Shown: in pieces, positions 1 to 64,000 of the stretch
How the letters are laid out: each line of letters starts with the position of its first letter
Position numbering within the stretch: the stretch's first letter is position 1
NCBI GenBank assembly: GCA_965200315.1
Contig: OZ241362.1
Coordinates: 5,295,246-5,359,245 of the forward strand
Direction: 5' to 3'
From: Candidatus Latescibacterota bacterium
Lineage (GTDB): Bacteria; Latescibacterota; UBA2968; UBA8231
Length of the DNA stretch: 64,000 nucleotides
Position numbers and translations under genes: made by a program
The notes under the pieces: generated by a model
Told to the model about the DNA's origin: nothing
The model's input: the letters and a program-made list of their open reading frames with translations, nothing else
Databases searched by the model: none

Positions 1-1285
1 GCAGGTCGCAGACCAACTCGATCTTTTGGCCGACCGGCACTTCGGCGATATGGCCTGCGGGTTGTAGGTCGCTGACCGCGGCTACTTCGCCCACCACCCG
101 CTTGGCCAGCAGCGGAGAGTACTCAATCGCCAGCGAATCCAAGCGCATAAAATCCCACAGCGTTTCGGTCTCCAAAGTCAGGCGTAGCTGTAGGTAGCGG
201 CCGCTCGGTACGCGGGGCAGTTGGCCGGAACGGCGCAGCGGCGGCGACCAAAAGCTCCAGTTGTCCGCGTCGTCGATAATGGGGCCGCGCCAGCCTACGG
301 CCGGGGGGTCCCAAGGCCAGATGCGCTGCTTGAGCCGTTCGTATGCGCTTTGCGTTACTTCCACGAGTTGGCCGATGTCGTCGTACCCGTGATAGCCAGT
401 GGGCGTGGGGTCTAGGCCGGTCTTGATTTCTACTTGCGCGGCGGTGGGGGCGTCGGGCGCGGCTGCGAGTTGGTCTCCCTCGCGCCGCCACTTGCTCGCG
501 CCAAAGCGTACGCGCCCGATGTTGACTGTTTGCTCTAGATCGATCACCTGCGATGTCCACACGGCCTGCGGCGGAAAGCCCCGGCCGGACACCTCTAGCT
601 CGGCTAAGGCGAACTTGGTGTAGAACCGGCCATTGTCTGGGAAGAAATGGACGCGCAGAAAGCGCAGGTATTGCAGTGGGAACTCGATATGCACGACGGC
701 CTCGGTGTTTAGATCGACGCTGGCTAGCAGGACGTCCAAAGGCCGGTAGTGGGCACCTTCTTCCTGTGCTATGCCGACGGGGTCGAGGCTGGCGGAGAGT
801 TCGTATTTTTTAAAGGCAAAGTTGGGGCGATAGGGCTCTTGGGTGAGCGCGTCGCGGCCCTCGGGCGGGTAGAAGGCAAAGCGATCCACTGGCGCGGGCA
901 CACCGAGGTCAATGGTGTAGAATTCGTTGGGGTCGTAGTAGTCGTGCGCCGAGAAGAAGGTCGCGAGGTCGCCATCGACAAAGTCGCGTGGCTCGGCGCG
1001 TGGGCGGAGGTAGTTGATGCCGCGCCAGATGCGGAGGTCGCCTAAGCGATACGTGGATTCTCCCGGGGAGCGCCAGCGATACCAAGGGCCTAATTGGGGG
1101 AGCAAGTTCTCGCCGGGTTTGAGCTCGTGCGGCTGGAGTACGGCCGGGTCGGTCGCGTCGTCCATCATCCGCAGTTGCCCGGTCCATGTCGCCCACGGCT
1201 CCGGGCCGCCGAGGCGAAACTCATCTACTGCCCATGACGCCGATAGACCGCTTAGCATGAATGCAAGAGCGAACGCATATCGCAT
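1..1285 (-). CDS. Secreted multidomain protein with discoidin-like modules, similar in type to 4869-7148; runs off the left edge
   Basis: Not in the ORF track (no stop in window). Read by hand from ATG 1285 after a GAGG RBS: MRYAFALAFMLSGLSASWAVDEFRLGG...FYTIDLG...ELEVSGRGFP...WTSQVIDL...WSFWSPP. Has a signal peptide and shares motifs with the 4869-7148 protein. Confidence 0.8.
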   Translation of the reverse strand, partial: MRYAFALAFMLSGLSASWAVDEFRLGGPEPWATWTGQLRMMDDATDPAVLQPHELKPGENLLPQLGPWYRWRSPGESTYRLGDLRIWRGINYLRPRAEPRDFVDGDLATFFSAHDYYDPNEFYTIDLGVPAPVDRFAFYPPEGRDALTQEPYRPNFAFKKYELSASLDPVGIAQEEGAHYRPLDVLLASVDLNTEAVVHIEFPLQYLRFLRVHFFPDNGRFYTKFALAELEVSGRGFPPQAVWTSQVIDLEQTVNIGRVRFGASKWRREGDQLAAAPDAPTAAQVEIKTGLDPTPTGYHGYDDIGQLVEVTQSAYERLKQRIWPWDPPAVGWRGPIIDDADNWSFWSPPLRRSGQLPRVPSGRYLQLRLTLETETLWDFMRLDSLAIEYSPLLAKRVVGEVAAVSDLQPAGHIAEVPVGQKIELVCDL

Positions 1286-1315
1286 GGGAACCTCTTTGGG
1301 AGATTTTTAGGAGCT

Positions 1316-1344
1316 TAGTGGCTAGTGGCCAACACTAACCACTA
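1316..1344. repeat. Heptamer-based inverted repeat (hairpin)
   Basis: tagtggctagtg-gccaa-cactaaccacta, one mismatch; same CCACTAA unit as 26509-26550. Confidence 0.5.
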
Positions 1345-1414
1345 CCAGAACGGAGGTCCGGTGTCAATAGAGTGCGGGAAGAGCGCTATTAGATTTCCAC
1401 GCGAGTGATTGACA

Positions 1415-2671
1415 CTAGCGCTCTGTTGCAGGAGGACGCGCTGGCCGCAGCCCGAAAAAAGCCGCCATGATCAGGCCGCTCGCAACCCGCGACGCGCAGG
1501 CCAGCCCAAAGGCGGCCCCGTAGCCATAGTCGAGGATGAGTATGCCGCCGAGGAGGCTGCCGAGGAAGTTCAGAAGCTGGAAGCCGCAGACGCGCAGGCC
1601 CTGGATCCGCGCCCAGTAGCGCCGGGGCAGCACTTGAGTGGAGAAGTGCTGGTCGGACGGGTTGTCAATGACTTCGCCGATGCGCACGAGCAGGAACATG
1701 GGCACGGCCAACGGCAAGCTGATAAAGGCCCCCATGACCCCGAGGGCACTGCCGCCCATAATGCGAGATGGAAGTATGGTCAGCGTCGGCCCGAAGCGGC
1801 GCACCAGCGTCGGCGCGGCGAAGGTCGCTGGTAGGCCGGCGAGCTGGCTGAGGAAAAAGATCGCGCCGATCGCAGCCGGACCGACCCCCAATTCGGCCTC
1901 GAAGAACACGTTGAAGAACGGATACGTCAGCCCCATGGAGAAGCCGCGCGTACCACTCAAGGCGGTAATAGCGGCAAAGACGCGCCACGGCGAGGCCACT
2001 GGTTCGTCTTCGTCCGGCGACCGGGATGGTGCGGGTGCTCTTTCGCGGCGGGTTTGACCCGATGCGTACAACAGGGGCACGACGGCCGCGAGCGAACACG
2101 CCGCACCGAGGAGCAGCGCGTAGCGGAAGGGCGCAGGGGCCTCGGTGGAAAGCCCGAGAAAGTAGCCCATGATTCCGGGCATGAAGCCGCCGATTAGGCT
2201 CAAGAGCATGCGGACGATTATTTGCAGGGCCGACCAGATGGCGAGAGCTTCGGCGCGCCGCGCTGGGTGGGCGTTGTCCGAGAGGAAGGGCACGTGGTTG
2301 ACCCAGACGAAGGCCATGGCCACGCCGCCGACAAACGAAAACGCCAGCAGTGCGCCCGACGACGTGGCCAAGCACAGGCCCAACTGGGAGATGGCCAGCA
2401 GCAGGCCCGAGGCTATCAAAAAAGGCCGGCGGCCGAGGCGGTCGCTCAGGATGCCGGTGGGCAGTGCCAACAGGCCGGTCGCCAGCGGTGCCATGCCGGC
2501 GACTTGGCCGATAAAGTCCTCTTGGTAGCTCAGGCGTAGGAGATAGAGGTTGTACAGCAGGGAAAAGAGCGCCATGCCGGCGTTGATCGAGGTGCCAAAA
2601 GCGAAAAACAACCGAACATTGCGGTTGAATTCCCGCAGCCGAAAGCGGCTTAGGGCGTGGCCGACGGGCAT
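1415..2671 (-). CDS. MFS transporter
   Basis: 418 aa, about 12 hydrophobic segments, motif A GILSDRLGRR. Confidence 0.9.
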   Translation of the reverse strand: MPVGHALSRFRLREFNRNVRLFFAFGTSINAGMALFSLLYNLYLLRLSYQEDFIGQVAGMAPLATGLLALPTGILSDRLGRRPFLIASGLLLAISQLGLCLATSSGALLAFSFVGGVAMAFVWVNHVPFLSDNAHPARRAEALAIWSALQIIVRMLLSLIGGFMPGIMGYFLGLSTEAPAPFRYALLLGAACSLAAVVPLLYASGQTRRERAPAPSRSPDEDEPVASPWRVFAAITALSGTRGFSMGLTYPFFNVFFEAELGVGPAAIGAIFFLSQLAGLPATFAAPTLVRRFGPTLTILPSRIMGGSALGVMGAFISLPLAVPMFLLVRIGEVIDNPSDQHFSTQVLPRRYWARIQGLRVCGFQLLNFLGSLLGGILILDYGYGAAFGLACASRVASGLIMAAFFGLRPARPPATER

Positions 2672-3678
2672 CCGGCGTGGCGTCTTGCAAAGACCTCGAC
2701 AGCCTTTTGCACGACGAGCTTTGCGGTGTGGACCCGCTCGGCAAAGGGCCGTTCCATGCCGGTCTCAATGGTGAAGGCCAAGCCGTAGGTGTGCGCGGCA
2801 AAGTCGGCGAGGTTGAGGCCCTCGCCGCGCTGCTGGGGGTTGAGCCAGAAGACGCTGCGCGGCCCCTTGGTAAAAAAAGATCCGGGCAAATACTCGCTTG
2901 GGGCGAGGGCCACGCCAGAGGCCGCGACCGCAGCGATCATCTCGCTGGCGAGGGCCTCCTCCCACTGTTGGTCGCTGGGAGTGCGCTGGTGCCGCGCTGA
3001 AAACCAGAAGAAGTCGCCCCCGTGCTCGTGGAGGTCCAGCGTCAAGCCGGGCTGGATGGCGGCCATCAGGTCGCGGGTGCAGCGCGGCTCGACGGGCCCC
3101 CAAGGGGTGTCGTGGAAGCGGTTGAGATGGAGGACTTCGCCAGCCGGGTCAATTACTAGGGTGTAGGCGCGCTCGACGCCGGGGTTGTTGGCGGGGAAAT
3201 AGAGCCGACGGCCCTTGAGTACTTCGACCCAGTCCCCGACTGGATGGTTGTACAGGTTGCTCGTCGCGTAGCCGTACTCGCCGATGAGGGCGACCACAAT
3301 GTCGCCTTCTTCATAGAGGACTTCGCCGCGCTTTTTGAGCAAGGGCGCGACGTCGTCGAGGCCGCCGAGGGTTGGGGCTTCGTCTAGGCTCAGGCCGAGG
3401 GCGTAGGCGAGGCCGTTCATGCCGATGGGGTCGCGGCTGGGGATGGTGTAGAGCTGGTGCTCGGTGTCGATTTCGTCGATGAGGGCGTAGGCCGCGCTGA
3501 CGCCAGCTTGTTCGGTGGCGTGGCTACCGGCACTGATGAAAATGGCCGGTGTTTTGTCGCCGCCGCTTTTGACCGCGACAATGGGTTGTCCGTCGGGTGC
3601 GCGGCCAAGGATTTGCAAAGTGTGGCCGTTGTCCTGAATGCAGGTGAGCAGGTCGGCGTAGCTATCGAATGGCTGCAT
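2650..3678 (-). CDS. M14-like zinc carboxypeptidase / succinylglutamate desuccinylase family
   Basis: HxxE (GSHATE), DLHEH, TIETG; start taken at MQPFDSY. Confidence 0.7.
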   Translation of the reverse strand: MQPFDSYADLLTCIQDNGHTLQILGRAPDGQPIVAVKSGGDKTPAIFISAGSHATEQAGVSAAYALIDEIDTEHQLYTIPSRDPIGMNGLAYALGLSLDEAPTLGGLDDVAPLLKKRGEVLYEEGDIVVALIGEYGYATSNLYNHPVGDWVEVLKGRRLYFPANNPGVERAYTLVIDPAGEVLHLNRFHDTPWGPVEPRCTRDLMAAIQPGLTLDLHEHGGDFFWFSARHQRTPSDQQWEEALASEMIAAVAASGVALAPSEYLPGSFFTKGPRSVFWLNPQQRGEGLNLADFAAHTYGLAFTIETGMERPFAERVHTAKLVVQKAVEVFARRHAGCPSATP

Positions 3679-3683
3679 GGCGT

Positions 3684-4691
3684 TTAGGCACATAAGGGAT
3701 GCGCTATTTGCTCGCGACGGAAGGGGACGTCGATCTGCCCGTCTTGGTTGAGAGTGGCCATTCTGGCTCGCGCTTCTAGCCACAGCCGGTGCCACTCGGC
3801 CGGATCGCGCAACTCACTGCTCGGATCGCGGCGGCTGCGCGCGACAAACCCGGGGAAGGCGATGCGCCCGGTGGGCTGGTCGGTGGGATTGTAGCGCAGG
3901 TCAAAGCTCCAGCGGACCTCGTTGCTGACGTTGGGATAGGAGCCGTGGACGGTCTGCTTGTGGACGAAGATGACATCGCCGCGCTCGACCGGCAGGGGAA
4001 TGGCCTGATCGGCGGCGAAGAGTTTTTCCGGGACTTGCGCGGCTCCGGCAAACTGGGGCGCGTTGTCCATGTAGTTGGGGCAGTGCGGCAAAAGGCCGCT
4101 TTTGTGCGAGCCGGGCACGACCATCAGCGGCCCCTTCTCGATGGGGGTGGCTTGCAGCGAGAACCACACCGTCAGCATCTGCGTGTCGTCCGCCTCCTCG
4201 GTTACGACGCCGTGGTCTTGGTGCCACTGGGTCGCGCCGAGGATGGGGTTGCCGTATTGGTTTTTGGGCAGGTAGCACTCGGGTGGTTTTATGCGCACGT
4301 GCTGGACGGGATTGGAATAGATTTCCGGGCCAATCAGCGACTCGACGACGTCGAGCAGGTTCGGGTCCGTGAAGGCGCGGAAGACGGCCGGCCCGGCCCA
4401 AAAAGGCGTGTCGGGTTGGACGTTTTGAAAGGGCAGCGAGAAGTCGAAGTACTGGCTGTGGACGCGGCCGGTTTCAACGCAAATCTGGATGTAGCGGTCG
4501 CCAAACTCGAGCGCTTCGTAGCGCGAGGTGATTTCGCCTTGCGCGTAGAGCTGATCGGCCAAGCTGTCGAGGACGGTGGCGTATTCGTCGATGACCGGAT
4601 CGAGCGCGGTGACCGGATCGAGCACGCCTTGGACGACGACATAGCCTTCGCTAGCAAAGTGGTCGAGTTGGCGGGGGGTGAGCGCGGGCAT
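3684..4691 (-). CDS. Phytanoyl-CoA dioxygenase (PhyH) family 2OG-Fe(II) oxygenase
   Basis: WHQD...VVPGSH...HGS..N...R; start MPALTPRQ after AGGA RBS. Confidence 0.9.
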   Translation of the reverse strand: MPALTPRQLDHFASEGYVVVQGVLDPVTALDPVIDEYATVLDSLADQLYAQGEITSRYEALEFGDRYIQICVETGRVHSQYFDFSLPFQNVQPDTPFWAGPAVFRAFTDPNLLDVVESLIGPEIYSNPVQHVRIKPPECYLPKNQYGNPILGATQWHQDHGVVTEEADDTQMLTVWFSLQATPIEKGPLMVVPGSHKSGLLPHCPNYMDNAPQFAGAAQVPEKLFAADQAIPLPVERGDVIFVHKQTVHGSYPNVSNEVRWSFDLRYNPTDQPTGRIAFPGFVARSRRDPSSELRDPAEWHRLWLEARARMATLNQDGQIDVPFRREQIAHPLCA

Positions 4692-4868
4692 GGTTTTCCT
4701 CCGATGGGTGCGCTGTTGGTGGGCGACGCGTGTGTTTCTACAATAACAAGGGCAATACTTAAGAGGCAAGCGCGGATTGGAGGAAGAAGTGCGATTCAAT
4801 ATACTATGATTCCGCGTCACTTGCGGTGGGTAACGCCAGCCGCGGCGACCGATGTCATAGAGGACACC

Positions 4869-7148
4869 ATGGCTTGCAAAGTATTTCTCCACGCCGCTAT
4901 GCTCTGGCTAGCCGGTTCGCTAACCGCCGAACAACTCCGCTTTGACGCCGTTGATGAGTGGCAGACGTGGCGCTTGCCGCTGGGGATTGTTGCACTCGAC
5001 GACGCTGGAGTCATCCGCCCGGTCAAAATTCGCAAAAACCCCGATCCCGTACGCGATGCCGCGGCCTTTGGCGGTGGGATTTACGCGGCTGGCTCCAATG
5101 CCCCAACTGCGGCGCGAGCCATTGACGGGGATCAGCTGACCGGCTGGAGTCCCAACTTGACCGACGACTTAGACGATTGGTGGATCGAGATCGACTTGGG
5201 GCGAGCCGTGGCAGCGCGCAAAGTAGCGCTGACCTTTTTGGAGAGTGCGCCGCCGTGCGCACTGTTCGACGTGTTGCTTTCCACTGGGGAGCCAGCCATC
5301 GACGTGGTCGGCAATCCCATTGCAGGCAGCCTCGTGTACCGAGTGAAGGAACGCTTCAAGGAAAACCAGCGGCAGCAGGTTGCGCTGGAACTGGACCCGG
5401 TGCGCGATCCGTTTGTGCAATTTATCCGCGTCGAAATGCTCGACTGTGGAGCCGGGGCCGCGCTGGCCGAAGTAGAGGTCGAAGCCATCGGCGACAACCT
5501 CTCCTTGGATCTGGCCGCCAAAGGCGGAGACTTGGAAATCATCGTCGATATCGACGGCTTTGGCGATGCTGCGTCGTTTGCCAACTCGCTGCCGCTGGCC
5601 GACGGCCGGTTTTCTCTGTGGACGGAAAACCGCCGCATCAACCGCCCGGTGGATGTGATTTCGCGCATGACCTTGGACTTGGGCGCGGTTTATTGGGTGG
5701 ATTTGGTGCGCATCGTGGGGAATTTTTTGTCGCGGCCAGGGCAATTCCGCTTCAACTTCGACCGCTACGAGGTGTTGACTGCGGATGGTTCGCTGGCGCC
5801 GGATGGTACGCGCATCTGGCATCGGCAATTCACCGGCCAGGCCACCCGGTCCAACCGCCAACTCGGGATTGCCAATCACCACTTTGCGCCGATCAAGACG
5901 CGCTACGTGCGGATCGAATGGGTGTTTTGGGACGCGGCCTGCGCCGCCGCTTGCACAGGCTGCGGCATTGTGCCGCCCTGTCAGTTTTGGGGTGGCACGC
6001 GCGAGTTACAGGTTTTTGGCGAGGGCTATCCGCAGCGGGTGCTGCTGGCCTCGCCTCTGATCGACCTCGGCGGCGATAAGCAGGTACACGCGATTCGCTG
6101 GCGAGCTGACGCGCCCGCTGGGACGCGGGTGGAGGTGCGCAGCCGCACGGGCAATGACCTGCAAATGGACATCACCTATCACGACAAAAACGGCCGGGTT
6201 GTCACCGAGCGGAAGTACAACAAGCTCATTCCGTCCTTTAAGGGCCGGATCGACACCGCGCTGTCGCCGGGGGCCAATTGGAGCCCGTGGAGCAAGCTGT
6301 ACTTGCAGCCGGGCGAGCCGTTTGCGTCGCCTTCGCCGCGGCAATACGCCGAGTTGGATGTCGCCTTGGTATCCGAGCGGCCGGATGTGGGGGCGGCCTT
6401 AGGTTGGCTGGAGATCGAGTTCGGCGACCCAGTGGCGCAAGGAGTGGTGGGGGAGATTTTCCCAGTCGAAGTGCAGCCTGGGGAGCGGACCGAGTTTGCC
6501 TATTACATTCGTCCTCAGCAGGTGGCAGGTCGCGGCTTTGCTCACTTGGAGGTGGAGAGTTCCGCGCCGATTGAGTTTGTCGAGGTGTTGGTGGAGGGCG
6601 AGGGGGTGGAGACGACGTCCACGCCGACGGAAGGGGGGGTGGCCATTGCCTTGGCCGCGCCGGTCAAGAGCCGCCAGCTAGTGGAATTGCGCTTTGCCGC
6701 AACCGTGTTTGTCGATGCCACGCGCTTTGATGCCTTTATCGCCCAAGGCCCGGCCGACGCGCTGCTGCGGCAGCGGGTGGATGTGGGCGACGCGTACTCA
6801 GAAGTTGTCAGCAGCACCAATGCCGTGCGCTTGCCCGTGGGAGCGCGGCTGTTGGCCAACGTGGCCATGGGGCCGCTGGCGTTGACGCCCAACGGCGACG
6901 GAGTCAACGACGCGCTGCGGGTGGAATTCGACTTGGTCAATGTCTTGGCCGCGCGGCGGATCGGCCTGCGGATTTTCGACTTGGCGGGGCGGTTGGTGTG
7001 GGTGCGGGAAGAGGAGGGCCGGGCTGGTGGTCGGGCTTGGGTATGGGATGGCCGGGGGGTCGCGCCCGGGCTGTACATGGCGGAATTGCGCGTCGAGGGC
7101 GATGAGAGAAGCTACAGCAAGCGGCGCGTGGTCGCCGTCGTTTATTAG
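4869..7148 (+). CDS. Secreted protein with discoidin-like domains and C-terminal FlgD-Ig-like domain
   Basis: Signal peptide MACKVFLHAAMLWLAGSLTA; WWIEIDLG; TPNGDGVND...IFDLAGRLV...WDG...PGLY. The longer 3789 start is a shadow of the opposite-strand PhyH gene. Confidence 0.8.
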   Translation: MACKVFLHAAMLWLAGSLTAEQLRFDAVDEWQTWRLPLGIVALDDAGVIRPVKIRKNPDPVRDAAAFGGGIYAAGSNAPTAARAIDGDQLTGWSPNLTDDLDDWWIEIDLGRAVAARKVALTFLESAPPCALFDVLLSTGEPAIDVVGNPIAGSLVYRVKERFKENQRQQVALELDPVRDPFVQFIRVEMLDCGAGAALAEVEVEAIGDNLSLDLAAKGGDLEIIVDIDGFGDAASFANSLPLADGRFSLWTENRRINRPVDVISRMTLDLGAVYWVDLVRIVGNFLSRPGQFRFNFDRYEVLTADGSLAPDGTRIWHRQFTGQATRSNRQLGIANHHFAPIKTRYVRIEWVFWDAACAAACTGCGIVPPCQFWGGTRELQVFGEGYPQRVLLASPLIDLGGDKQVHAIRWRADAPAGTRVEVRSRTGNDLQMDITYHDKNGRVVTERKYNKLIPSFKGRIDTALSPGANWSPWSKLYLQPGEPFASPSPRQYAELDVALVSERPDVGAALGWLEIEFGDPVAQGVVGEIFPVEVQPGERTEFAYYIRPQQVAGRGFAHLEVESSAPIEFVEVLVEGEGVETTSTPTEGGVAIALAAPVKSRQLVELRFAATVFVDATRFDAFIAQGPADALLRQRVDVGDAYSEVVSSTNAVRLPVGARLLANVAMGPLALTPNGDGVNDALRVEFDLVNVLAARRIGLRIFDLAGRLVWVREEEGRAGGRAWVWDGRGVAPGLYMAELRVEGDERSYSKRRVVAVVY

Positions 7149-7193
7149 ATTACCAATCGCGCTCACTTTGAATATTTTAGAAAAGGAGGAACC

Positions 7194-7856
7194 ATGAGAC
7201 TGATCCTCGTAGGTTGCGAATACGCCGGTAAGACGACCTTGGCCAACGCCATCGTCGGTTGGCTCGAGCGCACCTTTGGCTCGTCGCGCACCTTTCACGA
7301 CCACTTCAGCCTGCCGTGCAACGAGTTCCCCGTAGAGGAGCAGGAGCAACTGCTGGCCCTCAGCCCGCGACTGAAGGAGATGTTCCAGCGCTACATGATG
7401 AACTACCACTTCCACGCCGCCTTCTACAGCGACCCGGACCACAACTTGGTGGGCTTCCACCTTGAAGAGGCCGTGTACGCGCCCTTGTACTACGGCTACG
7501 GGGGCCGCGGCGAGTACGCCGACCGCGCCGCCTTGGCGCGTACCTTCGACGAAGAGATCATGCAGTACGCGCCCGACACGGTGCTCGTGCTGCTGAGTGC
7601 GCGGCCCGAAGTCATTGCCCAGCGCATGCGCGAGCAGCCTCACGAGCGGCCGGTGGTGCAGGAAGAGGACATCGAGCACGTGTTGCAGCGCTTTGAGGAG
7701 GAATACCGCGACTCGCTCATCCGCAAGAAATTCGCCCTCGACACGTCCGACGCCACGGTAGAGCAGACCTTGGCTGAGTTCGCAGGAGAAATCAAAAAGC
7801 ACCTGAGCGAAGCCGACCGCTTGCGCCTGTTGGCCCACCAGAACTGGCCGAGTTAG
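7194..7856 (+). CDS. P-loop nucleotide kinase-like protein (thymidylate kinase fold)
   Basis: N-terminal GCEYAGKTT, lid-like PEVIAQRMR, C-terminal LDTS; AGGAGG RBS. Confidence 0.7.
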   Translation: MRLILVGCEYAGKTTLANAIVGWLERTFGSSRTFHDHFSLPCNEFPVEEQEQLLALSPRLKEMFQRYMMNYHFHAAFYSDPDHNLVGFHLEEAVYAPLYYGYGGRGEYADRAALARTFDEEIMQYAPDTVLVLLSARPEVIAQRMREQPHERPVVQEEDIEHVLQRFEEEYRDSLIRKKFALDTSDATVEQTLAEFAGEIKKHLSEADRLRLLAHQNWPS

Positions 7857-7859
7857 ACC

Positions 7860-9332
7860 ATGCCGCAGCCCTTTCTCGATTGGTATGGCGTATGGGCTGG
7901 CCAAGCTGGCATTGCAGGCGGCCAAGCTTGGGTGCAAGACCCGCCGGTGGGCGTCCGCTTAGCCGTGCAGGAGGCGCGCAAATCCCCGGTCTTCATCGCG
8001 CCGGAGCACCCTTGGGAAATGGGTGGCCTGACGCCGCAAGCGGTGCTTTGCGATGATGGTGTGCTGAAGATGTGGTACATCGCCCGCGGCGCTGGGGACG
8101 ACCAACCTCCCTTCATTGCGTATGCCGAGAGCGCGGACGGCTTTTGTTGGGAAAGACCGGCCTTGTATTTGCAAGAGTACGACGGCAGCACGGCCAACAA
8201 CCTGCTCTTCCGCTTCGGCGACTTTGGGCTGCAATCCGTGTTTGTGGATCCCGTGGCTCCGCCGGAGGCTCGTTACAAGGCCATGGCGCGCGATTCTATC
8301 ACCTATCACGAAGGTGTGCCGGTGCCCGCCATGACGCGGGAGCGCAAGTGGGCCATTCGCCGCGCTATGGCAGAGGCCGGCTACACGCCAGAGCAGCGGG
8401 CCGCCGCGCTGTATTTCGTCGGTTTGCTCAAAGGTGCGGTGTCGCCCGACGGCAAGCAGTGGGCCTTCTTGGAGGAGCCGCTTTTGAACGTGGGCCGCAC
8501 GGGGCTCGACAGCCACAACATCGCCGCGTACGACGCCGAAGCGGGTCAATACGTGGCCTATTTGCGCGGCCATCAGCATCGCCGCCGCATCGTGCGCCGC
8601 ACCGAGGGTGCGGAGTTCGGGAACTGGTCCCCGCCGCGCCCGGTATTCGCTACGGATCCGCAAGACCCCATAGACGACGACGTGTACGCGGCGGGTTATT
8701 GCCGCTATCCCCACGGCGGTTTTCACCTGATGTTCCCAGCCATGTACCACCGCTGGACAGCCACGGTAGATGTGCAATTGGCGACTAGCCGCGACGGCTT
8801 GCTGTGGAGCCGACCCGAGCGCAAGCCCATCATCTCCCCCGAGCCGGAAGGGTACGGCATGATGTTTGCCTTCCCGGAATTGGTCTCACTCGACTCGGAG
8901 ACGTGGGGCGCGATGTTCTTTGGGCAGTACGACTTGCACGACTGGGGAGAGCGGTATGATCCAGGCCGCCTTGGGGAATGGCGTTGGGCTACTTGGCAGC
9001 AGGATCGGCTGGTGGCTCTCGAAGCGCCGGTGGAGGGGCGCGTAACACTAGTTGAACGCGCGTGCGTCGGCCGCGAGCTGATGCTCAATTTTCAGACGCA
9101 AAAAGAAGGCGGCTGGATCAAGGCCGAGCTGGTCGAGCCGCCCTCTTCGCCGGCCGCGCCGGTGCGGGCCATAGCGGGCTTTGGGTTAGCGGAGGCGGAT
9201 GTGCTGGCCGGCGACGAGTTGGCTGGGGTGGCGACGTGGCGGGGCAGCAGCGATTTGTCGGCCTTGCGCGGTAGGCAGGTGGCCGTGCGCCTGCATCTGG
9301 CGCGGGCGAAGGTGTTTGCGGTGGGGATGTGA
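7860..9332 (+). CDS. Five-bladed beta-propeller glycoside hydrolase-like protein (GH32/43-like)
   Basis: Asp-box-like YAESADGFCW, SPDGKQW, TSRDGLLW; homologous in type to 36226-37677. Confidence 0.65.
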   Translation: MPQPFLDWYGVWAGQAGIAGGQAWVQDPPVGVRLAVQEARKSPVFIAPEHPWEMGGLTPQAVLCDDGVLKMWYIARGAGDDQPPFIAYAESADGFCWERPALYLQEYDGSTANNLLFRFGDFGLQSVFVDPVAPPEARYKAMARDSITYHEGVPVPAMTRERKWAIRRAMAEAGYTPEQRAAALYFVGLLKGAVSPDGKQWAFLEEPLLNVGRTGLDSHNIAAYDAEAGQYVAYLRGHQHRRRIVRRTEGAEFGNWSPPRPVFATDPQDPIDDDVYAAGYCRYPHGGFHLMFPAMYHRWTATVDVQLATSRDGLLWSRPERKPIISPEPEGYGMMFAFPELVSLDSETWGAMFFGQYDLHDWGERYDPGRLGEWRWATWQQDRLVALEAPVEGRVTLVERACVGRELMLNFQTQKEGGWIKAELVEPPSSPAAPVRAIAGFGLAEADVLAGDELAGVATWRGSSDLSALRGRQVAVRLHLARAKVFAVGM

Positions 9333-9384
9333 GGGGATGGACGCCAATCCGACCTCGGGCGAGAGATTTGCGCCTTTGCCATTT

Positions 9385-9407
9385 TTGTATATCCTTATTG
9401 TATATCC
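9385..9407 (+). promoter_or_regulatory. Putative VapBC operator pair in AT-rich promoter
   Basis: Two copies of ttgtatatcc (9385-9394, 9398-9407) just upstream of vapB. Confidence 0.55.
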
Positions 9408-9432
9408 AATTAAATTAAAGCGAGGTCATAGT

Positions 9433-9669
9433 ATGGCGACGGCCCACACGAAAGTTTTTATGAGCAACAAGAGCCAAGCGGTGCGGCTGCCTAAGGCCGT
9501 TGAACTGCCGGAATCAGTGCGCGAGGTCGATATCGTCGCGATAGGGTCAAAGCGCGTTATCACACCTGCTGGCGAGAGTTGGGATGAGTGGTTCAACGGC
9601 CCCGGTGTTTCAGATGATTTCATGTCGGTAAGGGAACAGCCGGCCGATGCACGGCGGGAAAAACTGTGA
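9433..9669 (+). CDS. vapB: VapB antitoxin (AbrB/MazE fold)
   Basis: TKVFMSNKSQAVRLPKAV...SWDEWF; GAGG RBS before ATG 9433. Confidence 0.92.
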   Translation: MATAHTKVFMSNKSQAVRLPKAVELPESVREVDIVAIGSKRVITPAGESWDEWFNGPGVSDDFMSVREQPADARREKL

Positions 9670-10070
9670 TGCTCAGGTATCTGTTAGATACCAATGTGGT
9701 AATTTATGCCATCAAGAACCGCCCCCAATCGCTGCGGCAAAAATTCAATCGGTCGCAAGGTCAGATGGCGATTTCTTCCGTAACTTGGGGCGAACTTGTC
9801 TATGGCGTTGAACGCTCCGCCCAGCCCGAGCGCAATTTGGCGGATATTGAATCGCTGGGCACTAGGCTTGAGATCATGCCGTTTGACCAAGTTGCAGCCA
9901 GCCATTTTGGTCGAATCCGTGCAGAACTGTATCGCATTGGTGCTCCGATTGGCCCCTATGATATGATGATCGCGGGTCAGGCGCGTGCGTCCGGGCTGGT
10001 TTTGGTGAGCAATAATGTAAAAGAGTTTGAAAAAGTTCCGGGGCTCATGCTGGAAAACTGGGTTCACTGA
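9669..10070 (+). CDS. vapC: VapC PIN-domain ribonuclease toxin
   Basis: YLLDTN, E(LVYG), IGPYDMMIAGQA, NNVKEF; overlaps the vapB stop. Confidence 0.95.
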   Translation: MLRYLLDTNVVIYAIKNRPQSLRQKFNRSQGQMAISSVTWGELVYGVERSAQPERNLADIESLGTRLEIMPFDQVAASHFGRIRAELYRIGAPIGPYDMMIAGQARASGLVLVSNNVKEFEKVPGLMLENWVH

Positions 10071-10106
10071 TTCGTCCAGCAAATCACCGCTTGCTATGGG
10101 ATAAGT

Positions 10107-12206
10107 ATGTCGCAACTCGAACACATTGAAGCTATTGAAAGACGGCTCTGGAGCGCGGCAGATACTCTGCGTGCCAACTCTAGCCATGCCAGCAACGAAT
10201 ACTTCCTGCCGGTAATGGGACTGGTTTTCCTGCGCCACGCCTACAGCCGCTATTTGGCAGTAAAGGACGACATAGAAGCCAACTTACCTACTCGCGGTGG
10301 CGTGAAACGGGTGCTGATCAAGGAGGATTTCTCCCAGCAGAGCGCTATCTTCCTCCGGCCCGGGGCCCAGTTCGACTATCTTGTCGCCTTACCCGACGGC
10401 GCGGACCGGGCCGGAGCGATCATCGCGGCTATGGAGTCTATTGAGAACGACTACGACAGCCTGCGCGGCGTCCTGCCCAAGAGCGAATATCGGGAATTGG
10501 ACAGTGCTGTACTCGGCCAGCTCCTGCGCACGCTCAATCCGGACGAGTTGAAGCAGGTCTCCGGCGATGTATTCGGTCGCATCTACGAGTACTTCCTGAC
10601 GCAGTTCGCCGATCAGAAGGCTCACGATGGCGGGGAATTCTTCACGCCTGTGTCGCTGGTGTCGCTGATTGCCCATGTGCTCGATCCGCAGCGCGGCACT
10701 GTGTTGGACCCGGCGTGTGGCTCCGGTGGTATGTTCGTGCAGAGCGCCCGCACTGTGGAGGAGCACGGCCAGAGCCCCACTGAGCGGCTCACTTTTCGCG
10801 GCTTGGAGAAAAACGCCACCACCATCCACCTCGCCAAGATGAACCTCGCCGTCCACGGCCTTGAAGGCGACATTCAGCAGGCCATCACGTACTACGAGGA
10901 TCCGCACGAACTGGTGGGGCAGGCCGACTATGTCATAGCCAATCCTCCCTTCAATGTGGACGAGATTGACGCCGACAAGGTGAAGGTTGATCCGCGCTTG
11001 CCGTTTGGCCTACCTGGTGTCAACAAGCAGGGCAAGGTCAGCAACGGCAACTACGTCTGGATTAGCTACTTCTACAGCTATCTGAAAGAGCGGGGGCGGG
11101 CTGGCTTTGTGATGTCGTCGCAGGCGTCTAGTGCTGGTCGCGGCGAGGCGCAGGTGCGGCGGAAGCTGGTGGAGAGTGGTGATGTGGATGCGATGATCGC
11201 CATCCGCAGCAACTTCTTCTATACCCGCACCGTGCCGTGTGAGTTATGGTTTTTTAACCGTGCCAAGCCGGAGGCGCACCGTGACAAGGTGCTGATGATC
11301 GACGCGCGCAATGTGTATCGCCAAGTGACGCGCAAGATCTGCGACTTTAGCTCCGAACAGCAGCAGAATTTGCTGGCTATCGTCTGGCTCTATCGGGGCG
11401 AGAGCGAGCGTTTTGTCGATCTGGTGTCGAGCTACTGCGACCGCGTTCTCGACGAGGGGAAGGGGGCCTTCAGCGCCGAGAGTGAACGGGGCCTGCCGAA
11501 TTTTCTAGCCTCGCTCAACAGCTTGCGGGATGCGCTGGTTCCTTTTCTCGATACGCTTGGTGCAGAAGATGCCCATGCCGAGGCGTCCGAGAAATTGACG
11601 GACGCCCTGCGCGACTTTGAGGCTGATGGGGACGCTTTCCAAAAGGCGGTTGTCGCGCAGGGGGAGGCTTGGGCTGGGCAGGAAATTGATAGCGGCACGA
11701 TGAAAACAAGGGTTGACGGCCTTGCTTCGCTGGCCGAGAGCAGCCGCGATCTTGCCGGACAGGCCGAACACCTGTACAAGCTGGCTGCTCGTCTCATCGA
11801 GATTTGCGAGGAGGAGTGTGATGCCAAGTCCAGCGTCTTCTATGACGCCCGTGGTGTCACCCGCGCCCGCAGAGATGCCGACGAGGCTCGCCAGCGAGCT
11901 GTTGAGCAACTCAAGCAGGTGCGCTACTTCTATCAGCAGGCCCACTGGCTCACCGAGCGCTTTCCAGACGCTGAGCTGCGCAATGTGGAGGGGCTAGTTA
12001 AGCTGGTGGATTGCGCTGAGATTGAGGCCAACGACTGGAGCTTGACTCCGGGCCGCTATGTGGGGGTCGCGCCCGAGGACGAGGACGAGGATTTCGACTT
12101 CAGGGAGGCCCTGCGCGAAATTCACGAGGAACTGGATGAGCTGAACGCAGAGGCGGCGACGCTGGCGGCGACCATTAAGAAGAACTTCGAGGCGTTGGAG
12201 ATATGA
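10107..12206 (+). CDS. hsdM: Type I restriction-modification methyltransferase subunit M
   Basis: LWSAADTLR, GEFFTP, DPACGSGG, ANPPFN, WSLTPGRYVG. Confidence 0.97.
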   Translation: MSQLEHIEAIERRLWSAADTLRANSSHASNEYFLPVMGLVFLRHAYSRYLAVKDDIEANLPTRGGVKRVLIKEDFSQQSAIFLRPGAQFDYLVALPDGADRAGAIIAAMESIENDYDSLRGVLPKSEYRELDSAVLGQLLRTLNPDELKQVSGDVFGRIYEYFLTQFADQKAHDGGEFFTPVSLVSLIAHVLDPQRGTVLDPACGSGGMFVQSARTVEEHGQSPTERLTFRGLEKNATTIHLAKMNLAVHGLEGDIQQAITYYEDPHELVGQADYVIANPPFNVDEIDADKVKVDPRLPFGLPGVNKQGKVSNGNYVWISYFYSYLKERGRAGFVMSSQASSAGRGEAQVRRKLVESGDVDAMIAIRSNFFYTRTVPCELWFFNRAKPEAHRDKVLMIDARNVYRQVTRKICDFSSEQQQNLLAIVWLYRGESERFVDLVSSYCDRVLDEGKGAFSAESERGLPNFLASLNSLRDALVPFLDTLGAEDAHAEASEKLTDALRDFEADGDAFQKAVVAQGEAWAGQEIDSGTMKTRVDGLASLAESSRDLAGQAEHLYKLAARLIEICEEECDAKSSVFYDARGVTRARRDADEARQRAVEQLKQVRYFYQQAHWLTERFPDAELRNVEGLVKLVDCAEIEANDWSLTPGRYVGVAPEDEDEDFDFREALREIHEELDELNAEAATLAATIKKNFEALEI

Positions 12207-12210
12207 GGAG

Positions 12211-12735
12211 ATGGACGCCGACCGGAAAATCATTATCATCGCCGGACCCAATGGCGCGGGAAAAACAACGTTCGCACAGGAGCATTTGCCACACGAAGCC
12301 GAATGTCCCGCCTTTGTCAACGCCGACCTGATCGCAGCGGGCCTGTCCCCCTTTCAGCCGGACGCCGCTCTTTTTCGCACCGGCCGGCTGATGTTGGAGG
12401 AAATCAAAAGTCATGTGCAGCAGCGAAGAAGTTTTGCCTTTGAAACTACCTTGTCTGGTATCGGCTATGCCAGAATGATCCCGCACTGGCGCAGCGACGG
12501 TTATACGGTCAAGCTGATATTTCTGGCACTGGCAACGCCGGAAGAAGCGATCAAACGAGTTGAATTGCGCGTAAAGCAAGGCGGCCACCATGTTCCGCCG
12601 GATGTTATTAGCCGCCGCTTTGCGAGTGGGTTAAAGAATTTTCAGAATATGTACCGCCACATCGTCGATTATTGGCAGTGGTTCGACAATAGTGGCCGTA
12701 TCCCCATATTGATTGATGAAGGAGAGAATCCATGA
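12211..12735 (+). CDS. Zeta-toxin-like / AAA_33 P-loop kinase
   Basis: IAGPNGAGKTT, FVNADLIA, FETTLS, RVKQGGH. Confidence 0.85.
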   Translation: MDADRKIIIIAGPNGAGKTTFAQEHLPHEAECPAFVNADLIAAGLSPFQPDAALFRTGRLMLEEIKSHVQQRRSFAFETTLSGIGYARMIPHWRSDGYTVKLIFLALATPEEAIKRVELRVKQGGHHVPPDVISRRFASGLKNFQNMYRHIVDYWQWFDNSGRIPILIDEGENP

Positions 12736-12926
12736 AAGAGCCAAAGCAACCGATCCCCGTCTCTAAGCTTGACGATCCCGATATGCAGGCTGTCGCCAGT
12801 GCGTTATACCGGGCTTCTAGACGTGCTCATCTGATCGCGCATCAGACCGGGACTGGTGTTATCGTGATGCGCGATGGTGAGGTGGTGGAGATCGAGCCGG
12901 ATCCGGAAATGTACGAGGGGCTGTGA
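12732..12926 (+). CDS. Small protein coupled to the zeta-like ATPase (putative antitoxin)
   Basis: 64 aa, ATGA overlap, GGAG RBS; helix followed by VIVMRDGEVV hairpin. Confidence 0.65.
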   Translation: MKEPKQPIPVSKLDDPDMQAVASALYRASRRAHLIAHQTGTGVIVMRDGEVVEIEPDPEMYEGL

Positions 12927-12969
12927 AATGGATATACTCGCGTTGTTTTCTCAATAAGGGGTTGATACT

Positions 12970-14142
12970 ATGAAAAACGCGCCTTTGATGTCCCTTGCAG
13001 AGATTTCCGAGTCAGTCCAATACGGATACACAGCCTCGGCATCCGACACAGAGGTAGGACCAAAGTTTCTGCGTATCACCGACATAGTGCCACCTCAGAT
13101 CGACTGGTATAAGGTCCCTTATTGTGAGATCGATGAAGTAAATCTCAACAAATTTTCTCTTGTACCTGGAGACATTGTTATAGCTCGTACTGGAGCAACA
13201 GTAGGACATGCCAAGCTAATTCGGAGCAATGAAACATCTGTGTTTGCATCATATCTTGTAAGAATTCGAGTTGACCGTGATAAAGCAGATCCTGGTTATG
13301 TTGGCCGGATTGTCGAATCAGATACATACAAAAAATTTGTTCTTTCTCATGTAGGAGGCGCGGCCCAGCCAAACGCAAACGCAAGAGTGCTTTCGTCCTT
13401 TATGCTACCGATTCCCCCAAAATCTGCACAGACCCACATCGCCTCCATCCTTTCTGTCTACGACGACCTGATTGAGAACAATCGGCGGCGGATTCAGTTG
13501 CTGGAGCAGGCGGCGCGGCTGCTCTACAAGGAGTGGTTTGTCCACCTCCGCTTCCCCGGCCATGAGCACGTTAAGATCAAGGATGGTGTGCCGGAGGGAT
13601 GGGAGAAGAAGCCGCTGAGTGAGGTTGCTCTGCTAAATTATGGGAGGTCTCTCAAGAAGGATGATAGGCTTCCCGGTAGCGTTCCGGTCTATGGATCAAG
13701 CGGCATTGTAGGAACTCACAATCAGGCTACGGTCAATGGCCCAACGATAATTATTGGACGCAAAGGTAACGTTGGTAGTGTTTACTGGTCATCGGAAGAC
13801 TGCGTCCCGATAGATACAGTGTATTACGTCCAGAGCGAAAGCTGTTCTTTACGTCTGTATTATGCACTGAGGACTTTGCCATTTATTAGCACAGACGTTG
13901 CGGTCCCCGGATTGAACCGCGATTTTGCTCACAGCCGCCTGATCTTGACGCCATCATCGTCGTACCATCGCCTTTTCGAGAACACGGTCGGCCCTTTCCA
14001 TCAGCAAATCGCCATCTTACGTCGGCAAAATGCCAAGCTCGAAAGAGCACTCGACCTACTCCTACCACGACTGATGAGTGGGGAGGTTTGGGGCAAAAAG
14101 CTGTGTCCGGCCAGCTCAACAAGGTTATCCGCGCCTTGCTGA
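12970..14142 (+). CDS. hsdS: Type I R-M specificity subunit S
   Basis: Two TRDs with conserved central region YDDLIENNRRRIQLLEQAARLLYKEWFV...PEGW and terminal LLLPRLMSGEV. Confidence 0.96.
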   Translation: MKNAPLMSLAEISESVQYGYTASASDTEVGPKFLRITDIVPPQIDWYKVPYCEIDEVNLNKFSLVPGDIVIARTGATVGHAKLIRSNETSVFASYLVRIRVDRDKADPGYVGRIVESDTYKKFVLSHVGGAAQPNANARVLSSFMLPIPPKSAQTHIASILSVYDDLIENNRRRIQLLEQAARLLYKEWFVHLRFPGHEHVKIKDGVPEGWEKKPLSEVALLNYGRSLKKDDRLPGSVPVYGSSGIVGTHNQATVNGPTIIIGRKGNVGSVYWSSEDCVPIDTVYYVQSESCSLRLYYALRTLPFISTDVAVPGLNRDFAHSRLILTPSSSYHRLFENTVGPFHQQIAILRRQNAKLERALDLLLPRLMSGEVWGKKLCPASSTRLSAPC

Positions 14143-14255
14143 GCGATGGAGCTATCGAATACACGATTCCAGAAAAGCCGAATAGTCGTCTTCAGCAGTA
14201 TCGGTTGACAGACAAGGGCCAAGCGTTGCGAGATCGCTTGACGCAGACCCAATAA
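14088..14255 (+). pseudogene. Relic C-terminal wHTH of a Fic-like/helicase-associated protein
   Basis: Alternate frame LGQKAVSGQLNKVIRALLSDGAIEYTIPEKPNSRLQQYRLTDKGQALRDRLTQTQ*, no start codon. Confidence 0.75.
14207..14250 (+). repeat. Direct repeat, copy 1 (about 44 bp)
   Basis: gacagacaagggccaagcgttgcgagatcgcttgacgcagaccc; second copy at 16192-16234. Confidence 0.85.
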
Positions 14256-14323
14256 ACCAATGCTTACGCGCTTGGTGAATTGGAAAACGGCAGTCTAAGG
14301 CTTGACGTCGAGGCTTTGATACT

Positions 14324-15214
14324 ATGGCAGACCCGTATCGCATCGTTGAAGTGAAACCGGAATGGGTTATTGATTGGGAAGATATGGGAACCAAGACAAA
14401 GTTCTGGTATCGTGACCCTGATGACGATGCAAACTGGCTCTTCAAGTATCCCCGGCCAAATACAGGGGAACACTGGGCGGAGAAAATTGCCGCAGAAGTT
14501 GCGTCTGTACTCGGAATCAGACACGCGAAGGTGGAATTGGCACAGTTTGAAGGTGATTATGGTTCGGTAACAGAATCGTTTGCTCGTAGCGGTAGAGCAC
14601 TATACCATGGCAACCAAATGCTGAAATGGATCGTTAGCGGCTACGAGCCTAAGAGAAGATTCCGCCAATCACAGCATACACTGGCGAATATATTTGAAGG
14701 AATGGACCGTGTTTTTATTAGACCTGAAGCCGCGATTCGAGCAAAAAGCACCATTGCAAGCTATATAGTTTTGGACTCTTTGATTGGCAACACGGATCGT
14801 CATCATGAGAACTGGGGATTGCTTTTCCGACGCGAGGGTGATGGTAAGAAGGGTTTTGTGGCACCGTCTTTCGATCACGCATCTTCGCTAGGACGAGAAC
14901 TACCCGACGAACGCCGCGATAGATTCTTAAAGGGAAATGGCGTAGGTGGTTATGCGGAAAAAGGACGCGGTGCGATTTATTGGTCTGAAGAAGAGCGGCG
15001 GGCCCCCAGTCCTCTGGAACTGGTACGGCGGGCGGTCCGCGATTATTCAGATTTTTTCCGTCCAGTACTCCTGAAACTCGCAGAGATAGACGAGAGCATT
15101 TTTTCTAAGATCGTCAGGAGAATCCCCCCTGATTGGATGACTTCTTCGGCGCGTGAATTCGCGGTTAAACTATTATGCTATAATTATAGACAGTTAAAGG
15201 AGATTTTTCGATGA
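14324..15214 (+). CDS. HipA-family Ser/Thr kinase
   Basis: MGTKTKFW, LFKYPR, GEHWAEKIA, catalytic IGNTDRHHENWG, APSFDHASSLG. Confidence 0.88.
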   Translation: MADPYRIVEVKPEWVIDWEDMGTKTKFWYRDPDDDANWLFKYPRPNTGEHWAEKIAAEVASVLGIRHAKVELAQFEGDYGSVTESFARSGRALYHGNQMLKWIVSGYEPKRRFRQSQHTLANIFEGMDRVFIRPEAAIRAKSTIASYIVLDSLIGNTDRHHENWGLLFRREGDGKKGFVAPSFDHASSLGRELPDERRDRFLKGNGVGGYAEKGRGAIYWSEEERRAPSPLELVRRAVRDYSDFFRPVLLKLAEIDESIFSKIVRRIPPDWMTSSAREFAVKLLCYNYRQLKEIFR

Positions 15215-16002
15215 GCATGAAAACCTTGTTTTTAGCATGGCAGGACAAAAGAACGGAAGGCCGACCATGGTTTCCAGTGGGTAGGCTGGATATCGTCGAG
15301 CCGGAGCTTTATCGCTTCCGCTACATCGTCGGTGCGCAACTAGCTGGGTATATTCCATTCATTGATTTCCCCGAGTTATATGGAGATTACCGTTCCTCAG
15401 AGTTATTCCCGTTGTTCAGGAATCGCGTCATTGCACAGGGAAGGCCGGACCGCATGGACTACCTGAGCAATCTCGATCTCCCAGAGGATGCGACTCCTTT
15501 CGAGATTCTATCGGTTAATGGTGGCACTCGCGTCACGGACGCCTACGAAGTATTCCCGAAGCTCGAAAAGGACTCCGACGGCTATTTCACCTGTCGATTC
15601 TTCCTGCACAGTTGGCGACGTGCAAGTAAAGAGGCCCAAGAGCGGATTGACTATCTGAAGCCAGAAGAGGAGCTATACGTAACCCTCGAATTGACCAATC
15701 CAGCAACCAAACTGGCAGTCCAAATCCAGACGACGGACTACTATATGATCGGCTGGACACCGCGCTATCTCGTAAACGATCTGGCCATGGCGATGACTGA
15801 AGGTCCCAATGACTACACCGCGCAAGTAGTGCGTGTTAATCCTATGCCGGCACCGTCAAGCCAGCGCGTTTTGATTGAAATGCGTGGCCGCTGGAATAAG
15901 CACAAGCCGATGAGCGGCAAGGAGTTCCAGCCTTTAGTATCCTCCCACATCGCGGTTGATCCAAATGTCGATGATCCAAGACATTATCAAGTTGCTTTGT
16001 AA
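15211..16002 (+). CDS. HipS-like N-terminal region plus HIRAN domain protein
   Basis: LFLAWQD...WFPVGRL...ELFPLFRNR; C-terminal LELTNP...AVQI...IGWTPRYL; ATGA overlap with the kinase. Confidence 0.78.
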   Translation: MSMKTLFLAWQDKRTEGRPWFPVGRLDIVEPELYRFRYIVGAQLAGYIPFIDFPELYGDYRSSELFPLFRNRVIAQGRPDRMDYLSNLDLPEDATPFEILSVNGGTRVTDAYEVFPKLEKDSDGYFTCRFFLHSWRRASKEAQERIDYLKPEEELYVTLELTNPATKLAVQIQTTDYYMIGWTPRYLVNDLAMAMTEGPNDYTAQVVRVNPMPAPSSQRVLIEMRGRWNKHKPMSGKEFQPLVSSHIAVDPNVDDPRHYQVAL

Positions 16003-16080
16003 TTCATAGATCGTCTCGGATAGCGATTGACACCTCGGTGTGGATTGAGCATAAGGCATGCGTGTCCGACAACCCTACAT

Positions 16081-16155
16081 GTTACCGCACAAGTCACCGC
16101 ACAAGTTACACCCAAAGTTACGGCCAGAGTTACGGTCAGAGTCACGGCCAGAGTC
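16081..16155 (+). repeat. 12-bp tandem repeat x6 (VTAQ/VTAR coding linker relic)
   Basis: gttaccgcacaa gtcaccgcacaa gttacacccaaa gttacggccaga gttacggtcaga gtcacggccaga gtc. Confidence 0.85.
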
Positions 16156-16191
16156 GTGTGCTTATTCAGTCGTTAAAAGGCTCATGACGAA

Positions 16192-16234
16192 GACAGACAA
16201 GGACCAAGCGTTGCGAGATTCTTGACCCACACCC
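16192..16234 (+). repeat. Direct repeat, copy 2, ending just before the hsdR ATG
   Basis: gacagacaaggaccaagcgttgcgagattcttgacccacaccc; 27/28 identical to copy 1 over the first 28 bp. Confidence 0.85.
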
Positions 16235-16235
16235 T

Positions 16236-19200
16236 ATGCCCCCCGCGCCCTACACCGAAGACACCCTCGTCCAGCAGACCACCGCCGATTACTTAAAGCA
16301 ACCGCTCGGCTGGGAATCCATCTACGCCCATAACGCCGAGGACTTCGGCCCGAATAGCCTGCTGGGCCGCGCCTCCGACCGCGAAGTAGTGCTGACTCGC
16401 TATCTGTTCGCCGCGCTGCGCTCGCTAAATCCGGATCTGCCGGCCGCCGCTTATGACGACGCCGTCCGGCAGATTACCGCTACCGTCGCTTCGCAGACCC
16501 TCGTCGCCGCCAACCGCGAGCAGTACGACCTGCTGCGTGACGGTGTGCTGGTCACCTTCCACAACGCCAAGGGCGATCGGATGCGGCAGCGGCTGAAGGT
16601 CTTTGACTTCGAGACGCCAGAGAACAACCACTTCCTCTGCGTACGCGAACTGTGGGTGCGCGGCGATCTCTATCGTCGGCGAGCCGACATCGTGGGTTTC
16701 GTCAACGGTTTGCCCTTGTTGTTCGTCGAGTGCAAGAACATCCACCGCAATCTCAAGGCCGCTTTCGAGCAAAACTTCTCGGATTACAAGACCACTATCC
16801 CTCATCTCTTCCACCACAACGCGATAGTGATGTTCGGCAATGGCGAACAGGCCAAGATCGGCTCCATCACCAGCCGATGGGAGCACTTTCACGAGTGGAA
16901 GCGGCTGGTGGAAGAGGAGCCGGGCGTCGTGGATATGGAGACGCTGCTCAAGGGCGTCTGCGACAAGAGCAACTTCATGGATCTCGTGGAGAACTTCATC
17001 CTCTTCGACGAGTCGTTCGGCGAAACGAGGAAAATCCTTGCCCGCAACCACCAGTTTTTGGGCGTGAACCGCGCCATTGATGCCGTGCGCAAGCGCAAAG
17101 CGCGAGATGGCAAACTCGGCGTCTTCTGGCACACGCAGGGCGCGGGCAAGAGCTACTCCATGGTGATGTTTACCCGCAAGGTACACCGCAAGCTAGGCGG
17201 CAATTTCACTTTTCTGGTGCTGACCGACCGCGACGACCTCGACAGCCAAATCTACAAGACCTTTGCCGGCTGCGACGTGGTGAATCACGACCGCGACCCC
17301 TGCCGAGCGTCTGACGGACGACATCTAAGCCAGCTCTTGGCCGAGCACAAGGCATACGTCTTTTCGCTGATCCAGAAGTTCAACGAGAACCCCAGCGTGG
17401 CGTACACTCAGCGCGACGACATCATCGTCATCACCGACGAAGCGCACCGTACGCAGTACGGCACGCTAGCAATCAACATGCGCAAAGCCCTGCCCAACGC
17501 CAGCTATATCGGCTTCACCGGTACGCCGCTGTTCAAGGACGACGAACTCACGCGGCGGGTCTTTGGCGAGTACGTCTCCACCTACGACTTCCAGCGCGCC
17601 GTAGAAGACGAGGCCACTGTACCGCTTTACTACGACGCCCGCGGCGACAAACTGAACGTGGCCGTCGGCGACCTGAACGAGCGCATCGCCGCGAGGTTAG
17701 AGGAATTTGAAATCGACGATATCGACGTGCAGCAGCGCTTGGAGCAGGCACTGGCTCAAGACTACCACGTCATCACCGCTGACCAGCGACTTGATCAGAT
17801 TGCGCGGGATTTTGTGCGGCATTATTCGACCGCTTGGGAGACCGGCAAGGCTATGTTGGTCTGCATCGACAAGATCACCTGTGTGCGGATGCACCGGCTG
17901 ATTGAGTTCTATTGGAACGAGTACGCCAATGAACTGGAAGCGGGGCTTGTGCGAACGAAGGACGAACAGACCGAAAAGCAGATCGCGTGGATGCGCGAGA
18001 CGCGCATGGCCGTTGTGGTGAGCGAGGAACAGGGCGAGGTGGAGAAGTTTGACAAGTGGGACTTGGACATTATACCGCACCGCCGACTCATCAAGGAGGG
18101 CATGGAACTACCCGCGTCCATACGCGACAAGCCAGCGTTCCGCAACAAGCAGCGGATGGATTTGGACGATGCCTTCAAGGAGCCAGAGCATCCGTTCCGC
18201 ATCGCCATTGTCTGCGCCATGTGGCTGACCGGCTTTGACGTGCCTTGCCTCTCCACGCTCTACCTCGACAAACCGCTCAAGGCGCACACCCTGATGCAGG
18301 CCATTGCCCGCGCCAACCGAGTAAACGAGGGCAAGAACAACGGGCTGCTTGTGGATTACTGCGGCATCCTCAAGCACCTACGCCAAGCACTGGCGACATT
18401 TGCCGGTGCGGAACCGAGCGGTGAAGGCCACGCAAGTGACCCCGCCAAGCCGGAAGAGGACCTACTTGCCGATTTGGCCGAGGTGATTGCGTTGGTGCGC
18501 GATTTTCTCGCTAAGGGCGGTGCGCCGCTCGACAACGTCATCGTCCAAACTGGCTTCGCGCGCAACGCCGCTATTGTCTCTTGTAAGGAGGTAGCCAACG
18601 AGAACGACGAGACCCGCCAGCGCTTTGGGGTGATGTGCCGCGAGGTGTTCAGGAAGTTCAAGGCGTGCATCAACTCCCCCGGCGTCAACGACCACCGCAC
18701 GGACCGGGACGCCATTGATATCATTTATAAGAGTCTGCAACGGGACCGGGAGCAGGCCGACATCAGCGACATCCTCCGTGCGCTGCACGAGGTGGCGAGT
18801 GAAGCGGTCTTGGTGCAGCCGAGTACGGCGACTGAGCAGCCTCTCTACGACATCAGCCGCATTGACTTCGAGCGGCTCAAGCAGGAGTTCAAGCGCAGGA
18901 CTGTTCATCAGCGCACCGACGTGCAGCGACTCAAGAGTTCCGTGGAGGAGAAGCTCCAGCGCATGTTGGAAAGGAACCCGCTGCGCACGGATTTCCAGCG
19001 GTGCTACGAGGATATCGTCGCGGCCTACAACCGCGAGAAGGATCGGCCTACCATTGAACAGACTTTTGAGGAGTTGCTCGACTTGGTTCAGGAAATGGAT
19101 CAGGAGGAAAGCCGGGCGGCCCGCGAGGGTTTGGACGAAGAATCGCTGGCAATCTTCGACCTGTTGAGGAAACCGAACCTGAGCGCACCGGAGCGCGAGC

Positions 19201-19457
19201 GGATTAAGCAAGTGGCGGTCGAACTTCTGAAAACGCTGAAGGTCGGGAAGCTCCGCGTGAATCAATGGCGTGACAAGGAGGCGACCCGAGATGCCGTCCG
19301 TGTTGCGATTCACGATTTCCTCTGGAGCGACGAGACCGGCTTGCCGTCAGACGACTACTCGGAAACCGAAGTTGGAACCAAGGCGAAAGACGTATTCCGG
19401 CACGTGTTCCGCGTCTATCCAACAGTACCGTCGCCGTATTGCGAAAACGCGGCGTGA
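16236..19457 (+). CDS. hsdR: Type I restriction endonuclease subunit R
   Basis: ADIVGFVNGLPLLFVECK nuclease, WHTQGAGKS, DEAHR, FTGTP, MWLTGFD, QAIARANR. Confidence 0.97.
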   Translation: MPPAPYTEDTLVQQTTADYLKQPLGWESIYAHNAEDFGPNSLLGRASDREVVLTRYLFAALRSLNPDLPAAAYDDAVRQITATVASQTLVAANREQYDLLRDGVLVTFHNAKGDRMRQRLKVFDFETPENNHFLCVRELWVRGDLYRRRADIVGFVNGLPLLFVECKNIHRNLKAAFEQNFSDYKTTIPHLFHHNAIVMFGNGEQAKIGSITSRWEHFHEWKRLVEEEPGVVDMETLLKGVCDKSNFMDLVENFILFDESFGETRKILARNHQFLGVNRAIDAVRKRKARDGKLGVFWHTQGAGKSYSMVMFTRKVHRKLGGNFTFLVLTDRDDLDSQIYKTFAGCDVVNHDRDPCRASDGRHLSQLLAEHKAYVFSLIQKFNENPSVAYTQRDDIIVITDEAHRTQYGTLAINMRKALPNASYIGFTGTPLFKDDELTRRVFGEYVSTYDFQRAVEDEATVPLYYDARGDKLNVAVGDLNERIAARLEEFEIDDIDVQQRLEQALAQDYHVITADQRLDQIARDFVRHYSTAWETGKAMLVCIDKITCVRMHRLIEFYWNEYANELEAGLVRTKDEQTEKQIAWMRETRMAVVVSEEQGEVEKFDKWDLDIIPHRRLIKEGMELPASIRDKPAFRNKQRMDLDDAFKEPEHPFRIAIVCAMWLTGFDVPCLSTLYLDKPLKAHTLMQAIARANRVNEGKNNGLLVDYCGILKHLRQALATFAGAEPSGEGHASDPAKPEEDLLADLAEVIALVRDFLAKGGAPLDNVIVQTGFARNAAIVSCKEVANENDETRQRFGVMCREVFRKFKACINSPGVNDHRTDRDAIDIIYKSLQRDREQADISDILRALHEVASEAVLVQPSTATEQPLYDISRIDFERLKQEFKRRTVHQRTDVQRLKSSVEEKLQRMLERNPLRTDFQRCYEDIVAAYNREKDRPTIEQTFEELLDLVQEMDQEESRAAREGLDEESLAIFDLLRKPNLSAPERERIKQVAVELLKTLKVGKLRVNQWRDKEATRDAVRVAIHDFLWSDETGLPSDDYSETEVGTKAKDVFRHVFRVYPTVPSPYCENAA

Positions 19458-19611
19458 AGTAACGGGGGCTTGAGCAATTTCTGTGGTTGTCCGATCTACG
19501 GGGCTGTATATTACCATCGTTTCCATTGTGCGCCGAGAAAGGAGGGACTTTAACAAGGGCGTACGGCATGCTTTTTGTCGAGCTGTTTCACTCTAAAACG
19601 AGGAAAATTAC

Positions 19612-20541
19612 ATGAGAACGCATGCACAGATGATTTTAGGAGGAGCCTTAGTGTTCCTCGTCAACGCGATTGCTTGGGGGCATGTGGGGACCGAGTATTT
19701 TTATCCGCAGGTGCCCGCCCCAGCTTCTATGGTCATGGATGGCAATGACGACGACTGGGGCTGGCTCGACCAAGAGGAATTTGCCATCACCACGGATCAG
19801 ATGTTTGGCCAGCAGGGCGAAGAGATTGCGCGCGAGGATTTCAACGCGGCCTTCTGGATGGCGTGGAGTGCGCCGCCGGACAATCGGTTCTACTTCTATG
19901 CTGTGGTGGCCGACGACACGCTCAAGATGCTCGAATCCGATCAGAAGCGCTGGTGGTCGGATGATATCATCCAGATCACGTTTGATGCCGATCACTCGGG
20001 CGGCGACTTCTTAGGCGAAAACTTGGACCACGTGTTTAATGGCCAGCGCTACCATCTCCGCATCAATCCGGGGCCGGGTCAGCCGGTTGCTTACAACAGC
20101 CAGCTCGAATACATCGACCTGCCAGAGATCGGCTGGAGTTCGGATATATACAACGGCGAGCCAACGCCTTGGTTTGAAGTGGGCTGGACCCTGCTGCCGT
20201 CGGGGGCCGGGCACGGATCGACCAATGTCACGTGGACCATGGAGTTCCGCTGCGCTCTGTGGGATACCTATGCAACGACGCCCGAGGAGAGCGTGCGCCA
20301 CGTGTTTGAGGAAGATCAGGTAATACACGTCGGCCCCAAGTTCAACGACCGCGAGCCAGTGGCCTCGGATGAAGCATCGCCGTTCCGGCACAATGTGCTG
20401 GTCTTGGGAGCGGCCGCCGCGCAAGATCAAAAGGGCGATCAGATGCTCGATTGGATCGGCTTAGGGACCGACGAGCCGACGGCCGTGGAAGACGTCTCGT
20501 GGGGGCGGATTAAGAGCCATTTGCAAGGCCAGTTGGATTGA
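19612..20541 (+). CDS. Secreted CBM9/DOMON-like sugar-binding protein with C-terminal TAVEDVSWGRIK motif
   Basis: Signal peptide; MDGNDDDW, FYFYAVVADD, DIIQITFDAD; GAGG RBS. Confidence 0.7.
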   Translation: MRTHAQMILGGALVFLVNAIAWGHVGTEYFYPQVPAPASMVMDGNDDDWGWLDQEEFAITTDQMFGQQGEEIAREDFNAAFWMAWSAPPDNRFYFYAVVADDTLKMLESDQKRWWSDDIIQITFDADHSGGDFLGENLDHVFNGQRYHLRINPGPGQPVAYNSQLEYIDLPEIGWSSDIYNGEPTPWFEVGWTLLPSGAGHGSTNVTWTMEFRCALWDTYATTPEESVRHVFEEDQVIHVGPKFNDREPVASDEASPFRHNVLVLGAAAAQDQKGDQMLDWIGLGTDEPTAVEDVSWGRIKSHLQGQLD

Positions 20542-20569
20542 AGTGTGAAAACTGTAACCTGTTAACACG

Positions 20570-20610
20570 AGCGGTGTCGGAAGGAACATGCCGACACCGC
20601 TTTGCTGTTT
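20570..20610 (+). terminator. Rho-independent terminator
   Basis: agcggtgtcgg-N10-ccgacaccgct followed by T-rich tail. Confidence 0.75.
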
Positions 20611-20653
20611 GGCACTCCTTTAGGACTCGCTGCAAGGGCCGTGGTGCGTTCTA

Positions 20654-22285
20654 ATGAACATTTCCGCGCTCGATAGTGCGATCATTGTAGCCTACCTGCT
20701 CGTGGTCGTCGCCATAGCGGTTGTGACGAGCCGCCGCGTCCGCAGCACGAGCGACTTTTTCCTCGCTGGACGCAGTATGCGCTGGCCCTTTGTCGGCGCA
20801 TCCATGTTTGCCACCAATATTTCCGCCGAGCAGTTCGTCGGCCAAGCGGGCTTGGCCTTTGTCGTCGGCTTGGCGGTGGCCAATTACCAACTGGCCGGGG
20901 TGTTGGCCTTCGTGGCAATGGGAGCGGTTTTCCTGCCCATATACATGCGGCTGGGTCTCTATACCACGCCGGAGTTTTTGGAGCGGCGCTACGGGCCGGA
21001 GAGCCGCCGCTTCTTTTCTTTAATCACCTTGGTGAGTATCACCTTTGCCGGCATCCCCGGCTCCCTGTACGCCGGTGGGCGCGTGATGGAGGTGCTGTTC
21101 GGGTTTGAGTCGATTGTGCCGGGGGTGCTGATCTTGGCGCTGGCGGCCGGCCCATACGCTATGGCGGGCGGTTTGCGCACCGTCATCTTGACGGATTTTA
21201 TCCAGTGCTTACTACTGGTTGTCGGGGGCGTGGCCATGCTTTGGATGGGCTTGGGCTATCTGGGGGGCTGGGGCGTCTTTGAGACGCGGATGCAGGAGCT
21301 ACAAGGGGCGGGCGATTGGGACATGATGGCGCTGATACAGCCGCTTGACCATCCCAACGTACCTTGGACGGGTGTGGTGTTGGGTCTGACGATACATGCC
21401 TTGGCCTTTGGGGCGACTAGCCACGTCATGGTGCAGCGCGCCTTGGCCGCCCGCAGCGTCCACGAGGCGCGGATGGGTGGACTGCTCGCTGGGCTATTGA
21501 AGGTGGTGGCGGTCTTTATCATTCTGATTCCCGGGCTGATGGGCTACGTCATGGCGCAGGGGGCGCAGCCGCTGATCGAAGTCGCCAGCCCGGATCAGCT
21601 CTATCCGGCGATGGTGCAAACCCTGCTGCCGGTCGGCTTGGTGGGCTTGGTCTTGGCCGGGTTGATCGCGGCGTTGATGAGTTCGCTAGACTCGGAAATC
21701 TGCGCGGCCTCGGGCCTGTTTGCCATGGATTGGTATCAGCCCTATCGGCCCGCGGCGACTCAGCGACGCTTGGTATGGGCGGGGCGCATCCTAGCAGCTG
21801 TTGTAGTTGTCATCGGGGTGTTCTGGGCGATTGTGGTCATTCCGCAGTTCCGCTTTCTCTACGAATATCTGGCCAAGTTTGCCTCTTACATACCAGGTAC
21901 TATTGTGGCGTGTTTCCTGTGGGGCATGGTGTCGAAGCGGCCTACGCGCAAAGGGGCTTTTGCGACCCTGATCGCTGGTTCCATCTTTGGCATTTTCCTG
22001 TGGCTGGTCAACGACTCGGCGGTGCTCAACCGGCTGGTCTGCGGAGAAGAGGGCTTGGGGCTGGCCTTCTTGGAAATGCACTTCCTACACGCGGCCTTCG
22101 TCATTTTTGCCGTGGCGAGTGTGCTGCTTTTCGGTTTTAGCTTTGCGTTTGGCGATGAGGAACCGGTGCTCTTGGAACAAGGCGACGAGACCCTGATGCC
22201 GACCCGGAAACAGGATCGGGTCTATTGGCTGACAGCGGTGGGATTGCTGTTGGTGTACGGCGCGGTGTATTGGTGTTTCTTTTAG
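20654..22285 (+). CDS. Sodium:solute symporter (SSS/SLC5)
   Basis: FFLAGRSM, ATNISAEQFVG, TTPEFLERRYG, GGLRTVILTD, VQRALAA. Confidence 0.95.
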   Translation: MNISALDSAIIVAYLLVVVAIAVVTSRRVRSTSDFFLAGRSMRWPFVGASMFATNISAEQFVGQAGLAFVVGLAVANYQLAGVLAFVAMGAVFLPIYMRLGLYTTPEFLERRYGPESRRFFSLITLVSITFAGIPGSLYAGGRVMEVLFGFESIVPGVLILALAAGPYAMAGGLRTVILTDFIQCLLLVVGGVAMLWMGLGYLGGWGVFETRMQELQGAGDWDMMALIQPLDHPNVPWTGVVLGLTIHALAFGATSHVMVQRALAARSVHEARMGGLLAGLLKVVAVFIILIPGLMGYVMAQGAQPLIEVASPDQLYPAMVQTLLPVGLVGLVLAGLIAALMSSLDSEICAASGLFAMDWYQPYRPAATQRRLVWAGRILAAVVVVIGVFWAIVVIPQFRFLYEYLAKFASYIPGTIVACFLWGMVSKRPTRKGAFATLIAGSIFGIFLWLVNDSAVLNRLVCGEEGLGLAFLEMHFLHAAFVIFAVASVLLFGFSFAFGDEEPVLLEQGDETLMPTRKQDRVYWLTAVGLLLVYGAVYWCFF

Positions 22286-22378
22286 GATAGTGCCCCAAGC
22301 AGCCATGCTGGTGCTGGTGGAGCTAATTAAAATGGCAGCCCCACCGGCAGGATATGCAAACAATTCTACAAAATCAGT

Positions 22379-22627
22379 CTAACCCACGAGCAGGGCCCAT
22401 TCGGGATGGTGGATCTGCGAGCCAAAGGAATAGCGTGCAAAGCCCCGGTTGGCTTGCTCCAGCGGAATGGCGGCGGTCTGCTCGGCAACGACGCGGTATG
22501 CACCTTGCTTGAGACAGGCAAATTGTTCGGTCGTCAGCGCGTCGGGGACAACGGCAAAGCCGTCGCGGTGAAAGAGGGCCGCGGCGCGGTCAATGGCGTC
22601 CGGTGCAATCGGTTCGAGGGTGAGCAT
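22379..22627 (-). pseudogene. Truncated PhyH-family dioxygenase (N-terminal 82 aa only)
   Basis: AAALFHRDGFAVVPDALT start with GGAGG RBS; ends before the HxD motif at an AT-rich segment. Confidence 0.7.
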
Positions 22628-22780
22628 AGGGCCTCCGAGGTTGTGAGGTGCAGGTAAATCTACGCTAAGGTAGGGTTGCCGTCGTTTGAACGCTGGCCGG
22701 CTGAGTTGGACCCCTACAAGAGGTGCCCCGACCGGTTCCGCAAAGATGCGTAACGTCAGTATTCACAAAAGGAGCAATCT

Positions 22781-23833
22781 ATGGAAAATCGTCCGCAAGT
22801 ACTCATCGCCTGCAGCGAGCGGGTGCGCCATGGCTACCTGCCGCCAGAGGAGCTAATGCGCCTAGAGCAGGTTGCCGATTGGGCGTGGTTTGCCTGCGAG
22901 GGCGGCAACATTTACCAGGCCAGCGAAGACGCCGAGGCCATCGCGCAGTTGGCCGAGGAAATGGACTCTGTAGATGCACTCGTCGTCTGCCACGGTGCGC
23001 CGAGGGTTAATGCGGCGGTCTTGGCAGCCGCCCCCCGGCTGCGCTTCATCGGCGAACTGGAAGGCGACCGCTTTGCCACGCGCATCGATTTAGAGGCGGC
23101 GTGGGCGCGGGGCATCCGCACCGTGGATACGACCAATGGCTCGTCCTATCCGGTGGCCGAGTGGGCCTTGGCGCTGACGCTGATTGCCATGCGCAATGCC
23201 GGTGCGCTCTTCCGCCGCATCCTCGCTAGGAATACCCAAGACCGCTCCACCATTGAGCCGATGGCCGGGATGCTCACCGGCAAGCGGGTGGGCCTAATCG
23301 GCGGTGGCTACATGGGGCGGCGGCTGATGAAGCTGTTGCGGCCCTTTGAGGTCGAGCTGTGGGTCCACGATCCATATCTGTCTCAGGAGTTGTCCGAGGC
23401 GTTGGGCTTTTTGCTAACGTCGCTGGACAACGTGATGTCGCAGTGCGATGCGATTGTCTGCGTCGCGCCGCTGACGCCGCAGACCGAAGGCATGATTGGC
23501 CAGCGCGAGTTGGAGCTCATTCCGCCGGGAGCAGTTTTGGTGAACGTGTCGCGCGGGCCGATCTTCGACTCTGCGGCCCTGATCGAGCGCCTCAAGCGCG
23601 GCGACATTGCCGCCGGCTTTGATGTCTTCGACCCGGAGCCGATCCCGGCCGACAGCGAGATTATCGACCTGCCCAACGTGTTTTTGACCCCGCACTTTTC
23701 CGGGCGCGTGGGCGACGAATACCCGCATTTCTTCCGCCTCATGGTCGATGAATTGGAGCGATTTTTCGCTGGCCACGAGACCTATTTTGACCTGACGCCG
23801 CGCTCGCGGGCCAACCGCGGGGGACGCCCGTGA
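22781..23833 (+). CDS. D-isomer-specific 2-hydroxyacid dehydrogenase
   Basis: VGLIGGGYMG, LVNVSRG, FDVFDPEP, LTPH. Confidence 0.92.
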   Translation: MENRPQVLIACSERVRHGYLPPEELMRLEQVADWAWFACEGGNIYQASEDAEAIAQLAEEMDSVDALVVCHGAPRVNAAVLAAAPRLRFIGELEGDRFATRIDLEAAWARGIRTVDTTNGSSYPVAEWALALTLIAMRNAGALFRRILARNTQDRSTIEPMAGMLTGKRVGLIGGGYMGRRLMKLLRPFEVELWVHDPYLSQELSEALGFLLTSLDNVMSQCDAIVCVAPLTPQTEGMIGQRELELIPPGAVLVNVSRGPIFDSAALIERLKRGDIAAGFDVFDPEPIPADSEIIDLPNVFLTPHFSGRVGDEYPHFFRLMVDELERFFAGHETYFDLTPRSRANRGGRP

Positions 23834-23857
23834 CACGCTGCTGTTGCCTGTGCGAGG

Positions 23858-26206
23858 TCAGCGCAGCGGTAGGGAAGGCGCGAATTTCAGGCCGCCACCG
23901 TAGCCGGTTGCGCCCCGCGCTATGCGATCCATAGCCAGATACGCGTGCAACTTCCCGCTGTAGCCTAGGGAGATGCCGCTGCCCAAGCGGAACTGCCACG
24001 CCGTGCTGTCGGGTTCCCGCAAGTCCAGCGCGAAGCCCGGCCGGCGCACATAGGTGGCGGTCTGGAACGTGCTGCGGAATACAGAGGCGCCTAACCAGCC
24101 CAGCTTCAACGCCACGCCGCGCTGCTGGAAGCGGCGCACGCCAAGCACTTGGGATATGGCCGCCCGCGTTTCGCCAGTCCCCAACAGCACCGCCAAGGTC
24201 AAGGCGCGGCCGCCCAGCGCGAAGTGCTTGCCGCCTGCTACGCGCCAGCCGGCGGCGGTGTGCAGGGCATGGTGTGCGAACAAGTCTAGGTTTGCAAAAC
24301 CGCTCGTGCCGCGCCAGCCCAAGCGCAAGGACCCTATCCGGTCGCGTTCGACGTAGAACAGGGCGTTTGTCGGGCGCGCCGCCGCGCGTGGCCACACAGG
24401 CGCGTTGGCAAACGAGAGGAGACCGCGATTGAGGGACGCTTGGGTTTGCGCGAGCGGCGGCGAGAAGGTGCTCGCCGGAGCGTCGGCAAGCGTGCCGACG
24501 AATGGGATTGGCGCGTCGATCGCGCCTTCTACGACCATCCTCAGTGTGCCCGCGCCCTGCGTGGCCACGCGGATGCCGATGCGGCTGGCGCGGATCGTGC
24601 CGCTATGGAAAATACTCACGTCGCCGCCCTCGCTGCTGGCGTCGATGCCGATGCCGTTGTCGCCCCCGGCCACGATGTCGCCAGAATTGCGGACCTCGAC
24701 ATGGCCGACTCGGTAGATTCTGTGGGCGCACAGCGAGTCCGGCAGCGTACCATCGGCTAGGGTCGGACAGCTTGGTGCAGGCACCATGGCGCCGAGCGCA
24801 CTGGCTAGGATTCCCACCGCGGCCGGGCCTTGCACGTTGATGGTGCCTGCGTTGCTCGCTGCGATGCTGCCGCTGCGGTGATGGATGGCGTGGATGCCGT
24901 GCGCTTCCTCGCTGTCGGCGTGGATGCGGCCGGTATTGGCCGCATAGATGGCGTCGTGGTGTGAAGTATCGGGATACCAAGGGACTTGTTCCATGTCTTT
25001 CGGAGCATGCCTGCGGGCGAGGAAGAATCCTTCCGCCCAAATCCCGTGGCCCCATCTGCTTCCGGCGACTGTGAGGTCGCCTTCGTTGATGGCGAATATC
25101 CGGCCCGCCTGCGTATTGAACGTTTGGATCCCGAAAGCTCTGCGCCCACCCCTCGCCGCAATCGTGCCGTATTCGTAGTTGCGTGCGTACACGTCTCCCG
25201 GGACGCGCTTCGCCTCGTTGGGGACGATCTCGTGCAGGGCGTCGTGACAGCGGTTGCCGGGCAAAGGCCACGGCGCACAATTGTCGGCGTGTAGGCCCAT
25301 GGCAGTGTTCCCTTGCACGGTAATCTGGCCGAAGTTGTACCCTTGCGCGTGGCCCCACAAGCTCTGCGCCGATATGCCACGCGCCTCAGCGCCGGAGAGG
25401 TCAATGCGTCCGTAGTTGATCATGCGCGTGAGCTGACTGCCGCCGGTCTCGGCCTTGAGTCCATCGGTCCGGCCGTTGAAGTCGCCGGTGGCAATGAGTT
25501 GGCCGGCCGGCATGTTGATCGCCTCGACAAAATGCGTGGGGTCGTGGGGTGCCGCGCCCTTGTTGATGCTGGCTACCACGAGGCGAATGTCCGGCCGGCC
25601 GCGCGACTCGTCGGCAAATCCCGTGACTTGGATGGTGCCGTAGTTGACGATCCGAATGTTGCCAGACCCGTTGTGCGACACCGCGCGAATCCCGCGCCCG
25701 CTGCCGTGGACCTCGAGATGGCCGCGATTGACGGCCACCAGATCACCGGCGTTGCCCCCGGTAATGAAGCCGACCGCCCACGCGCTCTGGACGCGCACCA
25801 CGGCGTTTTTGCCAATCAGAATCGAGTGGCCGCCGCTGGCAGCGGCGCGGTTTACGATCTCGATGCCGTGATGTCGCTCGGGCAGCGTCGCCGTGCCATG
25901 GAAAGACAGATGGGTGTCGTTGTGTACGCCGGGATTGACGGTTTGCAGATGGTCGCCGTCAATGAAATGGGTCGCCGGCGTTAGTGGGTCGTGATTGGTA
26001 GCTGGGGCCGGTCGGAACGCCGGGTCAGGTTCTGGCAACGGCTGCGATGATGCCGTTGCGTCTTCTGCTGGACAGGCCGCGTCTTGTGGCACCATATCGC
26101 CCGTCGGGCTCACAGGTTCCGGTGGATCGTCGGCCTTTGCATCGCCTAGACCAAACCAAAAAGCCGCCGTCGCCGCAATCAAAGACTTCCTTTTGTTAGC
26201 TAACAT
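23858..26206 (-). CDS. Secreted autotransporter-passenger-like beta-helical protein
   Basis: Signal peptide MLANKRKSLIAATAAFWFGLGDAKA; repeated NxGxIx...GI.A rungs; beta-strand-rich C-terminus. Confidence 0.65.
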   Translation of the reverse strand: MLANKRKSLIAATAAFWFGLGDAKADDPPEPVSPTGDMVPQDAACPAEDATASSQPLPEPDPAFRPAPATNHDPLTPATHFIDGDHLQTVNPGVHNDTHLSFHGTATLPERHHGIEIVNRAAASGGHSILIGKNAVVRVQSAWAVGFITGGNAGDLVAVNRGHLEVHGSGRGIRAVSHNGSGNIRIVNYGTIQVTGFADESRGRPDIRLVVASINKGAAPHDPTHFVEAINMPAGQLIATGDFNGRTDGLKAETGGSQLTRMINYGRIDLSGAEARGISAQSLWGHAQGYNFGQITVQGNTAMGLHADNCAPWPLPGNRCHDALHEIVPNEAKRVPGDVYARNYEYGTIAARGGRRAFGIQTFNTQAGRIFAINEGDLTVAGSRWGHGIWAEGFFLARRHAPKDMEQVPWYPDTSHHDAIYAANTGRIHADSEEAHGIHAIHHRSGSIAASNAGTINVQGPAAVGILASALGAMVPAPSCPTLADGTLPDSLCAHRIYRVGHVEVRNSGDIVAGGDNGIGIDASSEGGDVSIFHSGTIRASRIGIRVATQGAGTLRMVVEGAIDAPIPFVGTLADAPASTFSPPLAQTQASLNRGLLSFANAPVWPRAAARPTNALFYVERDRIGSLRLGWRGTSGFANLDLFAHHALHTAAGWRVAGGKHFALGGRALTLAVLLGTGETRAAISQVLGVRRFQQRGVALKLGWLGASVFRSTFQTATYVRRPGFALDLREPDSTAWQFRLGSGISLGYSGKLHAYLAMDRIARGATGYGGGLKFAPSLPLR

Positions 26207-26508
26207 TTCGTGCCTCGTGGATGGGTGGTTCGTCGCTTCGAGCACGTGCGAAGGGCCTTCAGAGCTGGTCAGACAGAGCAGGGTCGCCAGCGACGATTGG
26301 GTTTAGCCCATAAACCTCAAGCGTTCATTTAAGGTAATTGTTGCGCTTGGTACTGCAGTTGAGAAGTTAAGCAAATGTCCGGTGCTCGAATGGGCAGGAG
26401 CCGGAATTTTGTTTTTTATTTGTGAGTGTGTTGCGTACCTTGTCTCGATTTAAGAGAGCCTAACCAAACGTGCGGTTGGGCTGGCCGCCTCCGTCGGATG
26501 CCTGCGGG

Positions 26509-26550
26509 CCACTGACCACTAACCACTAACCGCTGACGACTGACGACTAA
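26509..26550 (+). repeat. 7-bp tandem repeat x6
   Basis: ccactga ccactaa ccactaa ccgctga cgactga cgactaa, ending 3 bp before the sulfatase ATG. Confidence 0.8.
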
Positions 26551-26553
26551 CAA

Positions 26554-27984
26554 ATGAATCGTCCCAACCTACTCTACATCTTCACCGATCAGCAGCGCGT
26601 GGATACGCTGCGCTGCTATGGCAACGAGCAGATCGAGACTCCGACCCTCGACGCGCTGGCCGCGGATGGCTTTGTCTTTGAAAACGCCTATGTGAGCCAG
26701 CCGGTGTGCAGCCCGGCGCGGGCCACCATGCTGACCGGGCTGTGGCCGCACACCGCTGGCGTGCCGGCGTGTAATGTGCCGCTGCGCGCCGAGGTGCCGA
26801 CGTTTGCCGAGATGCTGCCGCCGGAATATCAGACGGCCTTTATGGGCAAATGGCACTTGGGGGATGAGATTTTTCCCCAGCACGGGTTTGCAACGTGGGT
26901 CGGCAGCGAAGACTCGTATCGGCGTTGCTATTCCGCGACGGAGCGGCTGGACGTGCTCAGCCCGTATCACCACTTCTTGGTCGAGCAGGGGTTTGCGCCC
27001 GACGCGGACAATCTCGGCCAGCGCGTGTTCTCGCGCCACGCCGAGGCCTCCATGCCGGAAGAGTACACCAAGGCGGCGTTTTTGGGCGATCGGGCCGCGG
27101 AGTACATCCGCCAGAGCGGCGACGCGCCGTTTGCGCTGTGCGTCAGCTATCTGGAGCCGCATCCGCCGCACACTGGGCCGCTCAACGAGTACTACGACCC
27201 AGAGCTCCTGCCGACTGGGCCGAGCTTTCGGCAGCCTCCGCCGGACGACGTGCCCTTAATCGTGCGGCTGATGGCGGCCTTTTATTCGGCTTCGGAAAAC
27301 TACGGGTTGGACTTGCAGACCGAGGCTGGCTGGCGCGGGCTGATGGCTCGCTATTGGGGCAATGTGACGCTGGTGGATCGCTCGGTAGCCCAGATCCTCC
27401 AGGCTTTGGACGAGAGTGGCAAGGCCGACGATACCATTGTGATTTTCACGTCGGATCACGGCGAGCTCATGGGCGATCACGGGATTTTGGGCAAGACCCT
27501 GATGTACGAGGAGTCGATTAAGGTGCCGTTGCTGCTAAGCGCACCTATGTTGGATGCGCAGCCAAGGAGAATCGGCGGCCAGTTCAGTCACATCGACTTG
27601 GTGCCCACGCTACTCGACTTGCTGGGGTTGGAAATACCGGACCATTTGCAGGGGCAGAGCCGGGTGCCAGTGCTGTGCGGCCGCGATGATTTGGCGGCCA
27701 ACGACGTGTTTGTCGAGTGGAGCGGAGCCGACGGGCATCCGCCGGCCTCGATCGGCGAGGCCGAACCGAACCGCAGCTTGGTGCATCCCTTCCGCACCAT
27801 TGTCGCAGCCGATGGTTGGAAGCTCAACCTGTACGGCAAGGGCCAAGGCGAGCTATACGATCTGAACGCGGACCCTCACGAGCTGGAAAATCTATACCAC
27901 CGGCCCGAGCAGCGGGCGCGGATCGGCGAACTGAGTGCGCGGATTCGCGCTTGGCAGGCGCAGACCGGCGACGAGGAAGACTGA
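26554..27984 (+). CDS. Sulfatase (S1, formylglycine-dependent)
   Basis: RPNLLYIFTDQQR, CSPARATMLTG, GKWHLG, SDHG, ELYDL..DP.E. Confidence 0.96.
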   Translation: MNRPNLLYIFTDQQRVDTLRCYGNEQIETPTLDALAADGFVFENAYVSQPVCSPARATMLTGLWPHTAGVPACNVPLRAEVPTFAEMLPPEYQTAFMGKWHLGDEIFPQHGFATWVGSEDSYRRCYSATERLDVLSPYHHFLVEQGFAPDADNLGQRVFSRHAEASMPEEYTKAAFLGDRAAEYIRQSGDAPFALCVSYLEPHPPHTGPLNEYYDPELLPTGPSFRQPPPDDVPLIVRLMAAFYSASENYGLDLQTEAGWRGLMARYWGNVTLVDRSVAQILQALDESGKADDTIVIFTSDHGELMGDHGILGKTLMYEESIKVPLLLSAPMLDAQPRRIGGQFSHIDLVPTLLDLLGLEIPDHLQGQSRVPVLCGRDDLAANDVFVEWSGADGHPPASIGEAEPNRSLVHPFRTIVAADGWKLNLYGKGQGELYDLNADPHELENLYHRPEQRARIGELSARIRAWQAQTGDEED

Positions 27985-28005
27985 GGGAAAGGGGTTTGAA
28001 GCTAG

Positions 28006-28254
28006 CTACAGCCGGCGTACAAACTCTTTAACACGTCTTTGAACGCTTCCAGACATCCTCCATCTCCGTGGCCAATCCGCGGCAGAGCTCTCAGCGCAAT
28101 TGGAAGCCGTATATATTTCTGAAGAGATAGCGGAAGCGCAGATAAGGTCGCAGTGCGCCTGTCCCCGCGCTTGTTGTGCGGCTCGAGCGAGCGCTTCTCG
28201 CTCTTGGCTCAGACGCTTTTGCCAAGCCGCGATGTACGACCTGTAGGCATCCAT
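28006..28254 (-). pseudogene. Collapsed MNT-HEPN toxin-antitoxin relic
   Basis: MNT-like N-terminus (MDAYRSYIAAWQKR...ARAAQQAR) joined out of frame to a HEPN-like tail LRPYLRFRYLFRNIYGFQLR*ELCRGLA. Confidence 0.7.
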
Positions 28255-28299
28255 AAACGGAAGAGGTAACTAGAAGCTACGGCACACACGGGGACGCTG

Positions 28300-29373
28300 C
28301 TAGCGAAAAAGCGCCCCTTCTAGTGCCTCTGCGTAGGTTTGCGAACGACCGGAGTGGTCGCCGCCGAGCCAGCGGTAGGCCCTCGGATAGAGCGCGAGCG
28401 AGCGGTCGGCGAGCGGCAGGTCGAGCGGCACATTGCCCCACAGTGCCGAGTACTTGGCGGCAATGGCCACTTCGAGCGATTGGCGCAGGTCGTGGCCGGA
28501 GATGTACAGCTCACCGCCGTTTTCTAAGACATCTAAAAACGACAGCACCGAAGTGCCCATGTAGGAGAAGCGAGGGTATTCGAGCGGGGTGTAGGGGCGG
28601 TCGGTTTTTATACGGGCACCCTGCGCGTCGCGGCCTTGGAAAATTTCGGGCGGCCCCCAGTCCCAGCGCACGAGCGCGTCGGCGGTCCACACATCCACGC
28701 CGCGGTTGGGCGTTGGTTGGCCAAAGACCGGGCAGGCGAGGCCGTTGCTGAGTAAAAATTGCCCGTTGATAATCAGGCCCTCGTCGTCGTCGCGCCCGAG
28801 GGCTTCCTGCGGCGTCCCCCAAGCGGTGACTTGGGTGATCTCGGCTTGGGTGAAGAGCCGCAGCACGGCGATGTGCTGGCAGCCCCCGCCGGAAATCTCA
28901 CCACCCCAACCGTGGACACTGGCCCCGCGCAATGGGCCGTACTGGCCGGCGCGTAGCCAACCGGCCGCTTCTTGCACCTCGCCCATGGCCCTTTGCAGGT
29001 TGCCGCCGGCAAAGACCACGCCGCGCGCTTGGCATTCCTCGATCATGGCATCGACATCCGACAGGCGAGCCTCAATGGGCTTGTCGGTGGAGACGCCCTT
29101 GACGCCCGCTTGAGCGGCGGCGATGACGGCCTCCTTGATGTACTGGCCGGGCAGCACGACTGCGGCAATATCGGGCACCACGTGGCGGAAGAGGTCCTGT
29201 GCGTCTTGGTAAAGGGCGCGGACGCCGAAGCGTTCGCCGACGGCTTGGCGGCGCTCGGGATTGTATTCGGCAATGGCGACTAGCTCGGTGTTGGGCAGGG
29301 TTTGATAGACTTCGGCGTAGTGCTGGCCGAGGCGGCCGCAGCCGATGATGGCGACCGTGTGTTTTTCGTCCAT
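28300..29373 (-). CDS. Gfo/Idh/MocA oxidoreductase
   Basis: VAIIGCGRLG, DKP motif. Confidence 0.9.
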   Translation of the reverse strand: MDEKHTVAIIGCGRLGQHYAEVYQTLPNTELVAIAEYNPERRQAVGERFGVRALYQDAQDLFRHVVPDIAAVVLPGQYIKEAVIAAAQAGVKGVSTDKPIEARLSDVDAMIEECQARGVVFAGGNLQRAMGEVQEAAGWLRAGQYGPLRGASVHGWGGEISGGGCQHIAVLRLFTQAEITQVTAWGTPQEALGRDDDEGLIINGQFLLSNGLACPVFGQPTPNRGVDVWTADALVRWDWGPPEIFQGRDAQGARIKTDRPYTPLEYPRFSYMGTSVLSFLDVLENGGELYISGHDLRQSLEVAIAAKYSALWGNVPLDLPLADRSLALYPRAYRWLGGDHSGRSQTYAEALEGALFR

Positions 29374-29403
29374 GAGGGAACTCCTTTAGGCTTCGACCTC
29401 AGC

Positions 29404-31098
29404 TCAGCCGAAGGTTGGTGCGCCCGCGCGGTACGTTGCTGCGACCCAAGCGGCGCTTTGGGCGACAGGTGATAGATATACCTCGGCGATGGTGCCTTGG
29501 AAGCGGGCGCTACCCCCGGCGATGTGGCCGATGGTCACGGGGATGGCCGTTTGTTGCAACGGGCGGCCACAAGCGGAGCGCGAAGCTGCGAGTGCGCCGT
29601 CGATGTAGAGCTGGATGCAGGTGCCGTCGTACACTCCGGCGAGGTGATGGACGCCGGGTGCGAGGGTTTGGTGTGCGGCAATGCTGACTGCGCCGCCGGT
29701 GGTGTTGACGATAAAGCTGGGGCCGGGCACGGCCGCGCAAAGCCCGCCGTTGTGTCCTACGTCCGAGTAGCGCAGGGAGAACGCACCGTCTGCCCCGAGG
29801 GTGTCGTAGCGCAGGACGCGGCCGTGGGCGTGGCTGCCGTCGCGGTCGCCGCGCCAGGGAGCCGTGTAGAAGTAGCGGCCATCGAATGCGCCGGCGTTGT
29901 ACGCGGTCGTGTGCAGGCCGTCGGTATAGCTGGCGTCGTGCGTATCCCAAGCGGCTGGGTCGTCGAATGGTGCGGCCGTGTCGTAGCGCAGCCAAGAGCC
30001 GTGAAAGACGCTCTCTCCGGGCGCGGCGGCGCGGGTGAAGGGCACGTAGTATAGGTAGCGTCCGTCGAAGAAACCGCCGTCAAAGCCGCTGTTCTCCACG
30101 GGAACATAGGTGTCCCAGCTTTGCGGGTCGTCAAACGGCGCGGCCGTGTCGTAGCGCAGCATGGTGCTGTTGCCGTAAGAGCAAAAATAGATGTGCCGCC
30201 CGTCGAACACGGCACCGACGTTTAGCTGCATCCCCAAGGGGCGGGCGTCGTATAGGTCCCAGCTTTGCGGGTCGGCGAAATCCCCGGCGACTGCGTAGCG
30301 GAGGACGTGGCCGCTGCTGAGCGGCGCGAAGTAGATGTGCCGCCCGTCGAATGCGGCACCGTCGAAACAGGCCGCCTCTCGGTGGAGTTGTTGGGCGTTG
30401 AAGACGGCGTAGCTCGTGGGGTCCTTCAGGAGCGCACGGGTGTCGTAGCGAAGGATGTGGCCGCTGTGCTCGTCATCCAAACCGCCCGTTGATGCGCGGG
30501 TGTAGCCCGGGCAGCAGTAGAGGTAGCACCCGTCAAAGGCGAGGCCCTGTCCCGAGTGGGGGAGCTGGGCGTCGTGAGCAGCCCAAGCGGCAGGGTCTTT
30601 GAAGTCGGCTTGGGTGTCGTAGCGCAAGAGCCGCGAGTGGTGGACGATGCCGTCGTCGCGGGGGTTGAAGTACGCGTAGCGGCCGTCAAAGGCTCCTCCG
30701 TAGAAGCCCGCGGTGTGCAGGCCGTCGGTATAGCTGGCGTCGTAGGCGGCCCAAGCGGCGGGGTCTTTGAAGTCGGCTTGGGTGTCGAGGCGGAGGACGC
30801 GGCCGTGGACGGACGTGCGCTCATTCCGGTCGCGGATGGGGCAGAAGTATGTGTAGCGGCCATCGAATACCGAGCCGAAGTAGCCTTGGGTCACCAAGCC
30901 GTCGGTGTGGCCGGCGTCGTAGGCGGAGAAGGCGTCGAATGCAGCGCGGGGCTGCCACTGCGAGACGAGCGGCTGCATGGCTTCGGCGCGGGTGGAGGGG
31001 CTTTCGACCCAAGCGGCGACCGTCAGGGCCTTGCCGAGGGAGCAGTCGAGCGCGAAGGGGGTGTTGGAGCGGCTGCGGTATTCGGGGGTTGCGGACAT
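29404..31098 (-). CDS. FDGRY-repeat beta-propeller protein with C-terminal LamG/ConA-like segment
   Basis: About 7 GxxFDGRYxYF.P...LRYDT repeats; HHLAGVYDG..IQLYIDG...F.G.I.EV. Confidence 0.8.
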   Translation of the reverse strand: MSATPEYRSRSNTPFALDCSLGKALTVAAWVESPSTRAEAMQPLVSQWQPRAAFDAFSAYDAGHTDGLVTQGYFGSVFDGRYTYFCPIRDRNERTSVHGRVLRLDTQADFKDPAAWAAYDASYTDGLHTAGFYGGAFDGRYAYFNPRDDGIVHHSRLLRYDTQADFKDPAAWAAHDAQLPHSGQGLAFDGCYLYCCPGYTRASTGGLDDEHSGHILRYDTRALLKDPTSYAVFNAQQLHREAACFDGAAFDGRHIYFAPLSSGHVLRYAVAGDFADPQSWDLYDARPLGMQLNVGAVFDGRHIYFCSYGNSTMLRYDTAAPFDDPQSWDTYVPVENSGFDGGFFDGRYLYYVPFTRAAAPGESVFHGSWLRYDTAAPFDDPAAWDTHDASYTDGLHTTAYNAGAFDGRYFYTAPWRGDRDGSHAHGRVLRYDTLGADGAFSLRYSDVGHNGGLCAAVPGPSFIVNTTGGAVSIAAHQTLAPGVHHLAGVYDGTCIQLYIDGALAASRSACGRPLQQTAIPVTIGHIAGGSARFQGTIAEVYLSPVAQSAAWVAATYRAGAPTFG

Positions 31099-31109
31099 GG
31101 CTTTGTATT

Positions 31110-32201
31110 CTAAGGGAAAACGTGGCGTTCCACCAAGTAGCGCTCGATGCCATCGCGGTCGAGGGTGTAGCCCAAACCCGGTCGGTCGGAGACTAGGAAG
31201 CTGCCTTCTGCGAGGACGAATTCCTCGTTGACCAAGGAGTGCTCCCAGGCGATGGGGCCGACCATGTCGTAGGGCTGGGTCAAATGGGGCATGCAGGCGG
31301 CCACGTGCAGGCCCATAGCGGCACCTGGACCATAGGCCACGGTCTGCGACCAGCCGCCCAGCCCCAGCGCGTGCGCTAGCTGCGAGCGGTGCAAGGTTTC
31401 AAAGTGGCTGGCGCCGCCGACAATGACGTAGTCGAGGGCCTCGGCCTGAAAGCGGCGCAACAGATCGGCCGCGTCGCCGACGTGGTCGCCAATGGGCAGG
31501 TGGATCGTGTGGCGCAGGCGACGCCACTCGGAAAACGTGCCGCCGCGAGTGCCTTTGGCAATGGGGCTTTCGAGCGAGTCGAGGCGATGGCCCTGTAGGC
31601 GGCGGGCCAGCTCTTGGGCCACCCAGACTTCCTCTAAGCGCCAGCGAATATCCGGGCGCACCACCATGTCGGGGACCACGCGGTGGATGGCCTCGATCCG
31701 GTCGGTGATGTAGCGGATGCACTCTTCGGGGGTTTTCTCGCGGCTGGTGATGCACTTCATCTTGTAGGCGCGGAAGCCCTGCTCCCAGCCCCATTGCGCG
31801 TCCTCGGCGGTGTGTTCGGGCGTTTTGTACCCGGTGCATTGGGTCACTGGGATGCGGTCGCGCAACCGCCCGCCCAATAGTTGCCAGATAGGTACGCCCA
31901 AGGCTTGGCCGCGCAAGTCGAGCACGGCCTGCTCAAAAGCGCCTTGCAGGGGGCCGTTGCCCTGCGCCAAGTTGACTTGGAGGACGTCCTGCCCCAGCCA
32001 AGTAGCAAACTGCTGGCGCATGGTGTCCAAGGCGGTAAAACGCCCGATTAGCGTCAGGCCGGTCAAGCCCTGATCGGTCTCGACTTCGGCGACGCCGTGC
32101 TCGGTGCGCTGGTGCAGGGGTTGGCCGTACACATCGTCCGACCACCACCAGTGGCGCTCGGGCACGTTGACGATGTGGAGAATGATGCGGGTAATTTTCA
32201 C
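31110..32201 (-). CDS. Enolase superfamily (mandelate racemase/muconate lactonising) enzyme
   Basis: ETDQGLTG, DLRGQALGVPIWQLLGG, KMK, PGLG. Confidence 0.88.
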   Translation of the reverse strand: MKITRIILHIVNVPERHWWWSDDVYGQPLHQRTEHGVAEVETDQGLTGLTLIGRFTALDTMRQQFATWLGQDVLQVNLAQGNGPLQGAFEQAVLDLRGQALGVPIWQLLGGRLRDRIPVTQCTGYKTPEHTAEDAQWGWEQGFRAYKMKCITSREKTPEECIRYITDRIEAIHRVVPDMVVRPDIRWRLEEVWVAQELARRLQGHRLDSLESPIAKGTRGGTFSEWRRLRHTIHLPIGDHVGDAADLLRRFQAEALDYVIVGGASHFETLHRSQLAHALGLGGWSQTVAYGPGAAMGLHVAACMPHLTQPYDMVGPIAWEHSLVNEEFVLAEGSFLVSDRPGLGYTLDRDGIERYLVERHVFP

Positions 32202-32212
32202 GGGGGCCTCCT

Positions 32213-33469
32213 CTAGGTCCAGATGGGCCAGTCGCGTTCTTGGAGCTTGCGCCAGAGTTTATCGAAGTCCGCGCTGCCGTCGTCTTCGCGCTCGGTGAGG
32301 CGGACGCCGGGGGCGAAGGCTTCGTCAACGCCTTGTTTCATAAGGCGCTCGGCTTGGCGCAGGTTGCGGTAGTAGTGTTTGAGGCCGCCGGGCAGGGTTA
32401 CGACTGAGAGGTGGCGCGGCCATTGCGGCGCGGGCACGTCGCGGTAGCGGGCGATCGCGTCCTCGTCTAGTTCGACCCCTAAACCCGGGCCGGTGGGCAC
32501 CTGCATAAAGCCGCGCTGGACTTGATGCGGCTCGACGATTAGGTCGTCTGCGTACGTGTGATGGGCGGTTACGCCCGGCAGGGTGGCCGTGTGCATGACC
32601 GCGCCGAGGTGGCAGGCGAAGGCCGCGGTCATGCCGGTGCCGACGTATTGCAAGAGGATCGGGGTATTGGCCGCGGCAAAGGCCCAAGAAGCGGCCAGCG
32701 CGTTGCGGATGGTCTCGTGGCTGCAAAGAGCGCCGTCAAAATGGCCAGCGCGCAGCCCGAGCCAGGGGCCGGAAGGCTGGCGCGAAGGGCCGTCGAAGAT
32801 GGTGCTGACGCCGTGCAGGTAGAAGGGAATGCGGATTTCTTGGTGCAGACGCCGCCAGCCCTCGATGTCATAGGCGAAGATCGGCTCTTCGACTCCTTTG
32901 ACTATGGGAATCTGCTCCAACTGGCGCAGGATGGGCAAAGCTCTTTCGACGTTGACGAGTGAGCCGTTGAAGTCGAATTCAATGCGGAAGTCGGGCGGGG
33001 CGGCCTCCTGCATGGCTTGGGCTTGCTCGACCACGTCGTAGAAGGCGCGGGCTTTGCATTTTAGCCCGCGATAGCCGCGGGCGGCGGCTTCTTGCACCTC
33101 GGCGGCCGAGTCCTCGGGCGACATGCTGGGCATCCACCAACCCATGCTCACCCACTCCCGCACCTGTTGGCCCATTAGCTTCCAAGCCGGCAGCCCGAGG
33201 TGTTTGCCCATCAGGTCGTAACAGGCCATGTCGAGGTTGAAGCGCCCGGTGCCCATGACATGATCGAAGGGGTTGGTGCCGAGGTAGGCGTTGAGCAGGC
33301 TCTGCTCAAAGGGCGGGCCGGGGTTTTCGCCCAAGCCCACCAAGCCGGTATCGGTGTGGAATTTGTACACGGTCACCGCTTCGCTCATGCCGAAGTGGTA
33401 GAAGGCCTTGCGGATGCGATCCTCGTAGGGAAGGCGTAGGGGGATGACTTCGATGGCGGTGATTTTCAC
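32213..33469 (-). CDS. Enolase superfamily (mandelate racemase/muconate lactonising) enzyme
   Basis: TDTGLVGLGE, DLMGKHLGLP, KCK, DFN, EEP, GPGLGVE. Confidence 0.9.
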   Translation of the reverse strand: MKITAIEVIPLRLPYEDRIRKAFYHFGMSEAVTVYKFHTDTGLVGLGENPGPPFEQSLLNAYLGTNPFDHVMGTGRFNLDMACYDLMGKHLGLPAWKLMGQQVREWVSMGWWMPSMSPEDSAAEVQEAAARGYRGLKCKARAFYDVVEQAQAMQEAAPPDFRIEFDFNGSLVNVERALPILRQLEQIPIVKGVEEPIFAYDIEGWRRLHQEIRIPFYLHGVSTIFDGPSRQPSGPWLGLRAGHFDGALCSHETIRNALAASWAFAAANTPILLQYVGTGMTAAFACHLGAVMHTATLPGVTAHHTYADDLIVEPHQVQRGFMQVPTGPGLGVELDEDAIARYRDVPAPQWPRHLSVVTLPGGLKHYYRNLRQAERLMKQGVDEAFAPGVRLTEREDDGSADFDKLWRKLQERDWPIWT

Positions 33470-33701
33470 GGCGTGGCTCCTGTCTGCGACGGGACGCTTT
33501 GGGTGCTATTTCGGCCTCCGGTGAAAGTTGGGGGAAGGTACGATTCCTTGACTTCGTACGCAAAAAATCGATGATAAAGGTGGAGGGATTGAAAGGGGCC
33601 TAGCCACGATCAAAACTCAAAGCCGTGGGGTATGTGCTAGATTCCCTAAAACGAGAACTGCGAGCGTTGTCGATGCTGTTGGCGTACCTGAGGAGTAGAT
33701 A

Positions 33702-35654
33702 GTGCGAAAAGTTTGTCTCATGCTTTTGTGTTGGACGACCGCTACGTGGAGCGCCGAGGCTCCGTTTAGTCGGGGCGTCAACCTGACCAATTGGCTGCAA
33801 GCGCCGAGTGTGCAGAACGTGCATTTTGCCAAGTTTGGCCGGGCCGACTTCGCGCAGATTCAACAGCTCGGCTGCGACGTGGTGCGCCTGCCGATCAACC
33901 TGCACGCCATGACCAGCGGCCCGCCGGACTACCGCATCGATCCCTTGCTCTACGTCTTTCTCGATCCGATCGCGGATTGGACCGATGAGTTAGGGCTGCA
34001 TCTGATTTTGGACAACCACTCGTTTGATCCGGCGGAAAGTACAGCACCGGATATTGGCGATGTGTTGGTGCCGGTGTGGACCCAGCTCGCCGCGCACTTT
34101 GCCGCGCATCCGGCCCCGCTCTACTACGAGATCCTCAACGAGCCGCACGGCATTAGCGACGCGGCTTGGAATGCGATCCAACAGCGAGTGATTGACGCGA
34201 TTCGGCAGGTGGATCAGCAGCACGCGATCGTGGTTGGCCCGGCCAATTGGAACAGCTTCCGCAACCTGAACCGGATGCCGGTCTTTGCCGACGACAACCT
34301 CGTGTACACGTTTCACTTCTACGAGCCGTTCGTCTTTACCCACCAAGGCGCTAGCTGGACTAATCCTTCCTTGGTGCCGTTGAGCGGTGTGCCCTTTCCC
34401 TATGAGCGGGCGCGCCTGCCGTCGTTGCCTTCGTTATTGCAGGGCACGTGGGTCGGCACTGCACTGGGCAACTACAGCCGAGAGGGCACCATCGCGCAGG
34501 TGCGCCTGCTGATTGACGAGGCGGCGGCCTTTCAGAAGGATCGCGGCGTACCGCTGTTTTGCGGCGAGTTTGGGGTGTACAGCCCCAACAGCGACCCCAG
34601 AGACCGCGTCTTGTGGTACGGGGTGGTGCGGCAGCACTTGGAGGAGCGGGGCATCGCGTGGACGATTTGGGACTATCGCGGCGGGTTTGGGCTTTTTGAG
34701 CGCGGGTCGGACGAGTTGTTCGAGTTTGACCTGAACGTGCCGCTGCTGGAGGCGTTGGGGCTGAACGCGCCGCCGCAGCGGGATTTTGTGGCCGAGCCAG
34801 ACCAGCAGGGGTTTGCGCTCTACGAAGATTTTATCGGCCCGCATATAGTCGAGTCCAACCACCTCAGTGCAGGCACGGCCGATTACTACGACGAGGCGGT
34901 GCCTGCGGTGGGCCGCTACTGTATGCGCTGGACCGGAGTGCCGCTCTACGGGTTCATTGGCTTTGATTTCAAGCCCTTCAAAGACCTGTCCGCATTGGCT
35001 GCGGCGGGCTATGCGGTCGAGTTCAAGGTGCGGGGAGATACGCCGGGGGCGTCGTTTGACATTCGCTTGGTCGATACGGACACGGACGACCCGGACGACC
35101 GCCCTTGGCGCGTGCGCTACACCATTGACGAGCAAGTGGTGCCGTGGGATGGCGCGTGGCACGCGGTCCGCATTCCCTTGCGCGACTTTGCCGAGCACGG
35201 GGCTTGGGAGAATGAGTGGTTTGAGCCGATCGGCGCGTTCGATTGGCAGGCGGTCGATCGCTTCGACATCGTGGCTGAGCACCACGCCTTAGACGGAATC
35301 CAGTTCTGGTTCGACGAACTACGGATTGTAGGCCCGGTGCTGACGGCTGTGCTCGACGAGGCCGCGTCTCAGCCAGCCGTATTGGCATTGGCCGCGAATT
35401 ATCCCAACCCGTTCAATGCGACGACCGCGATCCGCTACGCGCTGCCGGTTGCCGGGCCGGTGCTCATCGATGTGTACAACATGGCCGGTCAGCGCGTGCG
35501 GACTTTAGTCGATAGGGTCAGCGCAGCCGGATGGCACACCGCGCAGTGGGACGGCATTGACGAGCAGGGCCGGGCCGCAGCCAGCGGCATCTATGTATAT
35601 AGGATGATTGCGGCCGGAACGATACAGGCGGGGAAGATGACGTTGGTGCGCTGA
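33702..35654 (+). CDS. Secreted GH5 glycoside hydrolase with carbohydrate-binding-like domain and FlgD-Ig C-terminus
   Basis: RGVNL, RLP, ILNEP (acid/base), HFY, GEFG (nucleophile); NYPNPFN...WDG.D..G...ASGIY. Confidence 0.93.
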   Translation: MRKVCLMLLCWTTATWSAEAPFSRGVNLTNWLQAPSVQNVHFAKFGRADFAQIQQLGCDVVRLPINLHAMTSGPPDYRIDPLLYVFLDPIADWTDELGLHLILDNHSFDPAESTAPDIGDVLVPVWTQLAAHFAAHPAPLYYEILNEPHGISDAAWNAIQQRVIDAIRQVDQQHAIVVGPANWNSFRNLNRMPVFADDNLVYTFHFYEPFVFTHQGASWTNPSLVPLSGVPFPYERARLPSLPSLLQGTWVGTALGNYSREGTIAQVRLLIDEAAAFQKDRGVPLFCGEFGVYSPNSDPRDRVLWYGVVRQHLEERGIAWTIWDYRGGFGLFERGSDELFEFDLNVPLLEALGLNAPPQRDFVAEPDQQGFALYEDFIGPHIVESNHLSAGTADYYDEAVPAVGRYCMRWTGVPLYGFIGFDFKPFKDLSALAAAGYAVEFKVRGDTPGASFDIRLVDTDTDDPDDRPWRVRYTIDEQVVPWDGAWHAVRIPLRDFAEHGAWENEWFEPIGAFDWQAVDRFDIVAEHHALDGIQFWFDELRIVGPVLTAVLDEAASQPAVLALAANYPNPFNATTAIRYALPVAGPVLIDVYNMAGQRVRTLVDRVSAAGWHTAQWDGIDEQGRAAASGIYVYRMIAAGTIQAGKMTLVR

Positions 35655-35746
35655 AGCTAGCGATTCTGGCCCGCGTTTTGCTTTTGCTTATTGAAAGGGT
35701 GCCCGATGGCGAGTAAATTGAACCTAGTAAGTAGGAGATGACAGGT

Positions 35747-36133
35747 ATGGCAGAACGTTCTCCCCTCGACTATGGCGACCGCATTGGTCGCCTAGAAGGC
35801 ATTATTGAGCAAATCAACGACCGCCTCAGCAACTTAGAGCACCGCTTAGGCAGTGTGAAGAGCAATTTAGAGGGTCGTATCAGCAGTGTAGAGAGCAACT
35901 TAGAGGGTCGTATCAGCAGCGTGGAGAGCAACTTAGGGGGTCGTATCAGCAGTGTAGAGAGCAATTTAGAGGGTCGTATCAGCAGCGTGGAGAGCAACTT
36001 AGGGGGGCGCATAGACCGCTTAGAGAACAGCCACCGGCGGGACTTTCGCTGGCTAATTGGAGCGATGATAGGTATGTGGGCGACGATGATGGGCTTGCTG
36101 TTGACAGTGACCGTTAAGGTTTTTGCGGGCTAG
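35747..36133 (+). CDS. Small coiled-coil repeat protein with C-terminal membrane anchor (DUF1640/Bdr-like)
   Basis: Five 11-aa SSVESNL(E/G)GRI repeats then FRWLIGAMIGMWATMMGLLL; alternative start at 35738. Confidence 0.75.
   Translation: MAERSPLDYGDRIGRLEGIIEQINDRLSNLEHRLGSVKSNLEGRISSVESNLEGRISSVESNLGGRISSVESNLEGRISSVESNLGGRIDRLENSHRRDFRWLIGAMIGMWATMMGLLLTVTVKVFAG
35849..36013 (+). repeat. 33-bp coding tandem repeat x5
   Basis: Unit agcagYgtRgagagcaaYttagRgggtcgtatc; units 2-3 resemble units 4-5. Confidence 0.9.
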
Positions 36134-36225
36134 CCGGATTTGTTACCTCCCCGGGGCAAGCGTTACCTGAGCTCCACAAAATCAAGTCAGGTCGCTGACG
36201 TAGTTCTCGACTCCTATTCAGCACG

Positions 36226-37677
36226 TCAGGCATCGTTGCGCTCTTCAAGCCAGTAGGCGTACAGCCTCGCTTGGTGCAGGTAGAACTTTAGGCGCACTGG
36301 TTTTTCAAATACCAGATCGTGCGAGTGCTTCCACTCGTATTTACCCCGTAGGCTGTCGCCGGTGAAGGGCGGCGGCTCCTCGCCGGGCACCCAAAAGCCG
36401 GGGAGGGGCCGGCCGGTCTCGGCGTCTTGGATCTCGGCGTAGATTTCGCCCCAGCGGGCATCGGCGTTGAGGTAGAGGTCTTGGCCGCGCCAGTGGAAGG
36501 GCCGGGTGACGAGGGTGGCGATTGCGTCGCCATCGATGGAGACGAAGCGGTCGGTCGGCAGCTTGGCCAGGCAAAGCGCACCCGGGTCGGCGAAGTGGCA
36601 CTCTTCTACCCCGAGCCGGAACAGCTCCTTGCAGCGATTGAAGTGCTGGTACATTTCCACGCTGCCCGGCATGCGGAGGGCGTTGTAGTAAATCCAAATC
36701 TCACCGTCTTCGCGCACTAGCGGGGCACCGGCCATGAGGAGCTGGCTGGTGCCGTAGTTTTCCCCGTCCCAAGGTTCGATGCCGATAAAGGGCGTGCGGT
36801 CAGCCACGCGATCCCAAGTGTGCAGATCGCGCGAGACGGCCATTTCGATCTGGTTGATGCGGGTGAAGTTGGTGGCTGGCGGCGGGATGGCGCCGATGGG
36901 ATTGAAAACGGTGGGGAAGCCGATGTACAGCCCCTGATAGGGCATGACGGCCATGTTGTAGATTTCGGCGTGGTAGTCTTGGTCATCGACGATTGGCGGG
37001 GTGATGTACGCGGGGTCGTCAATGAGGGTGCGGACGCGCTGGCGGCAGTTTTCCCAGTCGGTTTCGTCGGCGTGGAAGATGAGCCCGGGCGCGGTGAAGT
37101 GGTCGAAGTCGCGGCTGGTCGCTAGCCAGACCGAGCGGCCCCACTCGGTGGGTTGCTTGACTGTGGCGAGAAATTGCTCTGTGTGGGGGTCGTATGCGAA
37201 CTGGGATTCGTCTTGGCTGGGGATGAAGGAGCTGGGGAGCGGGGTCCAAGCAAAGCCGTCCGGCGAGGTCGCGCCGCCGCGGCCGTCGGGTGCGTTGAAC
37301 AGGGCCTTGTAACGGCGGTTCGGGTCGGAGTCGCGCTCGTCGCGGACGATGTGGTACAGGCCCGGGCCGTTGGGGTCGCAGGCGATGTTGTTGTCTTTGC
37401 TGCCATTCCACTCGTATAGCCCCAAGGAGGGGTGTTCCCAGTGCTCGCCGTCGCGGGAGATGGCCAAGCGGGCTTGCGGTCCGTTGTACCACCATTCGTA
37501 GCGCGCCTCGTCCGGGTTCCACAAAGGTGCGCTGCGGCTCTGGATGCCGCCGGTGATGAGAGGGCCGCACCGTTTGGGCGGATGCAGGGTGCGGGTAGTG
37601 CCTTGCTCGGAGACTAAGGCGCGGCTGTCGAGGAAGAGCTGGCGGTGCTTTTTGGGGTCGATGAGGTCGGTGGACAT
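36226..37677 (-). CDS. Five-bladed beta-propeller glycoside hydrolase-like protein
   Basis: RQLFLD start, SRDGEHW, SPDGFAW, SRDLHTW, IWIYY, LYLNADA. Confidence 0.7.
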   Translation of the reverse strand: MSTDLIDPKKHRQLFLDSRALVSEQGTTRTLHPPKRCGPLITGGIQSRSAPLWNPDEARYEWWYNGPQARLAISRDGEHWEHPSLGLYEWNGSKDNNIACDPNGPGLYHIVRDERDSDPNRRYKALFNAPDGRGGATSPDGFAWTPLPSSFIPSQDESQFAYDPHTEQFLATVKQPTEWGRSVWLATSRDFDHFTAPGLIFHADETDWENCRQRVRTLIDDPAYITPPIVDDQDYHAEIYNMAVMPYQGLYIGFPTVFNPIGAIPPPATNFTRINQIEMAVSRDLHTWDRVADRTPFIGIEPWDGENYGTSQLLMAGAPLVREDGEIWIYYNALRMPGSVEMYQHFNRCKELFRLGVEECHFADPGALCLAKLPTDRFVSIDGDAIATLVTRPFHWRGQDLYLNADARWGEIYAEIQDAETGRPLPGFWVPGEEPPPFTGDSLRGKYEWKHSHDLVFEKPVRLKFYLHQARLYAYWLEERNDA

Positions 37678-37686
37678 GGTTATCAC

Positions 37687-38688
37687 TCATAGCGCAAAGG
37701 GTGGAATGCGGAGGAATGCGCCCCCTTGCCGGGCGGACTCTTGGGCCAACAGACACGCTTGGGCGGTGGCGAACACCGAGCGGGTGGGGATGAAGAGGTC
37801 GGTGCCGCGTTCAATGGCGTCGATGAGGTTGGCGACAAACGCGCCGCTTTGGTCTGGGGGCAGGTCGGGGGTGTACGGGCCGCGCTCGTTGGTGGCGATG
37901 AGCAGGTGGTCGTCGGCATAGGCGCGCAGGTGGGCCGAGCCAGCCGTGCCCATGACGATGAAGCGGGTGTCGCCAAACGAGGGCGCGGCTTGGGGCGTGA
38001 GCCAGTCGGCGGTGAGGGTTGCCAATGAGCCGTCGGATAGCGCGAAGGAAGCCTGCACGTGGTCGTCTAAGCGCGGCTCATCCGCGAACCGCTTGCAGGT
38101 GGCGAGGGCGTGGACGCCGACGCATTCGGCCCCGGTGAGCCAGCGGATTTGATCGACGCCGTGGCAAGCGAGGTCGTGGAACGCGCCCGTGTACTGATTC
38201 GGGTCGAAATACCAAGCTGGGGCTGTGGCGCGGCGGATCTTGTGCGGGTGGGTGGAGATGAGGCTGGCGATGGTCCCGAGCGCGCCGTCGAGGATGGCTT
38301 GGCGCAGGGCGATAAACGGCGGATAGCTGCGCGAGGTGAACCACATGGATACGTGGATTGCGCTGGCGGCTACAGCGCGGCGCATGCGCTCCCAGTCGTC
38401 GAGTGTGCGGCACAGGGGTTTGTCGAGCAGCAGGTGAATGCCCGCGCCGGCGCAGGTTTCTACGAGTGCGGTTTTTTCGTGGTGGATCAAGCCTTCGAGG
38501 ATGAGCTCGGGCCGGGCGCGGTCGATCAGGTCTTCCAAGGTGGCAAAGCGGGGGATGGATGAATAGCGCTCGCAGAGCGCGTTGTCGTCTTCAACTAAGC
38601 CGACGATCTGGCCGTTCGCCGCCTGTAAGGCGGATTGGATCATGCCGCCGATGTGGCCGTAGTGGACGCCCATGATGCCGATGCGCAT
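37687..38688 (-). CDS. Gfo/Idh/MocA oxidoreductase
   Basis: RIGIMG, HLLLDKP, DLACHGVD. Confidence 0.9.
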   Translation of the reverse strand: MRIGIMGVHYGHIGGMIQSALQAANGQIVGLVEDDNALCERYSSIPRFATLEDLIDRARPELILEGLIHHEKTALVETCAGAGIHLLLDKPLCRTLDDWERMRRAVAASAIHVSMWFTSRSYPPFIALRQAILDGALGTIASLISTHPHKIRRATAPAWYFDPNQYTGAFHDLACHGVDQIRWLTGAECVGVHALATCKRFADEPRLDDHVQASFALSDGSLATLTADWLTPQAAPSFGDTRFIVMGTAGSAHLRAYADDHLLIATNERGPYTPDLPPDQSGAFVANLIDAIERGTDLFIPTRSVFATAQACLLAQESARQGGAFLRIPPFAL

Positions 38689-39160
38689 GATGAATTCTCC
38701 GGGTGAGGTGTACGCGGGAAAATAAGACGCGGCGGATTCATGCGCTACGGCTGCTTACGTATATTCAGGCACCAGAAAGGAGCCGAACCATGTCTGATTG
38801 GCTTACTACGAGATTGCCGAATGTTCCACCGTTTGCTCCGCCTCTGCCCGGTTTAGCCAGCTTCCAGTGGTGGGCCGTACTGCCGCGCCGTCGACATCGC
38901 ACCAGTAGATGGCACGATCACGCTGGGATGTATCTCAAGGCTGCATACTTGGCGGCGGGGAATGAGCGCGACAATCTGTTTTGGGGGAGGATTCACAAGG
39001 AGTAGGGATTGCTTCTCAAAGGGCAGCATGTAGCGACTCTGATAAGTGGCCCTCGGACGTCTAGCCGGCACGTGCTGCACGTGCTGCATTGGGATGGCAG
39101 ACCTCCCATGCCTAACGGCCAGTGAGTTACTGTCGTGTACTTAGGCTCGAAAAATTTTTC

Positions 39161-39188
39161 TTGACACGTTATTTTTATGGCGTACTGT
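39161..39188 (+). promoter_or_regulatory. Putative sigma70 promoter upstream of the dynamin operon
   Basis: TTGACA (39161-39166), 16 bp, TACTGT; A/T tract upstream. Confidence 0.45.
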
Positions 39189-39357
39189 AAGCGGTGCTTT
39201 TGCGGCATGTTCTGTGTCGCCGGTTTGGAGAACAAACGAGAACATGGTTGAGCATTCCATATCAGAAAGAGGTCTTGCTGCGATGACCGGGCTCTATCAG
39301 GGGCTTGGAGTCGCCGCCTCTTCAATGTTGCATAAATTGTTAAAAAACAACATCTTA

Positions 39358-39371
39358 CCCCCCCCCCCCCC
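39358..39371 (+). repeat. C14 homopolymer
   Basis: catctta-C14-gatttttct in the leader of the dynamin operon. Confidence 0.9.
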
Positions 39372-39571
39372 GATTTTTCTGGATCACTAAGCACTAACAT
39401 TCTCTACTCTCAGCACGGGCCGACGGATCGCGTTAGGACACTGCGATTCGTGCTGGCCTTCGTCCGTACGGCCGTCGCCGTAGTCCGCCATGGGAGCAAA
39501 GCGGGTAGAGCAGTGAGAAAATCAAGAGGTTCGGCCATCAGTTCTAACTTGCACAAAGGAGGATACGGAAC

Positions 39572-41239
39572 GTGAAGACGGAACAACGAGACTCAACGGC
39601 ATTGAGGACACTTCGCGAGGTTGCCTCGCGGTGGGACTTGGAAATATTGGCTGATGATCTCCAGCAGATTACGAGCGATGACGCGGTGCAGATAGGCTTT
39701 TTGGGGGACTTCAGTAGCGGCAAGAGTACGCTGATCAACGAGCTGGTAGGCGTGGAGGATCTCATGCCAGCGCAACTCGAGCCTTGCACAGCACGGGCCG
39801 GACAGGTGATATCGACCCCTTCTCTTGAAGAGCCAGAGTATTTTCGCGTGGACGACGAGGATGAGCAGACTGCAATCAGTCGACCTGATTTTGATGATCT
39901 CGCCCGCGGGCATACGCCGGGACGGCCGCTTGTGCGCCTCCCATCCCACTCCGGGTTTCCAGCAGGATTCGTATTCCTCGACACTCCGGGACTATCGACG
40001 CTCATTGAAGAGCACACGGAGGTCACATTGGGAGAGCTACCCTTCGTAGATGCCGCTGTGATCTGTATGGATATCCGCAAGGGTGGGCTAACGAGTACCG
40101 TCACCGACTTTCTCACTTCTCCCGGCGTCCGCCATCTGCAGCATCGCTTTCTCATCGCGCTCACATTTGCCGACCAGCTTCCAGATTCTGAACGTGCGGT
40201 GGTAGCCGAGAAGACTGCTGACACGCTGGCTCAGACCATCGGCTGCGCGAAATCAGAAGCCGAGGGCCGCATTGTAGTCGTAAGCGCCGGGCCAGAGGCA
40301 GTCGCGCGCGACGTCAGTGCTTTACGCACCGCCATCCACGAGGTGTTCGAGAAGCGCAAGGCGTTTCTCACGGATGAACGACAACACCGCGCCAGCGTTC
40401 GCCTAGTGCCGCGTGCAATCACACTGCTGGAGCATATGCGCGATGGCCTGCTGGAATCGAAAGAAAATTTTGCGGCGCGCAAGACAGAGGCGGATGAGCA
40501 ACGGACGAGGCTGGACCAAGAGCTACGCAAGCAACGGCAACGCTTCGATAAGTCTCGCGCTGAGCTCCACCGGGATGTGAGTGCAATATGCGACCACTAT
40601 CAGCCTCTGTTTGCCGCTGCGTCGAACGATCTTGCTATAGAACAGGTCAGCGGCGAGTTCTCCTCGGCACTCGCAACAAAGGTTAGCGATCATTTTGCGA
40701 GCTTGGGACAACAATGGGATAACCATGTTGGGGGGATTGACGCGGAGATCCAACGCTTGCTGAGGGACATCAACAAAATTGTGAACTTGGGGGCTACCAT
40801 CGCTACAGGAGCTCTGGCTGTCGCGATAAATCCCGCCACCGGTTTGGCAGCAAGTGCCGCGGAGATGACAGGTGGAGCGGTGCTGCGCGCCGGAGCCGCC
40901 GAAGGGTTCAAGAGAATTGGAACAGGATTACTTGCCACCTTGCATGCTATTAATCCGATCAACATCGTTAGTGACTTTGTTGGGGAGTGGTGGAAAAATA
41001 AGCGCATCGCCGAGCCAATGGATCATATTCGCATGAAGTTTTCGGCGCAAGCGGCACGAGAGATCGAGACATACTTTGAGTCCGAAATATTTCAGCCCCT
41101 AGAGCGCGAGCATAAAGAAGTACAGAGCGTACTTTCTCAGATTGAATCCGAGCGCCGAACCGATATCACCGATCGCAATGCCAAGGTGTCGCGTATCGAC
41201 GCCGATAGCGCTCGGCTCCGAAAGGTTAGTCAGCCATGA
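39572..41239 (+). CDS. Dynamin-like GTPase 1
   Basis: G1 GDFSSGKST, G3 DTPG, G4 variant TFAD; coiled coil; hydrophobic paddle LGATIATGALAVAINPATGLAA; AGGAGG RBS, GTG start. Confidence 0.9.
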   Translation: MKTEQRDSTALRTLREVASRWDLEILADDLQQITSDDAVQIGFLGDFSSGKSTLINELVGVEDLMPAQLEPCTARAGQVISTPSLEEPEYFRVDDEDEQTAISRPDFDDLARGHTPGRPLVRLPSHSGFPAGFVFLDTPGLSTLIEEHTEVTLGELPFVDAAVICMDIRKGGLTSTVTDFLTSPGVRHLQHRFLIALTFADQLPDSERAVVAEKTADTLAQTIGCAKSEAEGRIVVVSAGPEAVARDVSALRTAIHEVFEKRKAFLTDERQHRASVRLVPRAITLLEHMRDGLLESKENFAARKTEADEQRTRLDQELRKQRQRFDKSRAELHRDVSAICDHYQPLFAAASNDLAIEQVSGEFSSALATKVSDHFASLGQQWDNHVGGIDAEIQRLLRDINKIVNLGATIATGALAVAINPATGLAASAAEMTGGAVLRAGAAEGFKRIGTGLLATLHAINPINIVSDFVGEWWKNKRIAEPMDHIRMKFSAQAAREIETYFESEIFQPLEREHKEVQSVLSQIESERRTDITDRNAKVSRIDADSARLRKVSQP

Positions 41240-43146
41240 GACGCGGTCTTAAAATTTTACACACGGTGAAGAAGAAAGTGGAAGCTGCTACCAAGAAGGT
41301 TACAGCAAAGGCACACATTGAGGCACTATCACCTCCCCTACAGGAAGCCACCCCTAAAACAGCTCTCAACGCAACCATTGAATCTCTCCTCGCCTTGCGA
41401 TCCGTTCGAGACCAGTCTGCCGATGCTGGGCTTGATCTATCGACCGACATCGCGCAGAAGTTGACTTCCCTAGAGGAGGGCTTGATCGACCACCTCGCCG
41501 AGCAACGCGAGCATCAAGACGGTATCGGTCTGTTGACCGTATCGGTGGTCGGCGACTTCAACTCGGGTAAATCGACTTTCATCAATGCGCTGCTGGGAAT
41601 GGATGTGTGCCCGGTAGGCGACGAGCCAACGACCGCATCCATAACGCACTTCGTCCATGGCGACCAAGAACGTATTGAGCGGAAATTGGAGGACGGAACA
41701 TATATCCCGCTGGACAAGTCGGAATATCGCACATTGGCTCAGCATAAGAAAGAGGGCGACAGCGGGCCGTACGCCTTTCGCATTGCAGTAAATTCCCCGG
41801 TTCTCGATCATATTCGACTTGTCGATACGCCCGGGTTTAATGCCCCGCCCCCAAATACGAATGATACCAAGGTGACCGAAGAGGCTGTCACGGAATCTGA
41901 CGTGCTGTTTGTGCTCATGGATGCCAATAAGGGCAACCCATCGGATACGCTGTTGGATCAGTTGGATCGGCTGTCGCAAGATTCGACTAACGAGTCTCGT
42001 CAACCCGCATTTCTCTTGCTCAACAAGGCTGAAGGACTGCCGCCATCGCAACGTAGAGAAGTAACGCGTTTCTGCAAGGAGCGGCACGGCGATCTATTTC
42101 GCGATGTCGTGCCTGTTTCTGCGTTGCAGTTGATTGAAGCCAAAGACGAGGAACCACTTGATGCGCTGGACATCGCAATGCAGCACATGCGATCTGCTTA
42201 CAAGGCGCGAGTTCCATTTCAAAAAAATATCTCGGCTGAACTGATTGTACAGGATTACAGGATCGATATCAGCGGCAACGTGTACGATGTGCCCGCCTCA
42301 TCGGATTTTGAACTGGCATCCCGCGAACAACTTGCCGAGATGGTGAAGGACGTGGCAGCAGAACGACACGTCTTGCTTGAACAGCAGTTTCAGCGCAACA
42401 CCTTGCAATTGCGGGAAGACTGGCAAACGACGCTTTCTGATTTGGAGCAAGCACTGGAAAGTGCGCTAAGTGAGTCTTCCGGCGGAAGTGATGATGGTGA
42501 TGTAACCAAACATAAGGAGACGGTACTTGAAGCTATCGAAGAAGCGAAGCGGAATACGATCAATCTTGTCAATGAGATTTTTCAGGGGCTATCTGAGGAA
42601 ATAGTTGTCAAAAGCAATCGAACTGAAGAGGGCTTTTTTTCGGATACTGAATATTATCAAAATCATGTTTACTTAGACAAAGCACCTGACGTAGTGGATA
42701 ATCACGATAATTGGCGTCGTATATCTGGCATATATCAAGGGCTACTTTCATACTTAAAAAAGTCTCTTGACATCAACTTAGACTTCACACCCCAAGAAAT
42801 TGCTGAGTACCTGAAGGAAGAATTTCTTGAGCGAATTCGCGGCACAGTTAAAGCAGTAGAGCAAGTTTTTCAGGAAGATGATGAATCGGATAAAAGAGGG
42901 AATTTTTGGCAGTACGAATATTATGACGAATTTGGAAGAAACGAGCACTTTAACCGTATGATCTCACATTTTGAGTCGCATGGCGACGACAATCTCAGTG
43001 TTTCGATCATTCAAAAGGTGATAGATTATCTGCGGGAAGCCGTCATTAGCACTGCTGGAAGAAATCAATCACAGGTTGCGGAACGAGCTGAAGAATTGAG
43101 GAGACTCCAACAGCGAATCAATGAGATGAAGGAGCATACGCTATGA
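41236..43146 (+). CDS. Dynamin-like GTPase 2
   Basis: G1 GDFNSGKST, G2 EPTT, G3 DTPG, G4 variant NKAE; ATGA overlap. Confidence 0.9.
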   Translation: MRRGLKILHTVKKKVEAATKKVTAKAHIEALSPPLQEATPKTALNATIESLLALRSVRDQSADAGLDLSTDIAQKLTSLEEGLIDHLAEQREHQDGIGLLTVSVVGDFNSGKSTFINALLGMDVCPVGDEPTTASITHFVHGDQERIERKLEDGTYIPLDKSEYRTLAQHKKEGDSGPYAFRIAVNSPVLDHIRLVDTPGFNAPPPNTNDTKVTEEAVTESDVLFVLMDANKGNPSDTLLDQLDRLSQDSTNESRQPAFLLLNKAEGLPPSQRREVTRFCKERHGDLFRDVVPVSALQLIEAKDEEPLDALDIAMQHMRSAYKARVPFQKNISAELIVQDYRIDISGNVYDVPASSDFELASREQLAEMVKDVAAERHVLLEQQFQRNTLQLREDWQTTLSDLEQALESALSESSGGSDDGDVTKHKETVLEAIEEAKRNTINLVNEIFQGLSEEIVVKSNRTEEGFFSDTEYYQNHVYLDKAPDVVDNHDNWRRISGIYQGLLSYLKKSLDINLDFTPQEIAEYLKEEFLERIRGTVKAVEQVFQEDDESDKRGNFWQYEYYDEFGRNEHFNRMISHFESHGDDNLSVSIIQKVIDYLREAVISTAGRNQSQVAERAEELRRLQQRINEMKEHTL

Positions 43147-45128
43147 AGGATTTTCAAGATTACCAAACGCGCCAAGCTACTCTCTGTGAGTGGTACGACC
43201 GCGTTATTGAGAACAATACACTGCTACAGGCAGACGTGGAGGCACTTCAAGAGGCAAAAGCCAACCTGCAAGACGGTCGCTTTGTTGTAGCGGTCTGCGG
43301 CGAGATGAACAGCGGGAAATCGACCCTGCTCAACGCTCTGCTTTTCTCGGAGGAGGTGCTGCCGAGTCACGTTACGACCATGACGGCCAAGATCGCACTC
43401 ATGGGAGGGGACGAGACTGAGCGCATTGAGGCCACGCTGTACACACCTGACGAGTTTCGCCAGGTGGTGGAAGCCAGCAAGCCGGATGAACGCTCCGCAC
43501 AGGAACTAGCTGAGGCGCGGAAGACTGCTCGGGCGGAGGGGCTCAAGGAGTCTGACCTGCTCACCACCCCGGCACAGGTCAAGGCCGAGGAGGGTCTCGA
43601 TAAGCTCGTTCAGTTTGCGGCGGTATGCAGCCGCGGAGGCATATATAGTGCGTATGTCAACTGGGTACAGTTGTGGGCGGATCGCCCGTGGCTCCATCAA
43701 GTGACAGTCGCCGATACTCCCGGAACCAATGATCCGAACCCGGAGCGCGACAAAATCACCCGCGAGTGGATCCAGCGTGCCGATGCTGTGGTGTACGTCA
43801 CTTTTGCTGGGCAAGCGGGCATGACCGGTTCAGATGTGAAATTTATCGACGAGCACTTGGCACATATCAGTCCCCAGCGGCGCATCATCGCGGTGAACAA
43901 ATGCGACGAGCAGCTCGACAAAGAGCCCATTCGGAGCCACATTCAGAATATCCGGGACAGCGGCGACTTGAGGATGAAGTCTCTGTTCGGAGATGACGAC
44001 CAGATCGTACTCGTCAGTGGCCTCGGTGCGCTTATTTCCGCCATGCAGGAAGCCGGTCGTCCCCTGTCCGAGGATTTGAAATGGCATGAACGGAAACTAT
44101 CTGATAGGGGCTATTTGGATCCAGAGCAGCACGGTATCGAGCAACTCCGCAGTGTCATTGAACGACGAATCATCGTCACCAAAGGCGATGGTATTATCGA
44201 GGCGCATCAAAGGCGCTTGGACAGCGTCTTTGAAAGTGCCGATGCGGGTATCTCCCAAGACATGGCGTTATTGACGGCTAATCTCAATGCTGTCAACGCA
44301 TCGAAGGAAGAGCGCCGCGAAGAAGCTGAGCGGATAAAAGAAAATATCGCTTCGATAGATTCAGTGGTCAGGAACGCGAAGGGTACGTTTGCAAAGGATC
44401 TTGACGAAGCACAAGGTCCTCTGCAAGAAAGCATTAGTGAAACGGTTCGTAAGGTCTCGCAAGGGATCGTCGCCGACCTTAGCGATGTGACAAATATCGA
44501 CAATATGGCAAATCAAGCGGTATGGAGCATCGAGAGCAATCTGTATAGGGAGCGTAATGTTCTCGCGAAAGCTATCAGAGATATTGTGAGTAAAATCGAA
44601 GGTACGCTCAATCAGGCCGAGAATGAACTCTCCGATAAATTTTTGTCAAGCGGATTAACGGTTGACGAAGGGCCACAGTATCACTTACTGCCGGTCTCGT
44701 CTCATACCATTTGCAAGGAAGCAGAAGCGGAACTGATCAACAAGCTTGACCGCGAGACTCTGGGGAACGCTGTGAGCGACGCAACTACTTTTTGGCAGTG
44801 GCTTTTTGATACAAAGAAAGGCAGAAGTGCTGCTATTCAGCGGTTGGAAGCTGAACTTGGAAAGCGCCTGAAAAAGACTCTTAAGGGACTCTCTGAAGAG
44901 ACTAGCCGAGAGTTGCAGAAGCACGGAGAAGAGGCTCTTCAGACAATGCAAAAGAGGGGTCGGCGCAATCTCGAAGAGCGGCATAAGCTATTAAAAGAGT
45001 TGGAGAAAGAGATCTCGTCCGATGAGAACAAGCGGCAAGAGATTGACGAGCAGCTTGTGGAATTAGATCGGCGAAAACTGCAAGTGGACGAACTTAAAGC
45101 TGAATATGACCTAGCGAGGAGTATCTAA
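43143..45128 (+). CDS. Dynamin-like GTPase 3
   Basis: G1 GEMNSGKST, G3 DTPG, G4 NKCD; long helical C-terminus; ATGA overlap. Confidence 0.92.
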   Translation: MKDFQDYQTRQATLCEWYDRVIENNTLLQADVEALQEAKANLQDGRFVVAVCGEMNSGKSTLLNALLFSEEVLPSHVTTMTAKIALMGGDETERIEATLYTPDEFRQVVEASKPDERSAQELAEARKTARAEGLKESDLLTTPAQVKAEEGLDKLVQFAAVCSRGGIYSAYVNWVQLWADRPWLHQVTVADTPGTNDPNPERDKITREWIQRADAVVYVTFAGQAGMTGSDVKFIDEHLAHISPQRRIIAVNKCDEQLDKEPIRSHIQNIRDSGDLRMKSLFGDDDQIVLVSGLGALISAMQEAGRPLSEDLKWHERKLSDRGYLDPEQHGIEQLRSVIERRIIVTKGDGIIEAHQRRLDSVFESADAGISQDMALLTANLNAVNASKEERREEAERIKENIASIDSVVRNAKGTFAKDLDEAQGPLQESISETVRKVSQGIVADLSDVTNIDNMANQAVWSIESNLYRERNVLAKAIRDIVSKIEGTLNQAENELSDKFLSSGLTVDEGPQYHLLPVSSHTICKEAEAELINKLDRETLGNAVSDATTFWQWLFDTKKGRSAAIQRLEAELGKRLKKTLKGLSEETSRELQKHGEEALQTMQKRGRRNLEERHKLLKELEKEISSDENKRQEIDEQLVELDRRKLQVDELKAEYDLARSI

Positions 45129-45617
45129 ATGGATAAGATGAACACTGTGATTTTGGTCGCCGGTACTGCGATCATTGTAGGCAGTACTGTTATATGGTAT
45201 AGGCATCGCCGTCCCATAAGTCCTTCATCCCCTCCATCCCCTTCATCCCCTCCATCCCCTCCATCCCAAGAGCAATGCTCCTTCGTCCAACAACGGATGG
45301 AGACCTACCGCGATGAGATGCTCCGCTACGAGCTTGGCCTCGAATACCATCGTCGTGGGGCATCGCGGGCTGTTTTGCAGAAGTTGCTCGGCGGTGGCGA
45401 GGAAGTACTGGCCATGCCGATTCTGTATCTCAATTCCGACGAATGGCGATGGGAGCAACAACAGCTCCAAGAAGCGGTGGAAGCTGCGCTTGGCGAGCTC
45501 GGTCTTTCTGTTCCCCCGGATATTCGCGAGCCGACCACCCAAGCAGCACGCGCCTGCGAGCAATGGGCCGCTACCCGAGCCAAACGGCTATTCGACGAAG
45601 AACTAGGCAGCGATTAA
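45129..45617 (+). CDS. Small single-pass membrane protein, last gene of the dynamin operon
   Basis: ATG directly follows the DLP3 TAA; N-terminal TM VILVAGTAIIVGSTVIWY, Pro/Ser linker from 9-bp repeat x5 (45222-45266), helical domain. Confidence 0.75.
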   Translation: MDKMNTVILVAGTAIIVGSTVIWYRHRRPISPSSPPSPSSPPSPPSQEQCSFVQQRMETYRDEMLRYELGLEYHRRGASRAVLQKLLGGGEEVLAMPILYLNSDEWRWEQQQLQEAVEAALGELGLSVPPDIREPTTQAARACEQWAATRAKRLFDEELGSD

Positions 45618-45782
45618 ACGGTTCGCCATCTTGTACACGGAAGATACCTGAAGATACGGCGATCGTCCTATAAGCTCCCCTTTTGATCCACAACAAGGGG
45701 TGATCATTGTGCCAGCAGAATTGTGGGGGCCGAGCGGCAGTGCTGTCTTTCGCTTAGCACTCGGCACCGGGGCAAACGCGGC

Positions 45783-47546
45783 CTATCCCGACAACTTCCG
45801 CACGTACACATAATACGGCGCGATGGTCCGCTCGGCGAGGTCGTGAAACGAGGCGTAGAGCCGGTCCGGGCCAGCGGCGAGGTCCAGTTCAAAACAAGCA
45901 CTGGCTGCGGCCGGATCGATTTCTTGCTGAAAATTTTGCCCGCCGATGGTTAGCTGGCCCCAGCCCAAGGCGAGGGCGACCCCACCCTCGTAAGCTGGCG
46001 CATTTTTCGCTTGGATGCCGGGGCGATACCAGCCGCTGTCGTCGCCTTCAATCCCCGCAGTAAGCGCATAGCCGGTTTCCTCGGGCCAGCGCCGCAGCTC
46101 AATCTGGTAGCGGCCCGCCTCTTTGACATCGACGGCCCAAAAACCACTCGTTATTTGCCCGGCGCGGACTTGACGCTGATTCCAGACGGCGCTGCACGCC
46201 TCATTGCGGATGTCGTGGGTGGTGAGTTTGGCAGGCCGGTCGTCCCCGCCCAAGGCAATCGGCTCGTCGCGGTCGAATTGCTCGGAGATGAGCTCCCACC
46301 AGTCATCATACTCAGCGCGCAGGTCGGCGACGACGACGGGATGTGCGTCGGCGATGTCTTGTCGCTGGCCGGGATCTGTGCCGAGGTCGTAGAGCGCGCG
46401 GCCGTCGATGAGCCGCCACTTGCCTTTCATCACCGAGCTCTTGCGCCATTTGACCGGATGGGCCACGCGCTGGGTGTCGCAGACGTTGATGCGGTCGGAC
46501 AAAGCTGAATCGTCTGCGCCTTGCAGCAGCGGCACTAGGCTCTGGCCGTGGAAGGTGCGGCCGGTTGGGACTTCGACTCCGCACAAGTCGAGCAGGGTCG
46601 GCATGAAATCCACGTAGCAGGTCAGCGCGTCGATGTCGCGGCCGCCAGCGATGTGCCCGTTGGGATAGCGGATGAGGAAGGGGACGCGGTGGCCACCTTC
46701 GTACGGGGAGCCTTTTTTGCCGCGCATGCCGGCGTTGTAGCTGCCCGGCCCTTCGCGGGGGAACTGATCGGCGTCTAGCTCGACGCCGGTGGCTGTGCCG
46801 TTGTCGGTCATAAAGATGAGGATGGTGTTGTCGGCGATACCCAACTCGTCGAGCGTGGCCTGCAAGCGGCCGAAGTTTTCGTCGATGTTGGTAATCATGC
46901 CGTAGAAGCGGGCGCGTTCTTCGTGTGGGGTGGTATTGCGGTATGGCGCGACGTAGTGCGGCTTTACGTTGAGCGGCCCGTGCGGCGCGTTGGTGGCGAT
47001 GTAACAGAAGAAGGGCCGGTCGGCGTTTTCTGCGATAAAGCGCTGGCCCTCGCGGAAGAACACGTCCGTGCAATAGCCCTCATACGGAGTAGGGACGCCG
47101 TTTTTGAAGTAGGTGTCGTCAAAGTAGTCGTTGCCCCAAGGGTCGCCCGTGTTGCCGATGCCGCCGCCAGCGTGGTACACAGATTCGGCAAAGCCGCGCT
47201 CGTGCGGCCGGTAGGGCGGGCTGTCGCCGAGGTGCCACTTGCCGAAGTGCCCGGTGCGATAGCCCGCGCCAGTGAGCGCGTCCGCGAGAGTCCATTCGTC
47301 GGCGCGCAACAGCGAGCGGCCGCCAATAGTGTGCCAGACGCCGGCACTGTTGCAGTAGTGGCCGGTGAGCAGGCCGGCGCGGGTGGGGGCGCAGGTGGAG
47401 CCGACGTGGTAGTCGGTGAAGCGCACGGCATCTTGGTGGAAGCGGTCGAGGCAAGGCGTGTGGATCGCGCTGTTGCCGTGGCAGCCCAAGTCGCCGTAGC
47501 CTTGGTCGTCGGTGAGGACGAAGACGATGTTGGGGCGCGGGGCCAT
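45783..47546 (-). CDS. Arylsulfatase (S1)
   Basis: RPNIVFVLTDDQGYGD, CAPTRAGLLTG, GKWHLG, TDNG. Confidence 0.96.
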   Translation of the reverse strand: MAPRPNIVFVLTDDQGYGDLGCHGNSAIHTPCLDRFHQDAVRFTDYHVGSTCAPTRAGLLTGHYCNSAGVWHTIGGRSLLRADEWTLADALTGAGYRTGHFGKWHLGDSPPYRPHERGFAESVYHAGGGIGNTGDPWGNDYFDDTYFKNGVPTPYEGYCTDVFFREGQRFIAENADRPFFCYIATNAPHGPLNVKPHYVAPYRNTTPHEERARFYGMITNIDENFGRLQATLDELGIADNTILIFMTDNGTATGVELDADQFPREGPGSYNAGMRGKKGSPYEGGHRVPFLIRYPNGHIAGGRDIDALTCYVDFMPTLLDLCGVEVPTGRTFHGQSLVPLLQGADDSALSDRINVCDTQRVAHPVKWRKSSVMKGKWRLIDGRALYDLGTDPGQRQDIADAHPVVVADLRAEYDDWWELISEQFDRDEPIALGGDDRPAKLTTHDIRNEACSAVWNQRQVRAGQITSGFWAVDVKEAGRYQIELRRWPEETGYALTAGIEGDDSGWYRPGIQAKNAPAYEGGVALALGWGQLTIGGQNFQQEIDPAAASACFELDLAAGPDRLYASFHDLAERTIAPYYVYVRKLSG

Positions 47547-47547
47547 G

Positions 47548-48288
47548 CTATTGCCCCTGTTCGGTACGCCAGGCTTCGTATTCGGCGCGGGCTTCTTCAC
47601 TGAGCGGGTAGTATTTGCGCAGGTGCCCGCCCTCGGCCAGCTTCATGCGGCTGAAGTCCTCCCACTCGGCGTGGGCTTGGGCCTTTTCGGTCAGTTCGGG
47701 GGCGAGTTGGGCCGGGACGACGGTCGCACCGTCGTCGTCGGCGACGATGATGTCGCCGGGCATGACGAGGGTGTCGCCGCAGGCAATGGGCACGTTGACT
47801 GCGAAGGGGAAGATGTTGGTTTGGGTGTGGAAGTTGGGGGTGGTGCCGCGCAGCCACAGCCCGAGGTCGAGGTCTTCGAGCACCTTGGGAAAGTCGCGGA
47901 TGCAGCCGTCGATAACCGCGCCGATGCCGCCGTGCCCCATGAAGAAGGTGAGCATCATCTCGCCGAAGACGCCGCTGTGCAGGTCGCCGCGCGCATCGAC
48001 GACGATGATGTCGCCGGGTTGGGTGTGGTACAGGGCGTGGCGGTGAAGTTGCTTTTCCGGGTCGGCGTATTCGTCAACCGAGTATTGGTCTTCGCGCTTG
48101 GGCATAAACTGCAAGGTCAGGGCCGGGCCGACGACGTGCTTGCCCGGGGTGCGGGCGACCGGGCCTTGGATGTGGGGGTCGCGGATGCCGAGGCGGGCGA
48201 GCTCTCCGGCTGCGGTTGCGCTGGAGATGGGGGCGAGGGCATGGAGGAGGTCTTTGGAGGGGCGTTGGATGTCGTTGGTTGCGACCAT
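47548..48288 (-). CDS. RraA / HMG-CHA aldolase family protein
   Basis: VVGPALT, GDIIVVD, FGEMM, DGCIRD, PGDIIVADDDG. Confidence 0.9.
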   Translation of the reverse strand: MVATNDIQRPSKDLLHALAPISSATAAGELARLGIRDPHIQGPVARTPGKHVVGPALTLQFMPKREDQYSVDEYADPEKQLHRHALYHTQPGDIIVVDARGDLHSGVFGEMMLTFFMGHGGIGAVIDGCIRDFPKVLEDLDLGLWLRGTTPNFHTQTNIFPFAVNVPIACGDTLVMPGDIIVADDDGATVVPAQLAPELTEKAQAHAEWEDFSRMKLAEGGHLRKYYPLSEEARAEYEAWRTEQGQ

Positions 48289-48444
48289 GGGGTCTCCTGT
48301 CGTTAAGTTACGGGTGATTTGTTTAAGCTAAGAACGAGGTGTTGGCAGGGCCAATGCCGAATGAGTAGCAGGGGTTTAAGAGGTGGCCTCTATTGTACAT
48401 CTGGCAGAGTGAGCGGTCGGGGACGAACCAAGAGGAGATGACCT

Positions 48445-48802
48445 ATGTTGACCCGCCTGAAAGTCTCTAACTTCAAGAATTTGGCGGATGTGGATTTGTA
48501 CCTCGGTCCGTTTACCTGTGTGGTGGGGCCGAATGGGTGGGCAAGTCGAACCTGTTCGACGCGATTCGGTGTCTGAGCGCACTGGCCAACCACACGCTCA
48601 TGAAGCCGCCGTGCGCGACCTTTTCCACCGCGTAGGAGACCACTATGCCGAGCGCATGACTTTTGAGGCCGAAATGATCGTGCCGCGCCGGGCCATCGAC
48701 GACCTCGGGCAGGAGGCCGAGGCTAGGCTTCCTAGCCTTGGCCTTATTAGAGATCGATCCGCAGATGCAGGGGATGGGTTGTCCATCGCGTGGCCGAACT
48801 GA
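48445..48802 (+). pseudogene. Frameshifted, truncated AAA_21/RecF-like ABC ATPase
   Basis: GAGGAG RBS; MLTRLKVSNFKNLADVDLYLGPFTCVVGPNG, frameshift, GKSNLFDAIR...DDLGQEAEA. Confidence 0.8.
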
Positions 48803-48923
48803 TCAGCGATTTTAGTATTCTGTATAGATTAGCCGCATTCCAACGGCTGGCACGGAGGTTGAACAAGTCGTAACCGCAGCGGAATGGCGTTAGAAGCAAA
48901 CCTTAAAAACTAGGAGGAAGCAG

Positions 48924-50018
48924 ATGACTGTAGAAGATCGCGGCTCGGCTATTCGGGTCCAGCGCCTGACGGCCATTCCGGTGGGGGCCAAGGGCTACGT
49001 GAAGGTGGAGACGAACATGGGGGTGGTCGGCTGGGGTGAGATCAACAACATGGAGACCAAAATCGCCTGCGCCTTGGCCGAGTCGCTGGGCTCGCTCATC
49101 GTCGGCGAAAACCCGACGCGCATTGAGCACCACTGGCAGCGGATGTTCCGCGCCCATCGCAACCTGCGCGGCGGCGGGCTGATGGTACACGTGATCTCGG
49201 CCATTGACATGGCGCTGTGGGACATTGCCGGCAAGCTCTATCAGGTGCCGGTGTATCGCCTGTTGGGCGGCCCCTGCCGCGACAAGGTGTGGATGTATCC
49301 TAGCCCCAAGGCGATCAAGGTTGGCCCTGGGGGCGCGCAATATCACGCGGGGACGCCGGCCGAGGTGGCCGAGCTGGTGCAGCGGGTGGCCGACGCCCGC
49401 GCCAAGGTGGGGCCAGACGGAGCGGTTATGTTCGATGCTCACAGCATGTTGCCGCTGCCGCTGGTCAAGCAATTTGCCGGTTATCTCAAGCCGGACGATT
49501 TGCTCTTTTTGGAAGAGGCGTGGGTGCCGGGCAACATTGAGGCCATGCACAAGCTGCGCGAGGCCGTGCCCGTGCCGTTGGCGACTGGCGAGCGCGACCG
49601 CACCATTTGGGAGGTGCGCGAGATTTTGGAGGCCCAAGTAGTAGATATCCTACAGCCCGACTGCGGCCACGGCGGTGGCATCAGCCAGATGCAGAAGGTC
49701 GCTGCGCTGTGCGAGGCGCATCACGTGCCGATTGCCCCGCATTGCACCATGTCGTTTCTGGGGCTGACGGCGAGCCTGCATGTGGCGGCATCCGTGGCGT
49801 TTTTCCTCATCCACGAAGGCTACGATCACCAATTGCCCGCAGGCGTGGCACACAAGACGTGGGCTTTGGACGCAGAGGGATATGCGTCGTTGCCCGAGGG
49901 GCCGGGGTTGGGAGTGGAGATCGACGAGGAAAAGGCCATTGCCGTGGGGCAGGAGAGCCAGCGGCAGTTTACATGGCCGGATAATCGGCTGCGAGATGGG
50001 TCGGTGGCAGACTATTAG
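48924..50018 (+). CDS. Galactonate dehydratase-like enolase superfamily enzyme
   Basis: SAIDMALWDIAGK, DAH, FLEE, TGER, QPD..H.GGI, APH. Confidence 0.88.
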   Translation: MTVEDRGSAIRVQRLTAIPVGAKGYVKVETNMGVVGWGEINNMETKIACALAESLGSLIVGENPTRIEHHWQRMFRAHRNLRGGGLMVHVISAIDMALWDIAGKLYQVPVYRLLGGPCRDKVWMYPSPKAIKVGPGGAQYHAGTPAEVAELVQRVADARAKVGPDGAVMFDAHSMLPLPLVKQFAGYLKPDDLLFLEEAWVPGNIEAMHKLREAVPVPLATGERDRTIWEVREILEAQVVDILQPDCGHGGGISQMQKVAALCEAHHVPIAPHCTMSFLGLTASLHVAASVAFFLIHEGYDHQLPAGVAHKTWALDAEGYASLPEGPGLGVEIDEEKAIAVGQESQRQFTWPDNRLRDGSVADY

Positions 50019-50170
50019 TACACCACACTGGCTTGGTTCGTAGGGCGACCCTGCTGTTGGTTGTCTACCACTTCTCGGTACGCTGAGGGCCAGCTCAACT
50101 TCCCAGTCCCGGTGCCATCGCAACCGCAAGGCAAAGGACGCCTGTGCTGTGAGTGCCGGCTGCTATTCCA

Positions 50171-50815
50171 CTAAGCAGTCAGGGCGTCCAGCAGGGCTTG
50201 GGCGATGACCAAATGGCCGGCTTGGTTGGGATGGACCGGTTCTGGGCAGAAGGTATCGGCGTCGCGGTACTGGAGTTGCTGTTGAAAGATGTCTTGCAAG
50301 CGCACGAGGCGGGCGTCAAAACGCTCGGCCATCCGCTCCACCACTTCGATGTACCGAGGCATCAGTTCGAGCACTTGGCTGCGGAAGGTTTGGCCGTTGT
50401 GGTCGGTGGAAATGTAAAACGGGGTGAGCAATACAAGAGGACAGCCCAGTTCGTCTTGGGTTTTCGCTAGTATCTGTTCATAGACGGCGGCGAAGTGGGC
50501 TGGATCGACGCCGTCTTCGGCACCGCGCAAATGGCTGTGCAGGTCGTTGATGCCGATTTTGACCGACAGCCGGTCCGGCCGGTGGTAGAGTACGTCGTCT
50601 TGCCAGCGGGCGGCTAGGTCGGTGACGCGGTTGCCGCCGATGCCTTTGTTGATGTAGCGGACTCGCCGCTTGGGGAAGCGGGCCGTGGCCAGCTCAGTAA
50701 ACAGGCGCACGTACCCGTTGCCCAGCGGGGCTTCGGCACCGCGGCGACCGCAGTCGGTGATGCTGTCGCCGATGAACAACAGCGTTTGTCCGTCTTCAAT
50801 CCAGTATTGGCTCAT
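50171..50815 (-). CDS. SGNH/GDSL hydrolase
   Basis: FIGDSITD, NKGIGG, IGIND, VHPN..GH; start MSQYWIED. Confidence 0.92.
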   Translation of the reverse strand: MSQYWIEDGQTLLFIGDSITDCGRRGAEAPLGNGYVRLFTELATARFPKRRVRYINKGIGGNRVTDLAARWQDDVLYHRPDRLSVKIGINDLHSHLRGAEDGVDPAHFAAVYEQILAKTQDELGCPLVLLTPFYISTDHNGQTFRSQVLELMPRYIEVVERMAERFDARLVRLQDIFQQQLQYRDADTFCPEPVHPNQAGHLVIAQALLDALTA

Positions 50816-50953
50816 GGATATTCCTCTTGGTTGGGATGACAGTACCTCTCTGCACCTGCTAGAAGGACTTACAAAAATCAAGATGCTTCGCCCGTGTTGG
50901 CCGTCAAGGGCCTAGCGGGTATCTCATCCTACTCTTTGGCGTCTAGCAGGTTC

Positions 50954-51212
50954 CTAAAGGGGCACCTGTATGGCCGCCCGAAACAACTGCTTGAGACGCG
51001 GCACATCGTCAATGGCCGCAATCTGGTCGGCCAAGCAGCGCATGGCCGTAGGCTGAAAGCGCAGTTCCAGCACTTCTTGGATGTTTTCGCGGATGCCTTG
51101 CTCAATGCCTTGCTCGCGGGCCTGTTGGGTTAGGTATTGGGCAAACGAGGATTCGCGCATGAGGTCCATGAGATACTCCTTGGCGACAATGGCCGTGATC
51201 GTCTGATGATCT
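50954..51212 (-). pseudogene. C-terminal fragment of an Rpn/YhgA-like putative transposase
   Basis: LMRESSFAQYL...EQGIEQG..ENIQEVLELRF...I.D...LKQL; nuclease domain absent. Confidence 0.6.
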
Positions 51213-51283
51213 ACGTTCGTATCGCTTCCATTCTTGGGTGAGTCTGTCAGCTCGATCCTTGGCCGTAGCGTCCTCAAGGTGCT

Positions 51284-52048
51284 TCAGACGCAGTTAGGGT
51301 GTTCCTGCCCTCGCAGCAGGGGATATTCGGGCTTTTCTTGCGGGCGGCCCGTCCAGCGCGAGCGGGCACTCATGTAGTGGGTGGCCATGCCGCGGCGGCG
51401 CGTCGTCGTCTGGTTGGGGCCGGAGCGGTGCAAGAGCAGGCTGTGGTGGAAGGAGCAGTCGCCCGCCTGCAGCAGGATGGGCTGTTCGCGCTGGTGGTCG
51501 ATGGCTGCGTCGGGAACTTTTTTGTCTTGCCGCTCGCCGACCATCCACGTCTCGCTGTGGTCAACTAGCCCCTCGCGGTGGCTGCCCGGCACGACCCACA
51601 AGCAGCCATTTTCAAGGGTTACATCGTCTAAGGCAACCCAAGCGGTGGCGAGGTCCATTGGCTCGATGTGGAAGTATGCGGAGTCTTGGTGATAGGTCTT
51701 TTCTATGCCGCCCGGCCCCTTGATAAAAACTTGGTCGCCAAAGAGCTTGAGGTCTGGGCCGAGCAGGTCGGCGGCTGCGGTGAGGAGCGGCTCGCGCGCT
51801 GCGTGGTCGCGGAAGAACGGATCGCATGCGGACGGGCCGTTGATCTTGCGCAAATGGTCGATGTGGCGTTGTTGGGGCGCGTTGGGATCGAACTCGATGT
51901 TCGCCTCCGGGAAGGGCAATGCGCCCGAGGCAATCCCTTCGAGGTGGGTGCGGAGTGCGCTCACCTCTTCTGCGGACAGGGCGTTGCGCAAAATGGTGTA
52001 CCCGTCTTGCTGGTACTGGGCGATTTGTGCGGGGCTGAGTACGGACAT
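51284..52048 (-). CDS. PhyH-family dioxygenase
   Basis: YHQD, WVALDD, VVPGSH, HRSGPN...RR; start MSVLSPAQ. Confidence 0.92.
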   Translation of the reverse strand: MSVLSPAQIAQYQQDGYTILRNALSAEEVSALRTHLEGIASGALPFPEANIEFDPNAPQQRHIDHLRKINGPSACDPFFRDHAAREPLLTAAADLLGPDLKLFGDQVFIKGPGGIEKTYHQDSAYFHIEPMDLATAWVALDDVTLENGCLWVVPGSHREGLVDHSETWMVGERQDKKVPDAAIDHQREQPILLQAGDCSFHHSLLLHRSGPNQTTTRRRGMATHYMSARSRWTGRPQEKPEYPLLRGQEHPNCV

Positions 52049-52062
52049 GGTTTGCTCCAGAT

Positions 52063-53388
52063 TTAAGCTATCTCGGCCAGCGCGTTCCTCACTGCGGCGA
52101 CCAAGCCGTTGATGTGCCCGGCGTCCATGGGCGCAGAAAGGGCGCACATGCCCAGCCCTGGGCCGAGGAAGTACCCCTGTTCGATGAGCGAGAGAAAGAG
52201 CGGCTCAATGGGGGTTTTGTCGGCCGCGGCGAGGTCTCGGTAGTTGGCTATGGGGCCGCGGGCGAAATGGATGCTAAAGACCGACCCGGTGCAGACCGCT
52301 TGGGCGGCGATTGCGCGGGCGGCAAAGAGCGCGTTGAGTTGGTCTTTTAAGTGCGCTCCGAGTGCGTTCAAATGGGCGATGGTTGGCGGCGTCAGCTCGC
52401 TCAGGGTCGCCAAGCCGGCGGCCATAGCTACGGGATGTGCGCTAAAGGTGCCGCTCTGGAAAAGGCCAGTGGATTTTTGCGAGTTGTCGAACAGGTCCAT
52501 CAGGTCGGCCCGGCCGCCAAAGGCCCCCACCGGAAAGCCGCCGCCGATAATTTTGCCAAAGCAACTCAGGTCTGGGTCAATGCCGTACACTTCTTGCAGC
52601 CCGCCGACGCTCGTGCGGAACCCGACAATTTCGTCGAAGATGAGCAAGACCTGGTGGCGGCGAGTGATGTCGCGCACGGCGCGGACAAAATCCGGCTGGA
52701 TGTCCAAGATGCCGGCCTTGGGGTCGAAGAGGACGCAGGCGAGTTCGCTGGCGTGCTCGGCGATGAGCCGTTCGACAGCCTCTGGGTCGTTGTAGGGAAG
52801 GATGACGGCTTCGGACGCGGCCGACGGGGACATACCGCCGGCTGTTGGCACGGCACTGGGCGCGTCGGCCGGGCCGGCTTGGTCTAGGGGTGGAGCCACG
52901 CTGACTTCCACGGCGTCGTGGCTGCCGTGGTAGCCGCCCTCAAACTTGGCGATTTTGCCGCGCTTGGTGTAGCCGCGCGCCAAGCGAATGGCGTGCAGGG
53001 TGGCCTCAGTCCCAGAGTTGACAAAGCGAATCCGCTCTAGTGCATCCACCCGGCTGCACATTGCGCGGGCGATCTCGCTTTCAATGCCAGTGGGTGCGCC
53101 CAGGGCAATGCCCTTCTGCATCTGCTCGCGCACGGCCGCTTCCACCCGCTCGTTTCTGTGCCCGAGGACTTGGGCCGTGTGGTGGTTGGCGCAATCGACC
53201 AAGCGGTGCCCATCCACATCCCACAGATAGCAGCCTTGGCCGCGGGCCATGGTGAGCGGATAGGGCGGGTAGTAATACGCGCCTTTGGCCGCACCGGCCG
53301 TGTAGGCGCGGCCCTGCTCAAAAAGGGCGCGGGAGCGCGGGTTGGCGCGGCGATAGTGCGCTTGGAGGTCGGCAAGGGATGCAGGCAT
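52063..53388 (-). CDS. Class III aminotransferase (GSA aminomutase-like)
   Basis: NSGTEA, GGYHG, LIFDEI, GKIIGGG.P, GTFS. Confidence 0.92.
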   Translation of the reverse strand: MPASLADLQAHYRRANPRSRALFEQGRAYTAGAAKGAYYYPPYPLTMARGQGCYLWDVDGHRLVDCANHHTAQVLGHRNERVEAAVREQMQKGIALGAPTGIESEIARAMCSRVDALERIRFVNSGTEATLHAIRLARGYTKRGKIAKFEGGYHGSHDAVEVSVAPPLDQAGPADAPSAVPTAGGMSPSAASEAVILPYNDPEAVERLIAEHASELACVLFDPKAGILDIQPDFVRAVRDITRRHQVLLIFDEIVGFRTSVGGLQEVYGIDPDLSCFGKIIGGGFPVGAFGGRADLMDLFDNSQKSTGLFQSGTFSAHPVAMAAGLATLSELTPPTIAHLNALGAHLKDQLNALFAARAIAAQAVCTGSVFSIHFARGPIANYRDLAAADKTPIEPLFLSLIEQGYFLGPGLGMCALSAPMDAGHINGLVAAVRNALAEIA

Positions 53389-53440
53389 AGGTTTTGCCCT
53401 TTAGGCGTGGATCAGCATTTTTATAAAAACAAAAAATTGG

Positions 53441-53739
53441 TCAAAAGAGTTGAATCCAATTTTGCTGGTAGTTGATGGTGTTCCAAATATCGTTTTTGGT
53501 TATAAGCGGTACATTCCGGTTGATCTTAAAGAAACGAGCCGATCCCGGTACATCGCGTACGACAGTAAATTGACCTCCGTGAAACTGCCAAGTAAAACAA
53601 TGCCTGTCATCTGACACTCTATGTCCTTGGAGATTGCAGTTTTTATTTAACTGCCAAGTGTAATCCCTTGTAACTGGCCGATGGGCCAAGGCCCTTGTTG
53701 AGCTCCGCTGCTTCCACGTAATCGGGGATTATTAAACAT
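53441..53739 (-). pseudogene. Internally deleted partner of the methyltransferase (probable type II restriction endonuclease)
   Basis: ATG overlaps the MTase end; MFNNPRLRG...PWPIGQL joined out of frame to ...NKNCNLQG...FTWQFHGGQFT...WIQLF*; AT-rich. Confidence 0.6.
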
Positions 53740-54679
53740 AGGACAATCGCTCTATCACGGAGCGAACTATCGGTACTGGAACCGAGTTTCCAGCCTGCTT
53801 GCGGCATTGGCCGTCCGTTGCATGTAGTTTGAAACTGTCGGGAAAACCTTGCAGTCGGAACATCTCTCGGGGTGTGAGACGACGCTCACCATCTACGAGA
53901 AGATAATTGTAACTGGCACCTGCTCGCAGGGCGCATGAAAACGGATGACTGGATATGTTGCCGCCTTTGTTTTCATGCCATATCGCCGGTCTCACATTTG
54001 CAGTGTGCGCGTTTTGGCGTTTCTGTCTGATATAGGGCGAGACCAAATGCCGTGCAGCAGGAGATTTCTCCAATACTGTGGACAGGGGCTTCATTGGTTT
54101 ACTCCCTTCGGGCCACCTAAAACCATCCAAGCCGTCCAACCTACCCACTATAAACACGCGTTCGCGCTTTTGCGGCAGGCCGTGATCGAGTGCATTTAGT
54201 ACTCGATAGTCCACATCGTATCCAATCCCACGTAAAGTGCTGAGAATTTTGTCCATGACACGGCCCTTTTGGACTGTCACTAATTGCTTGACGTTCTCCA
54301 AAATAAATGCCGTTGGCTGTTTGGCCTTGAGTGCCCTTATAATGTGGAAGAACAAGGTTCCTCGCTCATCGGCAAAACCCGCTCGGTCGCCAATGATACT
54401 GAAGGGCTGACAGGGAAAGCCAGCGCAAAGTAGGTCGTGGTCTGGCACGTCCTTGGCTGCGATGCGGGTCATGTCGCCTTGTGGTACGATACCAAAGTTA
54501 TTGAAATAGACCTCGCGGGCCGGCCCATCAATGTCGCACGCAAACACGCATTGCAGCCCGTGTGCTGCCGCCGCAAGATGAAAGCCACCGACACCGCAGA
54601 ACAGATCTGTGAATGTCTGTAAACGCTGCGGCTTTGTATTTCTTGGAAACAGTAAAGGCGACTGAATGGAGAGACTCAT
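53732..54679 (-). CDS. DNA (cytosine-5)-methyltransferase
   Basis: Motifs I DLFCGVGG, IV GFPCQ, VI ENV, VIII QKRERVF, IX LTPRE..RLQGFP, X QAGNSV; start uncertain (54679 or 54757). Confidence 0.96.
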   Translation of the reverse strand: MSLSIQSPLLFPRNTKPQRLQTFTDLFCGVGGFHLAAAAHGLQCVFACDIDGPAREVYFNNFGIVPQGDMTRIAAKDVPDHDLLCAGFPCQPFSIIGDRAGFADERGTLFFHIIRALKAKQPTAFILENVKQLVTVQKGRVMDKILSTLRGIGYDVDYRVLNALDHGLPQKRERVFIVGRLDGLDGFRWPEGSKPMKPLSTVLEKSPAARHLVSPYIRQKRQNAHTANVRPAIWHENKGGNISSHPFSCALRAGASYNYLLVDGERRLTPREMFRLQGFPDSFKLHATDGQCRKQAGNSVPVPIVRSVIERLSYV

Positions 54680-54773
54680 CGGAAGATTTTCTGTCTTAGT
54701 CTGGGAGATGACCAACCATCCTAAACCTCCTTGAGGCTTGGTTTTATAAACATGCACTCCATAAAGTACAAGC

Positions 54774-54804
54774 GCAATAGGCGCGTCTAGGGTGCGCCTA
54801 TTGC
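54774..54804. repeat. Perfect 11-bp inverted repeat at the edge of the MTase island
   Basis: gcaataggcgc-N9-gcgcctattgc. Confidence 0.7.
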
Positions 54805-54909
54805 TCCAGCGTCATGGCTGCCGCATACATGAGGAGTTGACGCAGCCTATGTTCGCGCCCATTCTCCATAGCAACTCGCCCCTACCACCTTTCACCACCC
54901 AGTGCTACC

Positions 54910-56004
54910 ATGTCCCAAACCGAATACGCCGTTGAAGTCGCGTCCTCGGCTGACGTTTCGCTGATCGACTGCGATGTCCACAACTACCCGAACTCCATCG
55001 ACGATCTCATGCCCTATTTGTCGGCGCGCTGGCAGGCGTATGTGCGGCAATCTGGGTTTAGCGGCCCGCCCGGGCCGAGCTATCCCAAGGGGTTTGCCCA
55101 AGCAGCGCGGCGCGATGCGTGGCCGCCTTCGGGACTAAGGCCGGGCGGCGATCCTGATTTTGCCCGCACCCAGTTGCTCGACGCTTGGGGTATTGACGTG
55201 GCCGTGCTCAATCCGCTCTACGGCATGACGGCCCTGCACAACCTCGACTTTGCCAACGCGCTGATGCGGGCGGTCAACGAGTGGACTGCTCGCGCTTGGC
55301 TCGACCACGACCCGCGCTGGCGTGGCTCGATTGTGGTCAATGCCAACGACCCCGCGCAGGCGGCCGCAGAAATCAAGCGAGCCGCGGCCGATCCGCGCTT
55401 TGTGCAGGTGTTGCTCTTGGTGCGGTCGAGTGCGCCGTATGGCAAGCGGCAGTTTCGGCCGATTTTTGCCGCGGCCTGCGAGGTCGGCCTGCCGGTGGGA
55501 ATCCACTTCGGCGGCAGCGGCCAGCCCATCACGGCCTGCGGCTGGCCCTCCTATTACATCGAAGATCACACGGCCATGTCGCAAGCCTTTGAGGCCCAGG
55601 TTATCAGCCTCGTGTGCGAAGGGGTGTTCTGCGAATTCCCGGACCTGCGCGTCGCGTTGGTCGAAGGGGGGTTCGCGTGGTTGCCTGGGCTGATGTGGCG
55701 GCTGGATAAAAACTACCGGGGCTTGCGCAGCGAGGTGCCGTGGCTGAAGAAGCGGCCCAGCGAATACATCCGCGAGCACTGCCGCGCCACGACCCAACCC
55801 ATGGAAGAGCCAGACGACCCCCAGCACTTGTTGCACCTCATCGACATGATCGGCTGCGAGGATTTCTTGATGTTCGCCACCGATTATCCGCATTGGGACT
55901 TTGATTCGCCGGTCCGCGCCCTGCCGCCAGCGATTGACGGCGCGCTGCGACAAGGGATCATGGTCGATAACGCTGAGGCATTTTATGGCTTTGCGGCGCG
56001 TTGA
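54910..56004 (+). CDS. Amidohydrolase_2 family protein
   Basis: IDCDVH, IHFG, VEGG, FATDYPHWD. Confidence 0.92.
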   Translation: MSQTEYAVEVASSADVSLIDCDVHNYPNSIDDLMPYLSARWQAYVRQSGFSGPPGPSYPKGFAQAARRDAWPPSGLRPGGDPDFARTQLLDAWGIDVAVLNPLYGMTALHNLDFANALMRAVNEWTARAWLDHDPRWRGSIVVNANDPAQAAAEIKRAAADPRFVQVLLLVRSSAPYGKRQFRPIFAAACEVGLPVGIHFGGSGQPITACGWPSYYIEDHTAMSQAFEAQVISLVCEGVFCEFPDLRVALVEGGFAWLPGLMWRLDKNYRGLRSEVPWLKKRPSEYIREHCRATTQPMEEPDDPQHLLHLIDMIGCEDFLMFATDYPHWDFDSPVRALPPAIDGALRQGIMVDNAEAFYGFAAR

Positions 56005-56350
56005 CGTAGGGCCGGTCGATGCCTTTGCCGATGGCGAGGTCCGCCGGGTCGAGGTTGCAGGGCGCGGCTTGGCGGTGGTGCGGCAAGGGGAGTCGTTCTA
56101 CGCGCTCCGCGATGTGTGCCCGCATCAGGGGGCGCGGCTGTCGGATGGGCGAGTGGGGGGCACGGCGCTGGCGCGGCATCCGGGAGACGAGATCGTCTTG
56201 GGGCGTGCTGGCGAGATTCTGAGCTGCCCGTGGCACGGCTGGGAATACGACATGCGCACGGGCCGCTCGCTGTGCGAGCCGGACAAGGTGCGGGTGCGAG
56301 TTTATTCGGTGTGGGTGGAGGCCGGGCGGGTGATCGTGGAGCTGGGCTAG
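55985..56350 (+). CDS. Rieske (2Fe-2S) ferredoxin
   Basis: CPHQG...CPWHGWEYD; start MALRRVDVG. Confidence 0.92.
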   Translation: MALRRVDVGPVDAFADGEVRRVEVAGRGLAVVRQGESFYALRDVCPHQGARLSDGRVGGTALARHPGDEIVLGRAGEILSCPWHGWEYDMRTGRSLCEPDKVRVRVYSVWVEAGRVIVELG

Positions 56351-56355
56351 AAAGA

Positions 56356-56380
56356 GGGCGTCCATAAGGGACGCCCCTAC
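56356..56380. repeat. GTAG-type REP-like hairpin, possible terminator
   Basis: gggcgtcc-ataag-ggacgccc-ctac directly after the Rieske stop, abutting the CRISPR repeat. Confidence 0.6.
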
Positions 56381-56471
56381 TTCAATGAGGCCGGGCCTTG
56401 CGGCCCGGAGATATGCACGCGCTTAAGGCGAGCAATTGATAATGCTAATGCTGCAATGAAGCTTGGCCGTT
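56379..56471 (-). CRISPR. Single-spacer mini-array: degenerate repeat, 35-nt spacer, one intact type I-G-like repeat
   Basis: Minus strand: ...acggccaagcttcATTGCAGC | attagcattatcaattgctcgccttaagcgcgtgc | atatctCCGGGCCgcaaGGCCCGGcctcATTGAAGT (36 nt, 56379-56414). The degenerate copy matches 15/21 at the 3' end. Confidence 0.85.
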
Positions 56472-56543
56472 GAGTAGTGGGCACTTTGAAAATTCCATCC
56501 TTATAAAAAGACAAAATTTCCGAAAAATTCAAACGGACCTAGG

Positions 56544-56572
56544 TTGACACGGTTCAGAGAGTGTTCTATTAT
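56544..56572 (+). promoter_or_regulatory. Sigma70 promoter of the cas operon
   Basis: TTGACA (56544-56549), 17 bp, TATTAT (56567-56572); AGGAG RBS at 56611-56615. Confidence 0.85.
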
Positions 56573-56577
56573 CAAGC

Positions 56578-56596
56578 TTAATTAGAATTATAAATT
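56578..56596 (+). promoter_or_regulatory. PAM plus partial protospacer of the mini-array spacer
   Basis: TTA + ATTAGaATTATaAATT versus spacer ATTAGcATTATcAATT. Confidence 0.8.
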
Positions 56597-56625
56597 AAAA
56601 TACAACACACAGGAGATTGCGAACT

Positions 56626-57888
56626 ATGGCTCTTGAGCTACAGACCTTGCAAAACGCGGTCGCCGGAACCGCTGCGGCTTTTCGTTGCACAACCGACTAC
56701 CAGCCGGCCGGCGGCCCCGGCGACAAGGTGTTCCCGCCTACCTACAAAGGCGGAGAATACGCGGTAGAAAACCGCAGAGATCCGAAGACCGGCGAGGTGC
56801 GACAGTGCGTTCTTTTGGACTCCGTGCAGTCGCAGGCCAACCGGATGGAGTTAGCGTTGCTGGAAGCACATCGCGCCGGAACGGTACAACTTCCTCTGAT
56901 CGTAACGCGCTTCGACCAAGAGGAACTGCTCAAGAAGTTCACGGTGACCAGCTTGGATGCCCCCCATCGCGTCGCGGACGCGCTGTTTCGCGACAGCCAG
57001 CTCAACGGCACAAAGTTCCGCGAGACGGAGCAGGGTCGAATACTCAATACTGCCGAGGTGCGGAATGCCACTGGCCTGTTTGGCCTGTGTCCGACCGCCT
57101 TGGTATTCGGCCTGTGGGATTCAACCGGGCCGCGGGGCGGCTTGGGATGCAAGTTCCAACGGGCGGTGGTGTCGGAGATCGTCGGGTACGACGCGGAGGC
57201 CGGCAGGAAGACGGCAAGCCGCATTGATCCGGCAGCCATTGAAAAACGTGCTGGTCCAGTCTTCAGAACGGAAGATGACGGCTGGACTCTGACGCCAGCG
57301 AAAGCAAAAAAAGACAGAAAGGGGAAGCCAGTGCTATATAAGCCTCGTCAGGGCCAGGATGTAGGGTATGACCCAAGTTCGGAAAAGGATGTACCTGACC
57401 AAGGTCGCCCGTCGGTGATCAATCACGGAAACGTCACGCCCAGTATTTCGGATGGTGGCTTCACTTTGTCAAAGGCACGGCAGACGACCACCTTGTCTCT
57501 GGCCGCACTGCGCCGCCTCCGCTTCCCACTCAACGGTGCAGCAGATTCCGCCTCCGCGGCCGATTTGGCTGCTCGCACTGCACTGGCCGCCTTGAGCCTC
57601 GCCGCCGGTACGCTAGCGCGAGTTGATACGGACCTTCGCTCCCGCTGCCAGCTTTTTGCCGAACAAGAGTCCGTTTGGGAGCTACTCGAGCACCCCGGTG
57701 AAAAACCGCGACAGTTCGCGCTCGCGCCCGATGCCGCATTCCAATTGCTGAACCAAGCGATCGCCGAGGCTAAAGCCGCAAATCTGCCTTGGGAAGGCAC
57801 AATCGAACTGACTCCATCGGAAGAATTAGTCGAACTGGTGCGACGCAGCCAAGAATTGCAGAGTGCGCCGGGAGCGGAAGAAGAATAA
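56626..57888 (+). CDS. csb1: Type I-G CRISPR Cas7 (Csb1)
   Basis: PAGGPGDKVFPPTY, LLDSVQSQANRME, APHRVADA, ALVFGLWDS, SRIDP, HGNVTP, LRSRC. Confidence 0.95.
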   Translation: MALELQTLQNAVAGTAAAFRCTTDYQPAGGPGDKVFPPTYKGGEYAVENRRDPKTGEVRQCVLLDSVQSQANRMELALLEAHRAGTVQLPLIVTRFDQEELLKKFTVTSLDAPHRVADALFRDSQLNGTKFRETEQGRILNTAEVRNATGLFGLCPTALVFGLWDSTGPRGGLGCKFQRAVVSEIVGYDAEAGRKTASRIDPAAIEKRAGPVFRTEDDGWTLTPAKAKKDRKGKPVLYKPRQGQDVGYDPSSEKDVPDQGRPSVINHGNVTPSISDGGFTLSKARQTTTLSLAALRRLRFPLNGAADSASAADLAARTALAALSLAAGTLARVDTDLRSRCQLFAEQESVWELLEHPGEKPRQFALAPDAAFQLLNQAIAEAKAANLPWEGTIELTPSEELVELVRRSQELQSAPGAEEE

Positions 57889-59645
57889 TGTTCGCCCTTG
57901 GCCTCCACTACCTGAACGGATGGGCAATGGCCGCGGCGGACGGGGCCAGAAAAGAGCAGGCCGAATGGCCGCCGCATCCCGACCGGGTCTTCATGGCGTT
58001 GGCCGCCGCTTGGTTTGAGACCGGCGAAGATCCCGCCGAAGGCGAAGCCCTGCGCTGGCTCGAAACCCTGCCACCCCCGGCGATTGCGGCCTCGGATGCG
58101 GACAGCCGCGCCGCTGTTGTTAGCTATGTGCCCGTGAATGACGCGAGTGTCAAACGCAAAATGCCCACTAGCGGAGACCTGAACAAACTAAAAAATGCTG
58201 GCTTGGCCTTACTACCCGAGTATCGGTTGCGCCAGCCCCGTGGTTTCCCGCTTGCCATCCCCCACGACCCGACGGTGCATCTGATTTGGCCAGAGGTCGA
58301 ATTAGGGGTGCATCGCGCCGCCTTGGAACAGCTAGCGGCTAAGGTCACGCACGTAGGACATTCGGCTTCCTTTGTACAGGCGTGGTTTGAGGAAGGCTGC
58401 AAGATCACCGCTACTTGGGAGCCGACCGAAGGAGTCGCCAAACACCGCCTGCGAATTCCCTCCACCGGGCGGCTTGACGGACTTATCCGAGCCTGTAATC
58501 GCGCCGCGTGGATGGAATATCACGACCTTTGCGCCGAGATCAAGCAAGCTGAAGCAGATCTCAAGGCGATGAAACACCCGCCCAGGGTGCCTTGGGAATC
58601 ATTCGCGGACGTGATTTTGCTGGCCGGAGAGCCCCAGACCAAGCAGCATCCCGCGTATGCTGGTGCAAAAACGGGCGATGCCGTGGCTGCGGCAAAGCAA
58701 GGTGGAAGTAGATCGAATAGCAGGCGAAGTCCTCGCGAGCAAAGACAGTACATCAAGGAAATGAAAGCGTGTTTGAAGGACCGTTTTCCCAATGGGGAAC
58801 CGACGACCCTGCGTCCGGTGCCAGGCCGCTGGCAGGGATATGATCAACCACCACAAGACAGTGACCCGAAAGTCCCCGGCTCGGTTTTCGATCCTCGGCT
58901 CATCGTCCTCGGCATCAAAGGCAAGCGCGTATCTCTGCCAGCGACGCTCAAGCTCACAGCGGCCCTACGCGGCTTATTGATGAGAGAGTGTCGTGAACAA
59001 CCGCCCCCCGAGTGGTTCAGCGGCCATCGTCGGGACGGCACCCCCACCGCCGAACCGCATCTCGCCCTGACGCCTCTCCCGTTTGTAGGCTCAGAACATG
59101 CGGACGGTCGAATTATGGGGCTAGCTATAGCCCTGCCGATGGGGGAGGCCGGGCACTGCCTCGAACCGTTTCTACGCGATTCTACCGGATTGCCGCGTGA
59201 ACATCCGTTGTTTGATGGCCAGTGGTTCGAGTGCGCTATTGCGCTGGAAACCCGCGAACGCCTGCCGAAAAACCTCGACTCGGATACTTGGACCCGAAAG
59301 TCGCGTATATGGGCGAGCGTGACCCCGGTGGTTTTGAACCAGCATTTCGATGGCAAGGACAAGTGGGCGCGGGCCGCCGAGAGTGTGAAGGACATGTGCG
59401 GACACATCGGTCTGCCGCGCCCACGCGAGGTCCTACTGCATCCGGTTTCGCTCGTTGAGGGCGTACCTCATGCCCGAGCCTATCCGCTGTTGACGCGCAA
59501 AAGCGACGGCGGACGCCGCAGCCACAACCACGCAGTAATCATCTTTGCGGAGCCCGTGCGCGGCCCGGTGCTCGTGGGGGCTGGCCGCTTCCGGGGATAT
59601 GGACTGTGCCGGCCGATGGATGAGCGAGGTGAGTACCGTGCCTGA
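57888..59645 (+). CDS. csb2: Type I-G CRISPR Cas5/Cas6 fusion (Csb2) with internal insertion
   Basis: EWPPHPDRVFMALAA, YVPVND, WASVTPVVL, terminal GPVLVGAGRFRGYGLC; TAATG overlap. Confidence 0.93.
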   Translation: MFALGLHYLNGWAMAAADGARKEQAEWPPHPDRVFMALAAAWFETGEDPAEGEALRWLETLPPPAIAASDADSRAAVVSYVPVNDASVKRKMPTSGDLNKLKNAGLALLPEYRLRQPRGFPLAIPHDPTVHLIWPEVELGVHRAALEQLAAKVTHVGHSASFVQAWFEEGCKITATWEPTEGVAKHRLRIPSTGRLDGLIRACNRAAWMEYHDLCAEIKQAEADLKAMKHPPRVPWESFADVILLAGEPQTKQHPAYAGAKTGDAVAAAKQGGSRSNSRRSPREQRQYIKEMKACLKDRFPNGEPTTLRPVPGRWQGYDQPPQDSDPKVPGSVFDPRLIVLGIKGKRVSLPATLKLTAALRGLLMRECREQPPPEWFSGHRRDGTPTAEPHLALTPLPFVGSEHADGRIMGLAIALPMGEAGHCLEPFLRDSTGLPREHPLFDGQWFECAIALETRERLPKNLDSDTWTRKSRIWASVTPVVLNQHFDGKDKWARAAESVKDMCGHIGLPRPREVLLHPVSLVEGVPHARAYPLLTRKSDGGRRSHNHAVIIFAEPVRGPVLVGAGRFRGYGLCRPMDERGEYRA

Positions 59646-62550
59646 ACTGAACGCCACAGACTTCGGCCCGTTTTTCTGCGAATTGTGGGGGTATCGGCCC
59701 TTTGCTTGGCAGCAGGCATTGGCTGATAGGGTGCTGGGTTGTCCAGAGGCACCTTGGCCCGAAGCCATTGCCTTGCCAACGGCAGCGGGCAAGACCGCGT
59801 GCTTGGATATTGCGGTGTTCGCGTTGGCGGCTCAGGCATCTCGGTTGGCTCGGAAGCAACCCATCACGGCACCGCGCCGCGTGTTTTTGGTCGTCGATCG
59901 GCGCGTCATCGTGGACCAAGCACACGAGCGGGCCAAGCGTCTTGCCAAGCGTCTTGCCAACGCTGAGGCCGGCATCCTCAAGCGCGTTGCGGACAACCTG
60001 TGCCAGATTGCCCACGGCGAGGCAGACGGATTTGAAGAGACACGGCCGCTGGCCGCTTACGCATTGCGCGGCGGTATGTATCGGTCGGAGGCTTGGATGC
60101 ACAGCCCGCTTCAACCCATGGTGGTAGCCTCGACCGTCGATCAGATCGGCTCTCGCCTGTTGTTCCGCGCCTATGGACGTGGCCCTAGCGCGTGGCCCAT
60201 AGCGGCGGGATTGATCGCCAACGACAGCCTAATTTTGCTTGACGAGGCGCACTGCGCCCAGCCGTTCTTACAAACTCTGCAAGCGGTGCGACGCTATCAA
60301 AAATGGGCGCATACGCCGCTTGGACGCCCCTTTTACCCGGTAGTGATGTCGGCGACTCCACCGCCGGGGATGGACTTATTCAAGGACCTATCCGAAGAAA
60401 GCCGCGATTCGGCCCACCCGCTCGGTCAGCGCCAACTAGCACATAAGCCTGCTATCCTGAAGGCAGTCAAAAAAGCCAAGGGAAAGCAGGCGACTAGTGT
60501 GCTGGCTAGGGCCTTGTCCAAAGCTGCCGAGGGGCTGATCAACAAAGAACGCCGTGCTATTGTGGTGTTCGTCAACCGCGTCGCCACGGCGCGGGAGACC
60601 TGTTGTCTGCTCCACCGCCGAGAGGACCTTGACGCCGTACTGTTGACAGGTCGGATGCGCCCCGTCGATAAGGACACTCTAGTTAAGCAACGCTTGAAAG
60701 CTCTCGAATCCGACCAGGCGGCCCAACGCATGTTGGCAAAGCCGGTGATTGTCGTGGCTACCCAAACCTTGGAAGTCGGGGCCGATCTCGATTTCGACGG
60801 CCTAGTGACCGAATGCGCTAGTCTCGACGCATTGCGCCAGCGTTTTGGTCGTTTGAATCGCATGGGGCGGAAGATTGACGCACGAGCGGTTATTGTCGTG
60901 CGCGACGACCAAGCAGGTGCCACAGTCGACGACCCTGTGTACGGCGAGGCACTTACTAAGACTTGGCATTGGCTCAACGAGCGCAAGGACGAAAATGGCG
61001 AGGTCGATTTTGGGATTGACCATCTACCGGACGGGAATTCTACGCTCAACGCTCCGTTCGACCCTGCCCCGGTAATGCTTCCTGCCCATGTCGACTGCTG
61101 GGCACAGACAGCACCGGAGCCACAACCTTCGCCCGATGTGGCTCCGTTCCTACACGGGCCTCGCAAAGGCGCAGCGGATGTGCAGGTGTGCTGGCGCGCC
61201 GATCTGGATTTGATCCGTGAAAAGGAGACCGCGCTGGAACTTCTGGCCTTGTGCCCGCCGAGCAGCAGCGAGACGCTTCCGGTCCCGATCGGCGTATTCA
61301 GGCGTTGGCTGGCCGGAGAGGATGCCGCAGACGACAGTGCCGATGTGGAAGGAATCAAAGCAGAGGACGGCATTAGCGGGAACGGTTCGTCCAATGTGGA
61401 GGAACGTCAGATAATCCGATGGTGGGGGGCTGAAACGGAAGCCGAACCCATCACAGCGGACCCCAAGGCGATTCGGCCCGGCGACGTCATCGTGATTCCA
61501 ACCAAGCATCAGGGGGCGACCGATCAACTCGGAGACTTGCCGCTGGATGCCGACTTGGACGTGGGAGATCGTGCCTATCGGATCGCCCGTGCCAAGCCCA
61601 TCCTTCGCTTGCACCCGGACCTAGTGGATGCTTGGCCGGATTCCGTTACCGCCAAAAAAACCGCTCGTGAGTTATTAAAAGATTTGGAACGAAAATACGA
61701 GGACGGTGAGCTTAACGATCCCTTGCGCGATCTTCTAACAGAGCTTTCCAATTCGCCCGAATCGTCTTGGCTATCGGAAGCCGCAAGCGAACTCTACGAG
61801 GAGTTTCCCGGGTCGAGACTGCACATAGTCGGCGGCAAAAGTATTGTCCTCGTCGGGCAGCAGAGTATACCGGAACTCACCCGCGAAGCCGACATCTTCA
61901 GCGATGAGGACGACGCTAGCACGTCTGGAACTGGGCGTCGCGTCAAATTGCTAAGTCACCTGCCCGGCGTCGAAGAAATGGCCCGTCGTCATGCCTCGGC
62001 CTGCGGCTTGCCTGAGGACTTGGTCGAGGCGATTGCCCGCGCTGGCCTGTTGCACGATTTGGGCAAGGCCGATCCTCGATTTCAGTCTTTGTTGCAGGGC
62101 GGCACTCGCTGGTTGGGCGGAGAACATCTCGCCAAATCCGCCGAAATGCCCAAGACCCGCGCTGCCCGCAATCGCGCTTATGCGAACTCTAAATACCCCA
62201 AAGGAGGTCGGCACGAACTGCTTTCAGTGCGCCTATCCGAAAGCGCGGCAGAGCTTTTGCCGGCAAGAGACGATCTGCGCGACTTGGTTCTACATTTGAT
62301 TGCCAGCCATCACGGCCGCTGTCGGCCGTTTGCGCCGGTGGTTGACGATCAGGGCGCGGATGTAGATTTCGAGTTGTGCGGCCAACGGACGCACTGGCCT
62401 GGTCCCACCGGCCTTGAGCGTCTCGATTCTGGCGTCGCGGATCGCTATTGGCGGCTGGTTCGACGCTATGGCTGGTGGGGCTTGGCTTGGCTGGAAGCCC
62501 TGCTGCGACTTGCTGATTGGCGGCAGAGCGAACTGGAGGAGACACAATGA
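59638..62550 (+). CDS. cas3: Type I-G Cas3 helicase-nuclease (C-terminal HD domain)
   Basis: PFAWQ, LPTAAGKT, VDRRVIVDQ, STVDQ, DEAH, SAT, QRFGRLNR, LHDLGKAD, SHHG, LRLAD; GTG after GAGGTG. Confidence 0.96.
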   Translation: MPELNATDFGPFFCELWGYRPFAWQQALADRVLGCPEAPWPEAIALPTAAGKTACLDIAVFALAAQASRLARKQPITAPRRVFLVVDRRVIVDQAHERAKRLAKRLANAEAGILKRVADNLCQIAHGEADGFEETRPLAAYALRGGMYRSEAWMHSPLQPMVVASTVDQIGSRLLFRAYGRGPSAWPIAAGLIANDSLILLDEAHCAQPFLQTLQAVRRYQKWAHTPLGRPFYPVVMSATPPPGMDLFKDLSEESRDSAHPLGQRQLAHKPAILKAVKKAKGKQATSVLARALSKAAEGLINKERRAIVVFVNRVATARETCCLLHRREDLDAVLLTGRMRPVDKDTLVKQRLKALESDQAAQRMLAKPVIVVATQTLEVGADLDFDGLVTECASLDALRQRFGRLNRMGRKIDARAVIVVRDDQAGATVDDPVYGEALTKTWHWLNERKDENGEVDFGIDHLPDGNSTLNAPFDPAPVMLPAHVDCWAQTAPEPQPSPDVAPFLHGPRKGAADVQVCWRADLDLIREKETALELLALCPPSSSETLPVPIGVFRRWLAGEDAADDSADVEGIKAEDGISGNGSSNVEERQIIRWWGAETEAEPITADPKAIRPGDVIVIPTKHQGATDQLGDLPLDADLDVGDRAYRIARAKPILRLHPDLVDAWPDSVTAKKTARELLKDLERKYEDGELNDPLRDLLTELSNSPESSWLSEAASELYEEFPGSRLHIVGGKSIVLVGQQSIPELTREADIFSDEDDASTSGTGRRVKLLSHLPGVEEMARRHASACGLPEDLVEAIARAGLLHDLGKADPRFQSLLQGGTRWLGGEHLAKSAEMPKTRAARNRAYANSKYPKGGRHELLSVRLSESAAELLPARDDLRDLVLHLIASHHGRCRPFAPVVDDQGADVDFELCGQRTHWPGPTGLERLDSGVADRYWRLVRRYGWWGLAWLEALLRLADWRQSELEETQ

Positions 62551-63471
62551 CCGCAAATGAATCAACTCCGGGGCTTTTGCTGAACGGGCTCGACGGCAGC
62601 AATCCGCTGGGATTTTTGGCGGCGGTTGGTACGTTGCGGACCGCGACGCAGGCAGGTTGTGTGAGTTGGGAGTTAAAATGGGAAAAACAGGACGAGCAAT
62701 GGTCTCCTGTTTTGCTCGGGGACGAGGCGTCTACAGCAGATAATTTGCTCGAACTGCTCATGCCTACCTTAAAGGCAATGCAGGACGCCCCGGCCCTATC
62801 TTTCGGCAAAAATCTGAATGTCGATCCAGAAAAATTTCGTACGGTAGCTAAAGACGCACAGGCTCGAGCTACTTTCGCCGACCATCGCGACGCAGATTTT
62901 ATTGCGGCCTTTGGCTGCGAGAGGCCTTTCTACTTCCGACGATAAAACTATTCAGGACACTGCGCTGCGGACTATGAGCGGAGCGGGACATCAGCACTTC
63001 TTAGGTTCTATGCGAACCCTTGCAGAAAAAACCACAGCAGAACATCTGCGGGCCGCGCTATTTCAACCGTGGCAGTACACAGATAAGAAGTTTAGCATGC
63101 GATGGGATCCTATTGATGATCGCCGATATGCTCTGCGTTGGGAGGATCCTTCCGCCGCCCCCACGCAAACCGTGTGGGGGGCTAACCGCCTCGCCGTAGA
63201 GGCCCTTCCTCTTTTTCCGACCGCGCCAGTAGGGCCACAGCTTCACACTACTGGTTTTTCCCAGCGACGCGGTAAAGATGTTTTTATGTGGCCGATATGG
63301 GTTGTTCCCTTGAGCTTGGATATCGTGCGGTCGCTACTCAGCCTAGACGAACTTCAGAAATCTCTTCCAGACCGAAACCGCCTGCTGGCTATGGGGGTAG
63401 CTGAGATATACTGTAGCCAGCGTTTTACTAAGGGTAAGTTTCGCAACTTTGCCCCAGCTCATCCCGTCTGA
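62547..63471 (+). pseudogene. cas8: Type I-G Cas8g-type large subunit, split by a +1 frameshift near 62920
   Basis: GLDGSNPLGFLAAVG...FIAAFGCE in one frame; IQDTALRTMSGAGHQHFL...RWDPIDDRRYALRW...GANRLA in the next; lies between cas3 and cas4/1. Confidence 0.8.
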
Positions 63472-63495
63472 TAAACAGTCCTTAGCTCCCATCCC

Positions 63496-64000
63496 ATGAC
63501 CCACGACCACCAACTCACCCTCCCCTTGGCCCCGCCGCCAACCGATGCGAACACGCCGCTTGTCCCGGCCCGCATGGTCAACGAGTGGGTCTATTGCCCG
63601 CGCTTGGCCTATTTGGAATGGGTGGAAGGCGAGTGGGCCGAAAGTGGCGACACGGCTGCCGGTCGCAGGCCTCCGCCGCTCGAAAACAGCCCCAAGTGCC
63701 CGCGCTGTTCGCTGGCTGGCATCTGCCTGCCGGACGAGACCAACCTGTTCCGCAAGGGGTATCCGCCGCGTCCGCTGAACCCGTCCGACGATCCGGCTCT
63801 TCCGCTTTACGTGCAAACGCCGGGAGCGCGGCTGCGCAAAAGCGGCGAGCGCTTGGTGGTGGAGACCAAAGAAGAAACGGTGGAGATGCCTCTGATCGAC
63901 GTTTCTCAAGTCGATCTGTTCGGCCCGGTCTCGGTAACTACACCGGCTCTGCACGCGCTGATGAACGCTGAGATTCCAGTGTCGTGGTTTTCCACAGGTG
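63496..64000 (+). CDS. cas1: Cas4-Cas1 fusion with deleted Cas4 core; runs off the right edge
   Basis: Hand translation: ...PARMVNEWVYCPRLAYLEWVEGEW...DTAAGRR|PPPLENSPKCPRCSLAGICLPDE...PLYVQTPGARLRKSGERLVV...IPVSWFSTG. Confidence 0.92.
   Translation, partial: MTHDHQLTLPLAPPPTDANTPLVPARMVNEWVYCPRLAYLEWVEGEWAESGDTAAGRRPPPLENSPKCPRCSLAGICLPDETNLFRKGYPPRPLNPSDDPALPLYVQTPGARLRKSGERLVVETKEETVEMPLIDVSQVDLFGPVSVTTPALHALMNAEIPVSWFSTG

Follow-up and report, generated by a model that had tools for sequence, protein, structure and literature searches.

Described dynamin-based systems and the present locus

Eleos, formerly called 'Dynamins', consists of LeoA and LeoBC and was validated from Bacillus vietnamensis (Millman et al., bioRxiv 10.1101/2022.05.11.491447); its present name comes from bioRxiv 10.1101/2022.12.12.520048. 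[quoted passage not shown] In the account of enterotoxigenic Escherichia coli (ETEC) H10407 given by Michie et al. (2014, PMC4159319), the LeoC-LeoB-LeoA genes encode just two dynamin-like proteins (DLPs), one of which is split between LeoC and LeoB; the LeoA paddle is Gly-rich, LeoC carries an N-terminal membrane anchor, and leo deletions halved vesicle-associated cargo. DynA of Bacillus subtilis is a fusion of two DLPs; according to the same article just one head binds the membrane, and work cited in the Eleos preprint (bioRxiv 10.1101/2022.05.11.491447) reports that DynA delays phage lysis, or protects, by membrane sealing. In Campylobacter jejuni, DLP1 and DLP2 form a heterotypic pair (PDB 5OWV/5OXF; Liu et al. 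2018, PMC6104087), for which that article proposes a membrane-repair and tethering role.

The locus described here lies in a window of 64,000 nucleotides, the whole stretch of Latescibacterota DNA that was analysed, and shares features with each of these systems. Like Eleos, it is composed of consecutive dynamin-like GTPase genes with intact P-loops and has an accessory, patchy distribution. Unlike Eleos, it has four genes instead of two (three if LeoBC is split), adds a full-length DLP of another type (gene 2) and a partner from an unclassified family (gene 4), and has a defence-island context at some loci only; we regard it as lying outside Eleos as currently defined. With LeoC-LeoB-LeoA, as portrayed by Michie et al., it has in common three consecutive dynamin-related genes, a Gly-rich paddle (in LeoA and in gene 1) and an anchor on a separate polypeptide. 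It differs in having three complete DLPs, and the anchor, which in LeoCBA is part of a GTPase half, is here on the non-GTPase gene 4 with its own folded domain.

Organization of the four-gene operon

The region 39572–45617 is a translationally coupled operon of four genes, all on the forward strand, that encodes three different dynamin-like GTPases and a small partner protein: gene 1 (39572–41239; 555 aa, GTG start), gene 2 (41236–43146; 636 aa), gene 3 (43143–45128; 661 aa) and gene 4 (45129–45617; 162 aa). The gene 1/gene 2 and gene 2/gene 3 junctions both read ATGA, and the ATG of gene 4 directly follows the TAA stop codon of gene 3, with GGAG located 9 nt upstream of the start. The first-pass annotation had reported these overlaps and a 162-aa single-transmembrane (TM) protein right behind gene 3, and its coordinates were exact. 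The order 1-2-3-4 is present at nine of the ten complete loci, from Latescibacterota and Spirochaetia, and at two further loci, truncated by contig ends, genes 3 and 4 are visible. The 4-base overlaps at both junctions recur in five of six loci checked, in both phyla, the exception being a locus with a 32-bp gap between genes 1 and 2 (L111). Recurrence of this order elsewhere, with every frame open, indicates a unit beyond chance. Contigs from RNA libraries (three runs of one study) span all four genes and bridge every junction, which is not proof of transcription, as DNA can be present in such libraries.

The block stands out by its composition, with a GC content of 0.39–0.59 in 500-bp windows compared with 0.59–0.67 in the coding flanks. 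The minimum of 0.392 is at 42500–42999, in agreement with the earlier remark that the block is more AT-rich than its surroundings, especially at 42.5–43.1 kb.

The three dynamin-like GTPases

Genes 1, 2 and 3 match Dynamin_N (PF00350) with 39.5, 80.6 and 69.9 bits, respectively (E-values of 7.8e-10, 1.7e-22 and 3.4e-19; the Pfam cut-off is 27), and contain the G1, G2 and G3 motifs, which by sequence places them in the dynamin superfamily. These motifs (GxxxxGKS/T, switch-I Thr and DTPG) are intact in each GTPase at all loci (9–10 of 9–10). The canonical G4 motif is N/TKxD; gene 3 has NKCD (10/10 loci), gene 2 has NKAE (9/9), and gene 1 has the unusual TFAD (9/9). The mutual identity of the three proteins across the GTPase region is 23–26%, and the initial description of three full-length, divergent DLPs held up, including a match of the gene 2 model to a full-length DLP. 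All three score below the NCBIfam equivalog cut-offs for DynA (NF052648, 15–35 bits vs 1600) and CrfC (NF007368, 16–26 bits vs 1146).

Gene 1 encodes a LeoA-like DLP with a Gly/Ala-rich hydrophobic paddle at approximately residues 400–470, within which residues 400–428 form a hydrophobic segment. Its residues 131–540 align with positions 103–548 of the 559 in the PADLOC LeoA profile PDLC03839 (E-value of 3.8e-17), a weak match of 60.6 bits, and it reaches 20.4 bits against NCBIfam NF041922 (LeoA/HP0731), for which the cut-off is 325. Gene 3 resembles both LeoBC and Campylobacter DLP1, has canonical G1–G4 motifs and contains neither a TM helix nor a paddle. The match of its residues 32–631 to positions 64–567 of the 601 in the PADLOC LeoBC profile PDLC03841 is likewise weak (E-value of 1.9e-15, 55 bits). 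With respect to Eleos, LeoA and LeoBC are the best PADLOC matches of genes 1 and 3, along nearly the entire profiles but at low scores (55–61 bits). An N-terminal TM anchor of the LeoC type was not found, as the N-terminus of gene 3 is not hydrophobic and the sole TM-like helix is in gene 4.

Gene 2 encodes a DLP similar to Campylobacter DLP2; it is devoid of a hydrophobic paddle and has an AT-rich, fast-evolving C-terminal stalk. Its AlphaFold model (mean pLDDT of 65) has chain C of 5OXF (5oxf_C) as its best fold match, over 646 columns (E-value of 1.4e-13) and corresponding to a full-length DLP, followed by IniA and BDLP. In sequence-profile searches of the PDB, the best matches are 5owv_C for gene 2 (4.8e-11) and 5owv_A for gene 3 (7.5e-11). 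Genes 2 and 3 are adjacent, coupled heterotypic DLP genes that each resemble one partner of the Campylobacter pair, gene 3 corresponding to DLP1 (chain A) and gene 2 to DLP2 (chain C), although the likeness is remote (E-values of about 1e-11 and 15–16% identity in the fold alignment). In contrast to DLP1/DLP2, both gene 2 and gene 3 are without a hydrophobic paddle, and relative to a Campylobacter-type locus (L031) their order is reversed and a third DLP and gene 4 are added. Among the four genes, membrane elements are confined to the paddle of gene 1 and the TM helix of gene 4. The arrangement is reminiscent of DynA, a multi-headed dynamin at the cytoplasmic membrane, whose one membrane-binding head would find its parallel in gene 1 as the only paddle-bearer; unlike that housekeeping fusion protein, the present proteins are separate and their locus is accessory and mobile.

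The architecture had been called atypical. The term overstates the case for a set of three DLPs alone: of 77 unrelated DLP loci, 12 likewise contain three ORFs that match the DLP profiles used here. What sets this locus apart is the combination of its trio with gene 4.

Gene 4 encodes a co-conserved helical protein

Gene 4 is composed of a single N-terminal hydrophobic TM helix (residues 1–26, mean Kyte-Doolittle value of 1.94), a basic cluster, a Pro/Ser linker and a conserved helical domain of ∼110 residues (residues 47–159). In the predicted model, 108 residues have a pLDDT of at least 90, and the helices comprise residues 47–76, 80–87, 110–123 and 135–159. The linker is encoded by tandem 9-nt repeats (45222–45266, forward strand; four overlapping 18-nt copies with 9-nt spacing) and is length-polymorphic, as one RNA-library contig (run X5) is shorter by 9 nt at 45226. 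No family in Pfam, PADLOC or NCBIfam matched gene 4, and its own family is rare: a search of 1.84 billion proteins gave 51 representatives at E ≤ 0.001.

Conservation of the fourth gene with the DLPs, one of the points on which the first-pass annotation had made its reading depend, was found without exception: gene 4 follows gene 3 at all 12 unit loci, and its family is absent from 78 other DLP loci (5,332 ORFs; the positive control returned 12/12). For the one distant relative with a known genomic context (L128), there is no DLP within 9 kb. The identity of gene 4 is 65–79% within the genus and about 45–55% to Spirochaetia, and the gene is evidently under purifying selection (dN/dS of 0.33–0.65). 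Its designation as a dedicated membrane anchor was borne out in part. The gene is a co-conserved partner and has a TM helix in this copy, but a TM-like N-terminus is present in only 25 of 41 family representatives; to judge from these sequences, the conserved feature of the family is the cytoplasmic helical domain of ∼110 residues and not the membrane anchor.

Structure prediction for a complex of gene 3 with gene 4, the one partner combination tried, gave a score of 0.54 compared with 0.00 for the best control, with runs agreeing in at least 92% of contacts and a partner pLDDT of at least 82. In the benchmark, 58 of 80 solved complexes attained this mark, as against 2 of 110 mismatched pairs, and scores of 0.60 or below came from just 7 of the 80 solved complexes and both mismatches. 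The prediction lends weak support to a contact between the two proteins.

Distribution, insertion site and neighbourhood

The carriers are metagenome-assembled genomes (MAGs) labelled Latescibacterota, Spirochaetia and Poribacteria, the last represented by a short contig with genes 3 and 4, and there is one protein labelled Gemmatimonadota. The stretch is present in a DNA run with the label 'sponge metagenome'. Gene 4 is present in 6 of 168 Latescibacterota genomes; within the genus the figure is 5 of 31, and in a sample of 401 Spirochaetota it is 1. The gene tree does not track taxonomy. The same genome contains a second copy (L019) with 63–80% identity, accompanied by remnants of both edges of the insertion site, including a 47-aa fragment of the sulfatase 3′ end.

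This site is bordered on the left by a GFO/IDH/MocA oxidoreductase gene (37687–38688, reverse strand) and on the right by a sulfatase gene (45783–47600, reverse strand), both assigned by Pfam. Orthologues of the former are 91–94% identical in 15 congeners, where they are separated from the sulfatase gene by anything between 5 bp and 8 kb, and a sulfatase orthologue is present in 30 of the 31 genomes of the genus. Among the congeners fetched, the site is empty in 3/15 and contains other cargo in 12/15, including IS transposases (2/15) and a Type IIG R-M gene (1/15). Its ancestral cargo appears from sequence to be an amidohydrolase and a GSDH-like secreted protein (90–97% identity), which argues against a dedicated defence hotspot. 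Horizontal acquisition, as proposed from the sequence alone, is supported by the lower GC content of the unit relative to its flanks at 9/9 loci, the patchy distribution and the variable site; no phage or plasmid was found to carry the unit. These patterns point to an accessory, horizontally shared unit that moves between sites and phyla.

The placement of the block between catabolic genes was correct, as the flanks in the window encode, by Pfam, the oxidoreductase, the sulfatase, a GH5 cellulase, an RraA-like protein and an enolase-family protein. The search for defence islands that had been suggested gave a divided answer. Defence-type genes are found at some Spirochaetia loci (a PDC-S15/FRG gene adjoins the unit at two of four and a WYL/WCX regulator at a third), but at the three syntenic Latescibacterota loci, the window included, the adjoining genes are catabolic. 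AAA-ATPase matches in the flanks were rejected as 'defence' genes because their families have 11–75 copies per genome and also give matches in control genomes. At one locus (L109), the gene immediately upstream of the unit encodes ankyrin repeats.

The 883-bp intergenic region between the oxidoreductase gene and gene 1 (38689–39571, forward strand) is the presumed location of the operon's promoter and leader. It contains no ORF with a family (a 135-aa reverse ORF at 38993–39400 has no Pfam match), no sigma-70-like site and no Rfam match. Its first 111 bp, at the oxidoreductase end, are 85% identical to a stretch upstream of the paralogous copy, and its last 42 bp are 97.6% identical to that copy. 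A C14 homopolymer (39357–39370, forward strand), ∼200 bp upstream of gene 1, is a candidate phase-variable element. Only four G/C runs of at least 11 occur in the 5.36-Mb genome, and the other three are in a CRISPR spacer, a Type III MTase gene and a Type II MTase gene. One other locus (L021) has C13 at the equivalent place, inside a conserved 45-nt stretch; the tract is present at two of nine loci, with none upstream of the seven other copies.

The unit also evolves fast, with a dN/dS of 0.26–0.65 compared with 0.085–0.18 in flanking genes at similar dS, i.e. 2–6 times the value of its neighbours. Gene 1 is the slowest (0.26–0.27), and the highest values are found in the stalks of gene 2 (residues 401–636, 0.60–0.86) and gene 3 (residues 361–661, 0.71–0.81). 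As these are below 1, relaxed constraint is a possible reading of the fast stalk evolution.

Possible function of the unit

The explanation that we prefer, and to which we would give about half of our confidence, is that the four proteins together form a heteromeric bacterial dynamin machine that protects against phage, related to Eleos but expanded to four components, with gene 4 as a detached anchor. The anti-phage role is inferred by analogy. The three GTPases would assemble through contacts of the GTPase domains and stalks, on the model of the Campylobacter DLP1/DLP2 tetramer and of what has been suggested for LeoA/LeoBC. Gene 4 would stand in for the membrane anchor found at the N-terminus of LeoC in E. 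coli; with its N-terminal helix holding it in the membrane in this copy and its helical domain facing the cytoplasm, it may recruit the paddle-less gene 3, together with gene 2, to the cytoplasmic membrane, into which gene 1 would insert its paddle. Membrane remodelling or sealing driven by GTP would then confer phage protection, as shown for two-gene Eleos and DynA.

An unlikely though serious alternative is general membrane maintenance, i.e. repair, fusion or tethering under envelope stress as for DynA, DLP1/2 and mycobacterial IniA/IniC, with any phage effect incidental. Of the solved structures, the Campylobacter pair is the nearest to genes 2 and 3, with IniA and BDLP next, the neighbours in the window are ordinary metabolic genes, and one of the 58 flank proteins is PspA/IM30. 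PspA, however, adjoins the unit in none of five genomes checked, and a housekeeping repair system should be widespread, yet gene 4 is confined to the few genomes of the phylum and genus counted above. The duplication of the unit, its movement between sites and phyla and its accelerated protein evolution also argue against such a role. The two explanations overlap, because DynA itself is reported, in the work cited above, to protect against phage by membrane sealing.

Considerably less probable is a niche or host-association factor of sponge-associated bacteria, which might act for example in vesicle release, as proposed for LeoABC in enterotoxigenic E. coli. Poribacteria are sponge symbionts, and this reading would fit the labels of the carriers (Latescibacterota, Spirochaetia, Poribacteria and Gemmatimonadota) and of the sponge run, the departure of the gene tree from taxonomy and the ankyrin-repeat neighbour. 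That neighbour is found at a single locus, however, most genomes of the genus are without the unit though presumably sharing the niche, and sharing within a habitat is equally expected for defence genes that face a common phage pool. Least probable, and in our view very improbable, is an ordinary LeoA + LeoBC pair with a duplicated DLP and an unrelated small ORF, already known in essentials: the PADLOC matches of genes 1 and 3 and the other loci with three DLP ORFs would suit it, but gene 2 is not a recent duplicate, given its low identity to genes 1 and 3, its resemblance to a different solved DLP and its own G4 motif, invariant in two phyla, gene 4 is selected, confidently folded in the model and kept at every unit locus, and Eleos is described as having two genes.

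What is specific to the unit is its trio of DLPs together with gene 4; clusters of three DLPs are in themselves not rare.

Organization of the operon

The four open reading frames (ORFs) of the unit are located exactly where the first-pass annotation had placed them, all on the plus strand: gene 1 at 39572-41239 (555 aa, GTG start), gene 2 at 41236-43146 (636 aa), gene 3 at 43143-45128 (661 aa) and gene 4 at 45129-45617 (162 aa). The reported coupling was also found, with ATGA at both junctions between the dynamin-like protein (DLP) genes and the ATG of gene 4, preceded by a GGAG, directly after the TAA of gene 3. The block is more AT-rich than its flanks, as had been described: the GC content of 500-bp windows is 0.39-0.59 inside the unit (lowest, 0.392, at 42500-42999), compared with 0.59-0.67 for flanking coding sequence. 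The flanks themselves are catabolic, in agreement with the same annotation, and encode a GFO/IDH/MocA oxidoreductase (37687-38688, minus strand), a sulfatase (45783-47600, minus strand), a GH5 cellulase, an RraA-like protein and an enolase-family protein. No tRNA was found within the window and no terminal repeats bound the four-gene unit. In the upstream region no sigma-70-like promoter was detected, site counts being those expected from shuffled sequence, and the Rfam search returned no family at E≤0.1.

Three divergent dynamin-like GTPases

Genes 1, 2 and 3 all pass the Pfam Dynamin_N cut-off, and their mutual identity is only 23-26% over about 180-230 residues, so they are old paralogues of different types. 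In comparisons with the PADLOC profiles, gene 1 aligned almost end to end with LeoA (E 3.8e-17) and gene 3 almost end to end with LeoBC (E 1.9e-15), and the match of gene 2 to either profile was confined to the GTPase domain. None of the NCBIfam models came near its own cut-off for genes 1-3 (LeoA/HP0731, 20.4 versus 325; DynA, 15-35 versus 1600; CrfC, 16-26 versus 1146). Among sequences of solved structures, the best match of the gene 2 profile was chain C of 5OWV (4.8e-11) and that of the gene 3 profile was chain A of the same entry (7.5e-11), which is described as the Campylobacter jejuni DLP1/DLP2 tetramer (PMC6104087); the gene 1 profile matched only BDLP, marginally (0.0026). The AlphaFold model of gene 2 (9-sequence input, mean pLDDT 65) comprises an N-terminal helical hairpin, the GTPase domain and a long helical stalk, and in a fold search its best match was 5oxf_C (E 1.4e-13, 646 columns), with IniA and BDLP next. 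On this evidence gene 2 is a complete DLP, and the earlier description of three full-length, divergent DLPs stands.

The G1 motif (GxxxxGKS/T), the switch-I Thr and the G3 motif (DTPG) are retained in all copies of every GTPase (9 or 10 loci from two phyla). The canonical form of G4, N/TKxD, is present in gene 3 as NKCD; gene 2 carries NKAE and gene 1 TFAD, and since each of these two forms is invariant, they are conserved peculiarities and not signs of decay. In the hydropathy profile of gene 1, a Gly/Ala-rich hydrophobic stretch (residues 400-428) lies inside a conserved region of ~70 residues and is comparable to the Gly-rich paddle, the membrane-inserting region, described for LeoA (Michie et al., PMC4159319). 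The same scan of genes 2 and 3 found no hydrophobic stretch.

Recurrence of the four-gene unit

The order 1-2-3-4 is repeated at a second locus of the same genome (L019; 78, 63, 74 and 77% identity for genes 1-4, respectively), in three further Latescibacterota genomes (L020, L021 and L025) and, at about 45-55% identity, in four Spirochaetia MAGs (L109-L112). Two contig-end fragments carry genes 3 and 4, one of them (L107) labelled Poribacteria. A neighbourhood survey bore out the conservation of gene 4 with the DLPs, as all four genes are kept at 9 of the 10 complete loci. The exception is L108, a degraded locus that has no gene 1 and whose gene 2 is missing the N-terminal ~166 residues, P-loop included; genes 3 and 4 are intact there. 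The 4-base overlaps were present at five of the six loci checked, in both phyla; at L111 a 32-bp gap separates genes 1 and 2. None of the 5,332 ORFs at 78 further DLP loci, this genome's second three-DLP operon among them, matched the gene 4 family profile (positive control, 12/12).

Three DLPs together are not in themselves rare: three ORFs matching DLP profiles occur at 12 of 77 unrelated DLP loci fetched with gene 2. Bacterial DLPs are described as occurring in pairs, or 'at least a genetic pair', with up to 8 in some cyanobacteria (PMC4159319, PMC6104087). The second, unrelated three-DLP operon of this genome (contig C1, 3051383-3060943; L022:6384-15943) encodes DLPs of 738, 786 and 796 aa. 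Three coupled genes (316, 214 and 338 aa) come next, with no gene 4 relative present, and only the first DLP matches PADLOC LeoBC (9.8e-12). The whole genome contains 16 Dynamin_N matches.

An accessory element at a variable site

Gene 4 was found in 6 of 168 Latescibacterota genomes, in 5 of the 31 genomes of the genus and in 1 of 401 evenly drawn Spirochaetota genomes, the last being the query's own centre genome. The GC content of the unit is lower than that of its flanks at 9/9 loci, by 3-11 points. In the window, L021 and L025 the unit lies between the same oxidoreductase and sulfatase genes, and the flanking proteins are 87-95% identical, compared with 56-80% for the unit proteins. A sulfatase orthologue is present in 30 of the 31 genomes of the genus. 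The oxidoreductase-sulfatase interval (window 38689-45782) is a variable site, and the equivalent gaps of 15 other congeners fetched (L113-L127) do not contain the DLP unit; they are empty in three (5-212 bp) and span 1.7-8 kb in 12. Among the cargo, an amidohydrolase with a GSDH-like secreted, T9SS-tailed protein (90-97% identity) predominates, a pair that is probably the ancestral content of the site; other cargo comprises IS transposases (two genomes), a Type IIG restriction-modification gene (one genome, E 5e-179), a DUF4238 gene and small paired ORFs.

The second copy, L019, is bordered on one side by a 47-aa remnant of the sulfatase 3' end and on the other by 111 bp of the GFO-proximal spacer, and these remnants of both site edges indicate that it was copied or imported as a whole-site segment. 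In the congener G007 the unit is at another location and the oxidoreductase-sulfatase site is empty. Gene 3 of the Poribacteria-labelled fragment is 58-68% identical to the copies of this genus, versus 51-58% for a copy from another genus of the same Latescibacterota family, which points to cross-phylum transfer or to a mis-binned 4.2-kb contig. The low GC content, the patchy distribution and the variable site together argue for the horizontal acquisition that had been proposed from the window. In searches for a vehicle, gene 3 matched none of 50,697 phage records and had four remote plasmid matches restricted to the GTPase domain; viral contigs yielded no gene 4 relatives.

Two further genes near the site were recorded. 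A 131-aa coiled-coil protein (35738-36133) is fast-evolving, being 50-70% identical among congeners versus 83-94% for its neighbours. A 104-aa ORF (48488-48802) is a remnant of a protein of 482-519 aa that L021 and L025 carry intact (82-87% identity over 45 aa); its Spirochaetia relative (L112:15188-15826) coincides, after coordinate conversion, with an AriA-profile match.

Neighbouring genes

In the Spirochaetia, a PDC-S15/FRG-domain gene is located directly downstream of gene 4 at L112 and two genes upstream of the unit at L109, with an ankyrin-repeat gene in between, and a WYL/WCX regulator lies two genes downstream at L110. HAD-type hydrolase genes flank the unit on either side at L111 (L111:2036-2860 and 9797-10966), an arrangement that looks as if the unit had been inserted into a HAD gene cluster. 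Several flank matches were rejected as defence evidence: HEC-01A (23-75 matches per genome, also in 14/14 control genomes), AriA (11-40 per genome) and Old, AAA-ATPase matches from families that have dozens of copies per genome and are also present in controls. PspA was rejected as a conserved neighbour, as it is not near the unit in five genomes.

The gene 4 protein family

Gene 4 matched no family in Pfam, PADLOC or NCBIfam. Its N-terminus forms one hydrophobic helix, according to hydropathy, followed by a basic cluster, and a basic cluster marks the cytoplasmic side of a membrane helix under the positive-inside rule, so the folded domain would be placed in the cytoplasm. The model, built with 29 relatives, has 108 residues at pLDDT≥90 and helices at residues 47-76, 80-87, 110-123 and 135-159. 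Tandem repeats of 9 nt encode the Pro/Ser linker, which is shorter by one repeat unit in one RNA-library contig. In a Foldseek comparison with the PDB the model had no match at E≤0.001 (best 0.48, TM <0.25), the highest Z among 48,161 chains compared with VIA-align was 5.1, in a range common for helical bundles, and the ESM Atlas yielded no usable match. These model-based searches do not show that the fold is new; the partner family is new to the domain libraries searched.

The family is small and rare, with proteins of about 150-220 aa: of 1.84 billion representative proteins, the profile retrieved 51 at E≤0.001, a number that falls to 40 at E≤1e-10 and to 5 at E≤1e-30. A TM-like N-terminus is present in 25 of the 41 representatives examined, and among the Spirochaetia copies that of L109 has a TM helix, those of L110 and L112 have an amphipathic basic helix, and that of L111 has neither. 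Because the N-terminal helix varies across the family, its conserved feature is the C-terminal domain; the single-TM anchor described for gene 4 thus applies to the window copy but not to the family as a whole. Sub-cluster profile searches of genome contigs found no distant relatives, and metagenome contigs provided one locus, L128, with ~35 other distant clusters lacking context. At L128:7236-9351, a coupled trio of genes (130, 352 and 221 aa) without an assigned family ends in a distant gene 4 relative that has a Gly-zipper segment; GyrB-like, ParB_N and AAA_5 genes are nearby, with no DLP within 9 kb. As this relative has no DLP close to it, the gene 4 domain may serve other systems too.

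Only one complex was predicted, that of full-length gene 3 (10-row alignment) with gene 4 residues 46-162. It scored 0.54 versus 0.00 for the best control, which was graded as weak support: of 80 solved complexes 58 attain this mark, as do 2 of 110 mismatched pairs, but scores of 0.60 or below were obtained for only 7 of the 80 solved complexes and for both mismatches. At least 92% of the contacts agreed between runs, with a partner pLDDT of at least 82.

Protein evolution

Nei-Gojobori dN/dS values of the window versus L021 and L025 rose from gene 1 (0.26-0.27) through gene 3 (0.37-0.39) and gene 2 (0.44-0.49) to gene 4 (0.53-0.65), compared with 0.085-0.18 for the flanking genes, at comparable dS (0.25-0.66 for the unit and 0.25-0.44 for the flanks). 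The stalks account for the excess: residues 401-636 of gene 2 are at 0.60-0.86 and residues 361-661 of gene 3 at 0.71-0.81, the GTPase halves being at 0.14-0.45. Diversifying selection in the stalks is suggested; relaxed constraint is also compatible with these values, because dN/dS stays below 1 in every region (maximum 0.86) and positive selection was not detected. In the C-terminal stalk of gene 3, RNA-library contigs of two runs carry 11 clustered substitutions (window 44860-44984) that are absent from the DNA run compared, which indicates strain-level variation in the fastest-evolving region.

Poly-C tract and RNA libraries

A C14 run is located ~200 bp upstream of gene 1. At L021 a C13 run occupies the equivalent position, embedded in 45 nt that are conserved although the rest of the spacer has diverged, and the tract is absent upstream of the seven other unit copies. 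The genome contains four G/C runs of at least 11, homopolymer length being unreliable in assemblies. The second is a C14 run (contig C1, 1055676-1055689; L129) in a Type III methyltransferase ORF (PDLC03632, E 4e-209; the match ends just before the tract) that adjoins a HEC-06/Orf5 DUF262-like gene (E 5e-227), the third a G11 run (C1, 4880675-4880685; L130) in a Type II methyltransferase ORF (E 1.3e-38), and the last a C13 run in one spacer of a CRISPR array (C1, about 589000-597000), upstream of which are cas-like ORFs. Homopolymers within mod genes are well known as a means of phase variation, and the two methyltransferases are candidate phase-variable restriction-modification genes; with four tracts in all, the association of the unit's tract with such genes is suggestive.

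The stretch is present in seven runs of two studies, three of which are metatranscriptomic libraries of one study that contain 83-91% of the words sampled from the stretch. All four genes are covered by contigs of these libraries, with contigs spanning the junctions of genes 1 and 2 (run X6), 2 and 3 (X4 and X6) and 3 and 4 (X4, X5 and X6), which gives a hint of in situ transcription of the operon; RNA libraries can contain DNA, and a bridging contig does not prove a single transcript. Word depth, about 7-42 over the unit versus 1.6-1.9 in the upstream intergenic bin 38642-39048 in these libraries (99-280 across the stretch and 140.9 in that bin in the DNA run), was dropped as an expression level since genes cannot be ranked by contig depth.

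A proposed expanded relative of Eleos

The best-supported reading of the unit is an expanded relative of Eleos, in which a LeoA-like paddle DLP (gene 1) and a DLP2-like/DLP1-like pair (genes 2 and 3) would act with a small cytoplasm-facing adaptor (gene 4) of a type that is membrane-anchored in most family members. Eleos, named by Cury et al., is described as a two-gene system (bioRxiv 10.1101/2022.12.12.520048). The two-gene dynamin operon is reported to adjoin known defence systems in 60% of cases, to give protection in B. subtilis solely from the jumbo phages AR9 and PBS1, and to need the P-loops of both proteins (Millman et al., bioRxiv 10.1101/2022.05.11.491447). LeoC has an N-terminal anchor, whereas gene 3 resembles LeoBC but has none; as the operon's only TM helix is on the coupled downstream gene, our simplest mechanistic guess is that gene 4 provides it in trans with the missing anchor.

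In its behaviour the cassette resembles a set of conflict genes, being rare, mobile, duplicated and fast-evolving in its putative target-facing parts. At the level of sequence, this favours defence over housekeeping repair. These two readings overlap, as DynA is reported to protect against phage by membrane sealing (cited in bioRxiv 10.1101/2022.05.11.491447). A role in host association is conceivable too, as all carriers so far belong to uncultured lineages, several of them apparently sponge-associated. A fuller version of the defence reading, which we put forward tentatively and consider rather unlikely in its entirety, would be a four-component dynamin immune machine: gene 4, a detached, freely exchangeable membrane receptor, would recruit a DLP1/DLP2-like pair with hypervariable phage-sensing stalks, the LeoA-like paddle protein would perform the membrane step, and the cassette would move horizontally within one host-associated community, with a poly-C on/off switch in some lineages, as for this genome's restriction-modification genes.

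In the literature searched on Eleos/LeoBC, bacterial dynamins and sponge-symbiont defence, no operon was found described that joins three DLPs to a dedicated non-GTPase partner; supplementary tables (e.g. Table S5 of Millman et al.) may list longer variants. Only the two-gene version of dynamin phage defence has been tested so far. Assemblies of multiple DLPs with a receptor-like partner are known from eukaryotic dynamin-related proteins; the cassette offers a natural three-DLP assembly of this kind, for which the literature searched had no bacterial example. The cassette is common to at least two phyla of little-studied uncultured bacteria, with in situ RNA-library evidence; the third phylum, Poribacteria, is represented by one short, cut contig. 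It splits functions that are merged elsewhere, with the paddle in one protein, the fast-evolving stalks in two paddle-less GTPases and a separate anchor/adaptor, and this split makes sensing, membrane binding and the work step separately testable.

What the first reader, a model, noticed from the sequence alone, without database searches (positions are those of the whole stretch)
56379..56600. Self-targeting mini-CRISPR aimed at the type I-G cas promoter: candidate RNA-guided autorepression circuit
Seen: divergent from the cas operon is one intact 36-nt hairpin repeat (...GGCCTCATTGAAGT), a 35-nt spacer and a degenerate upstream repeat that keeps an 8-nt handle (ATTGCAGC). The spacer begins ATTAGCATTATCAATT. 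At 56581, just downstream of the TTGACA-17-TATTAT promoter, the + strand reads TTA|ATTAGAATTATAAATT: 14/16 identity, mismatches exactly at positions 6 and 12, no pairing beyond 16. Established: type I Cascades flip out every sixth crRNA base, characterised I-G systems use a 5'-TTN PAM, and partial R-loops bind without licensing Cas3 cleavage. CreA/CreR-type RNAs repress promoters this way in other subtypes. Inference: Csb2 processes this RNA and Cascade sits on its own transcription start, sensing crRNA load or anti-CRISPRs. I cannot say whether this I-G instance has been described.
Basis: partly seen in the sequence, partly recalled or inferred. Interest (0 to 1): 0.93.

Follow-up and report, generated by a model that had tools for sequence, protein, structure and literature searches.

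The report
Self-targeting mini-CRISPR regulating type I-G cas
A two-repeat mini-CRISPR next to a type I-G cas operon carries a guide that pairs with the operon's own promoter, and the same design with co-varying guide and promoter in over a dozen related loci marks it as an RNA-guided self-repression switch of a known kind.

Summary
On the minus strand lie a hairpin repeat (56379-56414), a 35-nt pseudo-spacer (56415-56449) and a degenerate repeat that keeps an 8-nt handle (56450-57).

Spacer nt 1-16 match the plus strand at 56581-56596 in 14 of 16 positions, with mismatches only at 6 and 12. A TTA PAM precedes the match, which starts 8 nt after a TTGACA-17-TATTAT promoter of cas7g. It is the only such site in the 5.36-Mb genome, and 0 of 200,000 shuffled spacers reproduce it.

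The main I-G array lies at the contig start. Its repeat shares the hairpin design and 17 of the last 18 nt.

The decisive evidence is comparative. Twelve more of 82 related I-G loci from genomes, and nine metagenome loci, carry the same element with different spacers that match their own cas promoters next to a TTN PAM. In the 12 loci tabulated, 132 of 132 cells at positions that are not multiples of 3 pair, 42 of them through changes on both sides.

This is a CreR-type regulatory mini-array. The mechanism is established for I-B, I-E, I-F1 and V-A and only hinted at for I-U/I-G. Expression, processing and repression are untested, and R1 here lacks a hairpin.

An extra: mismatches fall only at every third position (3, 6, 9, 12, 15), not just every sixth.

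The parts
56379..56414 (-). R2: intact 36-nt repeat-like unit. A 7-bp GC hairpin with a GCAA loop, then 4 nt, then an 8-nt handle-like tail.
   Evidence: It is 24 of 36 identical to the main-array repeat, with the last 17 of 18 nt identical. Both fold at about -16 to -17 kcal/mol.
56415..56449 (-). Pseudo-spacer, 35 nt. The PAM-proximal (5') end is at 56449. The first 16 nt are 19% GC and the remainder is 65% GC.
56450..56485 (-). R1: degenerate repeat. The last 8 nt (56457 down to 56450) form the handle, one base different from the main-array handle. There is no stable hairpin.
   Evidence: 21 of 36 identical to the main repeat, best fold -3.8 kcal/mol.
56544..56572 (+). Sigma-70-type promoter of the cas operon (TTGACA, 17 nt, TATTAT).
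   Evidence: 11 of 12 matches, and the only promoter-like site in 56300-56700.
56578..56580 (+). PAM, TTA (fits TTN).
   Evidence: TTN as the I-G PAM comes from PMC9638904.
56581..56596 (+). Target of the pseudo-spacer on the non-template strand, at or just after the expected transcription start. 14 of 16 identical, mismatches at positions 6 and 12.
56356..56376 (.). 8-bp GC hairpin between the stop of the Rieske-ferredoxin gene and R2. It may end both converging transcripts.
   Evidence: stem 8, loop 5. It was not called as a terminator because no T run follows.
56647..57888 (+). cas7g (csb1), the first gene of the operon under the targeted promoter.
   Evidence: TIGR02570, 74 bits. Relatives align from residue 1.
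57789..59645 (+). csb2 (Cas5-Cas6 fusion), the expected processing enzyme.
   Evidence: TIGR02165, 291 bits.
59545..62550 (+). cas3g.
   Evidence: TIGR02621, 736 bits.
62517..63471 (+). Cas3-extension family gene, split into two frames near 62921-62923.
   Evidence: It is a single open frame of 318-363 aa in 3 of 3 relatives of the same genus.
63496..63999 (+). cas4g/cas1g fusion, cut off by the end of the window, which is also the end of the contig.

Best explanation
This is a CreR-type regulatory mini-array of a type I-G CRISPR-Cas system.

Proposed mechanism:
1. The minus strand is transcribed from R1 through R2.
2. Csb2 binds the R2 hairpin and cuts 4 nt after its base.
3. The 5' end is set at the 8-nt handle of R1. 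Whether Csb2, Cas7g or the transcription start does this is open, because R1 has no hairpin here.
4. The resulting crRNA-like RNA is loaded into I-G Cascade.
5. Cascade recognises the TTA PAM at 56578-56580 and pairs spacer nt 1-16 with the template strand at 56581-56596, at the start of cas7g transcription.
6. Pairing stops after about 16 nt, so the R-loop stays partial. Cas3g is not licensed, and the bound complex blocks RNA polymerase.

The effector therefore represses its own operon. By analogy with CreR, repression should ease when ordinary crRNAs compete for Cas proteins or when an anti-CRISPR disables Cascade.

Shown here: the anatomy, the uniqueness of the site, the PAM, the position at the promoter, and evolutionary co-variation of guide and target.

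Inferred: transcription, processing, binding, repression and what the circuit senses.
For: Anatomy and chance are given under the observation check.

The main I-G array:
- 12 repeat tails at contig positions 1-838, on the same strand as cas.
- Its hairpin is followed by 4 nt and an 8-nt handle, exactly the geometry that Csb2 cuts in Thioalkalivibrio (PMC9638904).
- R2 keeps this geometry with a different stem.

Comparative evidence:
- 83 upstream regions were examined: the window, 80 loci, and G004 and G014. These are 82 distinct loci, because L075 is G014.
- 16 of them have an R1-spacer-R2 unit.
- In 12 of those 16, the best match of spacer nt 1-18 lies on the cas strand between the unit and cas7g. 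The PAM is TTN in 11 and CTA in 1.
- A blind scan that ignored handles found 11 loci. In every one the matching word is preceded by the I-G handle in at least 6 of 7 positions. One of them, L072, was new.
- Cross-locus control: own spacer against own region scores 13-16 of 18. The 110 foreign pairs score at most 13, mean 10.9.
- In the 12 loci, 132 of 132 cells at positions 1-16 that are not multiples of 3 pair. Forty-two of them carry a non-consensus base on both sides.
- The target starts 2-19 nt after a predicted -10 element in 8 loci and abuts or overlaps the -35 element in L013, L072 and L080.
- 16 of 16 R2 units fold into strong hairpins with differing stems.
- Nine further TTN-flanked self-targets were found among 80 metagenome loci.

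The mechanism is established in other subtypes: I-B, I-E and V-A (10.1101/2023.03.10.532045; abstract and passages) and I-F1 (PMC10120712; passages).
Against: - No evidence of expression. Contigs from two RNA libraries cover the flanking genes but not 56410-56491, and contigs cannot show transcripts in any case.
- No promoter-like site was found for the minus strand.
- R1 in the window has no hairpin, unlike most relatives, so Csb2 may not make the 5' end.
- The Cas3-extension gene is split here but whole in 3 of 3 relatives, so the system may be decaying, or the assembly may carry an indel.
- The two closest relatives by Cas7g, G004 and G014, have no such unit within 2.5 kb upstream.
- L025, L038, L053 and L092 have a unit without a convincing own target.
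- The loci share ancestry: mean spacer identity at the paired positions is 0.51. Counts across loci therefore overstate independence.
Confidence: 0.8

Rival explanations
1. A relic. The architecture is that of a regulatory mini-array, but in this genome it no longer works. R1 has lost its hairpin, so no mature RNA is made, and the cas operon is partly decayed.
For: R1 folds at only -3.8 kcal/mol, whereas most relatives have a hairpin ending about 4 nt before the handle. The Cas3-extension gene is split into two frames. No minus-strand promoter was found.
Against: All 14 positions that should pair still pair, and the two mismatches sit exactly at the flipped positions. Random decay would not spare them. 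R2, the PAM and the promoter are intact. Repression needs Cascade, not Cas3. A preprint title reports that Csb1 can also process pre-crRNA in I-G (10.1101/2022.08.19.504415; seen only in the listing).
Confidence: 0.12
2. A CreTA-type addiction module. The mini-array RNA mainly holds down a toxin encoded behind the targeted promoter, so that cells losing Cascade are killed.
For: In 7 relatives a small ORF of 54-92 codons lies between the targeted promoter and cas7g (L013, L029, L034, L045, L056, L085, L087). These ORFs have no Pfam or NCBIfam family. CreA/CreT is the founding example of such RNAs.
Against: In the window only 66 nt separate the target from the cas7g start, and no ORF of 25 codons or more lies there. 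The small ORFs run in the same direction as cas7g and are not shown to be toxic.
Confidence: 0.04
3. An orphan end of an old array whose spacer resembles the AT-rich promoter by chance.
For: The PAM-proximal 16 nt are AT-rich (19% GC), and 22 of 5000 shuffled spacers reach 14 of 18 somewhere in the intergenic stretch.
Against: With the PAM and the flipped-position rule, 0 of 200,000 shuffles give a hit. The site is unique in the genome. The same relation recurs with other sequences in 12 more genome loci and 9 metagenome loci.
Confidence: 0.02

Closest known systems
CreR (Cas-regulating RNA) mini-arrays of types I-B, I-E and V-A (Liu et al., 10.1101/2023.03.10.532045)
   Same: Two degenerate repeats flank a pseudo-spacer. 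Its PAM-proximal part pairs with the promoter of the effector genes next to a correct PAM. The element lies in the cas intergenic region. Complementarity is partial, so binding should occur without cleavage.
   Different: The subtype is I-G, with Cas7g and the Csb2 Cas5-Cas6 fusion, and the first regulated gene is cas7g rather than cas8. Nothing has been tested experimentally. That paper names I-U only as a manual find in a supplementary figure, which I could not see.
Regulatory mini-arrays and cr-like RNAs of Shmakov et al. (PMC10120712), validated for I-F1
   Same: Standalone repeat pairs conserved in related loci, with a target in the promoter of effector genes. Some have cargo genes between the mini-array and the effector gene, as in the relatives with small ORFs.
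   Different: In the passages I read, that survey reports targets for I-E, I-F1, I-D and I-B. I-G appears only in a table: 235 loci, of which a fraction of 0.04 have a mini-array. In the clade studied here the share is far higher: 13 of 82 loci have a self-target.
CreA of the CreTA module (haloarchaeal I-B)
   Same: A crRNA-like RNA with a degenerate first repeat that guides Cascade to a promoter through a short seed match.
   Different: No toxin gene lies behind the targeted promoter in the window.
Thioalkalivibrio sulfidiphilus type I-G Cascade (PMC9638904)
   Same: A 36-nt repeat, a cut 4 nt after the hairpin base that leaves an 8-nt handle, a TTN PAM, and every sixth guide base flipped out. 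The window's mismatches at positions 6 and 12 fit this.
   Different: The window's Cas7g finds no chain in the Protein Data Bank by sequence. The gene order is cas7g-csb2-cas3g-extension. No ORF tested hit a Cas8g model.

Membership tests
CreR / regulatory mini-array (cr-like RNA) | Two repeat-like units derived from the system's own CRISPR repeat, flanking one spacer-like stretch | tested here: met
   R2 is 24 of 36 and R1 21 of 36 identical to the main-array repeat. The handle differs by one base. The spacer is 35 nt, against 36-38 nt in the main array.
CreR / regulatory mini-array (cr-like RNA) | PAM-proximal part of the spacer partly complementary to the promoter region of effector cas genes, with the correct PAM | tested here: met
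   14 of 16 matched with a TTA PAM, starting 8 nt after the -10 element. It is the only such site in the genome.
CreR / regulatory mini-array (cr-like RNA) | Conserved in related loci, with spacer and target changing together | tested here: met
   13 of 82 genome loci and 9 metagenome loci carry it. In the 12 loci tabulated, 132 of 132 pairing cells are kept, 42 of them through changes on both sides. Foreign spacer-region pairs score at most 13 of 18.
CreR / regulatory mini-array (cr-like RNA) | Transcribed and processed into a crRNA-like RNA by the system's Cas6-type enzyme | tested here: inconclusive
   The only RNA data are contigs, which neither cover 56410-56491 nor show transcripts. The R2 geometry fits Csb2, but R1 has no hairpin.
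CreR / regulatory mini-array (cr-like RNA) | Effector-dependent repression of the cas promoter | not testable with these tools
   Needs a reporter assay.
Type I-G CRISPR-Cas | Cas7g (Csb1), Csb2 (Cas5-Cas6 fusion), Cas3g and a Cas4-Cas1 fusion | tested here: met
   NCBIfam equivalog or exception models are above their cut-offs for Cas7g, Csb2 and Cas3g. The Cas4g/Cas1g match is partial because the gene is cut by the contig end.
Type I-G CRISPR-Cas | Large subunit Cas8g (Csx17) | tested here: not met
   None of the 6 cas-side ORFs scanned hit a Cas8g model. A Cas3-extension family protein (NF049934) stands after cas3g instead. Smaller ORFs were not scanned.
CreTA toxin-antitoxin | A toxin gene under the promoter that the RNA targets | tested here: not met
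   66 nt lie between the target and cas7g, with no ORF of 25 codons or more. A toxic RNA was not tested.
Rfam CRISPR-DR16 (RF01330) | Score at or above the gathering threshold | tested here: not met
   23.3 bits against 35, E = 0.0091, at 56379-56414 on the minus strand.

The most novel reading that the evidence does not exclude
The co-evolving guide-promoter pairs record the reading rule of this I-G Cascade, and that rule has a 3-nt period, not only a 6-nt one. Positions 3, 9 and 15 are as free to mismatch as 6, 12 and 18, while every other position is held.

If so, this clade's Cascade binds DNA through 2-nt steps separated by an unread base, or at least tolerates a mismatch in the middle of each 5-nt segment, seed position 3 included. 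Natural regulatory mini-arrays could then be used to read off effector specificity without any experiment.
Probability: 0.3. Interest if true: 0.75.

Novelty: new member of a known kind. Interest (0 to 1): 0.58.

Why it matters
Type I-G is the least studied type I system, and no regulatory crRNA-like RNA has been tested for it. The window and its relatives give a ready set of natural guide-promoter pairs, each with its PAM, for a reporter test of I-G autorepression.

They show that the CreR design is common in one widely transferred I-G clade. That clade occurs in assembled genomes labelled as Nitrospira, Gammaproteobacteria, Acidobacteria, Latescibacterota, Binatia, Chloroflexi and others.

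The pattern of allowed mismatches is an evolutionary read-out of which guide positions Cascade needs for binding. It could guide the design of I-G tools for gene silencing.

Tried and rejected
RNA evidence. One search for runs and one laying gave only contigs. The RNA-library contigs end at 56397/56398 and start again at 56511 (X5) or 56611 (X6). The gap over the spacer and R1 cannot be read as absence, and DNA may be present in such libraries.

Consensus folding of the 16 R2 units gave no structure, because MAFFT put the hairpins in two registers. I relied on the single folds instead.

Rfam gave only a sub-threshold CRISPR-DR16 hit.

A full-length protospacer was sought in the phage and plasmid collections. 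Only chance pieces of 17-19 nt were found (E 0.4 or worse). IMG/VR was not scanned, because that needs a typed pattern.

Main-array spacers against the own genome gave nothing above 24 of 32.

Protein Data Bank by sequence with Cas7g: no hit.

Small ORFs of relatives against Pfam and NCBIfam: nothing above the cut-offs.

A hairpin in the GC-rich distal half of the pseudo-spacers is present in some loci (z down to -3.6) and absent in others, so I make no claim.

A coding origin for the 3-nt pattern was considered and rejected. In-frame stop codons stand in the spacer and target of L085 and in the target of L049 (sequences).

My recollection is that Jung et al. 2017 (Cell 170:35) reported a 3-nt periodicity for I-E Cascade binding. 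I could not check this. The paper is not held and was seen only as a reference in PMC9638904's neighbour PMC9718816. Searches found no readable statement of it.

Supplementary files of the CreR and mini-array papers, which may list I-U/I-G examples, were not seen.

Full report
THE OBSERVATION

One search shows, read on the minus strand:
- a degenerate repeat R1 whose last 8 nt (56457 down to 56450) form a handle one base different from the main-array handle;
- a 35-nt spacer (56449 down to 56415);
- an intact 36-nt repeat R2 (56414 down to 56379).

R2 occurs once in the window and once in the whole 5,359,245-base genome, even with 10 substitutions allowed. Rfam's CRISPR-DR16 model matches exactly these 36 bases, below its threshold.

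The plus strand carries the only promoter-like site of 56300-56700: TTGACA, 17 nt, TATTAT at 56544-56572. Eight bases after its -10 element, behind TTA, starts a 16-nt stretch (56581-56596). It is identical to spacer nt 1-16 except at positions 6 and 12. Over positions 17-35 only 3 of 19 agree.

THE SYSTEM

The genes to the right are type I-G: Cas7g/Csb1 (56647-57888), Csb2 (57789-59645), Cas3g (59545-62550), a Cas3-extension protein in two frames (62517-63471), and a Cas4g/Cas1g fusion cut by the end of the window.

The window ends at the end of the single contig, and the contig begins inside a CRISPR repeat. Contig positions 1-838 hold 12 repeat tails and 11 spacers of 36-38 nt on the cas strand. 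An assembly gap lies between it and cas4/cas1.

Main repeat and R2 agree in 24 of 36 positions. The last 17 of 18 nt are identical. The stems differ, but both form GC hairpins with a 4-nt loop at -16.9 and -16.2 kcal/mol. In both, the hairpin is followed by 4 nt and then the 8-nt handle. This is the geometry at which Csb2 of Thioalkalivibrio cuts, 4 nt after the hairpin base, leaving an 8-nt handle. The same paper gives TTN as the I-G PAM and a 5+1 pattern with every sixth guide base flipped out (PMC9638904, passages read).

IS IT MORE THAN CHANCE?

The first 16 spacer bases are AT-rich. With no further rule, 22 of 5000 shuffled spacers reach 14 of 18 somewhere in the 189-nt intergenic stretch. 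With the rules of the system applied (TT in the PAM, all positions except 6 and 12 paired), 0 of 200,000 shuffles give a site. In the genome, the promoter site is the only hit for every pattern tried, down to TT, one free base, and spacer nt 1-11 with position 6 free.

RELATIVES

Cas7g was used to fetch loci:
- 7 genomes of 41 among taxonomic relatives had a match;
- the best 80 of 379 matching stretches came from one-genome-per-species contigs;
- the best 80 of 413 came from metagenome contigs.

In the genome set I examined 83 upstream regions: the window, 80 loci, and G004 and G014. These are 82 distinct loci, because L075 is G014.

Sixteen have an R1-spacer-R2 unit, 14 on the strand opposite to cas7g. 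The spacers were cut out by coordinates, and the best match of nt 1-18 was sought in up to 2.5 kb on both strands, with no rule about where mismatches may fall. In 12 of the 16 (the window, L013, L029, L034, L039, L041, L045, L049, L056, L080, L085, L087):
- the top hit lies on the cas strand between the unit and cas7g;
- it scores 13-16 of 18;
- it is preceded by TTN in 11 loci and CTA in 1.

L025 has only a weak match. L038, L053 and L092 have none.

A blind scan took no account of handles. It required 12 of 12 matches at positions that are not multiples of 3, a TT PAM, and a target within 700 nt of cas7g. It returned 11 loci in which the matching word is preceded by the I-G handle in at least 6 of 7 positions, one of them (L072) new. 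It also returned a few unrelated duplications and one true array.

In the cross-locus control, own spacer against own region gives 13-16. The 110 foreign combinations give at most 13, mean 10.9.

The spacers differ between loci: mean identity is 0.51 at the pairing positions, with 2-4 different bases per position. In the 12 loci, 132 of 132 cells at positions 1-16 that are not multiples of 3 pair. Forty-two of those cells hold a non-consensus base on both sides. That is co-variation of guide and target.

The target starts 2-19 nt after a predicted -10 element in 8 loci, the window among them. It abuts or overlaps the -35 element in L013, L072 and L080.

All 16 R2 units fold into strong hairpins with different stems. 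Most R1 units keep a weaker hairpin ending about 4 nt before the handle. The window's R1 does not.

In the more distant metagenome set, 9 further loci have a handle-preceded word with a TTN-flanked partial match near cas7g, in varied orientations.

WHAT IT IS

These features define the regulatory mini-arrays called CreR. The passages I read report the following:
- Repression of cas promoters by such RNAs was shown for I-B, I-E and V-A. Competition by ordinary crRNAs, and relief by anti-CRISPRs, were shown in those systems (10.1101/2023.03.10.532045; abstract and passages).
- The same was shown for I-F1 (PMC10120712; passages).
- For I-G the record is thin. The first paper says creA-like elements were found by hand for I-U among other subtypes, in a supplementary figure I could not see.
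- The second paper lists I-G only in a table: 235 loci, of which a fraction of 0.04 have a mini-array.
- A 2026 preprint on phage cr-like RNAs does not mention I-G.

I therefore file this as a new member of a known kind, now supported by co-variation. The window's copy differs from most relatives in two ways. There is no small ORF between the promoter and cas7g, and R1 has lost its hairpin.

HOW IT MOST LIKELY WORKS, AND WHAT IS NOT SHOWN

A minus-strand transcript is cut by Csb2 after the R2 hairpin. Its 5' end is set at the R1 handle by an unknown route. The RNA is loaded into Cascade, which binds the TTA-flanked site on the template strand at the transcription start.

The 16-nt pairing is too short for a full R-loop, so Cas3g is not called in, and transcription of cas7g-csb2-cas3g is held down.

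None of these steps is shown here:
- No minus-strand promoter was detected. A TATAAT hexamer does stand on the minus strand inside the target (56587-56592, read).
- RNA-library contigs give no answer.
- The split Cas3-extension gene, whole in 3 of 3 relatives, leaves open whether the system is fully intact.

THE UNEXPECTED EXTRA

In the 12 loci, the 30 mismatches within positions 1-16 fall as follows:
- 18 at positions 6 and 12;
- 12 at positions 3, 9 and 15;
- none at the other 11 positions.

A naive binomial test for the second class gives 9e-9.

A comparison that does not depend on my choice of loci took all handle-preceded words with a 13-16 of 18 match. It split them by PAM, over both sets of loci after removal of duplicates:

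| PAM | pairs | mismatches at multiples of 3 |
|---|---|---|
| TTN | 26 | 57 of 74 |
| other | 81 | 120 of 347 |

Fisher's test gives 2e-11 overall, and 9e-6 for positions 3, 9 and 15 alone.

The target base at free positions is mostly A, and the guide base mostly C, T or G. This looks like drift at unconstrained sites.

The published I-G structure explains positions 6, 12 and 18 only. Coding constraint is excluded by in-frame stops. The loci share ancestry, so the tests overstate independence. The signal at 3, 9 and 15 is also weaker in the distant metagenome set.

I recall, but could not verify, that a 3-nt periodicity was reported for I-E Cascade binding in vitro (Jung et al. 2017; not held). 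Either this Cascade does not need every third base, or mid-segment mismatches are selected to tune binding.

VERDICT

The mechanism remains inferred from other subtypes.

Noticed in passing
window 62517-63471 (break near 62921-62923): The Cas3-extension family gene (NF049934) is split into two overlapping frames, covering profile positions 1-120 and 120-299. It is a single open frame of 318-363 aa in 3 of 3 relatives of the same genus. This is either a frameshift or an assembly indel.
   Followed up: partly
genome contig positions 861-982 and window 56174-56296: A 123-nt copy (91.9% identical) of the 3' part of the Rieske-ferredoxin gene follows the last repeat of the main array. The whole CRISPR-cas locus is thus bracketed by a full gene and a fragment of it, as after insertion of a cassette. 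The contig starts inside a repeat and ends inside cas4/cas1, so an assembly gap lies there.
   Followed up: partly
L013, L029, L034 and L045, L056, L085, L087 (between the targeted promoter and cas7g): Two sets of small ORFs (54-92 codons) sit behind the guide-targeted promoter and ahead of cas7g in relatives. The set of four shares a helical-looking motif (18-40% identity). None hits Pfam or NCBIfam. The window has no such ORF.
   Followed up: partly
genome contig positions 7732-8210: A second array with an unrelated 36-nt repeat ends in a chimeric unit whose 3' part is the I-G repeat tail. The genome holds at least four more arrays, one of about 18.5 kb at 129082-147680.
   Followed up: no
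window 56409, runs X1 and X4: DNA contigs from the same habitat continue after the R2 hairpin with a different sequence in place of the window's spacer. A co-occurring strain or relative therefore seems to carry the same repeat with another pseudo-spacer.
   Followed up: no
window 56455-56465 and 56573-56583: An 11-nt inverted repeat (91% complementary) joins the tail of R1 to the stretch from the -10 element to the start of the target. Read on the RNA strand, 7 nt ahead of the handle equal the 7 nt ahead of the PAM region. This could be a trace of how the spacer-target pair arose, or chance.
   Followed up: no
window 56587-56592, minus strand: A perfect TATAAT hexamer stands on the minus strand inside the target site, without a recognisable -35 element. 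If it drives the mini-array, Cascade bound there would repress its own guide as well.
   Followed up: no
L013-L092: Cas7g relatives of 60-81% identity occur in assembled genomes labelled from many phyla (Nitrospira, Gammaproteobacteria, Acidobacteria, Latescibacterota, Binatia, Chloroflexi, Entotheonella and others), several with sponge-related names. This points to wide horizontal transfer of this I-G variant.
   Followed up: no
genome contig positions 325-362 and 472-509: One 38-nt spacer is present twice in the main I-G array.
   Followed up: no
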